Made by a program: the position numbers and the translations under genes
Shown: piece by piece, positions 1 through 6,743 of the stretch
Layout of the letters: every line of letters starts with the position of its first letter
How positions within the stretch are numbered: the stretch's first letter is position 1
Virus record (IMG/VR): IMGVR_UViG_2548876937_000011
Location: 1 to 6,743 of that record
Direction: 5' to 3' (one strand)
DNA: 6,743 bases
DNA from: a virus
Lineage: Duplodnaviria > Heunggongvirae > Uroviricota > Caudoviricetes
Notes under the pieces: generated by a model
Told to the model about the DNA's origin: nothing
Databases searched by the model: none
Seen by the model: the letters and a program-made list of their open reading frames with translations, nothing else

Positions 1-419
1 CTGGGGTCGAGTCCGAGCATTGCCCCCGTGCTGCTCATCTCGGACTCCTGTTCTTTCTTGGCGGTCAGCTCCGGGTTTTTGACCATACCGCCCATTGCAC
101 CGGTAATGGTGTTGCCCTGGCTGGCAATATTTTTCACGGCACGTCGCCAGAACTCATAGGCCACGCACCACCGCTCAAGCACCGCGAGGTCAGTCACGCA
201 CAGCAGGCCCTGACCGCAGAGTTCTTTGGTTGTCAGTTGCCACATGATCGTGGCGAGAGGGAGATCTTCTTCAGCGAACCACTCCGGTGGCTCAACACCT
301 TTGATGGGCGTAAAAACAGGTTCATCTTTATTCAGGGCTCGCTTGCCGGGGTTTCCGGCCAGCGCCTTGCGCGCCGTTGGCTTGGGGCGACGCCCGGAAC
401 GCCCCGCCGTTCCAGCCAT
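1..419 (-). CDS. Phage terminase small subunit, P27 family (partial; C-terminus lies beyond the left window edge)
   Basis: Minus-strand frame is open from an ATG at 419-417 to position 1; I hand-translated the start (MAGTAGRSGRRPKPTARKAL...) and the last 60 nt (...KKEQESEMSSTGAMLGLDP) and checked for in-frame stops. The N-terminal RPKPT...GNPGKR motif is what I recall for P27-family small terminases. AGGAG lies 8 nt upstream of the ATG (complement of about 427-431). Not in the ORF track because it runs off the edge. Confidence 0.8.
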   Translation of the reverse strand, partial: MAGTAGRSGRRPKPTARKALAGNPGKRALNKDEPVFTPIKGVEPPEWFAEEDLPLATIMWQLTTKELCGQGLLCVTDLAVLERWCVAYEFWRRAVKNIASQGNTITGAMGGMVKNPELTAKKEQESEMSSTGAMLGLDP

Positions 420-544
420 ATGCGGCACTCCTGGTTAAATTTCATTTTTCGCGGGTATAAAAAAACGATGGGGCGGGCAGTCCGGAAGACGTCAGGTCAC
501 AGAGATTTGACCCGCCCCTCCCCTCAGACAGTTGAGAGTTATTA
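420..544. other. HNH-TerS intergenic region with G/C-rich inverted repeat (GGGGCGGG at 470-477, CCCGCCCC at 511-518); candidate cos/packaging site
   Basis: The inverted 8-mers, 33 bp apart, are seen directly. Their position between an HNH gene and the small terminase gene matches where HK97-like phages place cos. GGGGCGGGCAG loosely resembles the G/C-rich lambda-type cohesive end, but it is not an exact match to any cos I can recall. Confidence 0.3.
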
Positions 545-895
545 TCACTTAAGCCGTTCACGGGCCGTCTTCGCCTTATGACACGGCCAGCACAGACTCT
601 GCAGATTACTGTCGGCATCAGTGCCGCCATGTGCTTTAGGGATGATGTGGTCAACGGTTTTCGCTTCACGCGCCACACCAGCACGCAGACATAACTGACA
701 CAGGCCTTTGTCACGTTGCAGCACACGCGCGCGGATAGCGTCCCACTTAGAACCATAACCGCGCTGATGACGGGATTGTCCTGACTTGTATTGCTTCCAG
801 CCTTCGCTTTTGTGGCTTTCGCAGTAGCCTGACGGGTCTGTCGTGGTATTACGGCAGCCGCGAACGCGGCAGGATTTTGGAGTTCGAGGGGGCAT
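545..895 (-). CDS. Phage-associated HNH endonuclease (packaging-associated)
   Basis: 116-aa ORF with ATG at 895-893 and AGGA upstream. Contains a Cys-rich N-terminus and the HNH core ...DHIIPKAHGG...NLQSLCWPCH... It lies immediately upstream of the terminase small subunit gene, as in HK97-like phages. Confidence 0.9.
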   Translation of the reverse strand: MPPRTPKSCRVRGCRNTTTDPSGYCESHKSEGWKQYKSGQSRHQRGYGSKWDAIRARVLQRDKGLCQLCLRAGVAREAKTVDHIIPKAHGGTDADSNLQSLCWPCHKAKTARERLK

Positions 896-921
896 AAATA
901 TATTCCTGTTCTTTGTCCGGA

Positions 922-1194
922 CTATTTGCCTGCTGCCAGCAAAGCGTTACGGCGCATATCGATACTTCGAATCCCCGCTTTGTCAATATTGCATTGTCCC
1001 AACGCCGAAAGCAGGCTCACATTCAGATCCAGACTGGCCCCATAGGTCAGCGGCTCGGGAATGACTGGCTGGGGAGTTTCAGTAGTCAGGCTTGCTGGCA
1101 ACGGTACCGCCGGAATCGGTACGTAAACTGTTCGCGTACTTCCGCAACCGGTCAGCAGCGGCAGCAGGCACATGACGTGAAGCACAATCATCAT
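922..1194 (-). CDS. Rz1-like o-spanin (outer-membrane lipoprotein), overlapping the 3' end of the Rz gene in the +1 frame
   Basis: Internal ATG at 1194-1192 (second ATG at 1191-1189) within the 922..1422 ORF gives MMIVLHVMCLLPLLTGC...: a hydrophobic signal peptide with lipobox LLTGC, followed by a proline-rich mature region. Start choice (1194 vs 1191) is uncertain. Confidence 0.6.
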   Translation of the reverse strand: MMIVLHVMCLLPLLTGCGSTRTVYVPIPAVPLPASLTTETPQPVIPEPLTYGASLDLNVSLLSALGQCNIDKAGIRSIDMRRNALLAAGK

Positions 1195-1471
1195 CCGCAA
1201 CAGCCACTTTGATATCTTCCTGGGTTCTCTGTGACTCCAGTGCGATCTGCTGTTTTGCATGCTGGTTAGCCTCCAGTACTGTATTGACGATTTGCAGTGA
1301 TTGCAGGATGTTATTGGTAATGGCAGTTGCCAATTTGGCATTTTGTACAGCCTCATCAGCACGTTTCTTTTCGTACTGATATTTGCTGTAGTAGTGGTTG
1401 GCTGACCAGATGAAAGAACCAATGACAGTAACGAAGAAAGCAGAGATAACCAGCTTATAGCTCAACTTCAT
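1079..1471 (-). CDS. Rz-like i-spanin (inner-membrane spanin subunit)
   Basis: 130-aa ORF with ATG at 1471-1469 that overlaps the 3' end of the endolysin gene by 17 nt. It has an N-terminal transmembrane helix (LVISAFFVTVIGSFIW) followed by a charged, coiled-coil-like periplasmic region, and sits directly after the endolysin. Only weak resemblance to lambda Rz as I recall it. Confidence 0.6.
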   Translation of the reverse strand: MKLSYKLVISAFFVTVIGSFIWSANHYYSKYQYEKKRADEAVQNAKLATAITNNILQSLQIVNTVLEANQHAKQQIALESQRTQEDIKVAVADDDCASRHVPAAAADRLRKYANSLRTDSGGTVASKPDY

Positions 1472-1931
1472 TTACCACCCCACCAGCCTCTTTAAACCGG
1501 GAAATCAGGTCGCCAATTTTATGTTCATACTGACCGTAACCTGCACCAGGTAAAGACGCCCAGATATTGCTGCAACGGTCGATTGCCTGACGAATATTGC
1601 CGCGATCAATCATCGGTAAAGCGCCACGCTCTTTAATCTGCTGTAATGCCACTGAGTCCTGGCTTCTGGGAGAGAAGTCTTTCAGCTCAAGCTGCTTGCG
1701 GTAAGCATCCCACCAACGTGAAAGAAGTTGATAACGGCCTGCAGCTGTTGATTTGAGTTTCGGGTTTAGCGTGACAAGTTTGCGAGGGTGATCGGAGTAA
1801 TCAGTGAAGAGTTCGCCACCGACAATAACGTCATAACCGTGGTTACGTGTCGGTTGTCGCCCGTTATCCGTTCCTTCTGACCATGCCACCATATCGAGGA
1901 AAGCTTTACGCTGGGAATTTAGTACCTGCAT
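1455..1931 (-). CDS. R: Endolysin, lambda R-type lytic transglycosylase
   Basis: 158 aa, the same length as lambda R, and very similar to it as I recall the sequence (..NQRKAFLDM.AWSEGTDNGRQ.TRNHGYDVIVGGELFTDYSDHPRKLVTLNPKLKST.AGRYQLLSRWWDAYRKQL.LKDFSP.SQD.VALQQIKERGALPMIDRG.IRQAIDRCSNIWASLPGAGYGQ.EHK...). ATG at 1931-1929 with AGGAG upstream. Confidence 0.9.
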   Translation of the reverse strand: MQVLNSQRKAFLDMVAWSEGTDNGRQPTRNHGYDVIVGGELFTDYSDHPRKLVTLNPKLKSTAAGRYQLLSRWWDAYRKQLELKDFSPRSQDSVALQQIKERGALPMIDRGNIRQAIDRCSNIWASLPGAGYGQYEHKIGDLISRFKEAGGVVNEVEL

Positions 1932-1934
1932 AAA

Positions 1935-2261
1935 TTACTCCTTAGAGCCACCAAACTTATTACCGATTACTCTCATTGCAGCCCCACGAATAGCATCGAC
2001 CCCGATCAGCCCAACGCCGCCACCAATGGCAACAGAAAGAGATTTAGGCCATCCGACATACTCAAGAGCGGATGCAAAAGTCAGTGTCAGGGCGCCACAG
2101 AGAAAAATCTCGAGCGTTTTTCGCTTCCAGCCACCACCACCGCCAAAATAGGCAATGCGCAAGCCAGCCATAACGATCGACATAATTACTGCGCCCAGTG
2201 GTGTGTCTCCACGCCACCAGCTCTGGAACAACTCCAGCCAGGTATTTGGGTTATGAGGCAT
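1935..2261 (-). CDS. Putative holin (three predicted TM helices), not lambda S-like
   Basis: 108-aa ORF whose stop (1937-1935) lies 3 nt before the endolysin start. Three hydrophobic segments (LGAVIMSIVMAGLRIAYF, LEIFLCGALTLTFASALEYVGW, LSVAIGGGVGLIGVDAI) and a charged C-terminal tail. Position and topology fit a class I holin; I do not recognise the sequence as lambda S. Confidence 0.65.
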   Translation of the reverse strand: MPHNPNTWLELFQSWWRGDTPLGAVIMSIVMAGLRIAYFGGGGGWKRKTLEIFLCGALTLTFASALEYVGWPKSLSVAIGGGVGLIGVDAIRGAAMRVIGNKFGGSKE

Positions 2262-2412
2262 TTGTAGTTATCTCTCACCTCGCTGAAACAGCAGGTGCAA
2301 ATTGAGGGAACATCATGTACCGCAAATCAGAAGCGGAAACGTCAAAGAAGCCGAACCAATGGATAACTGCGGAATAGGCCTAGACCAACGAATCCCCAGC
2401 CCCAGAAACGAC

Positions 2413-2435
2413 AAAACCCGCTCGATGGCGGGTTT
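2413..2435 (-). terminator. Rho-independent terminator (minus-strand orientation); candidate tR'-like late terminator upstream of the holin
   Basis: Perfect inverted repeat AAACCCGC (2414-2421) / GCGGGTTT (2428-2435) with 6-nt loop. On the minus-strand RNA the stem is followed by UUUUGUCGUUUCU. On the + strand the tail is weaker (UUUAAGCU). Confidence 0.5.
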
Positions 2436-2469
2436 AAGCTGTGTGGCGAAGTAACCACTCTTAACACGA

Positions 2470-2553
2470 TACAATTTTTTTTGCGTACGCGTTAGTTTTT
2501 TATTACTTTACTTTTTGATACTATCGGCGTGGTTACAAACAAGGAGAACAGCA
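2470..2553 (+). promoter_or_regulatory. AT-rich candidate promoter region and RBS for the + strand cassette (may also hold a divergent minus-strand late promoter)
   Basis: A/T tracts and several weak -35/-10-like hexamers (e.g. TTGCGT at 2481-2486; TACTTT/TATTAC/GATACT between 2501 and 2522), none with good spacing. Strong SD AAGGAG at 2541-2546, 7 nt before the ATG at 2554. Exact promoter elements could not be fixed by eye. Confidence 0.25.
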
Positions 2554-2817
2554 ATGAGTAACTACTTGGAAGTTAAGAGAAAAATTGGTCAATATGCATG
2601 TGTTACTCGGTGGGGTTTTCCCTGTGCCGAGCGTGAAATCACTTTGATACAAAATGACATTAACTCCGCGATTCAAAGTGGTAAAGTTATAAGTCGTAGC
2701 ATGCTCCAAGGCATTATCAGCCGTCATGTTCCCAATACCCATTTCTTAATCACCGACAGTGTGGACAACTCTGATCTTAACACTGCATTAAGAATGCTGG
2801 CGCCAAAACAAAAATGA
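2554..2817 (+). CDS. Hypothetical 87-aa protein, first gene of the AT-rich cassette (function unknown)
   Basis: ATG at 2554 preceded by AAGGAG. Stop TGA at 2815-2817 overlaps the ATG of the next gene (ATGA). The ORF-track version 2515..2817 begins at a TTG with no RBS. No recognisable motif. Confidence 0.7.
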   Translation: MSNYLEVKRKIGQYACVTRWGFPCAEREITLIQNDINSAIQSGKVISRSMLQGIISRHVPNTHFLITDSVDNSDLNTALRMLAPKQK

Positions 2818-3554
2818 ATAATGATGTGTTTCAGATCAGCCCCGACGAAGTAACGTCGGAGCTGATTTCTGCAAAGGAAAGATTTTTACGTGGTATTCAG
2901 CCATACTTGTGTAATGGTATATCAAACCTTGCTGACCTACATGAAATTCAGCAGCATGCTTCAAAATATTTTAATACCGCTGTTAAATTAGTTCAAAAAG
3001 TAGATTTATGTAAACTGGATGACAATAAGACATTTGCCATTTCCTTAGTTGGAGACTGTCGAGCGGTTCTGGAAACTTATTTAGAATACTACGACATGAT
3101 GGTGTCAAACATTAAATGCCTAGAAATTGATCCAAACAATATTGTACTGTATAGCAAAGATGGTCTATCAAACCTCCAAAGAATCATTAAAAAGTATTCA
3201 TCAAAAGATATTTACACACCTATTATTGCTGAATTTGAGTCTCGAAATTTGCCAATCGATGGATTTACTATAGGCACACCAATGAATTGGAAATTAATTG
3301 TCACTGCCATTATTGGATTTTTAAGTTTTTGTATTTTTTTATCAATTACGCTGCTAATCCCAGATTTAAATGAATTTCAAAAGAAAATGATTTTCTCTTT
3401 ATATTTCATGAGCGCGGCCGTTGGAATCTCGCCATTCATTGCAAATAATATAAAGGTCAATGGGAAGATGGCATTTCGTGGTTCGGAATTCAAAGTATCT
3501 GCTGTTGGTGGTTTAGCAGCATTGATTGTTTCTTTCATCATCCAAGTAATTTAG
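2814..3554 (+). CDS. Hypothetical 246-aa membrane protein (soluble N-terminal domain plus C-terminal TM helices); candidate effector of the cassette
   Basis: ATG at 2814 overlaps the upstream stop. About 170 N-terminal residues are hydrophilic, followed by hydrophobic segments WKLIVTAIIGFLSFCIFLSITLLIP, MIFSLYFMSAAVGISPFIANNI and VSAVGGLAALIVSFIIQVI at the extreme C-terminus. Low GC. No recognisable catalytic motif. Confidence 0.75.
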   Translation: MNNDVFQISPDEVTSELISAKERFLRGIQPYLCNGISNLADLHEIQQHASKYFNTAVKLVQKVDLCKLDDNKTFAISLVGDCRAVLETYLEYYDMMVSNIKCLEIDPNNIVLYSKDGLSNLQRIIKKYSSKDIYTPIIAEFESRNLPIDGFTIGTPMNWKLIVTAIIGFLSFCIFLSITLLIPDLNEFQKKMIFSLYFMSAAVGISPFIANNIKVNGKMAFRGSEFKVSAVGGLAALIVSFIIQVI

Positions 3555-3556
3555 CA

Positions 3557-3576
3557 AAGAGGCCCTAAGGCCTCTT
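3557..3576. terminator. GC-rich hairpin between the convergent cassette and Q genes; possible bidirectional terminator
   Basis: Perfect 8-bp stem AAGAGGCC / GGCCTCTT with 4-nt loop CTAA, between the cassette stop (3552-3554) and the Q stop (3583-3581). The U-tract is weak in both orientations, so termination efficiency is uncertain. Confidence 0.5.
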
Positions 3577-3580
3577 ATAA

Positions 3581-3922
3581 TCATAGCATTGATAGCACAC
3601 CACTAACAAAACCTAATGCTGTTTGCATATCTTTTCTAATTGTCCCATCAGAACACTTACGCTTCTTCGCAATGGTGCGTAATGAAATACCAATAACAAA
3701 GTGGGCAATAACTAACTCATATTCTTCTTGTTTATATTTACGTAACCGTGCGACACAACCGTCTATCATGATACCTTCATCATCATCACACTGGAGGCGA
3801 GACTTTTTACCGTGTGGTAAAAGCCCCTTGAAGCCTGCTGCTACCGGCTGCCAGTCCACACCACTGTTGTCTGCTGCAGCCCATGCACCCCAGCGGTCCA
3901 ATACTTCATACATATCACGCAT
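3581..3922 (-). CDS. Late-gene antitermination protein Q (QuuD-like, Phage_antitermQ family)
   Basis: The N-terminus MRDMYEVLDRWGAWAA...AAGFKGL...SR.QCDDD...I.GC.ARL.K matches what I recall of E. coli QuuD-type Q proteins. The track ORF starts at a GTG (3937); I prefer the ATG at 3922-3920, which has GGAG 8 nt upstream and aligns with the QuuD N-terminus. Confidence 0.8.
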   Translation of the reverse strand: MRDMYEVLDRWGAWAAADNSGVDWQPVAAGFKGLLPHGKKSRLQCDDDEGIMIDGCVARLRKYKQEEYELVIAHFVIGISLRTIAKKRKCSDGTIRKDMQTALGFVSGVLSML

Positions 3923-3940
3923 CAACTTACTCCACAAAAA

Positions 3941-4936
3941 TCAGGCCAGCACGCCTATTGCCAGCGCACGATCGATAAAACGAAATATCAGCTCCAGCTG
4001 GGAGCCATACTTCTCTTCAAATGCCACGGTATCCGCATGCAGCTCGTCGTGATGCTTTCTGCACAAAGGCAACACAAAGAGGTCATGCGCTTTTGTACCC
4101 ATTCCACCCTGACCGTGGCCTATCAGGTGGTGGGGATCATCAGCAGGCTTTCCACAACATGCACACGGCTGTGTCTTAACCCAGCGCGTGTACTTTTCAT
4201 TAACCCAGCGGCGGCGTTTTGGGCGTAACATAAAAGACTCCGGCGACTCCGGATCCACTTTCAGCGCCAGCACCTTTTTCGCTTTATCCTGGATGATGCT
4301 GGTGGCAGGAACCGAAGGCACAAGGTCACTTTCCCGAGTGACAGACGGCACAACAGGTTTCGGTAATCTCAGTGCCTTACGGGCTGCGCTTTCAGGTAAG
4401 GCATCCGCCAGGTCATTACGAATCAGCCACCAGCACAGTTCCGGCATTGTCACGGCATGGTTATCATCAAAACCGAGATCCCGACGGACTACAGACAACA
4501 CCCAGCGGGCACAGTTATCCGTTGCCATTGATTCCAGCCGTTCCGTGAACTGATCGCGCAGCTGGTTATCGCAGTGCCAGCACAGACGGATTGCGCCCGG
4601 AGCGTGTCGCATTGTTGTCATGTTCTCGCTGTGCCAGTCGGAATGAGGCCACTGGCAGCCTTTTTCACGAAGTAACCAGCTTTCAAGACATTCCACGCCA
4701 CCAGCACGACGGATCACTGCCTCATTGCGGAACACGGCCCGAACGGCAGGATCATCCGCCAGCGGTTGTGATGCCGCCGGAACGGCACCACTGGCGAAAG
4801 ATGAATAACGTTCCGGCTCAGGCTCCAGCAGGACACGTCCCTGCATAAACAGGGGCATCAGCTCTGAACCTGGCCTGAACAATACGATCCCCATACGCGG
4901 GGCAATTTCAGGGGTCAGTAGTGCTCTCACGGTCAC
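3941..4936 (-). CDS. DUF968-family prophage protein (YdfU-like) with C-terminal HNH-like Cys/His cluster
   Basis: 331-aa ORF. C-terminus has CACCGKPADDPHHLIGHGQGGMGTKAHDLFVLPLCRKHHDELH, which I recall as typical of DUF968 proteins found upstream of Q in E. coli lambdoid prophages. Start is uncertain: GTG at 4936 (1 nt after the upstream stop) or ATG at 4894; neither has a clear SD. Confidence 0.7.
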   Translation of the reverse strand: MTVRALLTPEIAPRMGIVLFRPGSELMPLFMQGRVLLEPEPERYSSFASGAVPAASQPLADDPAVRAVFRNEAVIRRAGGVECLESWLLREKGCQWPHSDWHSENMTTMRHAPGAIRLCWHCDNQLRDQFTERLESMATDNCARWVLSVVRRDLGFDDNHAVTMPELCWWLIRNDLADALPESAARKALRLPKPVVPSVTRESDLVPSVPATSIIQDKAKKVLALKVDPESPESFMLRPKRRRWVNEKYTRWVKTQPCACCGKPADDPHHLIGHGQGGMGTKAHDLFVLPLCRKHHDELHADTVAFEEKYGSQLELIFRFIDRALAIGVLA

Positions 4937-4937
4937 C

Positions 4938-5780
4938 TCAATGAACGGTATCGAGCAGCTTTAACAGCTCAGGGAATCGGGACTCGAAGAAATGCGGCTG
5001 CGTCTCGCGCGGATTTGCGGGACTGGTGATGTTCTTGCCGAACATGCAACCTTTCGCTGTCAGCGACCAGAATTTTTTGATGTTGTTAATCGCGGTACGG
5101 CTGTATCGTTCGCGTTGTTCAACGATCCCCAGCTTCGCCATCTGGTGATATGCCTGATTAGCCGTAAGGCGGATACCATACTGTTTCAGCAGTGCACTCA
5201 GCGACAGCGTAGGACGACTTGAGCCATCAGGCGCGTCAGCAGGAGCATCAATGGCATAGCGCGGTGCCAGATTCGGTAAGCCAACAGCCTCCTGGAGTTT
5301 CTGACAGGCACCAAGCACTGAAGAGTTAGACAGGTTTAATTCCCGGCGCATAAAGTCCAGCAGAATCACACCAGCCTGCATCTTGTCAGCAGCCTGTCCG
5401 GATAATTTTTCCGGTGCGCTGGTTACCATGTCGAAAGTACGGATCACCTTCAGATGGAATGACGGGCTGATCCACATTGCATAGGCATACACCAGTTCCT
5501 TGCAGACATACGTTCCTCCATTCCGCCCTTCTATTTTACTTACTGGTTTACTACCCAAATTTTGGGTAGTTTCATTGAATGAACCGACACCCAAATTTTG
5601 GGTATCGATCAATTCCTGAACCAGCTCAGTAATCTGTTGGCTGGAAAGAAACTTTCCCGGCTCCTTAGTTCTGGCATTTGCACCAGATGCAACAGCAGCC
5701 CGATGCAGATCGTTCAGGCTGTAACGCCCATAAGCATCACGACGAACTTCAATACCATCAATGACCATCAGATTATTCAT
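4938..5780 (-). CDS. KilA-N domain protein with C-terminal KilAC/ANT-like domain (phage antirepressor-like)
   Basis: N-terminus MNNLMVIDGIEVRRDAYGRYSLNDLHRAA...KFL has the KilA-N signature. The track ORF starts at GTG 5813; I prefer ATG 5780-5778, which is preceded by AAGAGGAGAAA with 8-nt spacing and does not overlap rusA. Confidence 0.8.
   Translation of the reverse strand: MNNLMVIDGIEVRRDAYGRYSLNDLHRAAVASGANARTKEPGKFLSSQQITELVQELIDTQNLGVGSFNETTQNLGSKPVSKIEGRNGGTYVCKELVYAYAMWISPSFHLKVIRTFDMVTSAPEKLSGQAADKMQAGVILLDFMRRELNLSNSSVLGACQKLQEAVGLPNLAPRYAIDAPADAPDGSSRPTLSLSALLKQYGIRLTANQAYHQMAKLGIVEQRERYSRTAINNIKKFWSLTAKGCMFGKNITSPANPRETQPHFFESRFPELLKLLDTVH
5553..5604. repeat. Two copies of a 16-nt near-palindrome ACCCAAATTTTGGGTA (5553-5568 and 5589-5604) inside the KilA-N coding sequence
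   Basis: Exact 16-nt direct repeat 36 bp apart, each copy itself an inverted repeat (ACCCAAA / TTTGGGT). At the protein level it produces a duplicated TQNLG peptide. Confidence 0.8.
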
Positions 5781-5799
5781 ACTTCGTTTCTCCTCTTGA

Positions 5800-6189
5800 T
5801 CAGGCGGCTGCACCCGCCGTTTTCTCGTACTTACTGATAGTGATCTCGACCTTCCCTTCCGGGATAACCGGTCCCCACTCCACCAGCATTCTTTTCACCT
5901 GACTGTCGTCTTCCCACACACCCGCGTGGGTCAGGGCGTCAAACAGCGCCTTGTTATAGTTGTCCAGATCGCGGATCCGGTTATCCGGAGGAAACAACAC
6001 GATCTCCACTGAAGCAGGTGCCGACGTTGGTTTCGGCAGACGACGTAACTGCTCAACTATTGCTGCACACGCCGCGCTCTGGAATTTGCGCCCCGCCGCG
6101 CTTATCAGGTTCTTACCTGCAAACGCCCCTTTGTTGGGGTGTCGCCAGTACGTGTTCACGCTGGGCGGAAAAGGCAGGATCAGCTTCAT
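5800..6189 (-). CDS. rusA: Holliday junction resolvase RusA
   Basis: 129-aa ORF with the RusA signature region ...RIRDLDNYNKALFDALTHAGVWEDDSQV... ATG at 6189-6187 with GGGAGA upstream. Its start overlaps the stop of the upstream methyltransferase gene (ATGA). Confidence 0.85.
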   Translation of the reverse strand: MKLILPFPPSVNTYWRHPNKGAFAGKNLISAAGRKFQSAACAAIVEQLRRLPKPTSAPASVEIVLFPPDNRIRDLDNYNKALFDALTHAGVWEDDSQVKRMLVEWGPVIPEGKVEITISKYEKTAGAAA

Positions 6190-6743
6190 GCCACTATCTC
6201 CCTGACCAGCCGTTCTGCCTGCTGGCGAACCTGCGCCAGAAACGCCTCACCACATGCCTCAAGTTCATCGCGCCCGATGTAGCTGATTGCCGGTCCCTTC
6301 CAGGTCTTGTCGAAAACAGCAATAGCACCAGCGAAGAAAGCGCCTGTCGGCACCTGCTTCTCGTCCTTCGGGATAAACCAGGCAGGCAGTTCAAAACCAA
6401 TACGCCCGCGAATAAAAGCAATATGATCTGCATCTTCCGGCCACCACACTTCGCTGGTGGCAGCTTTGATCAGGAAAACATAGCGTCCGCCCTTATCACG
6501 CATGGCACTGGCATGCTTCATGATGTAACGCATGCCGGTGATGTATTGCCCTTCATGCTGACTGGCGCGGCTGTATGGGGGATTACCAAAGGCAGCCCCT
6601 TTAAGCTCCGCAAGACGTTCTGACCAGTCATGCGCCAGCGCGTTGTCTTCCGCAGTGTAATAAGCGGCACATTTGGCGTTATCACCATCAGTGAACAGAT
6701 CCAGAACAAACGGGCCAAACAGGGTGTTAATTCCCCAGAAAAT
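6186..6743 (-). CDS. Phage N6-adenine DNA methyltransferase (Dam-like; partial, N-terminus beyond the right window edge)
   Basis: The minus-strand frame of the 6186..6533 ORF stays open to position 6743 (hand-translated, no stop). It reads ...DLFTDGDNAKCAAYYTAEDNALAHDWSERLAELKGAAFGNPPYSRASQHEGQYITGMRYIMKH... The NPPY tetrapeptide is the catalytic motif IV of N6-adenine methyltransferases. Confidence 0.75.
   Translation of the reverse strand: MFWGINTLFGPFVLDLFTDGDNAKCAAYYTAEDNALAHDWSERLAELKGAAFGNPPYSRASQHEGQYITGMRYIMKHASAMRDKGGRYVFLIKAATSEVWWPEDADHIAFIRGRIGFELPAWFIPKDEKQVPTGAFFAGAIAVFDKTWKGPAISYIGRDELEACGEAFLAQVRQQAERLVREIVA

Follow-up and report, generated by a model that had tools for sequence, protein, structure and literature searches.

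Cohesive ends of 3' polarity have been described for phage HK97, which has 10-nt 3' overhangs (PMC9410871), and for phages phiE125 and phi644-2, whose overhang 5'-CGCCCGCTTC-3' is a 10-nt 3' extension as well (PMC2920897). In phage SfI, run-off sequencing of virion DNA at both ends with primers in the HNH and small terminase genes revealed a 10-nt gap, 5'-TGCCCGCCCC-3', in comparison with the prophage; in the same paper the cos mechanism of phage SfV was called 'postulated' (PMC3636060), and the cos site of SfIV was identified via sequence comparison and not by end mapping. The sole biochemically defined part of cos found in the HK97 literature that was searched is the small terminase site. 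Its minimal form is CTAACCCGATTTTTT at +15 to +29, where the protein makes one base-specific contact with the G:C pair at position 21 and reads the shape of an A-tract (PMC11331095). In the lambda-like phages cosQ and cosN are shared and the specificity of cosB follows the small terminase (PMC4669245).

Ten HNH enzymes encoded next to cos have been characterized as strand-specific nickases, and those of phages GVE2 and gamma nick CG^GT, which corresponds to AC^CG on the other strand (Xu and Gupta; PMC3592412). According to the summary of a review, genetic and biochemical evidence that an HNH protein is needed for cos cleavage comes from HK97 gp74 only. One of the two possibilities discussed in the HK97 structural paper is that the HNH protein and the large terminase divide the two nicks between them (PMC11331095).

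Gene setting of the HNH-terminase spacer

The window, i.e., the whole stretch of 6,743 nucleotides analysed here, carries an HNH endonuclease gene adjoining the gene of a P27-family terminase, and the intergenic region between them measures 125 bp, exactly as a preliminary description had read it from the letters. All genes of interest are located on the minus strand:

1-419 (ATG at 419), minus strand: small terminase gene, P27 family, truncated by the left edge of the window
420-544: spacer between the HNH and small terminase genes, 125 bp
545-895, minus strand: HNH endonuclease gene, 116 aa; open reading frame with a match to Pfam HNH PF01844 (E 5e-16)
1079-1471, minus strand: Rz/Rz1, with LysC/Rz1 embedded
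1455-1931, minus strand: lysozyme
1935-2261, minus strand: lambda-family holin
3581-3937, minus strand: Q antiterminator
right of Q, minus strand: Dam-type methylase, RusA, KilA-N protein and DUF968 protein

The small terminase is visible for the first 139 of its 164 codons, and this fragment scored 62.7 bits against PF05119 (Terminase_4; cut-off 24.7). The full-length orthologue from SfV, 98% identical to the window protein, matched TIGR01558 ('small terminase P27 family') with 76.4 bits at a cut-off of 45.6, and the RefSeq annotation of a 99.3%-identical prophage agrees with the assignment to the P27 family. The closest complete genome was that of E. coli LP50-1 (99.3% identity across 98% of the window), in whose prophage the next genes encode the large terminase, the portal, an HK97-family prohead protease (S78), the major capsid protein and a contractile tail.

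The phage right arm ends with the HNH gene, as it does in SfV (orf53, HNH), and the left arm opens with the small terminase gene. To the right of the spacer the HNH gene is accompanied by Rz/Rz1, lysozyme, holin, Q and nin-type genes, which bears out the earlier expectation that everything on this side of cos would be the right arm of the phage chromosome. In the window the right end of a lambdoid late region meets a packaging module at its left end, the arrangement that an integrated prophage should show. Scanning of the whole window against Rfam at gathering thresholds gave zero matches.

Identification of the cos site

The megablast search against phage records showed six records spanning the whole region and several linear records that break within the spacer. 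Phages SfV, SfIV and SfI were about 97-98% identical to the window across the small terminase gene and the spacer, and SfV also across the HNH gene. The records of SfV and SfIV end at window position 487 and start at 486, while the SfI record opens at 469 and its last letters are ...GGACTGCCCGCCCC, i.e., it closes with TGCCCGCCCC (minus strand, 479-470; plus strand, GGGGCGGGCA). Between the G-box, a conserved element listed below, and the small terminase start codon, the window and SfV match base for base, and a single position separates the window from SfI, with A instead of G at 469, just past the overhang.

The breaks in these three records and the gap at the virion ends of SfI uphold the proposal that cos lies in the spacer between the HNH and terminase genes. 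Because the SfI gap corresponds to 479-470, the left arm of the inverted repeat cited in that proposal falls inside the cohesive end, and the G/C-rich stretch GGGGCGGGCAG around it holds all of the cohesive end. In phage-forward order, which follows the minus strand, the site consists of the following elements:

511-523, minus strand: G-box GGGGAGGGGCGGG, -44 to -32 from the first base of the cohesive end; high information content
504-510, minus strand: TCAAATC box, -31 to -25, adjoining the G-box; variants TAAAATC and TCAAAAG
484-503, minus strand: 20-nt spacer of variable sequence and fixed length; low information content, no indels
480-483, minus strand: GGAC, directly left of the cohesive end; junction AC/TG (AC/CG in most relatives; the slash marks the edge of the overhang)
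470-479, minus strand: predicted 10-nt cohesive end TGCCCGCCCC, identical to the SfI gap and to the end of the SfI record
459-465, minus strand: T7 run, 5-11 nt past the cohesive end
443-458, minus strand: ATACCCGCGAAAAATG, candidate small terminase binding site, a GC core with adjoining A-tract, 12-27 nt past the cut

With high probability, positions 443-524 represent the cos of a lambdoid prophage of the SfV type that packages its DNA with an HK97-type machine and cuts it with a 10-nt stagger. Earlier publications have placed cos between HNH and terminase genes, reported that HK97 needs the HNH protein and determined the cohesive end of SfI, so that this finding is correct but was already known.

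Prophages are often defective, and the region might be a decayed, non-functional remnant or might belong to a phage with headful (pac) packaging and no defined ends. Such a reading is very improbable here: the HNH open reading frame and the visible part of the small terminase frame are intact, and the cos core from the G-box to the ribosome-binding site is that of SfV, which has been described as a temperate serotype-converting phage with determined morphology. Moreover, SfI, with one base different just outside the overhang, was isolated as free particles and lysogenises new hosts, the large terminase of the 99.3%-identical prophage is of the HK97 cos type, and the SfI and SfIV papers contrast these two phages with the pac phages Sf6 and SfX (for SfI, PMC3636060).

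A functional cos at this position fixes the prophage map: the virion chromosome would start at 469, run leftward into the terminase and head genes and end at 470-479. Such a map is of help for prophage delimitation, for annotation and for predicting the cos-dependent mobilisation of other elements.

Conserved left half of cos

Related loci were gathered in three sets of 80: via the HNH protein from different bacterial species, as close relatives among viral contigs, and as HK97-gp74 loci. With the cut site as anchor, the regions that follow HNH genes could be aligned free of gaps in 72 of 83 cases. The information profile was calculated from the ungapped alignment of 67 distinct loci belonging to different Enterobacterales species. 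The alignment with the cos sites of HK97 and related phages, which had been suggested as a check, revealed a common layout in the phage-forward direction: the G-box at -44 to -32, TCAAATC at -31 to -25, 20 variable nucleotides, GGAC or GTAC, and a 10-nt block, which in the aligned loci begins with YGCC(C/G)CC and varies in its last three positions. The remaining 11 loci lacked the motif in the 420 bp next to the HNH gene, and most of them carry an extra open reading frame after this gene.

The G-box is the most conserved sequence left of the cut and was also present in loci of the HK97 group and in phages phiE125 and D3; it includes the right arm of the inverted repeat (CCCGCCCC, plus strand 511-518). 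The distance from the end of the TCAAATC box to the cohesive end is exactly 24 nt in the window, in Klebsiella phages, in HK97 and in nearly all of the 67 loci. The first anchor itself contained the cut-site motif, so a second one, consisting of the G-rich block alone, was used: the offset of ACYG was then the same in 61 of 63 distinct loci, at a background frequency of 0.0103 per position. GAC directly precedes the overhang in SfI, HK97 and phiE125, and the last base of the EPP-1, phiE125, D3, HK97 and SfI records coincides with the predicted end of the overhang. The Marinobacter AS1 and Serratia LittleDog records lacked the layout at their right ends; these ends may be arbitrary, or the cos sites of the two phages differ.

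No mention of an upstream element resembling the G-box and TCAAATC was found in the HK97 packaging literature that was searched. The large terminase channel of the HK97 termination complex is filled up to the portal with about 25 bp of DNA (PMC10359639), and with such a length the conserved block would be located at the motor-portal end while the nuclease occupies the cut. Mutations of the lambda portal suppress cosQ mutations, as the title of a cited paper states. Because of this channel length and the lambda portal suppressors, a cosQ-like role of the G-box and TCAAATC is plausible. From its position, similar to that of lambda cosQ, the G-box may act as a recognition element for the terminase and HNH protein or as a termination element. 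The more specific proposal, that the G-box and TCAAATC (504-523) form a hitherto undescribed functional subsite of the HK97-type cos of a cosQ-like kind, with AC/YG as the nick site of the HNH protein, is made tentatively, and we consider it somewhat more likely to be wrong than right.

Right half of cos and the small terminase

On the right-hand side of the cut the DNA is exchanged along with the small terminase gene. At least four discrete types, each with its own small terminase gene, could be distinguished, and the window belongs to the type TTTTTATACCCGCGAAAAATGAAATTTAACCAGGAG. One locus, L088, joins an HNH gene and a left half of the window type to another right half and another small terminase. 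This co-swapping in the family of the window parallels lambda cosB, since both track the small terminase gene. A T-run near the position of the T7 run was present in all right-hand types of cos and in HK97.

Within the right half, the core CCGCGAAA is invariant in all loci that carry the window's type of small terminase, and it is replaced along with the gene in the other types. The window carries ACCCGCGAAAAA at +14 to +25, and 443-458 resembles the small terminase site of HK97 over a short stretch, at an offset of 4 nt. Judging from this co-variation and likeness, 443-458 may be the binding site of the small terminase. The protein itself had no similarity to HK97 gp1 in BLASTP (E 7.1) and no sequence match in the PDB; gp1 matches neither PF05119 nor TIGR01558, while the SfV/window protein matches both.

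These comparisons dissect the HK97-type cos into two parts. Its invariant left half, made up of the G-box, TCAAATC, the fixed spacing and GAC/YG, goes with the large terminase and the HNH protein, while the interchangeable right half goes with the small terminase. What appears modestly new is the invariance of the left half with its fixed spacing from E. coli phages to phages of Burkholderia and Pseudomonas, in a form that fits the nick specificity of the HNH enzymes.

The inverted repeat

The preliminary description had pointed to inverted 8-mers 33 bp apart as a mark of cos, and both were found as described: GGGGCGGG at 470-477, within GGGGCGGGCAG at 470-480, and CCCGCCCC at 511-518, with 33 nt in between. 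As a bare repeat this pair is marginally beyond chance, and its significance comes from position and conservation and not from repeat statistics: a perfect inverted repeat (arms of 8 nt or more, loop 3-60 nt) appeared in 290 of 5000 dinucleotide shuffles of the 125-bp spacer (5.8%), the whole window contains 11 pairs of the same kind, and GGGGCGGG was found twice against 0.18 expected, a number reached in 3 of 200 shuffles.

All eight pairs are retained in just 6 of the 67 distinct related loci. The Watson-Crick fraction was 0.51 in register, compared to 0.42-0.60 in slid registers, and the longest complement between the two arm regions across the relatives was typically 4-5 nt. The G-box variants GGCGGG and GGGAGG were found with every type of overhang; because they combine freely with the overhang variants, the arms show no covariation. 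Since the conserved layout separates the two arms, they are parts of two separately conserved elements, the cohesive end and the G-box. The 8-mer inverted repeat is an incidental by-product: its arms belong to the C-rich cohesive end and to the G-box, respectively.

Two other readings would give the pairing a function. The repeat might form a hairpin in the late transcript, with eight G-C pairs followed by ATCGTTTTTTT, acting as a terminator or attenuator between the HNH and terminase genes, or a cruciform that marks cos. On the minus strand the arm CCCGCCCC is indeed followed by the T7 run 4 nt later, and the 8-bp stem is present in the minimum-free-energy RNA fold, but the loop is 33 nt long, the site was absent from the output of a terminator scan (loop 3-8), and the z-score of the fold was just -1.76, with 8 of 200 shuffles folding equally well. 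The pairing statistics among the relatives given above speak against it as well, and the terminase genes downstream need transcription from the same late operon. An intrinsic terminator or cruciform was rejected on the grounds of loop length, weak z-score and missing conservation and covariation, and we assign this reading almost no probability. In the other reading, the two G/C 8-mers are inverted half-sites of one dimeric protein, e.g., a terminase subunit or the HNH protein, looping out 33 bp. Both arms do lie inside strongly conserved blocks at a fixed spacing, and a weak common GGCGG/CCGCC core is shared by many relatives. Half-sites of one protein, however, are hard to reconcile with arms that do not covary: many loci, those with the G-box GGGGGAGG and the overhang CGCCGCC, have 3-5 complementary bases only, and HK97 pairs GGGGGGGGG against CGCCGCC. 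In addition, cutting destroys one arm, which is variable at its 3' end, while the other arm stays constant. This makes the half-site reading highly unlikely.

The HNH protein and a model of cos cleavage

The window HNH protein has an N-terminal zinc ribbon (C9xxxxC14 ... C25xxH28) followed by a complete HNH core with the CxxC pairs C66xxC69 and C102xxC105, D82-H83, N97 and H106. The comparison with homologues showed that its metal-binding and catalytic residues, i.e., the D-H, N, H and CxxC pairs, are conserved. It was 96.6% identical to SfV orf53 and 40% identical to HK97 gp74 over 65 aa (BLASTP, E 7e-11), while its best solved relative was the GVE2 HNH nickase 5H0M (E 2e-12, full length). 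The characterized nickases N.phiGamma and N.phiE2 of GVE2 resemble it in size, in the combination of an N-terminal zinc ribbon with an HNH core and in a gene that adjoins cos and the terminase genes, and their nick site CG^GT fits the AC/CG junction of the cos family to which the window belongs. In contrast to the window protein they belong to phages with Gram-positive hosts; plasmids and not cos served to map their nicks, and the junction in the window reads CA^GT, compared to the characterized CG^GT. The first base of the overhang (T or C) was associated with HNH residues, with the top columns in the zinc ribbon and linker (residues 21-38), but the association is confounded by relatedness, since the loci with T are also the closest relatives of the window.

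Both run-off reads of SfI lacked the 10 nt, giving a gap and not an overlap, as expected if the template strands are recessed, and a 3' overhang is inferred for SfI on this ground. By analogy with this gap and with the 3' ends of HK97 and phiE125, the ends in the window would be 3' overhangs, too. Because the left edge of the overhang is AC/CG, a nick at 5'-CG^GTC-3' falls exactly where a 10-nt 3' overhang needs one. The AC/YG junction, taken together with the CG^GT specificity of the nickases, suggests that the HNH protein nicks one strand and the large terminase the other. This division of labour is put forward tentatively, since a 2026 review still has gp74 as a stimulator of cleavage by the large terminase, merely enhancing it in vitro.

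In the resulting model, late transcription would start in the Q/lysis region at the right, proceed through the HNH gene and across cos, and enter the terminase genes. The terminase would cut the concatemer at cos with a 10-nt stagger, leaving a virion right end with the 3' extension TGCCCGCCCC (479-470, minus strand) and a left end that starts at 469. The HNH protein would nick the plus strand of the window at 5'-CA^GTCC-3', between 479 and 480, at the left edge of the overhang, and the large terminase nuclease would nick the minus strand between 470 and 469, 10 nt away. The G-box and TCAAATC, 25-44 bp upstream of the cut, might be read by the large terminase and HNH protein or by the motor-portal assembly and would serve a cosQ-like termination, while the small terminase would bind the GC core and A-tract at 443-458 and thereby confer packaging specificity. 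If true, the model with one strand nicked by the HNH protein and the other by the large terminase would answer why HK97-type phages need an HNH protein.

Comparison with known systems

The cohesive ends of lambda, to which the G/C-rich stretch had been loosely compared in the preliminary description, gave a best ungapped match of 7/12 to GGGCGGCGACCT, at position 471. The likeness is weak and compositional only, and a lambda-type cos was rejected on account of this score, of terminases from other families and of the different length and inferred polarity of the overhang. At the level of layout the two sites have more in common. Lambda also has a short conserved element about 25-30 bp upstream of the nick, the cosQ heptamer GGGTCCT at -30 to -24. 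In both, the overhang is conserved near the upstream element and variable at its far end, and the small terminase has a specific binding site downstream, which is exchanged along with the small terminase gene (PMC4669245). Lambda differs in its 12-nt 5' overhangs, the lack of an HNH protein, a gpNu1/gpA terminase of other families and the presence of an IHF site, and its G-rich strand is oppositely oriented relative to the packaging direction.

Phages phiE125 and phi644-2 follow the plan of the window, with a G-box, an A-rich heptamer, about 20 nt and then GGAC/CGCCCGCTTC, and so does D3 with a G-box, an A-rich heptamer, about 20 nt and then ..AC/CGCGCCCCCA. phiE125 and D3 come from distant hosts (Burkholderia and Pseudomonas, respectively), and their HNH proteins are about 50% identical to that of the window. 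The spacing in D3 is off by one and would suit a 9-nt overhang; the overhang of D3 is 9 nt long.

In HK97, as in the window, no other gene separates the HNH gene from cos, the forward strand of the 10-nt end is rich in C and follows GAC, and a G-run and TCAAATC ending exactly 24 bp before the overhang precede it; the plan of the HK97 group is GGGGGGGGATCAAATC, 21 nt and then GAC/CGCCGCCAAA. The HNH protein, large terminase, portal, protease and capsid protein are homologous, the last four being judged on the LP50-1 prophage, whose large terminase is 26% identical to HK97 gp2 over 520 aa (E 7e-31) and has the same two Pfam domains. The differences concern the overhang itself (CGCCGCCAAA compared to TGCCCGCCCC), the distance between the HNH gene and cos (about 320 bp in HK97 compared to 65 bp in the window), the right-hand half of cos, the tail genes, which are of a contractile type in the prophage relative of the window, and the small terminase, of the P27 family in the window and without detectable similarity to gp1.

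The closest likeness is with SfV, SfI, SfIV and SfII, which share the cohesive end TGCCCGCCCC, the G-box, TCAAATC, the spacer and the leader of the small terminase gene, as well as the gene order of lysis genes, HNH, cos, P27-family small terminase and large terminase. Directly after the HNH stop codon the window is of the SfV type, unlike SfI and SfIV, and its host and the remaining prophage differ from this group, the closest genome being E. coli LP50-1. The ends of SfI were mapped on virion DNA; those in the window are predicted. The module had been called HK97-like, and this holds for the HNH protein, the large terminase and the head genes. On these comparisons the site belongs to the SfV/SfI cos group by identity and to the wider HK97-type 3'-cos family by its layout and its HNH, large terminase and head proteins, with the small terminase as the exception to this family membership.

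Exchange at the cos site

Among the related loci compared, one and the same HNH gene together with the left half of cos (G-box to cut) was found joined to differing right halves and differing small terminase genes, with at least four types present. Examples include L088 (1840-2010), L102, L104, L105 and others, and in these loci the recombination joint lay at the cohesive end or just beyond it. In some prophages the HNH gene was separated from cos by an additional small ORF, as seen from the 200 nt past the HNH stop codon; the loci concerned were L102, L112 and L154, and L122, L133, L134, L138, L158 and L166.

The last 60 nt of Pseudomonas phage D3 (L259) also contained the G-box, followed by a heptamer in the form TCAAAAC, while the distance from the heptamer to the AC|CG junction was 23 nt instead of 24 nt. 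A cut falling 24 nt past the heptamer would be expected to leave a 9-nt end, GCGCCCCCA, with which the published D3 overhang presumably agrees.

Other features of the window

Three features were located around the Q antiterminator gene:

2414-2435, minus strand: perfect hairpin of 8 bp (AAACCCGC/GCGGGTTT), its loop 6 nt long and its tail T-rich, located upstream of the holin gene and some 1.1 kb downstream of Q
2515-3554, plus strand: two ORFs of 100 and 246 aa between the Q and holin genes, on the strand opposite to theirs
3941-4936, minus strand: DUF968 protein of 331 aa, directly upstream of Q

For the hairpin, a candidate role is that of a tR'-type terminator in the late leader, with polymerase modified by Q expected to read through it. 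The opposite-strand segment had a G+C content of 36%, against 50% for the whole window, and the second of its ORFs (246 aa) encoded C-terminal hydrophobic stretches; neither ORF was assigned to a Pfam or PADLOC family. The segment looks like a moron. The DUF968 protein gave a weak HNHc_6 nuclease match at its C-terminus, so a second nuclease of the HNH type may be encoded in the window.

Comparison with known systems

In the closest E. coli prophage, LP50-1, a GrlR-family regulator gene is inserted between the Rz1 and HNH genes (L255, 9988-10308), in contrast to the counterpart of this site in the window (896-1078), which is free of such a gene. In three of the prophages in which the extra ORF separates cos from the HNH gene, this ORF encoded CCHC zinc-knuckle-like repeats, recalling the separate zinc-ribbon proteins adjoining HNH nickases described by Xu and Gupta (PMC3592412).

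Follow-up and report, generated by a model that had tools for sequence, protein, structure and literature searches.

A probable Q-cognate late promoter and terminator set apart from its Q gene by an opposite-strand cassette in a lambdoid prophage

Introduction

According to the canonical description of lambda-type phages the late promoter pR' stands directly after the gene of the antiterminator Q. In the 6,743-nt stretch of viral DNA analysed here (referred to as the window) the sequence after Q is occupied by two genes of the opposite strand, which raises the question where the late promoter is situated, and what the function of the region 2262-2553 between these genes and the holin gene might be. 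We put the probability at roughly four in five that 2262-2553 is a two-way control region which opens the late operon of a lambdoid prophage, and that its minus-strand part, 2504-2404, comprises, judging by comparison with related loci, the Q-cognate late promoter and terminator, the cassette thus splitting Q from pR'.

Results

Gene layout around the region

The Q antiterminator gene lies on the minus strand (3581-3922) and encodes a protein of 113 aa of the Q933W/QuuD/Q21 family (PF06530, E 2.9e-45), which over its whole length is 47% identical to Q933W and 46% to QuuD, and matches Q21 (PDB 6p18) distantly (E 0.003). It is followed by a plus-strand cassette of two genes overlapping by ATGA, gene 1 at 2554-2817 (87 aa) and gene 2 at 2814-3554 (246 aa), and 26 bp separate the Q stop (3581) from the cassette stop (3554). 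On the other side of the cassette, again on the minus strand, a lysis-operon leader (2262-2403, about 143 nt up to the holin, with the holin Shine-Dalgarno region at 2281-2271) precedes the first late gene, the holin (1935-2261; PF05106, E 9.8e-25). Downstream on the holin strand a 158-aa ORF without a Pfam match shows homology to GH24 lysozymes of RefSeq and to the endolysin of SfII, and beyond it Rz-like ORFs, an HNH gene and a terminase-side ORF were found. As in a Q-dependent late regulatory cassette, a Q antiterminator gene is present, lysis and morphogenesis genes lie downstream of pR' on the same strand, and an intrinsic terminator is predicted between pR' and the late genes; a pR' directly after the Q gene is not found at this E. 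coli prophage locus, and such adjacency is seen in relatives. The locus is also carried in this form by E. coli 720632, EC1515, EC974 and LP50-1. A search of the whole window against Rfam at E <= 1 returned no match.

The probable late promoter and its box

The promoter-like module begins 1087 bp past the Q stop, with the cassette in between. A consensus promoter scan of 1900-4000 found no site in 2436-2553 on either strand, in agreement with the preliminary description, where no confident -35/-10 elements could be named; it was the comparative analysis that located candidates. On the minus strand these consist of an A-tract (2504-2496), a -35-like CTAACG (2495-2490) overlapped by the box AACGCGTACGC (2483-2493), which is a putative Q-binding element and holds the palindrome GCGTACGC (2483-2490; its single occurrence in the window), a -10-like TATCGT (2466-2471) located 18 bp after CTAACG, and the near-invariant TGTTAAGAGTGG (2455-2466), within which the late start would be near 2459. 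Compared to the consensus this promoter is weak, since three of six bases match in the -35 and four of six in the -10, and the consensus scan missed both. Nevertheless, TAnnnT is kept at the -10 position in essentially all loci, with variation in the middle three bases, and TGTTAAGAGTGG is conserved across more than 15 genera without any indel between it and the box.

The assignment of these elements is assisted by phage 933W, whose record annotates pR' (-35 TTTACG, -10 TATCAT), qut and a terminator on TTTACGATCGTAAAAATCTGCATATCATGATAAGAGTGGTTACATTGCCACGCAG..CCCGCCGATGCGCGGGTTTTTTT, and this stretch aligns element for element with 2504-2404, TATCGT corresponding to the annotated TATCAT. The PR'-qut-tR' arrangement of 933W/Sp5 shares with the window the A-tract, the -35 overlapping a palindrome, the TAnnnT -10, TGnTAAGAGTGGTTAC, and a GC hairpin with a T-run. 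In Sakai Sp5 the PR' RNA extends over 258 nt from the dRNA-seq start to the Term-seq end (PMC7547250), and counting 257 nt on from the start predicted in 933W leads to the end of the second terminator annotated there, in accordance with this published length. The Stx-phage PR' has been reported to be constitutive, to be terminated in lysogens and to be the source of the StxS small RNA (PMC7547250).

Two other placements of the -10 were considered and rejected. A hexamer five bases upstream (TATTGT/TATCGT, -10 to -5 relative to TGnTAAGAG) does not keep the A at its second position in several genera. TGnTAAGAG, taken as the extended -10 of pR' itself, never has T as last base, and it is the upstream hexamer that agrees both with the annotation of 933W and with the length of 258 nt.

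The TAAGAGT(GG) segment, in which almost no variation is seen, is similar to AACGAT-GGG, the pause element of lambda. Its -10-like AAGAGT (2462-2457) starts just 3 nt past the -10 hexamer, as against 6 nt in lambda, and because of this short distance it overlaps the presumed start site, which makes its role as a pause element uncertain.

Terminator and hairpins

Downstream of pR' a tR'-like intrinsic terminator is predicted on the minus strand (2404-2435), composed of a hairpin at 2435-2414, with the sequence AAACCCGCCATCGAGCGGGTTT then TGTCGTTTCT, and a U-rich tract at 2413-2404. The hairpin has five G-C pairs (dG -13.3, z -3.25), and the terminator stands 153 bp from the ATG of the holin. 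The minus strand has no other terminator-like site between Q and the holin, in agreement with the preliminary description, which named 2413-2435 as the only good one, and the hairpin belongs to the late promoter/terminator region; no second terminator before the holin was found in the window. An RNA of about 50 nt is accordingly predicted from pR'. The number of terminator-like sites in 1900-4000 (four, vs 2.0 +/- 1.4 in shuffled sequences) is not significant alone, and what raises 2435-2414 above chance is the conservation of its position in related modules: a permissive scan detected a hairpin followed by a T-run in 37 of 43, mostly with GC-rich stems starting about 30-42 nt past TGnTAAGAG and unrelated between genera. 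RNAalifold on a MAFFT alignment of 20 modules, a crude alignment, recovered only four terminator pairs, two of them with compensatory changes, because the hairpins cannot be aligned by sequence; the per-locus scan is therefore more informative. In the K-12 Term-seq supplementary tables no 3' end was present near 577,27x, the DLP12 copy of the module.

The only hairpin after Q, also pointed out in the preliminary description, is a GC-rich one at 3557-3576 (20 bp; 8-bp stem, 4-nt loop), within the 26 bp between the stops of Q and the cassette. It has a dG of -13.4 kcal/mol on the plus strand (z -3.2) and -14.0 on the minus strand (z -2.5), and since it is without a T-run on both strands it was not listed by the terminator scan. 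At the equivalent spot directly after the Q stop, a GC-rich hairpin of unrelated sequence is present in most related loci. The hairpin at 3557-3576 probably ends the cassette transcript, and it may also end the Q transcripts.

Conservation of the module in related loci

The module was followed in a first set of 42 loci with related Q, from more than 15 Enterobacterales genera, and in an extended set of 108, in which these 42 were joined by DLP12 and IMG/VR loci. Each of the 42 loci of the first set contains exactly one box (or variant), which lies on the strand of Q, 602-2627 bp beyond its stop codon, and none has an indel between the box and TGnTAAGAG. In the extended set at least eight palindromic box classes were distinguished, which correspond one-to-one to the helix-turn-helix classes of Q at fixed spacing while the rest of the module is shared, and 933W adds a ninth class; the palindrome of class B, for example, is GCGGTCCGC. 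The box class follows the Q class, not the type of cargo, as the class A box accompanies more than 20 different cargoes. We infer from this pairing that the palindrome is bound by Q. The signature of the module can be written as the palindrome, 17 nt, TGnTAAGAGTGG and a hairpin, that is palindrome-N17-TGNTAAGAGTGG.

Empty sites also occur, where no more than about 16 bp lie between the Q stop and the start of the module, or where the module overlaps the Q 3' end; they comprise 933W/Sp5 and six viral contigs (L114, L061, L109, L121, L104, L123). On the downstream side the same 91-bp module stands ahead of two sets of late genes, beginning either with the lambda-type holin or with a methyltransferase and essD/rrrD. 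In SfII and in many prophages of E. coli the leader 2262-2403 is conserved along with the lambda-family holin, and it is replaced by a different one where the module precedes the methyltransferase and the essD/rrrD lysis genes. On the upstream side the homology with relatives stops at the Q stop, namely at 3587 for mEp460 and at 3612 for SfII, and no conserved sequence after Q was found among the relatives, including those of the same Q class.

The homology with 933W, the constant linkage of the module, the box/Q pairing and the empty sites together bear out the earlier suggestion that the cassette sits between Q and the late promoter/terminator region.

The cassette and its candidate promoters

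The GC content of the cassette is 28-43%, vs about 50% in the flanks. The product of gene 2 is predicted to have an N-terminal helical bundle and then three transmembrane helices. Neither the 87-aa nor the 246-aa protein belongs to a Pfam family; PADLOC gave nothing for the former and for the latter only a weak, probably spurious DndH match (E 0.0032). In PHROGs the cassette proteins match function-unknown families only (phrog_5814 for the 246-aa protein), and the homologues of the 246-aa protein form only seven clusters, from E. coli, Citrobacter and Klebsiella, all named hypothetical. With its AF2 model (pLDDT 71) Foldseek returned no PDB structure with E below 0.9. Pfam, PADLOC and PDB folds thus all failed to link the cassette to a known defence protein. 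Prophages of Klebsiella and Citrobacter whose gene 2 is 56-58% identical keep the two genes as a pair, in each case in this slot.

Two candidate promoters of the cassette were recognized on the plus strand. The extended -10-like TGATACTAT (2516-2524) is followed by the Shine-Dalgarno AAGGAG (2541-2546) and the ATG at 2554, and the position of its TGnTAnnnT is kept in four copies of the cassette whose gene 2 is 56-93% identical. The other candidate (2481-2509) is built of a -35-like TTGCGT (2481-2486), which overlaps the palindrome GCGTACGC, a 17-bp spacer and a -10-like TACTTT (2504-2509), and its position is conserved across cargo types: of 44 non-redundant class A loci, 27 have T-A-n-n-n-T on the cargo strand exactly 10-15 nt past the box, in the form of 15 different hexamers, and the final T is present in every one of the 27 loci that have TA there (P about 1e-15 vs background). 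The cassette may be a moron, with promoter-like elements conserved in diverged copies, a 3' hairpin without U-tract and a GC content unlike that of the flanks. It would be expressed from a promoter of its own, placed back-to-back with pR' and next to or overlapping the palindrome. With such a promoter the cassette would not need Q and would be active in the lysogen; to this extent the expression in the lysogen suggested by the preliminary description is plausible.

The place of the cassette as a cargo slot

In most of the related loci more than 80% of the gap between Q and pR' is filled with ORFs opposite to the Q strand, and these ORFs fall into 31 protein clusters. PADLOC identified KwaA/KwaB (Kiwa), PD-Lambda-5, TIR-TM, PDC-M53 and PDC-M68 in the slot, and Pfam ThsB-TIR, caspase (caspase+TIR), RelA/SpoT and SDH protease domains; in related elements, known defence systems thus occupy the slot of the cassette. 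The cargo points towards Q nearly always, and it is not accompanied by a regulator gene. Among 5426 complete E. coli genomes the slot is found in at least 1008. No published description of a hotspot between Q and pR' was found in the literature searched, and a search of papers for the box sequence yielded unrelated matches only. We regard the cassette as AT-rich cargo and a new occupant of a slot that carries anti-phage systems in relatives, and its position may point to a defence function.

Discussion

The proposed mode of operation of the region is the following. In the lysogen RNA polymerase would start constantly at pR' and stop at the hairpin 2435-2414, releasing an RNA of about 50 nt, while the cassette would be read from its own promoter, independently of Q. 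Once made, Q would bind the palindrome GCGTACGC, load onto the paused polymerase and enable it to pass the hairpin and transcribe the genes of holin, lysozyme and Rz. The pausing and the terminator efficiency presumed here are read from the sequence, as is the exact position of the start near 2459.

This arrangement modifies the earlier view of the transcription through the cassette. It had been described as convergent with Q and antisense to the late genes. The convergence with Q holds, but pR' is placed on the holin side of the cassette and would fire away from it. For this reason the cassette would be divergent from pR' and would not be crossed by late transcripts, which would leave from the start at about 2459 in the other direction. 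The only possible source of antisense RNA over the cassette would be early-operon RNA polymerase reading through Q and the hairpin 3557-3576. As an alternative route of shut-off, Q bound beside or on the cassette promoter could be conceived.

The textbook layout, with the late promoter at the 3' end of Q, would predict the contrary: late RNA would run antisense over the whole cassette, and 2504-2404 would be merely a terminator or a Q-utilisation site. Apart from the canonical description itself, such a layout could appeal to a promoter-like TTGTTA-18-TATGAT with an upstream TG at 3609->3580, overlapping the Q 3' end. However, this site is not conserved, even in relatives with the same Q class, its TG-C-T part stems from the Met-Leu codons that end Q, and both the elements matching the annotated 933W pR' (-35, box and -10, at 2495-2466) and the box that co-varies with Q are located in the module instead; we give a promoter at the Q end hardly any chance of being correct. 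It is very unlikely, too, that the module mainly serves the cargo, with the palindrome as an operator for a cargo regulator or for a host factor such as sigma-E, as reported for essDp of DLP12. The overlap of the palindrome with the cargo-strand TTGCGT, 17 bp from a -10-like hexamer of conserved position, would suit an operator, as would the binding of direct repeats, not palindromes, by Q21, and PMC7918800 cites control of the DLP12 lysis operon by RpoE. Yet the module occurs without cargo, after or overlapping Q (933W, L114, L104, L121, L123), the box class tracks Q through all the cargoes of class A, and the cargo brings no regulator gene that could use such an operator.

The hairpin 2435-2414 might, on the other hand, be a pause or Q-loading structure, lysis being controlled elsewhere, by Rho-dependent termination in the 143-nt leader, by translational control or by low promoter strength. 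In Sp5 the homologous first hairpin is passed and the RNA ends at +258, and a clear hairpin is absent in a few genera (L016, L026, L034). We consider this reading unlikely, since 2435-2414, with its five G-C pairs and U-rich tail, is the only terminator-like site before the holin, and most of the 43 modules keep a GC-rich hairpin with a T-run in spite of their unrelated stems. The preferred reading of 2504-2404 therefore remains that of a late promoter followed by its terminator.

Compared to 933W and Sp5, the window differs in several respects. The 933W module overlaps the Q stop, its palindrome is TACGATCGTA in place of GCGTACGC, and a second terminator at +258 sets the mapped RNA end, which means that in Sp5 a part of the transcripts extends past the first hairpin. 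The homology is limited to the promoter and the first hairpin; the StxS_S part of the Sp5 RNA (+173 to +258) has no counterpart in the window. Furthermore, the cargo of 933W (tRNAs, stx2AB) follows the terminators in sense orientation and is Q-dependent, whereas that of the window is upstream of the promoter, on the opposite strand and expected to be Q-independent. The order quuD - antisense nmpC - essD/rrrD/rzpD of DLP12 is similar to the window in its PF06530 Q, antisense cargo, module (..TTTACGTACGTAAAAAATTGGTTATGCTGTTAAGAGTGGTTACTTCG..hairpin) and lysis genes, the K-12 module standing after nmpC and before essD; there the cargo is a porin gene disrupted by IS5, the palindrome is ACGTACGT and the holin is of a different family. 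The DLP12 Q and essDp were reportedly studied by Rueggeberg in 2013 and 2015. The DLP12 lysis operon is reported in PMC7918800 to be under the control of a Q-type antiterminator.

The Q/pR'/6S RNA/tR' system of lambda has a constitutive promoter with the Q site in it, an early -10-like element, a terminator before S and read-through by Q in common with the scheme proposed here, and even the first transcribed bases are similar (AACGATGGGTTAATTCGC in lambda, AAGAGTGGTTACTTCGC in the window), but lambda Q belongs to the unrelated family PF03589, pR' follows 78 bp after Q without cargo in between, and the RNA is 194 nt long. Q21, known in its complex (PDB 6p18, 6p1a), shares the Pfam family with the Q of the window; it binds two 8-bp subsites arranged as a direct repeat, in contrast to the palindrome in every class here. 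With morons and with the P2/P4 defence hotspots (Rousset 2022, PMC9122126) the cassette shares the character of an AT-rich, self-contained unit in a fixed slot with varying, often anti-phage cargo. Those hotspots belong to another phage family and another slot, and here the regulator is split from its target promoter, with the candidate cargo promoter abutting the putative site of this regulator.

A more far-reaching proposal, which we hold to be doubtful, is that the palindrome is a shared switch by which Q turns the late genes on and blocks the promoter of the defence cargo, that the gap is a purpose-built, widespread docking slot, and that the 87-aa and 246-aa proteins are a membrane pair forming an undescribed defence system. 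If this were true, the prophage would silence its own defence cargo on entering the late lytic phase.

Conclusions

The arrangement described here corrects the default assumption in annotation that a Q-dependent late promoter stands directly after Q: in the QuuD/Q933W-type family it usually lies 0.6-2.8 kb from Q, behind opposite-strand cargo. About a thousand complete E. coli genomes carry the module without annotation; a simple signature suffices to detect it, and as this signature marks a slot rich in known anti-phage systems, it is usable for mining new ones, including the two-gene cassette of the window. Since each palindrome is paired with one recognition helix of Q, at least nine natural specificity pairs are at hand for work on DNA recognition by this family. 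Finally, the back-to-back layout suggests a link between the activation of the late genes and the silencing of prophage cargo.

Probable late promoter and terminator of the window

By sequence comparison, the window is a segment of an E. coli lambdoid prophage, and strains 720632 and LP50-1 carry the identical locus, EC1515 and EC974 one of 99.9% identity. On the minus strand the genes of RusA, a KilA-N protein and a DUF968 protein precede Q (3581-3922, PF06530) in phage gene order, while the holin gene (1935-2261) and then a GH24-type lysozyme gene, Rz-like ORFs and an HNH endonuclease gene come after it. The cassette, two overlapping plus-strand ORFs (2554-2817, 87 aa; 2814-3554, 246 aa), stands between Q and the holin gene. 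The HNH gene (545-895, minus strand) adjoins an ORF whose counterparts in related E. coli loci are annotated as the small terminase subunit of the P27 family; together the two form the packaging pair of HNH endonuclease and terminase that is commonly seen. The KilA-N gene contains the 15-bp near-palindrome ACCCAAATTTTGGGT twice (5553-5567 and 5589-5603, 36 bp apart; none expected by chance), and these copies may be a protein-binding site.

The preliminary description placed the cassette between Q and the late promoter/terminator region, and the alignment with a known late promoter bears this out: the putative pR' (-35 TTTACG, -10 TATCAT), the qut site and the terminator annotated in the GenBank record of 933W match window 2504-2404, on the holin side of the cassette, element for element. 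The Q proteins of the window and 933W are 47% identical across all 113 residues. By homology, the pR' of the window has its -10 hexamer TATCGT at 2471-2466 and a -35-like CTAACG at 2495-2490 (minus strand), with a probable start near 2459. Both hexamers are weak, and a consensus promoter scan of 2436-2553 found no promoter on either strand, in agreement with the earlier reading. The two structures described there were also recovered. One is the hairpin at 3557-3576 (dG about -13 to -14 kcal/mol), the only one within the 26 bp that separate the stop codons of the cassette and Q; it lacks a T-run on both strands. The other is the only minus-strand terminator-like site from Q to the holin gene: it runs from 2435 to 2414, has the tail TGTCGTTTCT and precedes the holin ATG by 153 bp, with no second terminator after it. 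In most loci a GC-rich hairpin directly follows the Q stop, its sequence unrelated between loci. A further terminator-like hairpin with T-run (GCTGGCAATAGGCGTGCTGGC then CTGATTTTTG; 3965 to 3945, minus strand) lies in the interval between the DUF968 and Q genes, which suggests that Q expression needs early-operon antitermination, as in lambda.

In the Sakai prophage Sp5, near-identical to 933W, the PR' start (dRNA-seq) and the RNA 3' end (Term-seq) are 258 nt apart (Sy et al., PMC7547250). When the start is set 7 nt after TAnnnT, at the A of TAAG-A-GTGG, +257 nt is the exact end of the second annotated 933W terminator, and in Sp5 the matching T-run. This arithmetic supports the start assignment, short of proof, and depends on the coordinate offset between genome versions. 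Both Stx phages, 933W (L173; 1227-1249 and 1430-1458) and Sp5 (L174), carry two terminators after PR', whereas the window has one, the homologue of their first hairpin; since the second is where the published RNA ends, the first is leaky, and polymerase in Sp5 reads past it at some frequency. The first transcribed bases resemble those of lambda pR' (AACGATGGGTTAATTCGC in lambda, AAGAGTGGTTACTTCGC in the window), but in lambda this stretch is a sigma-dependent pause element, while its window counterpart overlaps the inferred start and its role in pausing is uncertain. The predicted 5' bases of the late RNA (2442-2457, minus strand) can fold into a small hairpin, GUGGU-UACUUC-GCCAC, and GTGG..CCAC-like pairing is seen again in several genera.

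A portable module and its box

The sequences flanking the cassette, on the Q side as well as the holin side, recur in coliphage mEp460, Shigella phage SfII and many prophages of E. coli, where other genes stand between them. Homology stops on the holin side at 2501-2513 and on the Q side at 3587 (mEp460) or 3612 (SfII), at the Q 3' end or just within it. Only a 91-bp piece (window 2413-2503) is retained in mEp460 and E. coli FCI54, where the late genes after it are different: a small ORF and a gene for a DNA methyltransferase (followed in FCI54 by essD and rrrD). It was this portability that first pointed to a promoter-terminator unit complete in itself.

A Q-protein scan with one genome per species gave 32 loci from more than 15 Enterobacterales genera; nine loci from E. 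coli and phages and the window itself bring the set to 42 related loci, which are not independent samples. In each of them the Q strand carries exactly one copy of AACGCGTACGC or, in its place, of the variant ACGCGGTCCGC, at a distance of 602-2627 bp downstream of the Q stop. Read on the late strand, the module consists of an A-tract, CT-AACGCGTACGC-AAAA, eight variable bases, TAnnnT whose final T is the first base of TGnTAAGAGTGG, about 20-30 variable bases and a GC-rich hairpin with a T-run. From the box to TGnTAAGAG there is no insertion or deletion in any locus. A permissive scan found a hairpin with a T-run after it in 37 of 43 modules (the 42 and DLP12), most with a GC-rich stem that starts about 30-42 nt past TGnTAAGAG and is unrelated in sequence between genera. 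Of 5426 complete E. coli genomes, at least 1008 contain the module, in no case annotated.

A pattern scan of IMG/VR with the shared part of the module added 80 loci. Among 108 loci whose Q could be identified, the core of the box (8-10 bp) falls into at least eight classes, every one palindromic: GCGTACGC in class A, to which the window belongs, GCGGTCCGC in class B, ACGTACGT with QuuD of DLP12, TACAATCGTA with a QuuD-like Q (81-85% identity to QuuD), GTTATAAC in viral contigs, TGGAATTCCA, GCGCACGC and GCGGGCCGC in one viral contig each, and, as a ninth, TACGATCGTA in 933W. Every class pairs without exception with one class of the Q C-terminal helix-turn-helix region, and the module outside the box is common to all. 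Linkage alone is a poor explanation of this pairing, because class A accompanies more than 20 different cargoes; the box (2483-2493, palindrome 2483-2490) is a putative Q-binding element. It differs from that of Q21, the sole relative with a solved DNA complex, which binds a direct repeat. The DLP12 palindrome TTTACGTACGTAAA is the same on both strands and offers a -35-like TTTACG in both directions.

The slot and its cargo

In six viral contigs the module overlaps the Q 3' end or starts no more than about 16 bp beyond the stop codon, and in 933W/Sp5 the overlap is between the palindrome and the Q stop codon. The textbook order, Q and immediately pR', therefore does occur in this Q family, the window being an example of the occupied state. 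In most of the set of 42, opposite-strand ORFs cover over 80% of the gap; the exceptions are L034 and L037, short and nearly empty, L012 and L020, with a possible same-strand ORF, and a few with lower ORF coverage. The gaps of L034 and L037 (Kosakonia, Dryocola), with little or no intact ORF, are the shortest occupied ones (about 600 bp), and in that of L037 the 189-aa cargo gene seen in locus L036 survives as a 65-aa remnant, which suggests decay of cargo in place. The last 5-15 residues of Q past the conserved GF(I/V)xG (window 3581-3612) vary between loci with different cargo (L001-L043), so cargo exchange seems to recombine inside the Q 3' end. The ..LEMD.. tail of QuuD, Q933W and class B is missing from class-A Q proteins.

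The 66 cargo proteins form 31 clusters, with PADLOC matches to KwaA/KwaB (Kiwa), PD-Lambda-5, TIR-TM, PDC-M53A/B and PDC-M68A, and Pfam matches to ThsB-type TIR, caspase, RelA/SpoT, SDH protease, NA37 and the metallo-beta-lactamase fold. RefSeq annotation places TIR, caspase plus TIR, DUF6650 and metallophosphoesterase genes in the slot of further E. coli prophages. The layout is not new in itself, since it recurs in DLP12 of K-12, where quuD is followed by nmpC in antisense, then by the module (L046 4699-4790, unannotated in RefSeq) and finally by essD. The DLP12 lysis operon has been reported to be under a Q-type antiterminator (PMC7918800). The K-12 Term-seq table has no 3' end at this module copy.

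The cassette and its probable transcription

The cassette is AT-rich (28-43% GC, about 50% in the flanks). Its 246-aa protein, with a predicted helical N-terminal domain and three predicted transmembrane helices, has no Pfam or PDB-fold match and only a weak, probably spurious PADLOC match; homologues were found in only 7 clusters. In Klebsiella and Citrobacter prophages (56-58% identity for this protein) the gene pair stays together in the same slot beside a PF06530 Q. A defence role is suggested by location alone.

The preliminary description also held that the cassette is antisense to late transcription, and this could not be sustained: by homology the late start lies on the holin side, and since the transcripts run away from the cassette, they cannot serve as antisense RNA. 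For such RNA to arise, early-operon polymerase would have to read through Q and the hairpin 3557-3576; a dependence of Q on antitermination, as hinted by the terminator-like hairpin before it, would favour such read-through.

Two candidate cassette promoters were recognized on the plus strand. An extended -10-like TGATACTAT lies at 2516-2524, where TGnTAnnnT is kept in four diverged cassette copies. The other comprises TTGCGT (2481-2486), which overlaps the palindrome, and, 17 bp from it, TACTTT (2504-2509), in positions kept across class-A loci: T-A-n-n-n-T is found on the cargo strand exactly 10-15 nt past the box in 27 of 44 non-redundant class-A sequences, with unrelated cargo and 15 different hexamers. 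Whichever is used, the cassette promoter is probably arranged back-to-back with pR' and overlaps the putative Q-binding site or lies no more than about 25-30 bp from it, and Q bound at the palindrome might possibly interfere with it.

Follow-up and report, generated by a model that had tools for sequence, protein, structure and literature searches.

What is a pair of AT-rich genes, read against the direction of the surrounding phage, doing between the antiterminator and the lysis genes of a lambdoid prophage? The window analyzed here, a stretch of 6,743 nucleotides, covers the late region of an E. coli prophage, which is transcribed from the − strand, and the pair forms a + strand cassette between Q and the lysis genes. 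To its right lies the gene for antiterminator Q (3581..3922, − strand; PF06530, Pfam E = 3.4e-45; a RefSeq CDS), which starts with an ATG at 3922 preceded by GGAG and is convergent with the cassette. To its left is the first late gene, that of a lambda-family holin S (1935..2261, − strand; Pfam PF05106, E = 9.8e-25; RefSeq annotation). A sequence-only reading had put the cassette forward as an undescribed, horizontally acquired defense or exclusion module. The evidence below makes it a probable new two-gene anti-phage defense operon, carried as prophage cargo, which would act at the inner membrane.

ORF1 (2554..2817, + strand, 87 aa) is preceded by the Shine-Dalgarno sequence AAGGAG (2541..2546, + strand), 7 nt before its ATG. 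ORF2 (2814..3554, + strand, 246 aa) has no separate Shine-Dalgarno sequence and is translationally coupled to ORF1 by an ATGA start/stop overlap (2814..2817, + strand); the coupled ORFs and the strong ribosome binding site are as the sequence-only reading had described them. Loci from Klebsiella, Citrobacter and Pseudomonas retain this 4-nt overlap; among the distant members, the P2-like one included, the two genes overlap by 1 nt or are separated by short gaps. Both CDSs are present in RefSeq, as hypothetical proteins. In every comparison pN was well below pS for ORF1 and ORF2, and where dS was not saturated omega was 0.10-0.46 (0.10-0.46 for ORF1, about 0.22 for ORF2), a pattern which indicates that both are real genes under purifying selection. 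An Rfam search of the whole window gave no match at E <= 1. The prophage sRNA svsR was considered as an element of this region and dropped, as svsR is encoded at cI.

The cassette differs sharply in composition from its surroundings. Positions 2506-3580 have a GC content of 36.5% versus 52.5% on both flanks, a deficit of z = -10.5 under a binomial model, and almost all 200-nt windows below 40% GC lie within 2401-3800. A hand count had given 27-35% GC for the two genes, which holds for ORF2 (34.3%) but is too low for ORF1, which is nearer 41% (40.9%). The cassette is AT-rich compared to its own host in every genus examined. Among 5,426 complete E. coli genomes only 21 have it, against thousands that have its flanks. 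Both findings bear out the proposal that it is foreign and horizontally acquired. Homology breakpoints against prophages with other cargo delimit an exchangeable segment at 2502..3608. In seven loci the left breakpoint lies within 2488-2509, and in five of them within 2501-2504; the right one is at 3608/3609, except where a locus has the other Q variant and breaks at 3821. Since the limits of the cargo segment are at about 2502-3608, the module includes the last ~9 codons of Q.

Two hairpins had been thought to bracket the cassette. Both exist, but only the right one is a feature of the cassette, the left one being a phage feature. The right hairpin (AAGAGGCC-CTAA-GGCCTCTT, 3557..3576, -13.4 kcal/mol) has a perfect 8-bp stem (3557-3564/3569-3576) without a T-run, and lies between the convergent ORF2 and Q stops, where it is probably a two-way transcription stop. 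A hairpin with a different stem sequence occupies the same position in the Klebsiella and Citrobacter cassettes, and most other cargos found at this site have a hairpin of their own at the right end; by this comparison the right hairpin is part of the cassette. The left hairpin, also with a perfect 8-bp stem (2414-2421/2428-2435), sits in a non-cargo segment (2413..2505, − strand) whose conservation, whatever the cargo, extends over about 1,000 E. coli genomes and many phages. In phage 1720a-02, which has no cargo, this segment directly adjoins the Q stop, and its variant co-varies with the variant of the Q C-terminus. Read on the − strand (2435-2414), the left hairpin has the form of a terminator, and the segment is probably the late promoter with the Q-utilization site and the terminator tR'.

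It had also been proposed that the cassette is expressed from its own promoter. A σ70 consensus scan upstream of ORF1 called no + strand promoter and missed an element read by eye, the candidate extended -10 TGATACTAT (2516..2524, + strand), whose implied transcription start is near 2531. The cassettes of Klebsiella (TGTTATAGT) and Citrobacter (TGATAAAGT) each have a TTTTTG-n-TAnnnT element equally far from ORF1, so that three diverged cassettes share the extended -10 motif TGnTAnnnT upstream of ORF1. This conservation is suggestive only of a promoter belonging to the cassette.

One product is predicted to be small and soluble, the other to be a membrane protein. ORF1 is basic (pI 9.4) and is predicted to form four helices (AF2 model, pLDDT 80). 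It carries an invariant C-terminal motif, (S/G)xDNSDLNTAL, which reads DNSDxNT in the small-protein family; the motif does not vary among the P2-like, Pseudomonas and metagenome members. Homologs of ORF1 form eight clusters in the Enterobacteriaceae, and the alignment with the small partner from Pseudomonas had an hhalign probability of 92.5%. ORF2 consists of an acidic, cytosolic helical bundle (residues ~10-143, within an N-terminal domain of ~155 aa) followed by three hydrophobic, presumed transmembrane (TM) helices (~159-181, 187-209 and 230-245), with the N-terminus placed in the cytosol by the positive-inside rule. Its N-terminal domain has a pI of 5.0, versus 9.4 for ORF1, and its conserved motifs are YFN, (A/G)(E/D)C, (M/L)QR(M/I) and LPxxGF. 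The membrane part of the AF2 model is of low confidence (pLDDT 30-75 for residues 150-246). A profile search with ORF2 recovered 79 representative relatives, mostly full length.

Neither protein had been recognized as a member of a known family, and the searches agreed. Pfam, NCBIfam and PADLOC gave no informative match for ORF1 or ORF2, nor did sequence profile searches of the PDB, and Foldseek against viral structures returned nothing at E <= 0.001. PADLOC-DB v2.0.0 comprises 5,027 models, those for its PD-, PDC- and Rousset systems among them; none matched ORF1, and the only one to match ORF2 was DndH (E = 0.003), an alignment of 59 residues to a model of 1,686 positions that was judged to be noise. 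Pfam, NCBIfam and PADLOC likewise yielded no informative match for any of 46 family members, and no hit was common to them. ORF1 and ORF2 do match PHROG 31842 and PHROG 5814, respectively, both families of unknown function. Of the newly named systems Crouga, Bandua, Aernus, Toga, Reve and Hailong none fits the pair, and the pair was absent among the systems validated in PMC13586616. Because no homology or fold likeness to a characterized defense protein was found, the mechanism proposed below is drawn from architecture alone.

The position of the cassette is more telling. Related E. coli prophages whose Q and holin flanks are the same have other cargo or none, as had been predicted for this exact position. 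At least nine different cargos alternate in the slot, most of them unannotated and nearly all convergent with Q. Recognized defense systems are among them: Kiwa in one locus (L002; PADLOC, KwaA 2e-83 and KwaB 2e-150), a TIR-TM protein in a related prophage (1e-57), and a gene of SfII that matches PDC-M53A (2e-32). Several other unannotated genes occupy the slot as well, and their accessions were not found in the portions of the DefensePredictor tables searched. The site thus combines conserved flanks with alternative cargo that includes recognized defense systems, as expected of defense-hotspot cargo, and it is because the slot holds known defense systems in related prophages that the cassette is read as a probable anti-phage system. 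In the literature searched we found no description of the lambdoid Q-pR' junction as a defense hotspot.

Like the slot, the distribution of the pair points toward defense. It was found in E. coli, Klebsiella, Salmonella, Citrobacter, Enterobacter, Pseudomonas and a P2-like phage, and its family ranges over gut Enterobacteriaceae, plant-associated and soil Pseudomonas, and metagenomes. Exact-protein look-ups of the genomic contexts showed a constant order, with the small DNSD-motif gene, present once or twice, always ahead of the large one. Prophages of Klebsiella and Citrobacter again carry the pair beside Q, with different lysis or replication modules. In the P2-like phage it lies between the tail-fiber and sheath genes, and a tail-gene defense hotspot has been reported in P2 (PMC13586616). 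Its assignment to the hotspot of Rousset et al. 2022 was rejected, since that hotspot is the old/tin locus between gpA and gpQ. In integrative islands of Pseudomonas the pair lies between beta/cII of gop-beta-cII and GajA/GajB, and in a second Pseudomonas arrangement it adjoins Gabija; this adjacency is confined to Pseudomonas and may represent one single linkage event. A plasmid copy, in which the small gene is truncated by IS30 and the large gene is intact, adjoins Hachiman, and another relative is near cas1. One relative (L030) has an ordinary chromosomal neighborhood, where the sole suggestive neighbor is a Fic-domain gene not recognized by PADLOC. The same module thus recurs beside defense genes in unrelated elements (Gabija, gop-beta-cII, Hachiman and the P2-like locus), and the sites of the pair otherwise hold, or adjoin, known defense systems.

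Some relatives vary in their membrane part. One (P0090) joins the N-terminal domain to one TM helix and an alpha/beta hydrolase (esterase) domain, and retains the small partner; others have the three TM helices followed by DUF3298 or by an unannotated domain of ~170 aa, and these extra C-terminal domains are predicted to be periplasmic. The swap of the membrane module in P0090, with the N-terminal domain and the small partner kept, suggests a sensor-effector design.

The description of the module as undescribed was not quite right. Although it belongs to no known family, a protein near-identical to ORF2 and in the same 90%-identity cluster, WP_126677159.1, appears in supplementary Table S10 of the DefensePredictor study (DeWeirdt et al. 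2026, Science) as a "Predicted novel defense gene", with a log-odds of 7.88 against a cutoff of 4. The ORF2 family is the cluster WP_053886465.1 of that table (DeWeirdt, Mahoney & Laub 2026), so that cluster and cassette share one protein family. The entry is a single-gene score, and the paper gives the cluster no name, partner, context or experiment; none of the accessions searched for the pair occurs in the validated first third of the table of the 94 predicted units tested. Base rates in the literature also count in favor of defense: 45% of the tested DefensePredictor units protected against phage (PMC13092281), as did 6 of 8 uncharacterized loci taken at random from P4 hotspots (PMC13586616).

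Taken on genomic context, an anti-phage function of some kind is likely for the cassette. The best explanation, which we consider somewhat more probable than the rest combined, is a self-contained, horizontally mobile two-gene anti-phage module carried as prophage cargo. How such a module would work can be sketched tentatively from its architecture, and we hold the scheme as a whole to be a little less than an even prospect. In the lysogen, transcription of the operon would be driven by its own extended -10 promoter. Basic ORF1 and the acidic helical domain of ORF2 would together form a sensing and regulatory unit in the cytosol, with ORF1 docking on ORF2 through the invariant DNSDLNTAL helix, and the C-terminal three-helix membrane module would make ORF2 the proposed effector. 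On infection by another phage the membrane module would oligomerize and render the inner membrane leaky, so that phage growth would be stopped (abortive infection) or entry blocked. By analogy with KwaA in Kiwa, the membrane module could instead be an anchor or a sensor.

The scheme can be compared with RexAB of lambda, also a two-gene operon of a lambdoid prophage with expression independent of the lytic genes, which encodes one soluble and one polytopic inner-membrane protein. The logic proposed for both is alike, a cytosolic sensor opening a membrane component, with loss of membrane potential and aborted infection. The two systems are nevertheless unrelated (hhalign of the ORF2 family against RexB 0.2% and RexA 0.1%; of the ORF1 family against RexA 0.2%). 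The sizes are reversed, the soluble protein here being small (87 aa) and the membrane protein having a 155-aa cytosolic domain, and RexAB is located in the immunity region rather than at the Q-pR' junction. Kiwa is likewise comparable, as in sister prophages it fills this exact slot and is oriented alike, with two genes and one membrane protein. However, ORF2 is unrelated to KwaA (hhalign probability 0.04%), the KwaA and KwaB models match neither ORF, and Kiwa pairs a 173-aa, 4-TM KwaA with a 294-aa KwaB (DUF4868), where the cassette has an 87-aa protein before a 246-aa membrane protein. Systems of the P2/P4 hotspots (Rousset et al. 2022) resemble the cassette in being small operons of unknown proteins that are swappable phage or satellite cargo, among them hydrolase + TM, RT + TM and TIR + 2TM/1TM combinations and a bare TM protein. 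Their TM proteins were interpreted as suicide effectors (PMC9122126). No model of these systems matches the cassette, whose slot is the lambdoid Q-pR' junction.

Other functions have to be weighed against a defense module. ORF2 is an inner-membrane protein made by a prophage, and it might simply block phage DNA entry with ORF1 as a helper, leaving the cell alive, in the manner of P22 SieA, T4 Imm or HK97 gp15; such superinfection exclusion would be a sub-type of the preferred explanation. The periplasmic C-terminal domains predicted in some relatives (DUF3298, ~170 aa) would suit envelope sensing or blocking, and the tail-gene accessory locus that holds the pair in the P2-like phage is, in P2 itself, the one that carries Z/fun, a T5 exclusion gene. 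Known proteins of this type are, however, encoded by single genes, whereas the present family strictly keeps both a large domain in the cytosol and a cytosolic partner; the esterase-for-TM swap resembles effector exchange, and no PHROG with an exclusion annotation was matched, so that we regard exclusion as quite unlikely. An addiction module stabilizing the mobile element, with ORF2 as membrane toxin and ORF1 as unstable antitoxin, would account for the order of the genes, with the small one first as in type II systems, for the translational coupling and the opposite charges, and for the presence of the module on many kinds of mobile element. The plasmid copy with a truncated small gene and an intact large one is the only hint as to whether ORF2 would be lethal without ORF1. 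Neither a DNA-binding antitoxin fold (HTH, RHH or AbrB) in the small protein nor a known toxin family for the large one was found, and this possibility appears very unlikely.

Toxins and porins are also carried in the Q-to-S interval of lambdoid phages. Of these, stx is discussed in PMC7547250. No enzymatic motif was found in the pair. Both points would be in keeping with lysogenic-conversion cargo unrelated to phages, for example a membrane protein with an effect on the physiology, stress tolerance or virulence of the host. Yet the family is spread over gut Enterobacteriaceae, plant-associated and soil Pseudomonas and metagenomes, every informative neighbor is a defense gene, and a classifier specific for defense gave a high score, leaving only a slim chance for conversion. 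A lysis or late-gene accessory such as an antiholin or a regulator of lysis timing, placed by the holin accordingly, is suggested by the proximity of holin, endolysin and spanin genes and by a small membrane protein as one product. But the cassette lies on the opposite strand, upstream of the probable late promoter, and neither ORF matches the lysis families (holin, antiholin, spanin) of Pfam and PHROG. Moreover, it is missing from most prophages with the same lysis genes, the Klebsiella copy stands beside a different holin and endolysin, and the pair also occurs on non-phage islands and a plasmid. This distribution largely refutes a role in lysis, which we consider exceedingly improbable.

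On a broader reading, the ~155-aa domain and its one or two DNSD proteins (85-87 aa) might be a portable trigger unit, founding a new family of trans-membrane signaling systems with interchangeable modules, namely 3-TM, 3-TM + DUF3298, 3-TM + ~170-aa domain, and 1-TM + alpha/beta hydrolase, the hydrolase lying outside the cytoplasm by topology. Such a unit would turn a cytosolic event into action at the envelope, or report inward an envelope event at phage DNA injection. We think this unlikely, but if it were true, no known immune protein would be related to its parts, the Q-pR' junction of lambdoid phages would serve as a general defense hotspot, and the cargo, because it is convergent with Q, would be silenced by read-through at prophage induction.

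Hundreds of predicted E. coli systems already exist, and one more candidate, as such, is useful rather than surprising. If the pair does protect against phage, it would add a defense family without a relative among known systems. At about 1 kb the family would be quick to dissect, and its natural variants, with the esterase swap and the periplasmic extensions, offer a handle on which part senses and which kills. A further outcome is a precisely delimited slot for cargo between the Q stop and the late promoter segment, in lambdoid prophages of a common class, and since many mostly unannotated cargos occupy it, the slot may be a cheap place to seek further systems, as the P2 and P4 hotspots have been.

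The window holds the late-control and lysis region of a lambdoid prophage, in which genes for an HNH endonuclease (545-895), a spanin pair (1079-1471, with an embedded lipoprotein frame), an endolysin (1455-1931), a lambda-family holin (1935-2261, Pfam 9.8e-25), the antiterminator Q (3581-3922, PF06530, 3.4e-45), a DUF968 protein (3941-4936), a KilA-N protein (4938-5813) and RusA are all read on the − strand. The almost identical prophage of strain 720632 (locus L001) has a P27-type terminase and myovirus-type tail genes and adjoins a dusA fragment. There, the genes for the Rz1-like protein and the HNH endonuclease are separated by an additional GrlR-family regulator gene (L001 18025-18667), which the otherwise ~99% identical window lacks at ~900-1066, marking a second variable site. 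A LexA-family regulator gene between RusA and the adenine methyltransferase (L001 25067-25393) is also missing from the window, at ~6186-6189. In strain 720632 the KilA-N gene is interrupted by an IS3 element; the window copy is intact. The DUF968 protein gave a second match, to the HNH-type nuclease model PF16784 (4e-6); its gene lies directly upstream of Q, a neighbourhood kept in prophages of this type from both E. coli and Klebsiella. One phage record labels the product as a second 'antitermination protein Q'.

Between the holin and Q genes, as the sequence-only reading had described, two AT-rich overlapping genes run on the + strand. ORF1 (2554-2817, 87 aa) is preceded by AAGGAG at 2541-2546 and shares the ATGA at 2814-2817 with ORF2 (2814-3554, 246 aa); their GC contents are 40.9% and 34.3%, against 52.5% on each flank (z = -10.5). 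The whole cassette was found in 21 of 5,426 complete E. coli genomes, the flanks in thousands, which, together with its AT-richness relative to the host, bears out the proposal that it is horizontally acquired cargo. Among 5.8 billion proteins, close relatives form only 7 clusters at 90% identity for ORF2 and 8 for ORF1, all from Enterobacteriaceae and every one annotated as hypothetical. When the window was compared with the Klebsiella and Citrobacter versions, non-synonymous differences were much rarer than synonymous ones (ORF2 pN ~0.30 versus pS ~0.78, with an omega of 0.22 for the closest pair; ORF1 omega 0.10-0.46). Judged by sequence comparison, ORF1 and ORF2 are real genes.

Searches of Pfam, NCBIfam and PADLOC gave no match for ORF1, ORF2 or any of 46 ORF2 relatives, and the sole library matches were two PHROG families of unknown function. 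KwaA, RexA and RexB were ruled out as relatives by direct profile comparisons. No mention of the window's RefSeq accessions was found in the searchable literature, and the family is not among the newly validated systems of PMC13586616. The pair had been considered possibly undescribed, which holds in so far as it matches no known family, but a near relative is already on record. WP_126677159.1 (243 aa), which belongs to one 90% cluster with ORF2, appears as a 'Predicted novel defense gene' in Table S10 of DeWeirdt, Mahoney & Laub (Science 2026), with a log-odds of 7.88 against a stringent cutoff of 4. In those other tables of that study that could be searched, neither this accession nor the cluster representative nor the window accessions were found, and the validated first part of its Table S6 holds no matching two-gene unit.

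An exhaustive profile search gathered 79 representatives of ORF2 relatives, mostly of 245-270 aa and matching end to end. In the family alignment the N-terminal part carries the motifs YFN (F53), (A/G)(E/D)C (C82), (M/L)QR(M/I) (Q122, R123) and LPxxGF (L146, P147, G150, F151), and the C-terminal part has three hydrophobic helices with conserved Q189, G211 and G232. AlphaFold modelled residues ~10-143 with confidence as a helical bundle (pLDDT 84-92 across most of the range), while the membrane part came out poorly defined; hydropathy and charge distribution assign the N-terminal domain to the cytoplasm. This domain is acidic (pI 5.0), while ORF1 is basic (pI 9.4).

Every readable locus has one or two small genes (77-87 aa) ahead of the large gene. 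The small protein of Pseudomonas is homologous to ORF1 (hhalign probability 92.5%), and all small partners share an invariant C-terminal motif, D-N-(S/K)-D-x-(N/S)-T-x-L (the DNSD motif), which starts the last helix of the predicted ORF1 model. Since the small gene always precedes the large one, the motif is shared and the 4-nt start/stop overlap is retained in Klebsiella, Citrobacter and Pseudomonas loci, over a range in which the large protein falls to 20-25% identity, the two genes form a unit. Enterobacterial and P2-like loci have a single small gene; many non-enterobacterial loci (L016, L030, L032, L039) have two tandem paralogues, both with the DNSD motif and with diverged N-terminal parts.

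The cassette had been described as bracketed by hairpins. Both hairpins exist, but the left one (2435-2414, followed by a T-rich tail on the − strand) is a phage element rather than a cassette element, as the segment 2413-2505 is common to ~1,000 E. coli genomes irrespective of cargo. The segment also occurs in phages SfII, SfIV, phiP27 and mEp460 and in some Stx2a phages, and in phage 1720a-02, where the slot is empty, it lies directly against the Q stop codon. The segment exists with two alternative distal parts, GCGTACGCGTTAG and GCGGACCGCG, and these co-vary with two versions of the Q C-terminus; Rfam gave no match for the segment. In lambdoid phages pR' adjoins Q, and a terminator shortly downstream yields a short RNA (PMC7547250). 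By analogy, the segment probably comprises the late promoter, the Q-utilisation site and tR', in which case a terminated RNA of ~50 nt is expected and the cargo would lie upstream of the late promoter, outside the late transcript. A consensus scan called no + strand promoter before ORF1. An extended -10 element was nevertheless seen at a distance of ~30 nt ahead of ORF1 in three cassettes that share only ~45-58% identity in their proteins (TGATACTAT at 2516-2524, + strand, in the window; TGTTATAGT in Klebsiella; TGATAAAGT in Citrobacter), and the hairpin between ORF2 and Q is retained in the latter two with a different stem sequence. The conserved candidate -10 element and hairpin fit the predicted independent transcription unit, which may be active in the lysogen.

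The interval between Q and S has long been known as a moron site; a description of the Q-pR' junction as a defence hotspot was not found in the literature searched. We compared prophages that share these holin, Q and DUF968 genes (L002-L005, L023-L029) and found at least nine alternative contents, mostly unannotated, at the point where the conserved late segment meets the Q stop codon. Kiwa (PADLOC KwaA 2e-83, KwaB 2e-150) and a TIR-TM protein (1e-57) are among these, as are proteins of 339 aa and 205 aa, a pair of 313 + 149 aa, a pair of 308 + 182 aa that is also present in phage mEp460, and two unknowns together with a TIGR04255 protein. Phage SfII has in this slot a gene that matches PDC-M53A (2e-32), a PADLOC candidate. 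The expected variability at this exact position was thus observed. Homology breaks on the left at 2501-2504 in 5 of 7 loci (range 2488-2509) and restarts at 3608/3609 or 3821, within Q, so that cargo swaps take the 3' end of Q along. Nearly all cargoes run towards Q (convergent), and most have their own hairpin against its stop codon. By these comparisons the Q-side slot behaves as a cargo hotspot, with established defence as part of its cargo.

The module is also found elsewhere, and is AT-rich relative to the host in each genus. In Klebsiella and Citrobacter it again lies directly beside a PF06530 Q gene, in loci where the holin and endolysin, or the replication module, differ. In a P2-like phage, a pair of 85 + 233 aa (hhalign probability 100%, E = 2e-55) separates the tail-fibre genes from the sheath gene FI and is encoded on the other strand from the tail genes. 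The hotspot in the P2 tail genes is presumably the classical Z/fun locus. That these genes contain a defence hotspot has been reported (PMC13586616). In several Pseudomonas species the pair is located in integrase-bearing islands between beta/cII of gop-beta-cII (3e-22, 2.5e-37) and Gabija (GajA 5e-205, GajB 1e-137), with Abi genes nearby, and adjacency to Gabija was seen in a second arrangement too. On P. aeruginosa plasmid CP137918 (L037) the module adjoins Hachiman (HamA 8e-131, HamB 7e-285); there an IS30-family element cuts the small gene (L037 4700-4850), of which only a C-terminal remnant with …GIDQADIQALLAIA… is left. The large gene is undamaged, and the Hachiman genes are themselves broken by IS copies. 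One metagenome contig has the module in an ordinary chromosomal setting beside a Fic gene.

Given this distribution, a core phage function is excluded, and a role in lysis, the function of the neighbouring genes, is very unlikely. The best-supported reading is that ORF1-ORF2 is probably an accessory anti-phage module, as had been proposed from the sequence; it draws on the behaviour of the slot as a hotspot, the defence genes that adjoin the pair in unrelated elements, the independent classifier score and the published success rates of comparable candidates: protection was seen for 45% of the DefensePredictor units tested (PMC13092281) and for 6 of 8 unknown loci taken at random from P4 hotspots (PMC13586616).

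As to how such a module might act, variants of the large protein are suggestive. In the relative P0090 the N-terminal domain has all its motifs, and the 3-TM module is replaced by a single TM helix followed by an alpha/beta-hydrolase domain that contains the serine motif HSMGG. P0070 still has the 3-TM module, with DUF3298 as a further domain at the C-terminus, and P0056 and P0072 have an extra unannotated domain of ~170 aa. From the topology, these added or replacing domains would face the periplasm. Both variants with readable loci, P0090 and P0070 (L038, L039), still have the small partner with the DNSD motif. Sensor-effector immune proteins show this pattern, in which the C-terminal part is exchanged for an enzyme domain while N-terminal domain and partner stay constant, and it is mainly because of this exchange in P0090 that we read the membrane module as the effector. 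Tentatively, ORF1 and the cytosolic domain of ORF2 may form a sensing and regulatory unit, and the 3-TM module may permeabilise the inner membrane upon infection. Alternatives are exclusion of DNA entry at the envelope, a toxin-antitoxin logic, or a Kiwa-like arrangement, in which ORF2, as the membrane protein, would instead be the sensor. Taken as a candidate anti-phage module, the pair, which one machine-learning screen had already flagged, would be a new, uncharacterised addition to the defence cargo that prophages carry in hotspots. Its conserved partner motif, effector-swap variants and well-defined cargo slot make it a tractable target.

Follow-up and report, generated by a model that had tools for sequence, protein, structure and literature searches.

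A low-GC two-gene cargo operon beside the antiterminator gene of a lambdoid Escherichia coli prophage, a candidate anti-phage module

What is encoded by the segment that lies next to the antiterminator gene Q in a lambdoid E. coli prophage, and does its membrane protein act alone? The window analysed here is a stretch of 6,743 nt (IMG/VR record IMGVR_UViG_2548876937_000011). A sequence-only reading had treated its 246-aa membrane protein as a single-gene unit and overlooked the coupled upstream gene, the low-GC cargo status and the wide family membership. Our analysis identified this gene as the second one of a two-gene operon with a conserved partner. That the cassette is an anti-phage defence or exclusion module with a membrane-embedded output has, in our estimate, a probability of roughly 50%, and the evidence for this and for other functions is considered step by step below.

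Cargo segment and gene pair between the late-region element and Q

The slot, its borders and the signals of the cassette are composed as follows:
2413..2494 (minus strand): conserved element, left border of the slot, with a terminator-like hairpin and T-run at 2435-2414 (terminator scan)
2495..3580 (no strand assigned): cargo segment (moron), spanning from the conserved late-region element to the Q stop codon
2516..2524 (plus strand): putative extended -10 promoter of the cassette (TGaTACTAT)
2541..2548 (plus strand): ribosome-binding site AAGGAGAA, read from the sequence, 5 nt ahead of ATG 2554
2554..2817 (plus strand): gene of the 87-aa small partner, RefSeq start at ATG 2554
2814..3554 (plus strand): gene of the 246-aa membrane protein, ATG start, TAG stop at 3552-3554
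3557..3576 (no strand assigned): 8-bp GC-rich hairpin AAGAGGCC-ctaa-GGCCTCTT without U-tract, separating the convergent cassette and Q
3581..3937 (minus strand): antiterminator Q gene, right border of the slot (annotation; Pfam Phage_antitermQ, E 3.4e-45)

The genes of the 87-aa and the 246-aa protein form one operon, because they share an ATGA overlap at 2814-2817 (TGA of the former, ATG of the latter; translational coupling), are preceded by a ribosome-binding site, lie in a single low-GC unit and recur together, in unchanged order and in the same slot, in a Klebsiella prophage (57% identity). The 87-aa partner equals the membrane protein in its degree of conservation and carries its C-terminal motif SVDNSDLNTALRML at residues 69-82, with SVDNSDL encoded by nt 2758-2778. 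Small partner proteins of this kind are compact and helical.

The GC content of 2495-3580 is 36.2% vs. 52% in each flank, and the unit as a whole runs antisense to the phage late genes. Likeness to SfII, Stx2a_1447 and the Klebsiella prophage stops at ~2494. The cargo is found in 21 of the 5426 complete E. coli genomes, a sparse and patchy distribution, and the flanks in more than 1100. A repeat search around the cargo revealed no flanking inverted or direct repeats of the transposon kind, and scanning the window for Rfam families and tRNAs gave no matches. We conclude that the two-gene cargo operon at 2495-3580 reached this lambdoid E. coli prophage by horizontal acquisition.

The left border element is common to the SfII, SfIV, Stx2, cdtI and phiP27 phages and the Klebsiella prophage, and its hairpin has a folding energy of -13.3 kcal/mol. 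We infer that it probably corresponds to the late promoter/terminator (pR'/tR') region on which Q acts. The hairpin between the convergent cassette and Q has folding energies of -13.4 kcal/mol on one strand and -14.0 kcal/mol on the other and is a possible bidirectional terminator; the terminator scan did not report it. Likewise, the putative promoter at 2516..2524 was not called by a promoter consensus scan and has no good -35.

The distance of only ~290 bp to the holin gene, together with a predicted membrane protein as product, raises the possibility that the cassette regulates prophage lysis as an antiholin or lysis-timing factor beside the holin-endolysin-spanin genes. The actual holin is encoded at 1935-2261 (PF05106, E 1e-24), while the 246-aa protein matches no Pfam holin family; its gene is located on the strand opposite the lysis genes and upstream of the putative late promoter element. 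Moreover, the Klebsiella prophage combines the same cassette with another holin and endolysin type, one homologue is found among P2 tail genes, and most homologues reside outside phages. On grounds of strand and context we reject such a function in lysis, which is very improbable.

Architecture of the membrane protein

The 246-aa protein is listed in RefSeq as WP_024225790.1 (hypothetical, in identical E. coli prophages), has full-length homologues with 56-92% identity in E. coli, Citrobacter and Klebsiella, and is under purifying selection (dN/dS = 0.22 against a 93%-identical E. coli allele). Since the family profile adds 79 representatives to this, 2814..3554 is a real gene and not a chance open reading frame; the conservation rules out a spurious one. 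Four parts of the gene can be distinguished:
2814..3290 (plus strand): cytoplasmic helical N-domain, residues 1-159, with the motifs YFN (52-54), DC (81-82), QR (122-123) and LPxDGF (146-151)
3291..3362 (plus strand): TM helix 1, residues 160-183 (hydrophobicity scan, AF2 model, topology counts)
3387..3443 (plus strand): TM helix 2, residues 192-210 (hydrophobicity scan, AF2 model, topology counts)
3495..3551 (plus strand): TM helix 3, residues 228-246, with the conserved small-residue motif AVGGLAALI, ending at the C-terminus

A soluble N-terminal domain followed by a C-terminal multi-helix membrane module had already been proposed from the sequence, and the open reading frame, the hydrophobicity scan and the AF2 helices all agree with it. 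The Kyte-Doolittle scan with a 19-residue window peaks at ~160-183 (2.49), 192-210 (1.76) and 228-246 (2.35), and the helices of the AF2 model span residues 159-181, 187-209 and 230-245. The earlier count of two to three hydrophobic helices can therefore be fixed at three, and the last one indeed ends at the C-terminus (228-246); the membrane part starts at residue ~160 (nt 3291), however, and not at ~170 (nt 3324).

Counted over 56 family members, K+R residues average 2.96 ahead of TM1, 0.45 in the first loop and 2.18 in the second. Due to this distribution the membrane protein is predicted to adopt an N-in, C-out topology, and its predicted location is the inner membrane. Some family members carry extra C-terminal domains of the extracytoplasmic type (DUF3298, RsiV-like match). 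The predicted topology, these DUF3298/RsiV-like and other extracytoplasmic-type domains and the compact helical nature of the small proteins would also fit an anti-sigma-like signalling device, in which the N-domain sequesters the small proteins until an envelope signal releases them as regulators, and the membrane part is anchor or sensor only. We regard a function of this type as distinctly improbable.

The operon family, its constant core and its variable C-terminal part

The window pair represents a pared-down version of an unnamed operon with a wide distribution, which consists of one to three small G-x-DNSDL paralogues followed by the membrane protein and ranges over Proteobacteria, Acidobacteria and Planctomycetes. 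The family, here called 'DNSDL small protein + YFN/QR-domain membrane protein', was defined in this analysis. The 79 representatives retrieved by the profile search at E<1e-3 have the same length and architecture, with full-length matches down to ~1e-17. Q122, G150, F53, C82, L86, L146, P147 and F151 are nearly or fully invariant in the family alignments, and no invariant residues of catalytic type were found in the N-domain. Both window genes show the features of the family: 2554-2817 is a ~85-aa upstream gene with a C-terminal G-x-DNSDL-x-x-LL (SVDNSDLNTALRML), and in the 246-aa protein the N-domain motifs (YFN, DC, QR, LPxxGF) precede the TM helices.

Small DNSDL ORFs, mostly paired, were found directly upstream in 26 of the 30 chromosomal loci examined (L008-L040), and the 87-aa protein can be aligned over its whole length with 31 partners from distant loci. 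DNSDL partners also accompany the homologue of the P2-like phage P2_DC1 and are kept in every variant locus fetched (P0090, P0070, P0051). Pattern scans with a 12-sequence alignment detected the family in bacterial genome contigs and no family loci in viral contigs.

Across the family, the small partner and the N-domain stay the same, and what changes is the C-terminal part: 3 TM helices, 3 TM helices with an added C-terminal domain, or a single TM helix with a lipase-like hydrolase. P0090 has one TM helix, with a PGAP1-like alpha/beta hydrolase in place of TM2-3, P0070 combines 3 TM helices with DUF3298, and P0051, P0056 and P0072 have other C-terminal domains. This family-wide domain swapping, with a constant N-domain and a variable C-terminal output, strengthens the two-part architecture of the membrane protein.

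Searches for known relatives in Pfam, NCBIfam, PADLOC and PHROGs returned nothing informative for either protein or their families apart from PHROG 5814, a phage family without annotation (E 2.7e-14, residues 11-219 vs. profile positions 8-208 of 230). In agreement with the earlier statement that no motif could be recognised, the 246-aa protein contains no Pfam, NCBIfam or PADLOC domain. Neither window protein resembles characterised defence, exclusion, toxin or holin proteins in sequence or fold. In PADLOC-DB v2.0.0, 77 family members gave only scattered single matches and 32 small proteins gave none; a DndH match of the window proteins (E 0.0032, 12.8 bits) and a TIR-effector match of one of the 77 members (E 0.0016) are noise. 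The same applies to a single NCBIfam SLATT_4 match (1/77 members, E 0.0028), and the window protein itself has neither an NCBIfam nor a Pfam SLATT match. Against PDB profiles, the best matches were a hemerythrin-like DcrH for the N-domain (E 0.15) and a cytochrome c555 construct for the small protein (E 3.5e-4, no qualifying stretch), both noise. All of the 196 clusters found with the family profile are named 'hypothetical' except one: this 'SH2 domain-containing protein' (NCBI name of P0198) is a typical family member, and library searches with other members contained no SH2, so that we regard the name as unsupported. A literature search by protein accession and topic found no description of the operon family.

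The tight coupling of the two genes, with the small protein upstream, is reminiscent of toxin-antitoxin-like addiction modules, in which the membrane protein would be the toxin, the small protein the antitoxin, and stabilisation of a mobile element rather than defence the outcome. RelE/HigB/HicA/VapB-type genes near several distant loci (seen by eye) and the occurrence of the operon on mobile elements and islands point in this direction. However, the two or three paralogous small genes of most family members would be unusual for antitoxins, and the membrane protein combines a large conserved cytosolic domain with a swappable output. We therefore consider an addiction module quite unlikely. A toxin-antitoxin function and defence are not mutually exclusive.

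Phage slots, defence-gene neighbours and comparison with known systems

The RusA/KilA-N/DUF968/Q module of the window is common to SfII, phiP27 and related phages. In SfII the slot holds PDC-M53A/B (E 2e-32, 3e-54), in phiP27 a PD-Lambda-1-like gene (E 2e-89), and in Stx2a_1447 another two-gene cargo, unannotated and on the opposite strand. The Q-proximal slot is thus an accessory and defence hotspot.

P2_DC1 has a homologous two-gene cassette, in which the membrane protein is 28% identical, with the tail-fibre-assembly gene on one side and the sheath gene FI on the other, i.e. in the P2 Z/fun slot; at E<=1e-3, tblastn found the protein in just one phage genome (two records). This locus has been cited as a P2 defence locus (PMC13586616). 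Lysogens of four P2-like phages, including P2_DC1, were tested previously, and protection was reported for AC1 alone (Rousset et al. 2022, PMC9122126), which gives a weak hint against broad-spectrum protection.

Several chromosomal copies also lie beside known or candidate defence genes: PDC-S20 (L009), Olokun A and B (L014), Gabija-like genes (L016, L017, L020, L056), a PifA-like gene (L022) and a retron RT (L029). The summed neighbour scan further contained gop-beta-cII-like, PD-Lambda-1 and RmrA matches and four integrases. In qualitative terms, which are not those of a formal enrichment, and with the three Pseudomonas Gabija loci being mutually related, the family hence occupies mobile-element hotspots and adjoins defence genes.

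It is this genomic context, i.e. the prophage slot, the P2 Z/fun slot and the defence-gene neighbours, that argues for a defence or exclusion module; sequence or fold similarity to known abortive-infection or exclusion proteins, on the other hand, was not found, and this, the lack of invariant catalytic-type residues in the N-domain and the absence of a promoter call by the consensus scan count against it. The corresponding suggestion of the sequence-only reading draws its support from the context. Transcription of the cassette runs antisense to that of the phage genes and probably starts at a promoter of its own, which makes expression in the lysogen probable. The 87-aa cytosolic helical protein and the N-domain may interact and would then represent the constant sensing or regulatory core, while the membrane-embedded C-terminal part would be the output, which may damage or gate the inner membrane once triggered. 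Membrane depolarisation by the 246-aa protein would be one conceivable consequence.

Prophage cargo on its own strand with a predicted inner-membrane product, and a homologous cassette in the slot of P2 Z/fun, which blocks T5, would also be expected for non-abortive superinfection exclusion, in which the membrane protein, with the small protein as helper, stops DNA entry or receptor use by incoming phages at the inner membrane and the cell survives, as with HK97 gp15, P22 SieA and T4 Imm. In the pattern scans, however, the family was found in bacterial and not in viral contigs, beside intracellular defence systems. Multiple components with paralogous cytosolic partners, as well as a variant with a hydrolase in place of TM2-3, are atypical of exclusion proteins. 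Exclusion of this kind appears unlikely.

Extended to the whole family, anti-phage defence might take the form of an undescribed system across phyla: a constant core without detectable fold relatives would sense infection in a new way and drive interchangeable membrane-targeting outputs (3-TM module, lipase-like hydrolase, added extracytoplasmic-type C-terminal domains), and lambdoid and P2-like phages, as unrelated lineages, would have captured it in their cargo hotspots. We put this forward as a tentative but serious possibility. If protective, the operon would add a defence family without annotated domains that ranges from Enterobacteria to Planctomycetes, with a modular output and a sensing core (small protein and helical domain) unlike anything solved. 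In this lambdoid group, the stretch from Q to the late-promoter element is a defence and cargo hotspot comparable to those of P2 and P4, and can be mined for further candidates, e.g. the unannotated two-gene cargo of Stx2a_1447. With ~1.1 kb and probably its own promoter, the cassette is cheap to test.

HK97 gp15, P22 SieA and T4 Imm are prophage or phage morons, inner-membrane proteins that act against incoming phage. These systems are single-gene and phage-restricted, whereas the window family is multi-component and mostly chromosomal, and no sequence similarity to the window proteins was found. The canonical P2 Z/fun gene is not detectably related either (tblastn at E<=1e-3, one phage genome matched). 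PD-Lambda-1 (Vassallo et al. 2022, PMC9519451) and the PADLOC candidate PDC-M53 occupy the same slot from Q to the late-region element, but the proteins are unrelated and represent alternative cargoes rather than homologues.

With the short TM effectors of CBASS, Pycsar, retron and Rst systems the cassette shares a small multi-TM module as apparent output; a HAD-hydrolase + TM system and an RT-nitrilase + TM system are examples (Rousset et al. 2022, PMC9122126). Further shared traits are the interchange of TM and hydrolase outputs, as seen within the window family, and the location in P2 and lambdoid hotspots. In contrast to these systems, the window family has no cyclase, reverse transcriptase, TIR or nucleotide-sensing domain and no PADLOC effector match.

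The comparison with Lambda RexAB, a prophage-encoded abortive-infection system, is similarly two-sided. The PADLOC library contains RexA and RexB models, but the window proteins have no match in it at E<=1. RexA comprises ~279 aa, and RexB, with its four TM helices, lacks a large cytosolic domain, whereas here the soluble partner has 87 aa and the membrane protein bears a 160-aa cytosolic domain. Both are nevertheless two-gene prophage modules of a soluble protein and a small polytopic inner-membrane protein, with presumed expression in the lysogen, and they share the proposed logic of a sensor (RexA, soluble) and a membrane output (RexB, polytopic).

Gene content of the late region and organisation of the cassette

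The window comes from a lambdoid (phiP27/SfII-like) E. coli prophage and comprises its region of late regulation and lysis; the phage genes lie on the minus strand. Two plus-strand genes, the cassette, sit between the antiterminator Q and holin genes in a GC trough of 31–40% compared to ∼52%. The stretch bearing them (2300–3600) is 100% identical to prophages of several complete E. coli genomes, with the same genes in RefSeq.

Genes of the window
545–895, minus, HNH endonuclease (Pfam)
1079–1471, minus, Rz-like DUF2570 protein (Pfam, under the curated cut-off)
1455–1931, minus, GH24 endolysin (RefSeq annotation)
1935–2261, minus, lambda-type holin (Pfam)
2554–2817, plus, 87-codon small-protein gene
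2814–3554, plus, membrane-protein gene
3581–3937, minus, antiterminator Q (PF06530, E 3e-45)
3941–4936, minus, DUF968/HNH protein (Pfam)
4938–5813, minus, KilA-N protein (Pfam)
5800–6189, minus, RusA (Pfam)

The spanin pair (922–1422 and 1079–1471, minus) is embedded, with an Rz1/LysC-like frame within the Rz-like DUF2570 gene, as also in the RefSeq annotation of related prophages; embedded spanin genes are ordinary in lambdoid phages. In E. coli strain 720632, whose prophage is otherwise near-identical, the KilA-N gene (L001:10639–12761), which is whole in the window, is split by an IS3-family element; that strain also has, separating the HNH gene from the spanin genes, a GrlR-family regulator gene that is absent from the window.

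The membrane-protein ORF, running over 246 codons from ATG to TAG as first described, is a real gene, since full-length homologues of 56–92% identity occur in E. coli, Citrobacter and Klebsiella and its dN/dS is 0.22 (versus an E. coli allele of 93% identity). The sequence-only reading had proposed a multi-helix C-terminal anchor, which is borne out by three hydrophobic segments (residues 160–183, 192–210 and 228–246), the last reaching the C-terminus. It had also suggested an AlphaFold model as a check, and AlphaFold2 gave a confident helical bundle at residues 10–143 (pLDDT 85–92) and three more helices at 159–181, 187–209 and 230–245. The soluble N-terminal domain (N-domain) is present, but from the hydrophobic segments and the predicted helices its length is ∼159 residues and not the ∼170 first given.

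What had been overlooked is the operon: the membrane-protein gene is coupled to the 87-codon gene directly 5′ of it, whose TGA overlaps its ATG (ATGA). The 87-codon gene is preceded by AAGGAGAA, is annotated in RefSeq, has homologues of its own and shows a dN/dS of 0.45. Further 5′, a putative extended −10 (TGaTACTAT, 2516–2524), read by eye and not called by a consensus scan, is possibly that of the cassette. Between the cassette and Q, which converge, lies a GC-rich hairpin (3557–3576, about −13 to −14 kcal/mol) whose 8-bp stem is perfect and whose loop is 4 nt; neither strand has a U-tract. The hairpin may terminate transcription in both directions or stabilise a transcript.

Protein family and its variable C-terminal part

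Pfam, NCBIfam and PADLOC models gave no match to either cassette protein, and the sole library match was the unannotated PHROG 5814 (E 2.7e-14). A profile search with the membrane protein against 1.84 billion representatives (E<1e-3) yielded 79 relatives, most of 245–270 aa and matched over their full length; a second profile search yielded 196 clusters, all ‘hypothetical’ save one whose ‘SH2’ name is unsupported, and none with a Pfam domain. Common to the family are the N-domain motifs YFN, (A/G)(E/D)C, NMQRM and LPxxGF, followed in the membrane part by TM1, a PNPTxxQ loop, TM2 ending in PGF, a short basic loop and TM3 with AGGAxAxF.

We fetched 32 genomic loci, from Pseudomonas, Vibrio, Photobacterium, Methylobacter, Paraburkholderia, Sulfurovum, Mariprofundaceae, Acidobacteria, Planctomycetes and others. 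Among the 30 examined for upstream ORFs (L008–L040), all but four carry paralogous ∼85-aa ORFs directly 5′ of the membrane-protein gene, in one to three copies, mostly two, with the C-terminal motif G-[IVA]-DNSDL-x-T-LL-x-L-A. Since the 87-aa protein contains SVDNSDLNTALRML and aligns end to end with these DNSDL proteins, the window cassette is a two-gene form of a conserved operon that mostly has three genes. Pseudomonas mandelii has three DNSDL small genes in tandem, then the membrane-protein gene (L021:5219–6014).

Some family members keep the N-domain while the remainder is changed. In P0090 a single TM leads into an alpha/beta hydrolase that resembles PGAP1/DUF676 and bears a GxSxG-type motif. 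P0070 has the three TM helices and, behind them, a DUF3298 (RsiV-like) domain; P0051, P0056 and P0072 carry additional C-terminal domains of other kinds. Because the upstream DNSDL partner is retained in all three variants with a fetched locus (P0090, P0070 and P0051), the constant core consists of the N-domain plus the small protein(s), and the output, the C-terminal part, can be exchanged. At the P0090 locus a second DNSDL-type reading frame (L055:3797–4000, …DGLDNSDLKMLLSLATEQAKRKN), not called as a gene, lies directly 5′ of the main gene and may represent a paralogue that is short or in decay.

Counted across 56 members, K+R averages 2.96 ahead of TM1, 0.45 for loop 1 and 2.18 for loop 2, which under the positive-inside rule suggests that the N-domain and loop 2 are cytoplasmic and that loop 1 and the C-terminus are external. 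An external C-terminus fits, because extracytoplasmic-type domains end the long variants. An anti-sigma-like signalling module is a rival reading of the cassette.

Genomic contexts of the operon

An 82-nt element (2413–2494) is conserved in phages with very different neighbours (SfII, SfIV, Stx2a, cdtI, phiP27 and a Klebsiella prophage) and has a terminator-like hairpin with a T-run at 2435–2414 on the late (minus) strand. It is probably the Q-dependent late promoter/terminator (pR′/tR′) region, in which case the cargo lies between Q and the target site of Q. Similarity to SfII, Stx2a_1447 and Klebsiella prophages ends at 2494, where cargo-specific sequence begins.

We compared this slot among phages sharing the RusA/KilA-N/DUF968/Q module. 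Shigella phage SfII carries two opposite-strand genes (L043:2082–3696) matching PDC-M53A/B in PADLOC (E 2e-32 and 3e-54), and phiP27 a single gene, L22 (L003:2592–3821), annotated as a GIY-YIG nuclease and matching PD-Lambda-1 (E 2e-89), an experimentally selected system. Therefore, the Q-late promoter gap of this phage group behaves as a defence hotspot. The cargo of the Stx2-converting phage Stx2a_1447, two opposite-strand ‘hypothetical’ genes of 343 and 179 aa adjoining Q (L044:2271–3834; AP012536.1 13770–15333), had no match in a PADLOC search and is another candidate. A Klebsiella prophage holds a window-type cassette of 57% identity in the same slot, with lysis genes of a different type. 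The sequences flanking the slot were found in >1100 complete E. coli genomes and the cargo in 21 of 5426. A lysis regulator is the least likely of the rival readings of the cassette, given its strand, position and distribution.

The only other phage matched by tblastn was the P2-like phage P2_DC1, where a homologous 85-aa protein containing DSVDNSDL is paired with a 233-aa membrane protein in which every family motif is present. Encoded on the opposite strand, the pair is flanked by the tail-fibre-assembly gene and the sheath gene FI, a site that we take to be the Z/fun position on the P2 map. Among the places where P2 carries defence systems are the Z/fun locus and a tail-gene hotspot (PMC13586616).

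Within two positions of distant chromosomal operons we found a PDC-S20 KAP NTPase (L009, E 5e-154), Olokun OloA and OloB (L014), Gabija GajA ahead of a UvrD-like gene (L016, L017 and L020, with a more distant such pair at L056), a PifA-like protein (L022) and a type IV retron reverse transcriptase (L029). In the summed scan there were further matches to gop-beta-cII-like, PD-Lambda-1 and RmrA genes. Four integrases and ordinary housekeeping genes border these islands. Since the neighbour scan found no consistently linked further gene, the operon looks self-contained. A toxin-antitoxin addiction module is another rival reading of the cassette.

Proposed function and relation to known systems

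The evidence suggests that the cassette is an anti-phage defence or exclusion module, because three independent kinds of location agree (lambdoid cargo slot, P2 Z/fun slot and chromosomal defence islands), and the same is indicated by its foreign base composition, by its sparse occurrence and by an architecture in which the core is constant and the output varies. In the working model, the small DNSDL protein(s) would bind the cytosolic N-domain, an infection cue would alter this complex, and the membrane-embedded part, whose helices are conserved and Gly/Pro-rich, would then permeabilise or gate the inner membrane. The lipase-like domain replacing TM2–3 in one variant is compatible with a membrane-directed output. 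Non-abortive exclusion is a rival to this mechanism. A weak negative for protection comes from Rousset et al., who challenged lysogens of P2_DC1 and three other P2-like phages with eight phages and reported protection for AC1 only (PMC9122126). With its unusually consistent contextual support, the cassette is a concrete candidate for such a module and is cheap to test.

By sequence comparison the cassette proteins fall in no described family of Pfam (2025), NCBIfam (2026) or PADLOC (2023), they show no similarity to RexB, holins, SLATT or PADLOC effectors, and we found no paper describing them. While the proteins themselves are thus of no described family, the kind of system is already familiar: RexAB is the classic case of a prophage-borne module that joins a soluble partner to an output at the membrane, and TM effectors, as proposed here for the output of the cassette, are found in several CBASS, retron and Rst systems.

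Follow-up and report, generated by a model that had tools for sequence, protein, structure and literature searches.

A coupled two-gene cassette in a cargo slot of an Escherichia coli lambdoid prophage encodes two new protein families and is a candidate anti-phage module

Described pairs of soluble and membrane proteins and the layout of the prophage cassette

The lambda proteins RexA and RexB are prophage-encoded and are expressed separately from the lytic genes, with the gene for the soluble RexA located 5' of that for the polytopic inner-membrane protein RexB, and the ratio of the two proteins matters. The cassette described here, which encodes an 87-aa and a 246-aa protein (hereafter referred to as small and big), has the same layout with enforced coupling of the two genes. 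However, no sequence or fold similarity to RexA/RexB was found, and no Pfam family rose above noise for any member of the two families. Further, RexA is much larger than small (279 aa versus 87 aa), the membrane protein of the cassette has a 150-aa cytoplasmic domain of its own and three rather than four transmembrane (TM) helices, and relatives of the pair contain one to three paralogous small subunits. A second resemblance is to type II toxin-antitoxin systems with a membrane toxin, in which a small 5' gene is coupled to a potentially toxic partner and which reside on mobile elements and possibly act by abortive infection; P4 gop-beta-cII is an example of a toxin-antitoxin system in a hotspot of mobile genetic elements (PMC9122126). 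The small gene is likewise always 5' of its partner and coupled to it, but we found neither a DNA-binding domain (HTH, RHH, AbrB or Phd) nor homology to a known antitoxin family in its product, which is also duplicated or fused in relatives. Third, the cassette would share the general logic of a soluble sensor or partner and a membrane-disrupting effector with Kiwa KwaAB, the CBASS 2TM effectors and the HAD-hydrolase plus TM and RT plus TM systems (Rousset, PMC9122126), and such TM-effector systems also occur in hotspots of phages, satellites and islands. In contrast to these, no PADLOC model fits the pair or its distant relatives, and no enzymatic or nucleotide-signalling domain was seen. A holin/antiholin lysis pair is not a suitable comparison: the cassette is on the strand opposite to holin, endolysin and Rz, neither a Pfam nor a PHROG holin match was obtained, and the prophage has its own lambda-family holin.

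The window (i.e. the whole stretch of 6,743 nucleotides that was analysed, positions 1 to 6,743 of IMG/VR record IMGVR_UViG_2548876937_000011) covers the junction at the late region of a lambdoid prophage of E. coli, with the phage genes on the minus strand (Table 1). The small and big ORFs are on the plus strand, between Q and the late-promoter block and holin, and thus run opposite to the late genes. The GC content of the cassette (33-39%, compared with 50-57% in the flanks) marks it as foreign cargo. Among 5426 complete E. coli genomes, 20 contain the full cassette, which occurs in two allelic forms (about 99-100% and 94% identity), and 428 further E. coli records matched part of the query only; both coding sequences are annotated by PGAP as "hypothetical protein" in identical prophages. 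We note that in strain 720632, where the cassette is identical, KilA-N is broken by an IS3-family element (positions 10499-12621 of that locus, L001, versus window 4938-5813), and a GrlR-family gene that the window does not have lies between the HNH and spanin genes (L001 5630-6393 versus window 545-895). The prophage is a mosaic.

Table 1. Coordinates of the cassette, its control and boundary elements and the surrounding prophage genes in the window
Feature	Position	Strand	Basis or remark
HNH	545-895	-	prophage gene
Rz	1079-1471	-	prophage gene
GH24 lysozyme	1455-1931	-	prophage gene
Lambda-family holin	1935-2261	-	prophage gene
Intrinsic-terminator hairpin, AAACCCGCCATCGAGCGGGTTT + TGTCGTTTCT	2435-2414	-	terminator scan; late-gene strand, just downstream of conserved block
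Conserved boundary block of cargo slot, ~100 nt	2414..2510, or about 2414-2530	-	terminator scan and cross-locus conservation
Putative extended -10 promoter of cassette, TGaTACTAT	2516..2524	+	inferred from conservation
Shine-Dalgarno of small gene, AAGGAG	2541..2546	+	sequence; 7 nt 5' of ATG
Small gene, 87 aa	2554..2817	+	ATG 2554, TGA 2815-2817; ORF, PGAP CDS, homologues and alignment, AF2, dN/dS
ATGA stop/start overlap	2814..2817	+	big-gene ATG 2814-2816 over small-gene TGA 2815-2817; sequence, junctions kept in other genera
Big gene, 246 aa	2814..3554	+	N-terminal helical domain and three TM helices
GC-rich hairpin, AAGAGGCC-CTAA-GGCCTCTT	3557..3576	.	between convergent big gene and Q gene; read from sequence
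Antiterminator Q	3581-3937	-	prophage gene
DUF968	3941-4936	-	prophage gene
KilA-N	4938-5813	-	prophage gene
RusA	5800-6189	-	prophage gene

A sequence-only reading of the window had noted the overlap of the 87-aa ORF with the start codon of the membrane protein, and this was confirmed. We looked for a Shine-Dalgarno sequence of the big gene and found none, which fits translational coupling. The Shine-Dalgarno sequence of the small gene has AAGGGA/AAAGGA equivalents in the Citrobacter and Klebsiella loci. A TTG codon at 2515 was considered as the start of the small gene and rejected. The putative promoter of the cassette was not called by the consensus scanner; its pattern, TGnTAnnnT, is present at the same position in four aligned loci from E. 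coli, Citrobacter and Klebsiella. At the far end of the cassette, the GC-rich hairpin is likely to be a terminator for big, Q or both, and was missed by the terminator scanner because it has no T-run. At the near end, the boundary block is nearly identical among loci with cassette proteins that are only ~50% identical, and it is also found in the phages mEp460 and SfII and in Stx2a phages, which carry other cargo. This block is presumed to contain the Q-dependent late promoter and the early terminator region, and the intrinsic-terminator hairpin within it looks like a short-transcript terminator for Q antitermination to override, like lambda tR'; Rfam detected no RNA family in the window and none for this hairpin.

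Small and big define two new families of proteins without a recognized fold or domain

Neither window protein was matched in Pfam, NCBIfam or PADLOC, and Pfam gave no match for any other family member. PADLOC-DB 2.0 (2023) contained no meaningful match to the window proteins or to their Citrobacter, Klebsiella and P2-like relatives, and PDB profile searches with both proteins produced noise only (E >= 0.09), with no significant fold match. Two protein groups of unknown function were matched, PHROG 5814 by big (2.7e-14) and PHROG 31842 by small (5.6e-7). A literature search by accession numbers, motif strings and PHROG identifiers found nothing, and the architecture of the pair differs from those of the Tai systems (PMC11364771), the P2/P4 systems of Rousset 2022 (PMC9122126) and Bandua, Aernus, Toga, Reve, Crouga and Hailong (PMC13586616). 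We conclude that both families are new and have no recognized fold or domain.

The small family is rare. Relatives of the window protein obtained by a word-indexed search were enterobacterial only (52-100% identity), and when 1.84 billion representatives were searched exhaustively with an HMMER profile, 26 clusters were recovered at E <= 0.001, all of 62-101 aa and none fused to another domain. In an alignment of 33 family sequences, Asp-71, Asn-72 and Asp-74 are invariant, and Trp-20, Ile-32, Ser-73, Leu-75 and Leu-79 are conserved in at least 90%. The most conserved element is a C-terminal signature, (G/S)VDNSDLN(T/A)LL, which in the window protein reads SVDNSDLNTALR (residues 69-80); a second motif, W-x-P-(S/T)-x-x-Q-L, is located near the N terminus. 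Comparison with the 94% allele gave a dN/dS of 0.45 for the small gene. The ORF is thus real and conserved in homologous loci, so the idea that it is a chance or non-functional reading frame, which has its small size alone in its favor, is already refuted by conservation across phyla, a dN/dS below 1, the Shine-Dalgarno sequence and the PGAP call, and we give it practically no weight. The JGI name "cell division ATPase FtsA" for the 87-aa protein (cluster P0001) was unsupported and looks like an annotation error.

The best AF2 model of small (pLDDT 81.7; the other four scored 58-66, i.e. moderate quality) is an alpha/beta arrangement in the order helix-strand-helix-helix-strand-helix. The protein has neither a signal peptide nor a TM segment and is predicted to be cytoplasmic. 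Two cysteines had drawn attention as a possible functional feature, but they are not conserved: Cys-16 is Asn in one 90%-identical homologue and Met or Leu in the Citrobacter and Klebsiella homologues, in which Cys-24 is Val or Leu. A redox or metal site formed by this pair was rejected for this reason. Distant members have semi-conserved cysteines at the sites equivalent to Leu-51 and Val-59 of the window protein, which suggests positions in the hydrophobic core. The sequence-only reading had also offered "regulator" as a role for small. A role in transcriptional control, either of the cassette or of the phage late genes, is favored by the small size of the protein, by the upstream position of its gene next to the late promoter region and by the basic pI of the window protein (9.4). 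However, neither an HTH, which had not been identified with confidence before, nor any other DNA-binding fold was found in the AF2 model or by PDB and Pfam profile searches, and the charge of the family is not conserved (pI 4.9-9.6), making a conserved nucleic acid-binding surface unlikely. We therefore regard a regulator as very improbable.

The AF2 model of big (pLDDT 70.9, with weak TM regions) contains a helical N-terminal domain at about residues 10-143 and helices at 159-181, 187-209 and 230-245; hydropathy confirms three TM segments, and the TM helices are thus placed at about 159-181, 187-209/192-210 and 228-246. No signal peptide precedes the N-terminal domain (158 aa), and a loop rich in Lys and Arg at 210-229 fits an N-in topology, with which the N-terminal domain would be cytoplasmic. 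The dN/dS of the big gene against the 94% allele was 0.22. An hhalign comparison of small with the N-terminal domain of big gave a probability of 3.4%, i.e. no relationship, and a word-indexed profile search for homologues of big added nothing.

The small and big genes are obligately linked

To collect loci, we searched genomes, viral contigs and metagenomes with sequence patterns and then scanned every locus with HMMs. In some 30 distinct loci of wide taxonomic spread, every small gene has a big gene directly 3' of it. Conversely, one to three tandem small paralogs lie immediately 5' of almost all intact big genes examined, with junctions of -29 to +9 nt in our own ORF calls (-44 nt in Cedecea by annotation). 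The pair is present in Enterobacteriaceae, Pseudoalteromonas, Noviherbaspirillum, Ignavibacteriales and metagenomes. The pairs of Citrobacter (87 + 247 aa) and Klebsiella (86 + 249 aa) also overlap by ATGA and lie between Q and holin, although the lysis and replication modules of these loci differ. We conclude that the linkage is obligate, and the earlier proposal that the small protein is the partner of the membrane protein is borne out by the co-occurrence of their homologues.

The number of small genes varies. A single one precedes big in enteric phages, P2-like phages and several metagenomic loci, whereas two tandem paralogs are found in Ignavibacteriales (L013), Noviherbaspirillum (L014), locus L046 and a Pseudoalteromonas plasmid (L069), and three in L050, L051 and L058. 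The distal paralog of the Ignavibacteriales and Noviherbaspirillum loci is a conserved type of its own, indicating that the duplication is old and the copies specialized. In the second system of L058, two small domains are fused in one 178-aa protein, the gene of which overlaps that of big by ATGA; this suggests that small paralogs act as one complex. We note that this metagenomic locus (872-4842) contains two tandem systems, three small genes plus big followed by the fusion plus big, adjoining a PD-T4-6-like Ser/Thr kinase and a DDE transposase. Separately, Cronobacter and Cedecea plasmids have mini-ORFs 5' of the small gene (L070 2421-2594 and L071 2404-2670) with low-complexity N termini and only a degenerate copy of the C-terminal motif (GGLDLSPTMELL and DGLDTSTAKMML).

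The exceptions are few. First, a Pseudomonas aeruginosa plasmid has an intact big gene and no small gene, with an IS30-family element 130 nt upstream. Second, on Acinetobacter ursingii plasmid pRIVM_C010559_5 (L068 607-1811), big is also without a small gene, and the ORF upstream of it has a reverse transcriptase-like motif (NIDIENFFPS); this may be a chimeric RT plus TM arrangement or a remnant. Third, in a recurrent E. coli allele, a premature stop divides big into parts of 186 aa and 62 aa, and small is intact; such truncated-big/intact-small alleles occur on eight contigs. The split allele is carried, among others, by the E. coli contigs of L062-L065, and the L062 locus is flanked by IS1 fragments. 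Fourth, one metagenomic contig has an in-frame deletion of 25 codons in the small gene, with big intact and still coupled.

These arrangements bear on a classic toxin-antitoxin or addiction module, in which the membrane protein would be a constitutive toxin, small its stoichiometric antitoxin and stabilization of the prophage or plasmid the outcome. The 5' position and translational coupling of small, the near absence of big genes without it, the truncated-big/intact-small alleles and the occurrence of some members on small plasmids beside a GNAT/DUF1778 toxin-antitoxin pair all agree with this explanation. However, small has no DNA-binding or known antitoxin fold and its charge is not conserved across the family. 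Further, paralogs that diverged long ago (one to three per locus) and a fusion of two small domains are unusual for antitoxins and argue weakly against it, as do two single cases, the contig with the 25-codon deletion and the plasmid on which big is left without small after the IS insertion. Overall, we consider an addiction module unlikely.

Cargo slots, defence neighbours and a proposed function

To compare the site of the cassette with that in phages with the same Q family, we used loci L059, L060 and L061. The slot between Q and the late promoter (window 2414-2530 to 3555-3580) holds unrelated plus-strand cassettes in these phages, encoding 343 + 179 aa in Stx2a_1447, 308 aa in mEp460 and 340 + 194 aa in SfII, and the gap from the Q stop codon to the late-promoter/terminator block is therefore a cargo-swap slot. 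The SfII cassette is the PADLOC candidate PDC-M53 (genes 50/49); like those of small and big, its two genes overlap or adjoin each other and occupy exactly this slot on the opposite strand, but the proteins are unrelated and PDC-M53 is so far a candidate by computation only. A P2-like phage has a distant member of the pair (85 + 233 aa; ~28% identity in the N-terminal domain of big) on the opposite strand between G and FI, at the site of fun(Z) in P2, a gene for a single 528-aa protein. Canonical P2 (NC_001895) gave no tblastn match to the window proteins in the phage collection, and a locus scan of its fun(Z) region was empty. A hotspot of defence and accessory genes has been described within the P2 tail genes, downstream of GpL (PMC13586616), and the G-FI position appears to be this hotspot, a region that the paper does not name. 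Other loci with the pair are on plasmids and islands, and neighbours of the module outside these slots include integrases, transposases, a relaxase and genes for phage replication. In the lambdoid prophage, the module is a "moron", i.e. cargo acquired by horizontal transfer.

A PADLOC scan of 74 neighbour ORFs from 16 diverse loci detected PD-T4-6 (8e-226), GajB (4e-177), PD-Lambda-1 (1e-161), BovA (2e-159), a CBASS cyclase (1e-139) with a 2TM effector (8e-80) and HamA/HamB, i.e. components of PD-T4-6, Gabija-like, PD-Lambda-1, Borvo, CBASS and Hachiman systems; the matches were placed in individual loci via Pfam matches and annotation. TIR and CHAT proteins are annotated beside the module in some loci. 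The module is thus recurrent in variable hotspots of mobile genetic elements and next to known defence systems, the operational basis on which it is a candidate for defence. Such an association is not proof, because mobile elements carry addiction modules and genes for exclusion or conversion as cargo too, and by homology neither small nor big is tied to defence, toxicity or membrane damage.

Non-abortive lysogenic conversion, e.g. an inner-membrane superinfection exclusion protein that blocks DNA entry or an envelope modification, with small as an assembly or stabilizing subunit, would account for the moron positions on the strand opposite to the late genes, which are typical of genes expressed in lysogens, and for the predicted inner-membrane product; by annotation, the Z/fun slot of P2 classically holds a T5-exclusion gene. 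However, the module is found equally on plasmids and non-phage islands, in distant phyla and next to general defence systems, and a large conserved cytoplasmic domain with soluble partners points to sensing inside the cell. Most known exclusion proteins are small, single-component membrane proteins, which we also count against conversion. On balance, we find this explanation distinctly unlikely.

The siting of the cassette in cargo slots beside antiviral genes makes it most likely that it is a new anti-phage module, and we favor, at a probability of roughly 0.55, a prophage moron in which the soluble 87-aa subunit and the 246-aa inner-membrane protein form an abortive infection-type system. 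According to this proposal, the cassette would be transcribed from its own promoter, divergent from the late operon and convergent with Q, and the ATGA coupling, with big having no Shine-Dalgarno sequence of its own, would fix the ratio of the two proteins. Small would bind the cytoplasmic domain of big via its conserved C-terminal DNSDLN helix and control it, and the TM part would be the effector that damages or depolarizes the membrane upon infection; being convergent with Q, the cassette may be expressed less when the prophage itself is induced. We infer the binding of small to big, the membrane damage, the anti-phage function and the direction of control (activator or sensor versus inhibitor). 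With respect to the last, the paralog series, the fusion and the two cases of big without a functional small lean slightly toward a structural or sensor subunit. A broader version of the anti-phage module is more tentative and, in our estimate, more apt to be wrong than right: an unrecognized anti-phage family extending from Proteobacteria to Ignavibacteria, in which one to three ~85-aa DNSDLN-motif paralogs, sometimes fused, might assemble on the cytoplasmic helical domain of the three-TM effector as phage sensors or a gate, with the number and sequence of the paralogs setting trigger specificity and convergent Q possibly turning the cassette off in lytic growth.

As an addiction module or an exclusion gene, the cassette would still represent a new family, though of ordinary significance. 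If it is active in defence, two families without a known fold or domain would join the bacterial immune repertoire, and the pair (87 + 246 aa) would provide a compact model of a tiny soluble subunit controlling a membrane effector. Apart from this question, the gap between Q and the late promoter in this lambdoid group is, like the P2/P4 hotspots, a site of cargo exchange and lends itself to systematic mining.

What the first reader, a model, noticed from the sequence alone, without database searches (positions are those of the whole stretch)
5553..5604. Tandem palindromic 16-mers embedded in the KilA-N coding sequence
ACCCAAATTTTGGGTA occurs twice, 36 bp apart, and each copy is a near-perfect inverted repeat. 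Palindromes of this size spaced about 3.4 helical turns apart resemble operator or recognition sites for a dimeric DNA-binding protein. They also create a short peptide duplication (TQNLG), so this may be a recent local duplication. A regulatory site inside an antirepressor-like gene would be interesting.
Basis: seen in the sequence. Interest (0 to 1): 0.4.

Follow-up and report, generated by a model that had tools for sequence, protein, structure and literature searches.

The report
Conserved palindrome inside KilA-N phage genes
The two palindromes are real, and they are the local, duplicated form of a DNA palindrome that sits at the same spot in KilA-N genes of many unrelated bacteria and phages (including phage P1 kilA), which points to an undescribed DNA signal hidden inside the coding sequence, most likely a site the protein uses to recognise its own gene.

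Summary
ACCCAAATTTTGGGTA lies at 5553-5568 and 5589-5604. Each copy has 7-nt arms around one central base; copy 1 extends to a perfect 21-bp palindrome. Both lie in a 280-aa KilA-N gene (4938-5780, minus strand) between rusA and a DUF968 gene upstream of Q.

The palindrome is a family-wide feature. Of 69 unique distant KilA-N genes, 68% carry a strong palindrome (arms about 11-12 bp) at the same position, against 4% of control windows. That position is the junction between helix B and the wing of the winged-helix fold. P1 kilA has it too.

The sequences differ completely between lineages, yet pairing is kept and all four pair types occur at every arm position. Codon choice is tuned for symmetry. 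One palindrome sequence is kept in two different reading frames. Mismatches show no mRNA G·U bias.

No further copy exists in a complete related phage genome. E. coli alleles have 1, 2 or 3 copies, and several other lineages carry 2-3 tandem palindromes.

Best reading (inferred): a cis-acting, dyad-symmetric DNA element, probably the protein's own cognate site. It resembles BstA/aba, λ O iterons and HK022 Roi. It is not a classical repressor/Cro operator. I found no description of it in the searchable literature.

The parts
5550..5570 (.). Palindrome copy 1: a perfect 21-bp palindrome, ACTACCCAAA-T-TTTGGGTAGT (core 16-mer 5553-5568). It encodes T71-S77 (TTQNLGS) on the minus strand.
   Evidence: I3, 10-nt arms, 100% complementary. 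As a DNA hairpin it folds at about -8 kcal/mol, z -4.7.
5577..5615 (.). Palindrome copy 2: the core ACCCAAA-T-TTTGGGT lies at 5589-5603 (16-mer 5589-5604). It extends imperfectly to 39 bp. On the coding strand, 5583-5609 gives 13 pairs including two G·T. It encodes about I58-G66 (IDTQNLGVG), at the canonical family position at the end of helix B.
   Evidence: I2, 19-nt arms, 79% complementary; centre 121 of the inter-anchor region.
5553..5624 (.). Two 36-bp units that share only the 16-nt core. They are the substrate for copy-number change (alleles with 1, 2 or 3 copies).
   Evidence: D1; mEp460 has one copy; P0001 and P0002 have TQNLGVGSFNET twice, then TQNLG.
5508..5696 (-). Hypervariable cassette (about aa 29-91: helix B, palindrome loop, first wing strand). 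It is flanked by DNA 93-100% identical to the SfII and mEp460 alleles.
   Evidence: identity profile.
4938..5780 (-). KilA-N gene, 280 aa. It has an N-terminal KilA-N/APSES-fold domain (aa 7-120, 5421-5762) and a C-terminal domain with no Pfam match.
5800..6189 (-). rusA (Holliday junction resolvase), the upstream neighbour in the same operon. Context only.
   Evidence: PF05866, E 1e-14.
3941..4936 (-). DUF968/YdfU-family gene, the downstream neighbour. Context only.
   Evidence: PF06147, E 2.8e-81.
3581..3937 (-). Q antiterminator gene, downstream in the same transcription direction. Context only.
   Evidence: PF06530, E 3.4e-45.

Best explanation
The two 16-mers are a duplicated copy of a DNA-level, dyad-symmetric element that is intrinsic to KilA-N domain genes. 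The element has arms of about 11-12 bp around a short A/T-rich centre. It always lies in the codons that link helix B to the wing of the winged-helix DNA-binding domain.

Shown here:
- The element is conserved in position across Alpha-, Beta- and Gammaproteobacteria, Myxococcus phage Mx9 and phage P1 kilA.
- Its sequence differs between lineages.
- Symmetry is maintained beyond what the encoded peptide requires.

Inferred:
- It acts in cis as double-stranded (or extruded) DNA that a symmetric protein recognises.
- That protein is most likely the KilA-N protein encoded by the same gene.
- Site and recognition surface therefore travel together as one roughly 190-bp specificity cassette.

Possible outcomes of binding are autoregulation, a roadblock of the early-right transcript that continues to Q, or a 'self' tag that spares the phage's own DNA from its KilA-N protein, as aba does for BstA. 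The window allele has two such sites 36 bp apart.
For: 1. Position conservation.
- Perfect palindromes with arms of at least 10 nt occur 12 times in 11.6 kb of the LNDLH…YVCKEL interval. They occur 9 times in 381 kb outside it. Centres lie 106.5-109.5 nt after the anchor in most loci.
- Palindrome score is at least 8 in 68% of 69 unique genes against 4% of 680 size-matched control windows, Mann-Whitney p 2.5e-28.
- P1 kilA, Ralstonia phage Heva, an Acinetobacter phage, Mx9 and a Vibrio phage have the palindrome at the same place although their C-terminal domains differ.

2. DNA-level rather than peptide-level constraint.
- In the synonymous-recoding test, 16 of 56 distinct cores were never reached in 300 recodings, and most of the rest rarely.
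- The palindrome centre falls in different codon phases.
- CAAAGCAGGAATTCCTGCTTTG is read as KAGIPAL in Tepidiphilus. The same DNA is read as QSKNSCF or QSSNSCF in another frame in Bombella and Marinomonas.

3. Covariation.
- Across 36 distinct palindromes, arm positions 4-11 are 78-100% paired (most 86% or more), with all four pair types at each position.
- Pairing falls to about 35% at positions 13-14.
- Pairing is 0.90, against 0.21-0.32 when the partner arm is slid.
- Compensatory changes occur between E. coli alleles: ACT…AGT, GAT…ATC and CCGAT…ATCGG.

4. No mRNA signature. In stems the mismatches are 4 G·T on the sense strand, 11 G·T on the antisense strand, and 20 other.

5. Cassette structure. 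The variable segment 5508-5696 is bracketed by 93-100% identical DNA. It covers helix B, the palindrome and the first wing strand.

6. Precedent. BstA is a KilA-N-like prophage protein with a homologue-specific, DNA-based element (aba) overlapping its own gene (PMC8585504).

7. Recurrent multiplication. Two or three tandem palindromes occur in at least 7 lineages, 32-39 or about 60-72 bp apart.
Against: - No binding data exist. Identifying the KilA-N protein as the binding partner is inference from the fact that only the gene itself is constant across contexts.
- No second copy occurs elsewhere in the phage. A regulator of other promoters is therefore unlikely, and a single self-site must suffice.
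- Several genes carry two or three palindromes of unrelated sequence (class D, L144, L199, L187). This fits structure-specific recognition, or hybrid cassettes, better than one sequence-specific dimer.
- The central 2-4 nt are asymmetric in more than half of the lineages. This is compatible with a hairpin loop as well as with an uncontacted spacer.
- APSES domains are known mainly as monomeric binders (my own knowledge).
- The window protein is not a BstA homologue.
Confidence: 0.42

Rival explanations
1. Structure-specific DNA element. The palindrome works as a hairpin or cruciform, on single-stranded replication intermediates or extruded under supercoiling. Its shape is recognised or processed, not its sequence. 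Candidates are a junction- or hairpin-binding protein, or a replication or recombination initiation or pausing site.
For: - Sequence is free to vary while pairing is kept.
- The centre is often asymmetric and A/T-rich, flanked by G/C, which favours extrusion and looks like a loop.
- Unrelated palindromes coexist within one gene.
- Arm length is constant at about 11-12 bp.
- BstA is reported to localise to replicating phage DNA (PMC8585504).
- rusA lies directly upstream in the window.
Against: - DNA hairpins of this size are only about -8 kcal/mol.
- Neighbours such as rusA are not conserved in other loci.
- The same palindrome sequence is kept across classes of bacteria, which suggests that sequence matters.
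- The hypervariable cassette pattern in E. coli looks like selection for specificity.
Confidence: 0.22
2. Self-perpetuating, functionless palindrome. An ancestral palindrome in a mutation-tolerant loop is kept symmetric by template-switch (quasi-palindrome) correction, which copies changes from one arm to the other. It drifts in sequence and occasionally duplicates by slippage.
For: - The encoded peptide lies in a low-confidence, insertion-tolerant loop.
- Mismatch types look random, with no G·U bias.
- Slippage-type copy-number variation of 1, 2 or 3 copies exists.
- No other copies occur in the genome.
- Quasi-palindrome templated mutation is an established mechanism (my own knowledge).
Against: - Palindromes of this strength are rare elsewhere in the same loci, at 4% of control windows with intergenic terminators included. 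There is thus no general tendency for tolerant regions to hold them.
- The element persists at one codon-level position across bacterial classes and different protein architectures.
- Arm length is constant.
- New palindromes have been gained repeatedly next to the first.
- The cassette boundaries are sharp.
Confidence: 0.15
3. mRNA hairpin. The palindromes fold in the transcript and modulate expression of a toxic Kil-type protein, for example through an RNase III site, a ribosome pause or translational autoregulation.
For: - The 106-nt coding-strand RNA folds at -44.9 kcal/mol, z -8.8, with two clean hairpins.
- In the window, and in the mEp460 and L071 alleles, several arm mismatches are G·U on the sense strand.
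- P1 KilA kills the host when over-expressed (annotation; PMC8201110).
Against: - Across 36 distinct palindromes only 4 of 35 non-Watson-Crick pairs are sense-strand G·U, against 11 antisense and 20 other. A selected RNA stem should be rich in G·U.
- There is no Rfam match.
- There is no U-tract and no terminator-like site.
- Many centres are fully self-complementary (AATT, GATC, CCGG), which a loop does not need.
Confidence: 0.12
4. One reading: operator sites for the phage repressor, Cro or another phage regulator that happen to lie inside the gene.
For: Dyad symmetry and two sites in tandem.
Against: - No related site lies in the immunity region or anywhere else in the complete PhiR63_1 genome.
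- The element follows the KilA-N gene into unrelated genomic contexts that lack a lambdoid immunity region.
- Different palindromes occur in alleles that sit in otherwise near-identical phages.
Confidence: 0.04

Closest known systems
BstA / aba self-immunity system of prophages (Owen et al. 2021, PMC8585504)
   Same: - A prophage protein with an N-terminal KilA-N(-like) DNA-binding domain.
- A short DNA-based element overlapping the protein's own gene.
- The element is specific to each homologue (cognate pairs).
- The logic of linking the cis element and the protein in one locus.
   Different: - aba is 63 bp at the 5' end (29 bp upstream plus the first 34 bp of the ORF). Its key feature is terminal CCCGCC direct repeats, not a palindrome.
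- bstA lies next to cI, not in the nin region.
- There is no significant sequence similarity (BLASTP E 0.16) and no BstA-type PADLOC hit, only a partial PDC-S22 match.
- BTP1 bstA has only a weak 12-bp palindrome in its KilA-N loop.
Lambda-type replication origin: iterons inside gene O
   Same: - Dyad-symmetric repeats lie inside the coding sequence of the protein that binds them.
- They sit in a flexible linker next to its winged-helix domain.
- They occur in tandem and are type-specific between lambdoid phages (established knowledge).
- An unrelated metagenomic phage family carries the very same 21-bp palindrome in such a layout.
   Different: - Here there are one to three sites rather than four.
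- There is no adjacent A/T-rich region.
- The gene is not the initiator; the related phage has its own O gene.
- Lambda iterons are conserved in sequence within a phage, whereas tandem palindromes here can differ.
HK022 Roi (Clerget & Boccard 1996, J Bacteriol 178:4077; recalled from the abstract, as the paper is not held)
   Same: - The gene lies in the same part of a lambdoid genome, between the replication genes and Q.
- It encodes a DNA-binding protein reported to bind a site within its own gene.
   Different: - Roi has a different N-terminal region, which I judged Rha-type by eye (not tested). It shows no BLASTP similarity to the window protein.
- roi contains no comparable palindrome.
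- There is no IHF consensus near the window palindromes.
Phage P1 KilA (family prototype)
   Same: - 41% identity over the KilA-N domain.
- It carries a 14-bp-arm palindrome, AAAGAAACTATGCA-gaat-TGCATAGTTTCGTT, at the homologous position.
   Different: - The palindrome sequence and the C-terminal domain differ.
- P1 kilA sits in the kilA-repL lytic replicon.
- No feature is annotated at the palindrome in the P1 record.
Fungal APSES DNA-binding domains (Mbp1, Swi4, Bqt4)
   Different: These are eukaryotic transcription factors. No embedded self-site is known for them, and I did not examine their genes.

Membership tests
KilA-N domain proteins (Pfam PF04383) | Match to the family HMM above the curated threshold | tested here: met
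   74.6 bits against a cut-off of 23.8, aa 7-120.
KilA-N domain proteins (Pfam PF04383) | APSES/KilA-N winged-helix fold | tested here: met
BstA/aba self-immunity system | Protein homologous to BstA (KilA-N-like N domain plus the BstA C domain) | tested here: not met
   BLASTP against BTP1 BstA gives E 0.16. PADLOC gives only a partial PDC-S22 hit.
BstA/aba self-immunity system | The element overlaps the 5' end of the gene and has terminal CCCGCC-type direct repeats | tested here: not met
   The element here lies 175-230 nt inside the ORF and is an inverted repeat. aba is described.
BstA/aba self-immunity system | The DNA element suppresses the cognate protein's activity, in cis and in trans | not testable with these tools
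   This needs genetics: the palindrome supplied on a plasmid, and recoded prophages.
Phage repressor/Cro operators | Related sites at the regulated promoters or immunity region of the same phage | tested here: not met
   There is no other site with up to 3-4 mismatches in the whole PhiR63_1 genome or in the window.
Lambda-type origin iterons | An array of iterons inside the initiator gene with an adjacent A/T-rich unwinding region | tested here: not met
   There are two copies, the gene is not O (one search shows a separate O gene), and local G+C is about 50%.
Intrinsic terminator | G+C-rich hairpin followed by a U-tract | tested here: not met
   no terminator-like site at 5550-5615 on either strand.
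Known structured RNA families (Rfam 15) | Covariance-model match | tested here: not met
   no match with E up to 1 in the whole window.
Slippage-prone tandem repeat (VNTR-like) | Copy-number polymorphism among close relatives | tested here: met
   One copy in mEp460 and L071, two in the window and PhiR63_1, and three in P0001 and P0002.

The most novel reading that the evidence does not exclude
KilA-N genes, from P1 kilA to lambdoid nin-region genes, carry a self-encoded address label. The DNA that codes for the variable linker next to the recognition helix would itself be the lineage-specific target of the protein it encodes.

Competing phages could then tell 'my DNA' from 'your DNA'. This would generalise BstA/aba-type self-immunity to the whole KilA-N family. 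It would also explain the hypervariable cassette, the tandem gains of foreign palindromes (acquired cross-immunity) and the Kil phenotype.
Probability: 0.25. Interest if true: 0.85.

Novelty: new variant of a known kind. Interest (0 to 1): 0.7.

Why it matters
KilA-N proteins are among the most common and least understood proteins of phages and large DNA viruses. They are annotated variously as 'antirepressor', 'transcriptional regulator' or 'kills host'.

A DNA element has these properties:
- It is fixed in position across the family.
- It is free in sequence.
- It is maintained against the reading frame.
- It is packaged with the recognition helix in a swappable cassette.

Such an element gives the family a concrete and cheaply testable handle. 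One can ask what binds it, and whether it marks self. If it is the cognate site, it extends the BstA/aba idea of self-immunity to thousands of prophages, including Stx phages and P1. It would also show a neat way for mosaic genomes to keep a cis site and its trans factor from being separated by recombination. In addition, it warns annotators that these coding regions carry a second layer of information.

Tried and rejected
- Roi orthology. HK022 Roi shows no BLASTP similarity to the window protein, and roi has no palindrome. The 1996 paper could not be read.
- IHF site next to the palindromes. There is no WATCAANNNNTTR anywhere in the window.
- Extra copies as operators. None were found in the window, in ±3 kb of 80 loci, or in the whole PhiR63_1 genome.
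- Exact 15-mer scan of viral contigs. About a third of the hits are homologous genes. The rest are unrelated, mostly single, matches expected for a 15-mer in a collection of that size. They include terminator-like long palindromes and one ori-like family.
- Sense-strand G·U bias, which the window and mEp460 alleles suggested. It disappears in the family-wide count.
- Central-symmetry test as proof of a duplex site. In 18 of 41 lineages both inner pairs are complementary, against 2.6 expected. Most of these are AATT from the common G-I-P codons, so the test is not independent evidence.
- BstA membership. Rejected.
- I did not run the count of structure pairs or RNAalifold on centre-anchored palindromes. 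Such an alignment is selected for pairing and would be circular. I used control windows, slid partners and synonymous recoding instead.

Full report
**1. What is in the window**

The + strand reads ACTACCCAAATTTTGGGTAGT at 5550-5570 and ACACCCAAATTTTGGGTATCG around 5589-5604. The repeat finder reports two identical 16-mers (5553-5568 and 5589-5604) 36 bp apart. It also reports a perfect 10+1+10 palindrome for the first and an imperfect 19+1+19 palindrome for the second. Allowing 3 mismatches, the 15-mer occurs nowhere else in the 6743 bases. Shuffled sequence gives 0.2 matches on average.

All genes of this part of the window run on the minus strand. They are a Dam-like fragment, rusA (5800-6189), a 280-aa KilA-N protein (4938-5780 from the ATG), a DUF968/YdfU-type protein, and the Q antiterminator. 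This is the nin region of a lambdoid prophage. The protein is 100% identical in an Stx2c-converting phage and 98% identical at DNA level in Escherichia phage PhiR63_1. The palindromes encode T60-G64 and T72-G76, which is TQNLG twice.

**2. Close relatives: a variable cassette and variable copy number**

Alignment with E. coli and Shigella phages shows three states:
- PhiR63_1 has both copies.
- mEp460 has one imperfect copy (ACCCAAATTCTGGGT on the + strand) and lacks 36 nt.
- SfII and Stx2a phages have a different sequence there.

An identity profile shows that only 5508-5696 (aa 29-91) is divergent. The DNA on both sides is 93-100% identical to the SfII and mEp460 alleles.

Protein searches found alleles with three TQNLG units, TQNLGVGSFNET twice and then TQNLG. 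The two-copy cassette is present in 145 of 5426 complete E. coli genomes.

Only the 16-nt core is shared by the two units in the window. The two-copy state is therefore not a fresh 36-bp duplication, whereas the third copy clearly arose by slippage between the two cores.

**3. The motif elsewhere**

An exact scan of viral contigs returned more than 119 stretches. About 41 of them are homologues of this gene. Among these, diverged alleles keep the core but extend the symmetry with different flanks: GATACCCAAAATTTGGGTATC, and a 29-bp perfect palindrome containing CCGATACCCAAAATTTGGGTATCGG, with 14-nt arms. These are compensatory changes.

Neither the complete PhiR63_1 genome nor the ±3 kb around 80 other homologues holds a second copy of the local palindrome outside the gene. 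A repressor/Cro-type operator network is therefore not supported.

**4. The key result: distant homologues**

I fetched 80 loci encoding 41-70% identical KilA-N domains from species-representative genomes. Many carry a long perfect palindrome at the same place in the gene, with unrelated sequences:
- TGCCAAAGCAGGAATTCCTGCTTTGGCA (Tepidiphilus, 28 bp)
- AAACTCTGCGCCGGCGCAGAGTTT (Janthinobacterium)
- CAAAGCGGGAATTCCCGCTTTG (Pseudomonas)
- AATAGCCGGAATTCCGGCTATT (Marinomonas)
- CACTGTTGGAATTCCAACAGTG (Moraxella)
- AAATACACAGATCTGTGTATTT
- AACCGCTCCTGAGATCACAGGAGCGGTT (Proteus)

Even the SfII allele has one: CGAGTTGCAGATTTGCAACTCG.

Statistics:
- Perfect arms of at least 10 nt occur 12 times in 11.6 kb between the protein anchors LNDLH and YVCKEL, and 9 times in 381 kb outside. 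Centres cluster 106.5-109.5 nt after the first anchor.
- With a mismatch-tolerant score, 68% of 69 unique genes reach a score of at least 8, against 4% of 680 size-matched windows from their flanks (p 2.5e-28).

Phage records extend the pattern to P1 kilA (AAAGAAACTATGCA-gaat-TGCATAGTTTCGTT), Ralstonia phage Heva, an Acinetobacter phage, Myxococcus phage Mx9 and a Vibrio phage. These have different C-terminal domains. The feature therefore belongs to the KilA-N domain coding sequence. It is weak or absent in the more distant ST104 orf45 and APSE-2 subgroup.

**5. DNA or peptide?**
- Recoding each protein with random synonymous codons rarely or never reproduces the observed symmetry. For 16 of 56 distinct cores, 0 of 300 recodings did so.
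- The symmetry axis falls after codon position 1, on position 2, or after position 2 in different lineages.
- The same DNA palindrome CAAAGCAGGAATTCCTGCTTTG is translated as K-A-G-I-P-A-L in Tepidiphilus, Pseudomonas and Glomeribacter. It is translated as Q-S-K/S-N-S-C-F, one frame over, in Bombella and Marinomonas.

The constraint is therefore on the nucleic acid.

**6. DNA or RNA, sequence or shape?**

Across 36 distinct palindromes, arm positions 4-11 are 78-100% paired, with all four Watson-Crick types at each position. Pairing drops to about 35% at positions 13-14, so the element has a constant size of roughly 2 × 11-12 bp. Sliding the partner arm reduces pairing from 0.90 to 0.21-0.32.

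Non-Watson-Crick pairs are 4 G·T on the sense strand, 11 on the antisense strand and 20 other. A selected mRNA stem should be rich in sense G·U, and this one is not. That holds even though the window's coding-strand RNA would fold very stably (-44.9 kcal/mol, z -8.8).

There is no Rfam match and no terminator-like tail.

The central 2-4 nt are often asymmetric. This fits either a hairpin loop or an uncontacted spacer of a dimer site.

Several lineages carry two or three palindromes in tandem, 32-39 or about 60-72 bp apart, sometimes of unrelated sequence. This favours shape recognition, or hybrid cassettes.

**7. Where the element sits in the protein**

The palindromes therefore encode the end of helix B of the winged helix and a flexible, insertion-tolerant linker to the wing. 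The hypervariable cassette of E. coli alleles covers exactly helix B, the palindrome and the first wing strand.

**8. Context and literature**

Neighbouring genes are not conserved among distant loci. The only constant partner of the element is the KilA-N gene itself.

Searches for KilA-N or kilA together with palindrome or inverted repeat found no description of this feature. The P1 record annotates nothing at the site.

The closest precedent is BstA. It is a prophage abortive-infection protein with a KilA-N-like N-domain, and its own locus carries aba, a 63-bp DNA-based, homologue-specific element that protects the phage from its own protein. The window protein is not a BstA homologue, and aba is neither palindromic nor in the same place. 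This is therefore a functional analogy, not membership.

Other analogies are λ O and its iterons, and HK022 Roi. Roi is reported to bind within its own gene; I recall this from the abstract, and the paper could not be read.

**9. Interpretation**

Shown: the finding's palindromes are real. They are the duplicated local version of a position-conserved, sequence-variable, symmetry-maintained DNA element of KilA-N genes.

Inferred (0.42): the element is a cis-acting site recognised as DNA by a symmetric protein, most likely the gene's own product. It would serve autoregulation, a roadblock ahead of Q, or self-recognition. Its location inside the specificity cassette keeps site and protein linked in mosaic phages.

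Rivals:
- a shape-specific hairpin or cruciform function (0.22)
- a functionless palindrome kept symmetric by template-switch correction (0.15)
- an mRNA hairpin (0.12)
- a repressor/Cro operator (0.04)

**10. Verdict**

I rate the finding a new variant of a known kind, namely a cis element embedded in the gene of its probable binding protein. The interest lies in its breadth and testability.

Noticed in passing
L009:6960-7010 (also L017, L020, L057, L062, L067, L076, L085, L100, L106, L119, L121-L124): An unrelated family of metagenomic phage contigs carries the identical 21-bp palindrome ACTACCCAAAATTTGGGTAGT and a near-copy 22 bp away, read in a different frame. Both lie at the 3' end of an O-like or DnaD-like replication-initiator ORF and are followed by very A/T-rich DNA. 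The layout resembles the lambda origin.
   Followed up: partly
window 2515-3554 (+ strand): A low-G+C island (35%) lies between Q and the holin gene. It has two ORFs (100 aa, and 246 aa with a hydrophobic C-terminal half) on the strand opposite to all phage genes, and neither has a Pfam match. It looks like a moron at the position where Stx phages carry stx.
   Followed up: partly
proteins P0033-P0037, P0041, P0053, P0057: These are 401-405-aa proteins that combine RusA and KilA-N domains. rusA and the KilA-N gene are fused, or read through, in several assemblies. In the window the KilA-N reading frame is open upstream to a GTG at 5813 and overlaps the end of rusA.
   Followed up: no
protein P0003: An SfII-type allele has an internal duplication of about 70 aa in the C-terminal domain (AIDAPADA…KGCMFG twice).
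   Followed up: no
window 6186-6533 (- strand): This 115-aa ORF matches only the C-terminal half (profile positions 73-167) of the phage Dam methyltransferase family. At the corresponding place upstream of rusA, PhiR63_1 has a full methyltransferase gene followed by a small LexA-like gene.
   Followed up: no
L173, L199, L144, L156 (Candidatus Glomeribacter gigasporarum contigs): KilA-N genes of this fungal endosymbiont have the longest loops, with two or three different palindromes in tandem and repeated peptide motifs (KAGIPAL … KAGIPAI).
   Followed up: partly
window 545-895 (- strand): An HNH endonuclease gene (Pfam HNH, E 5e-16) lies downstream of the lysis genes. This is the usual position next to the terminase genes in cos-type phages.
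   Followed up: no
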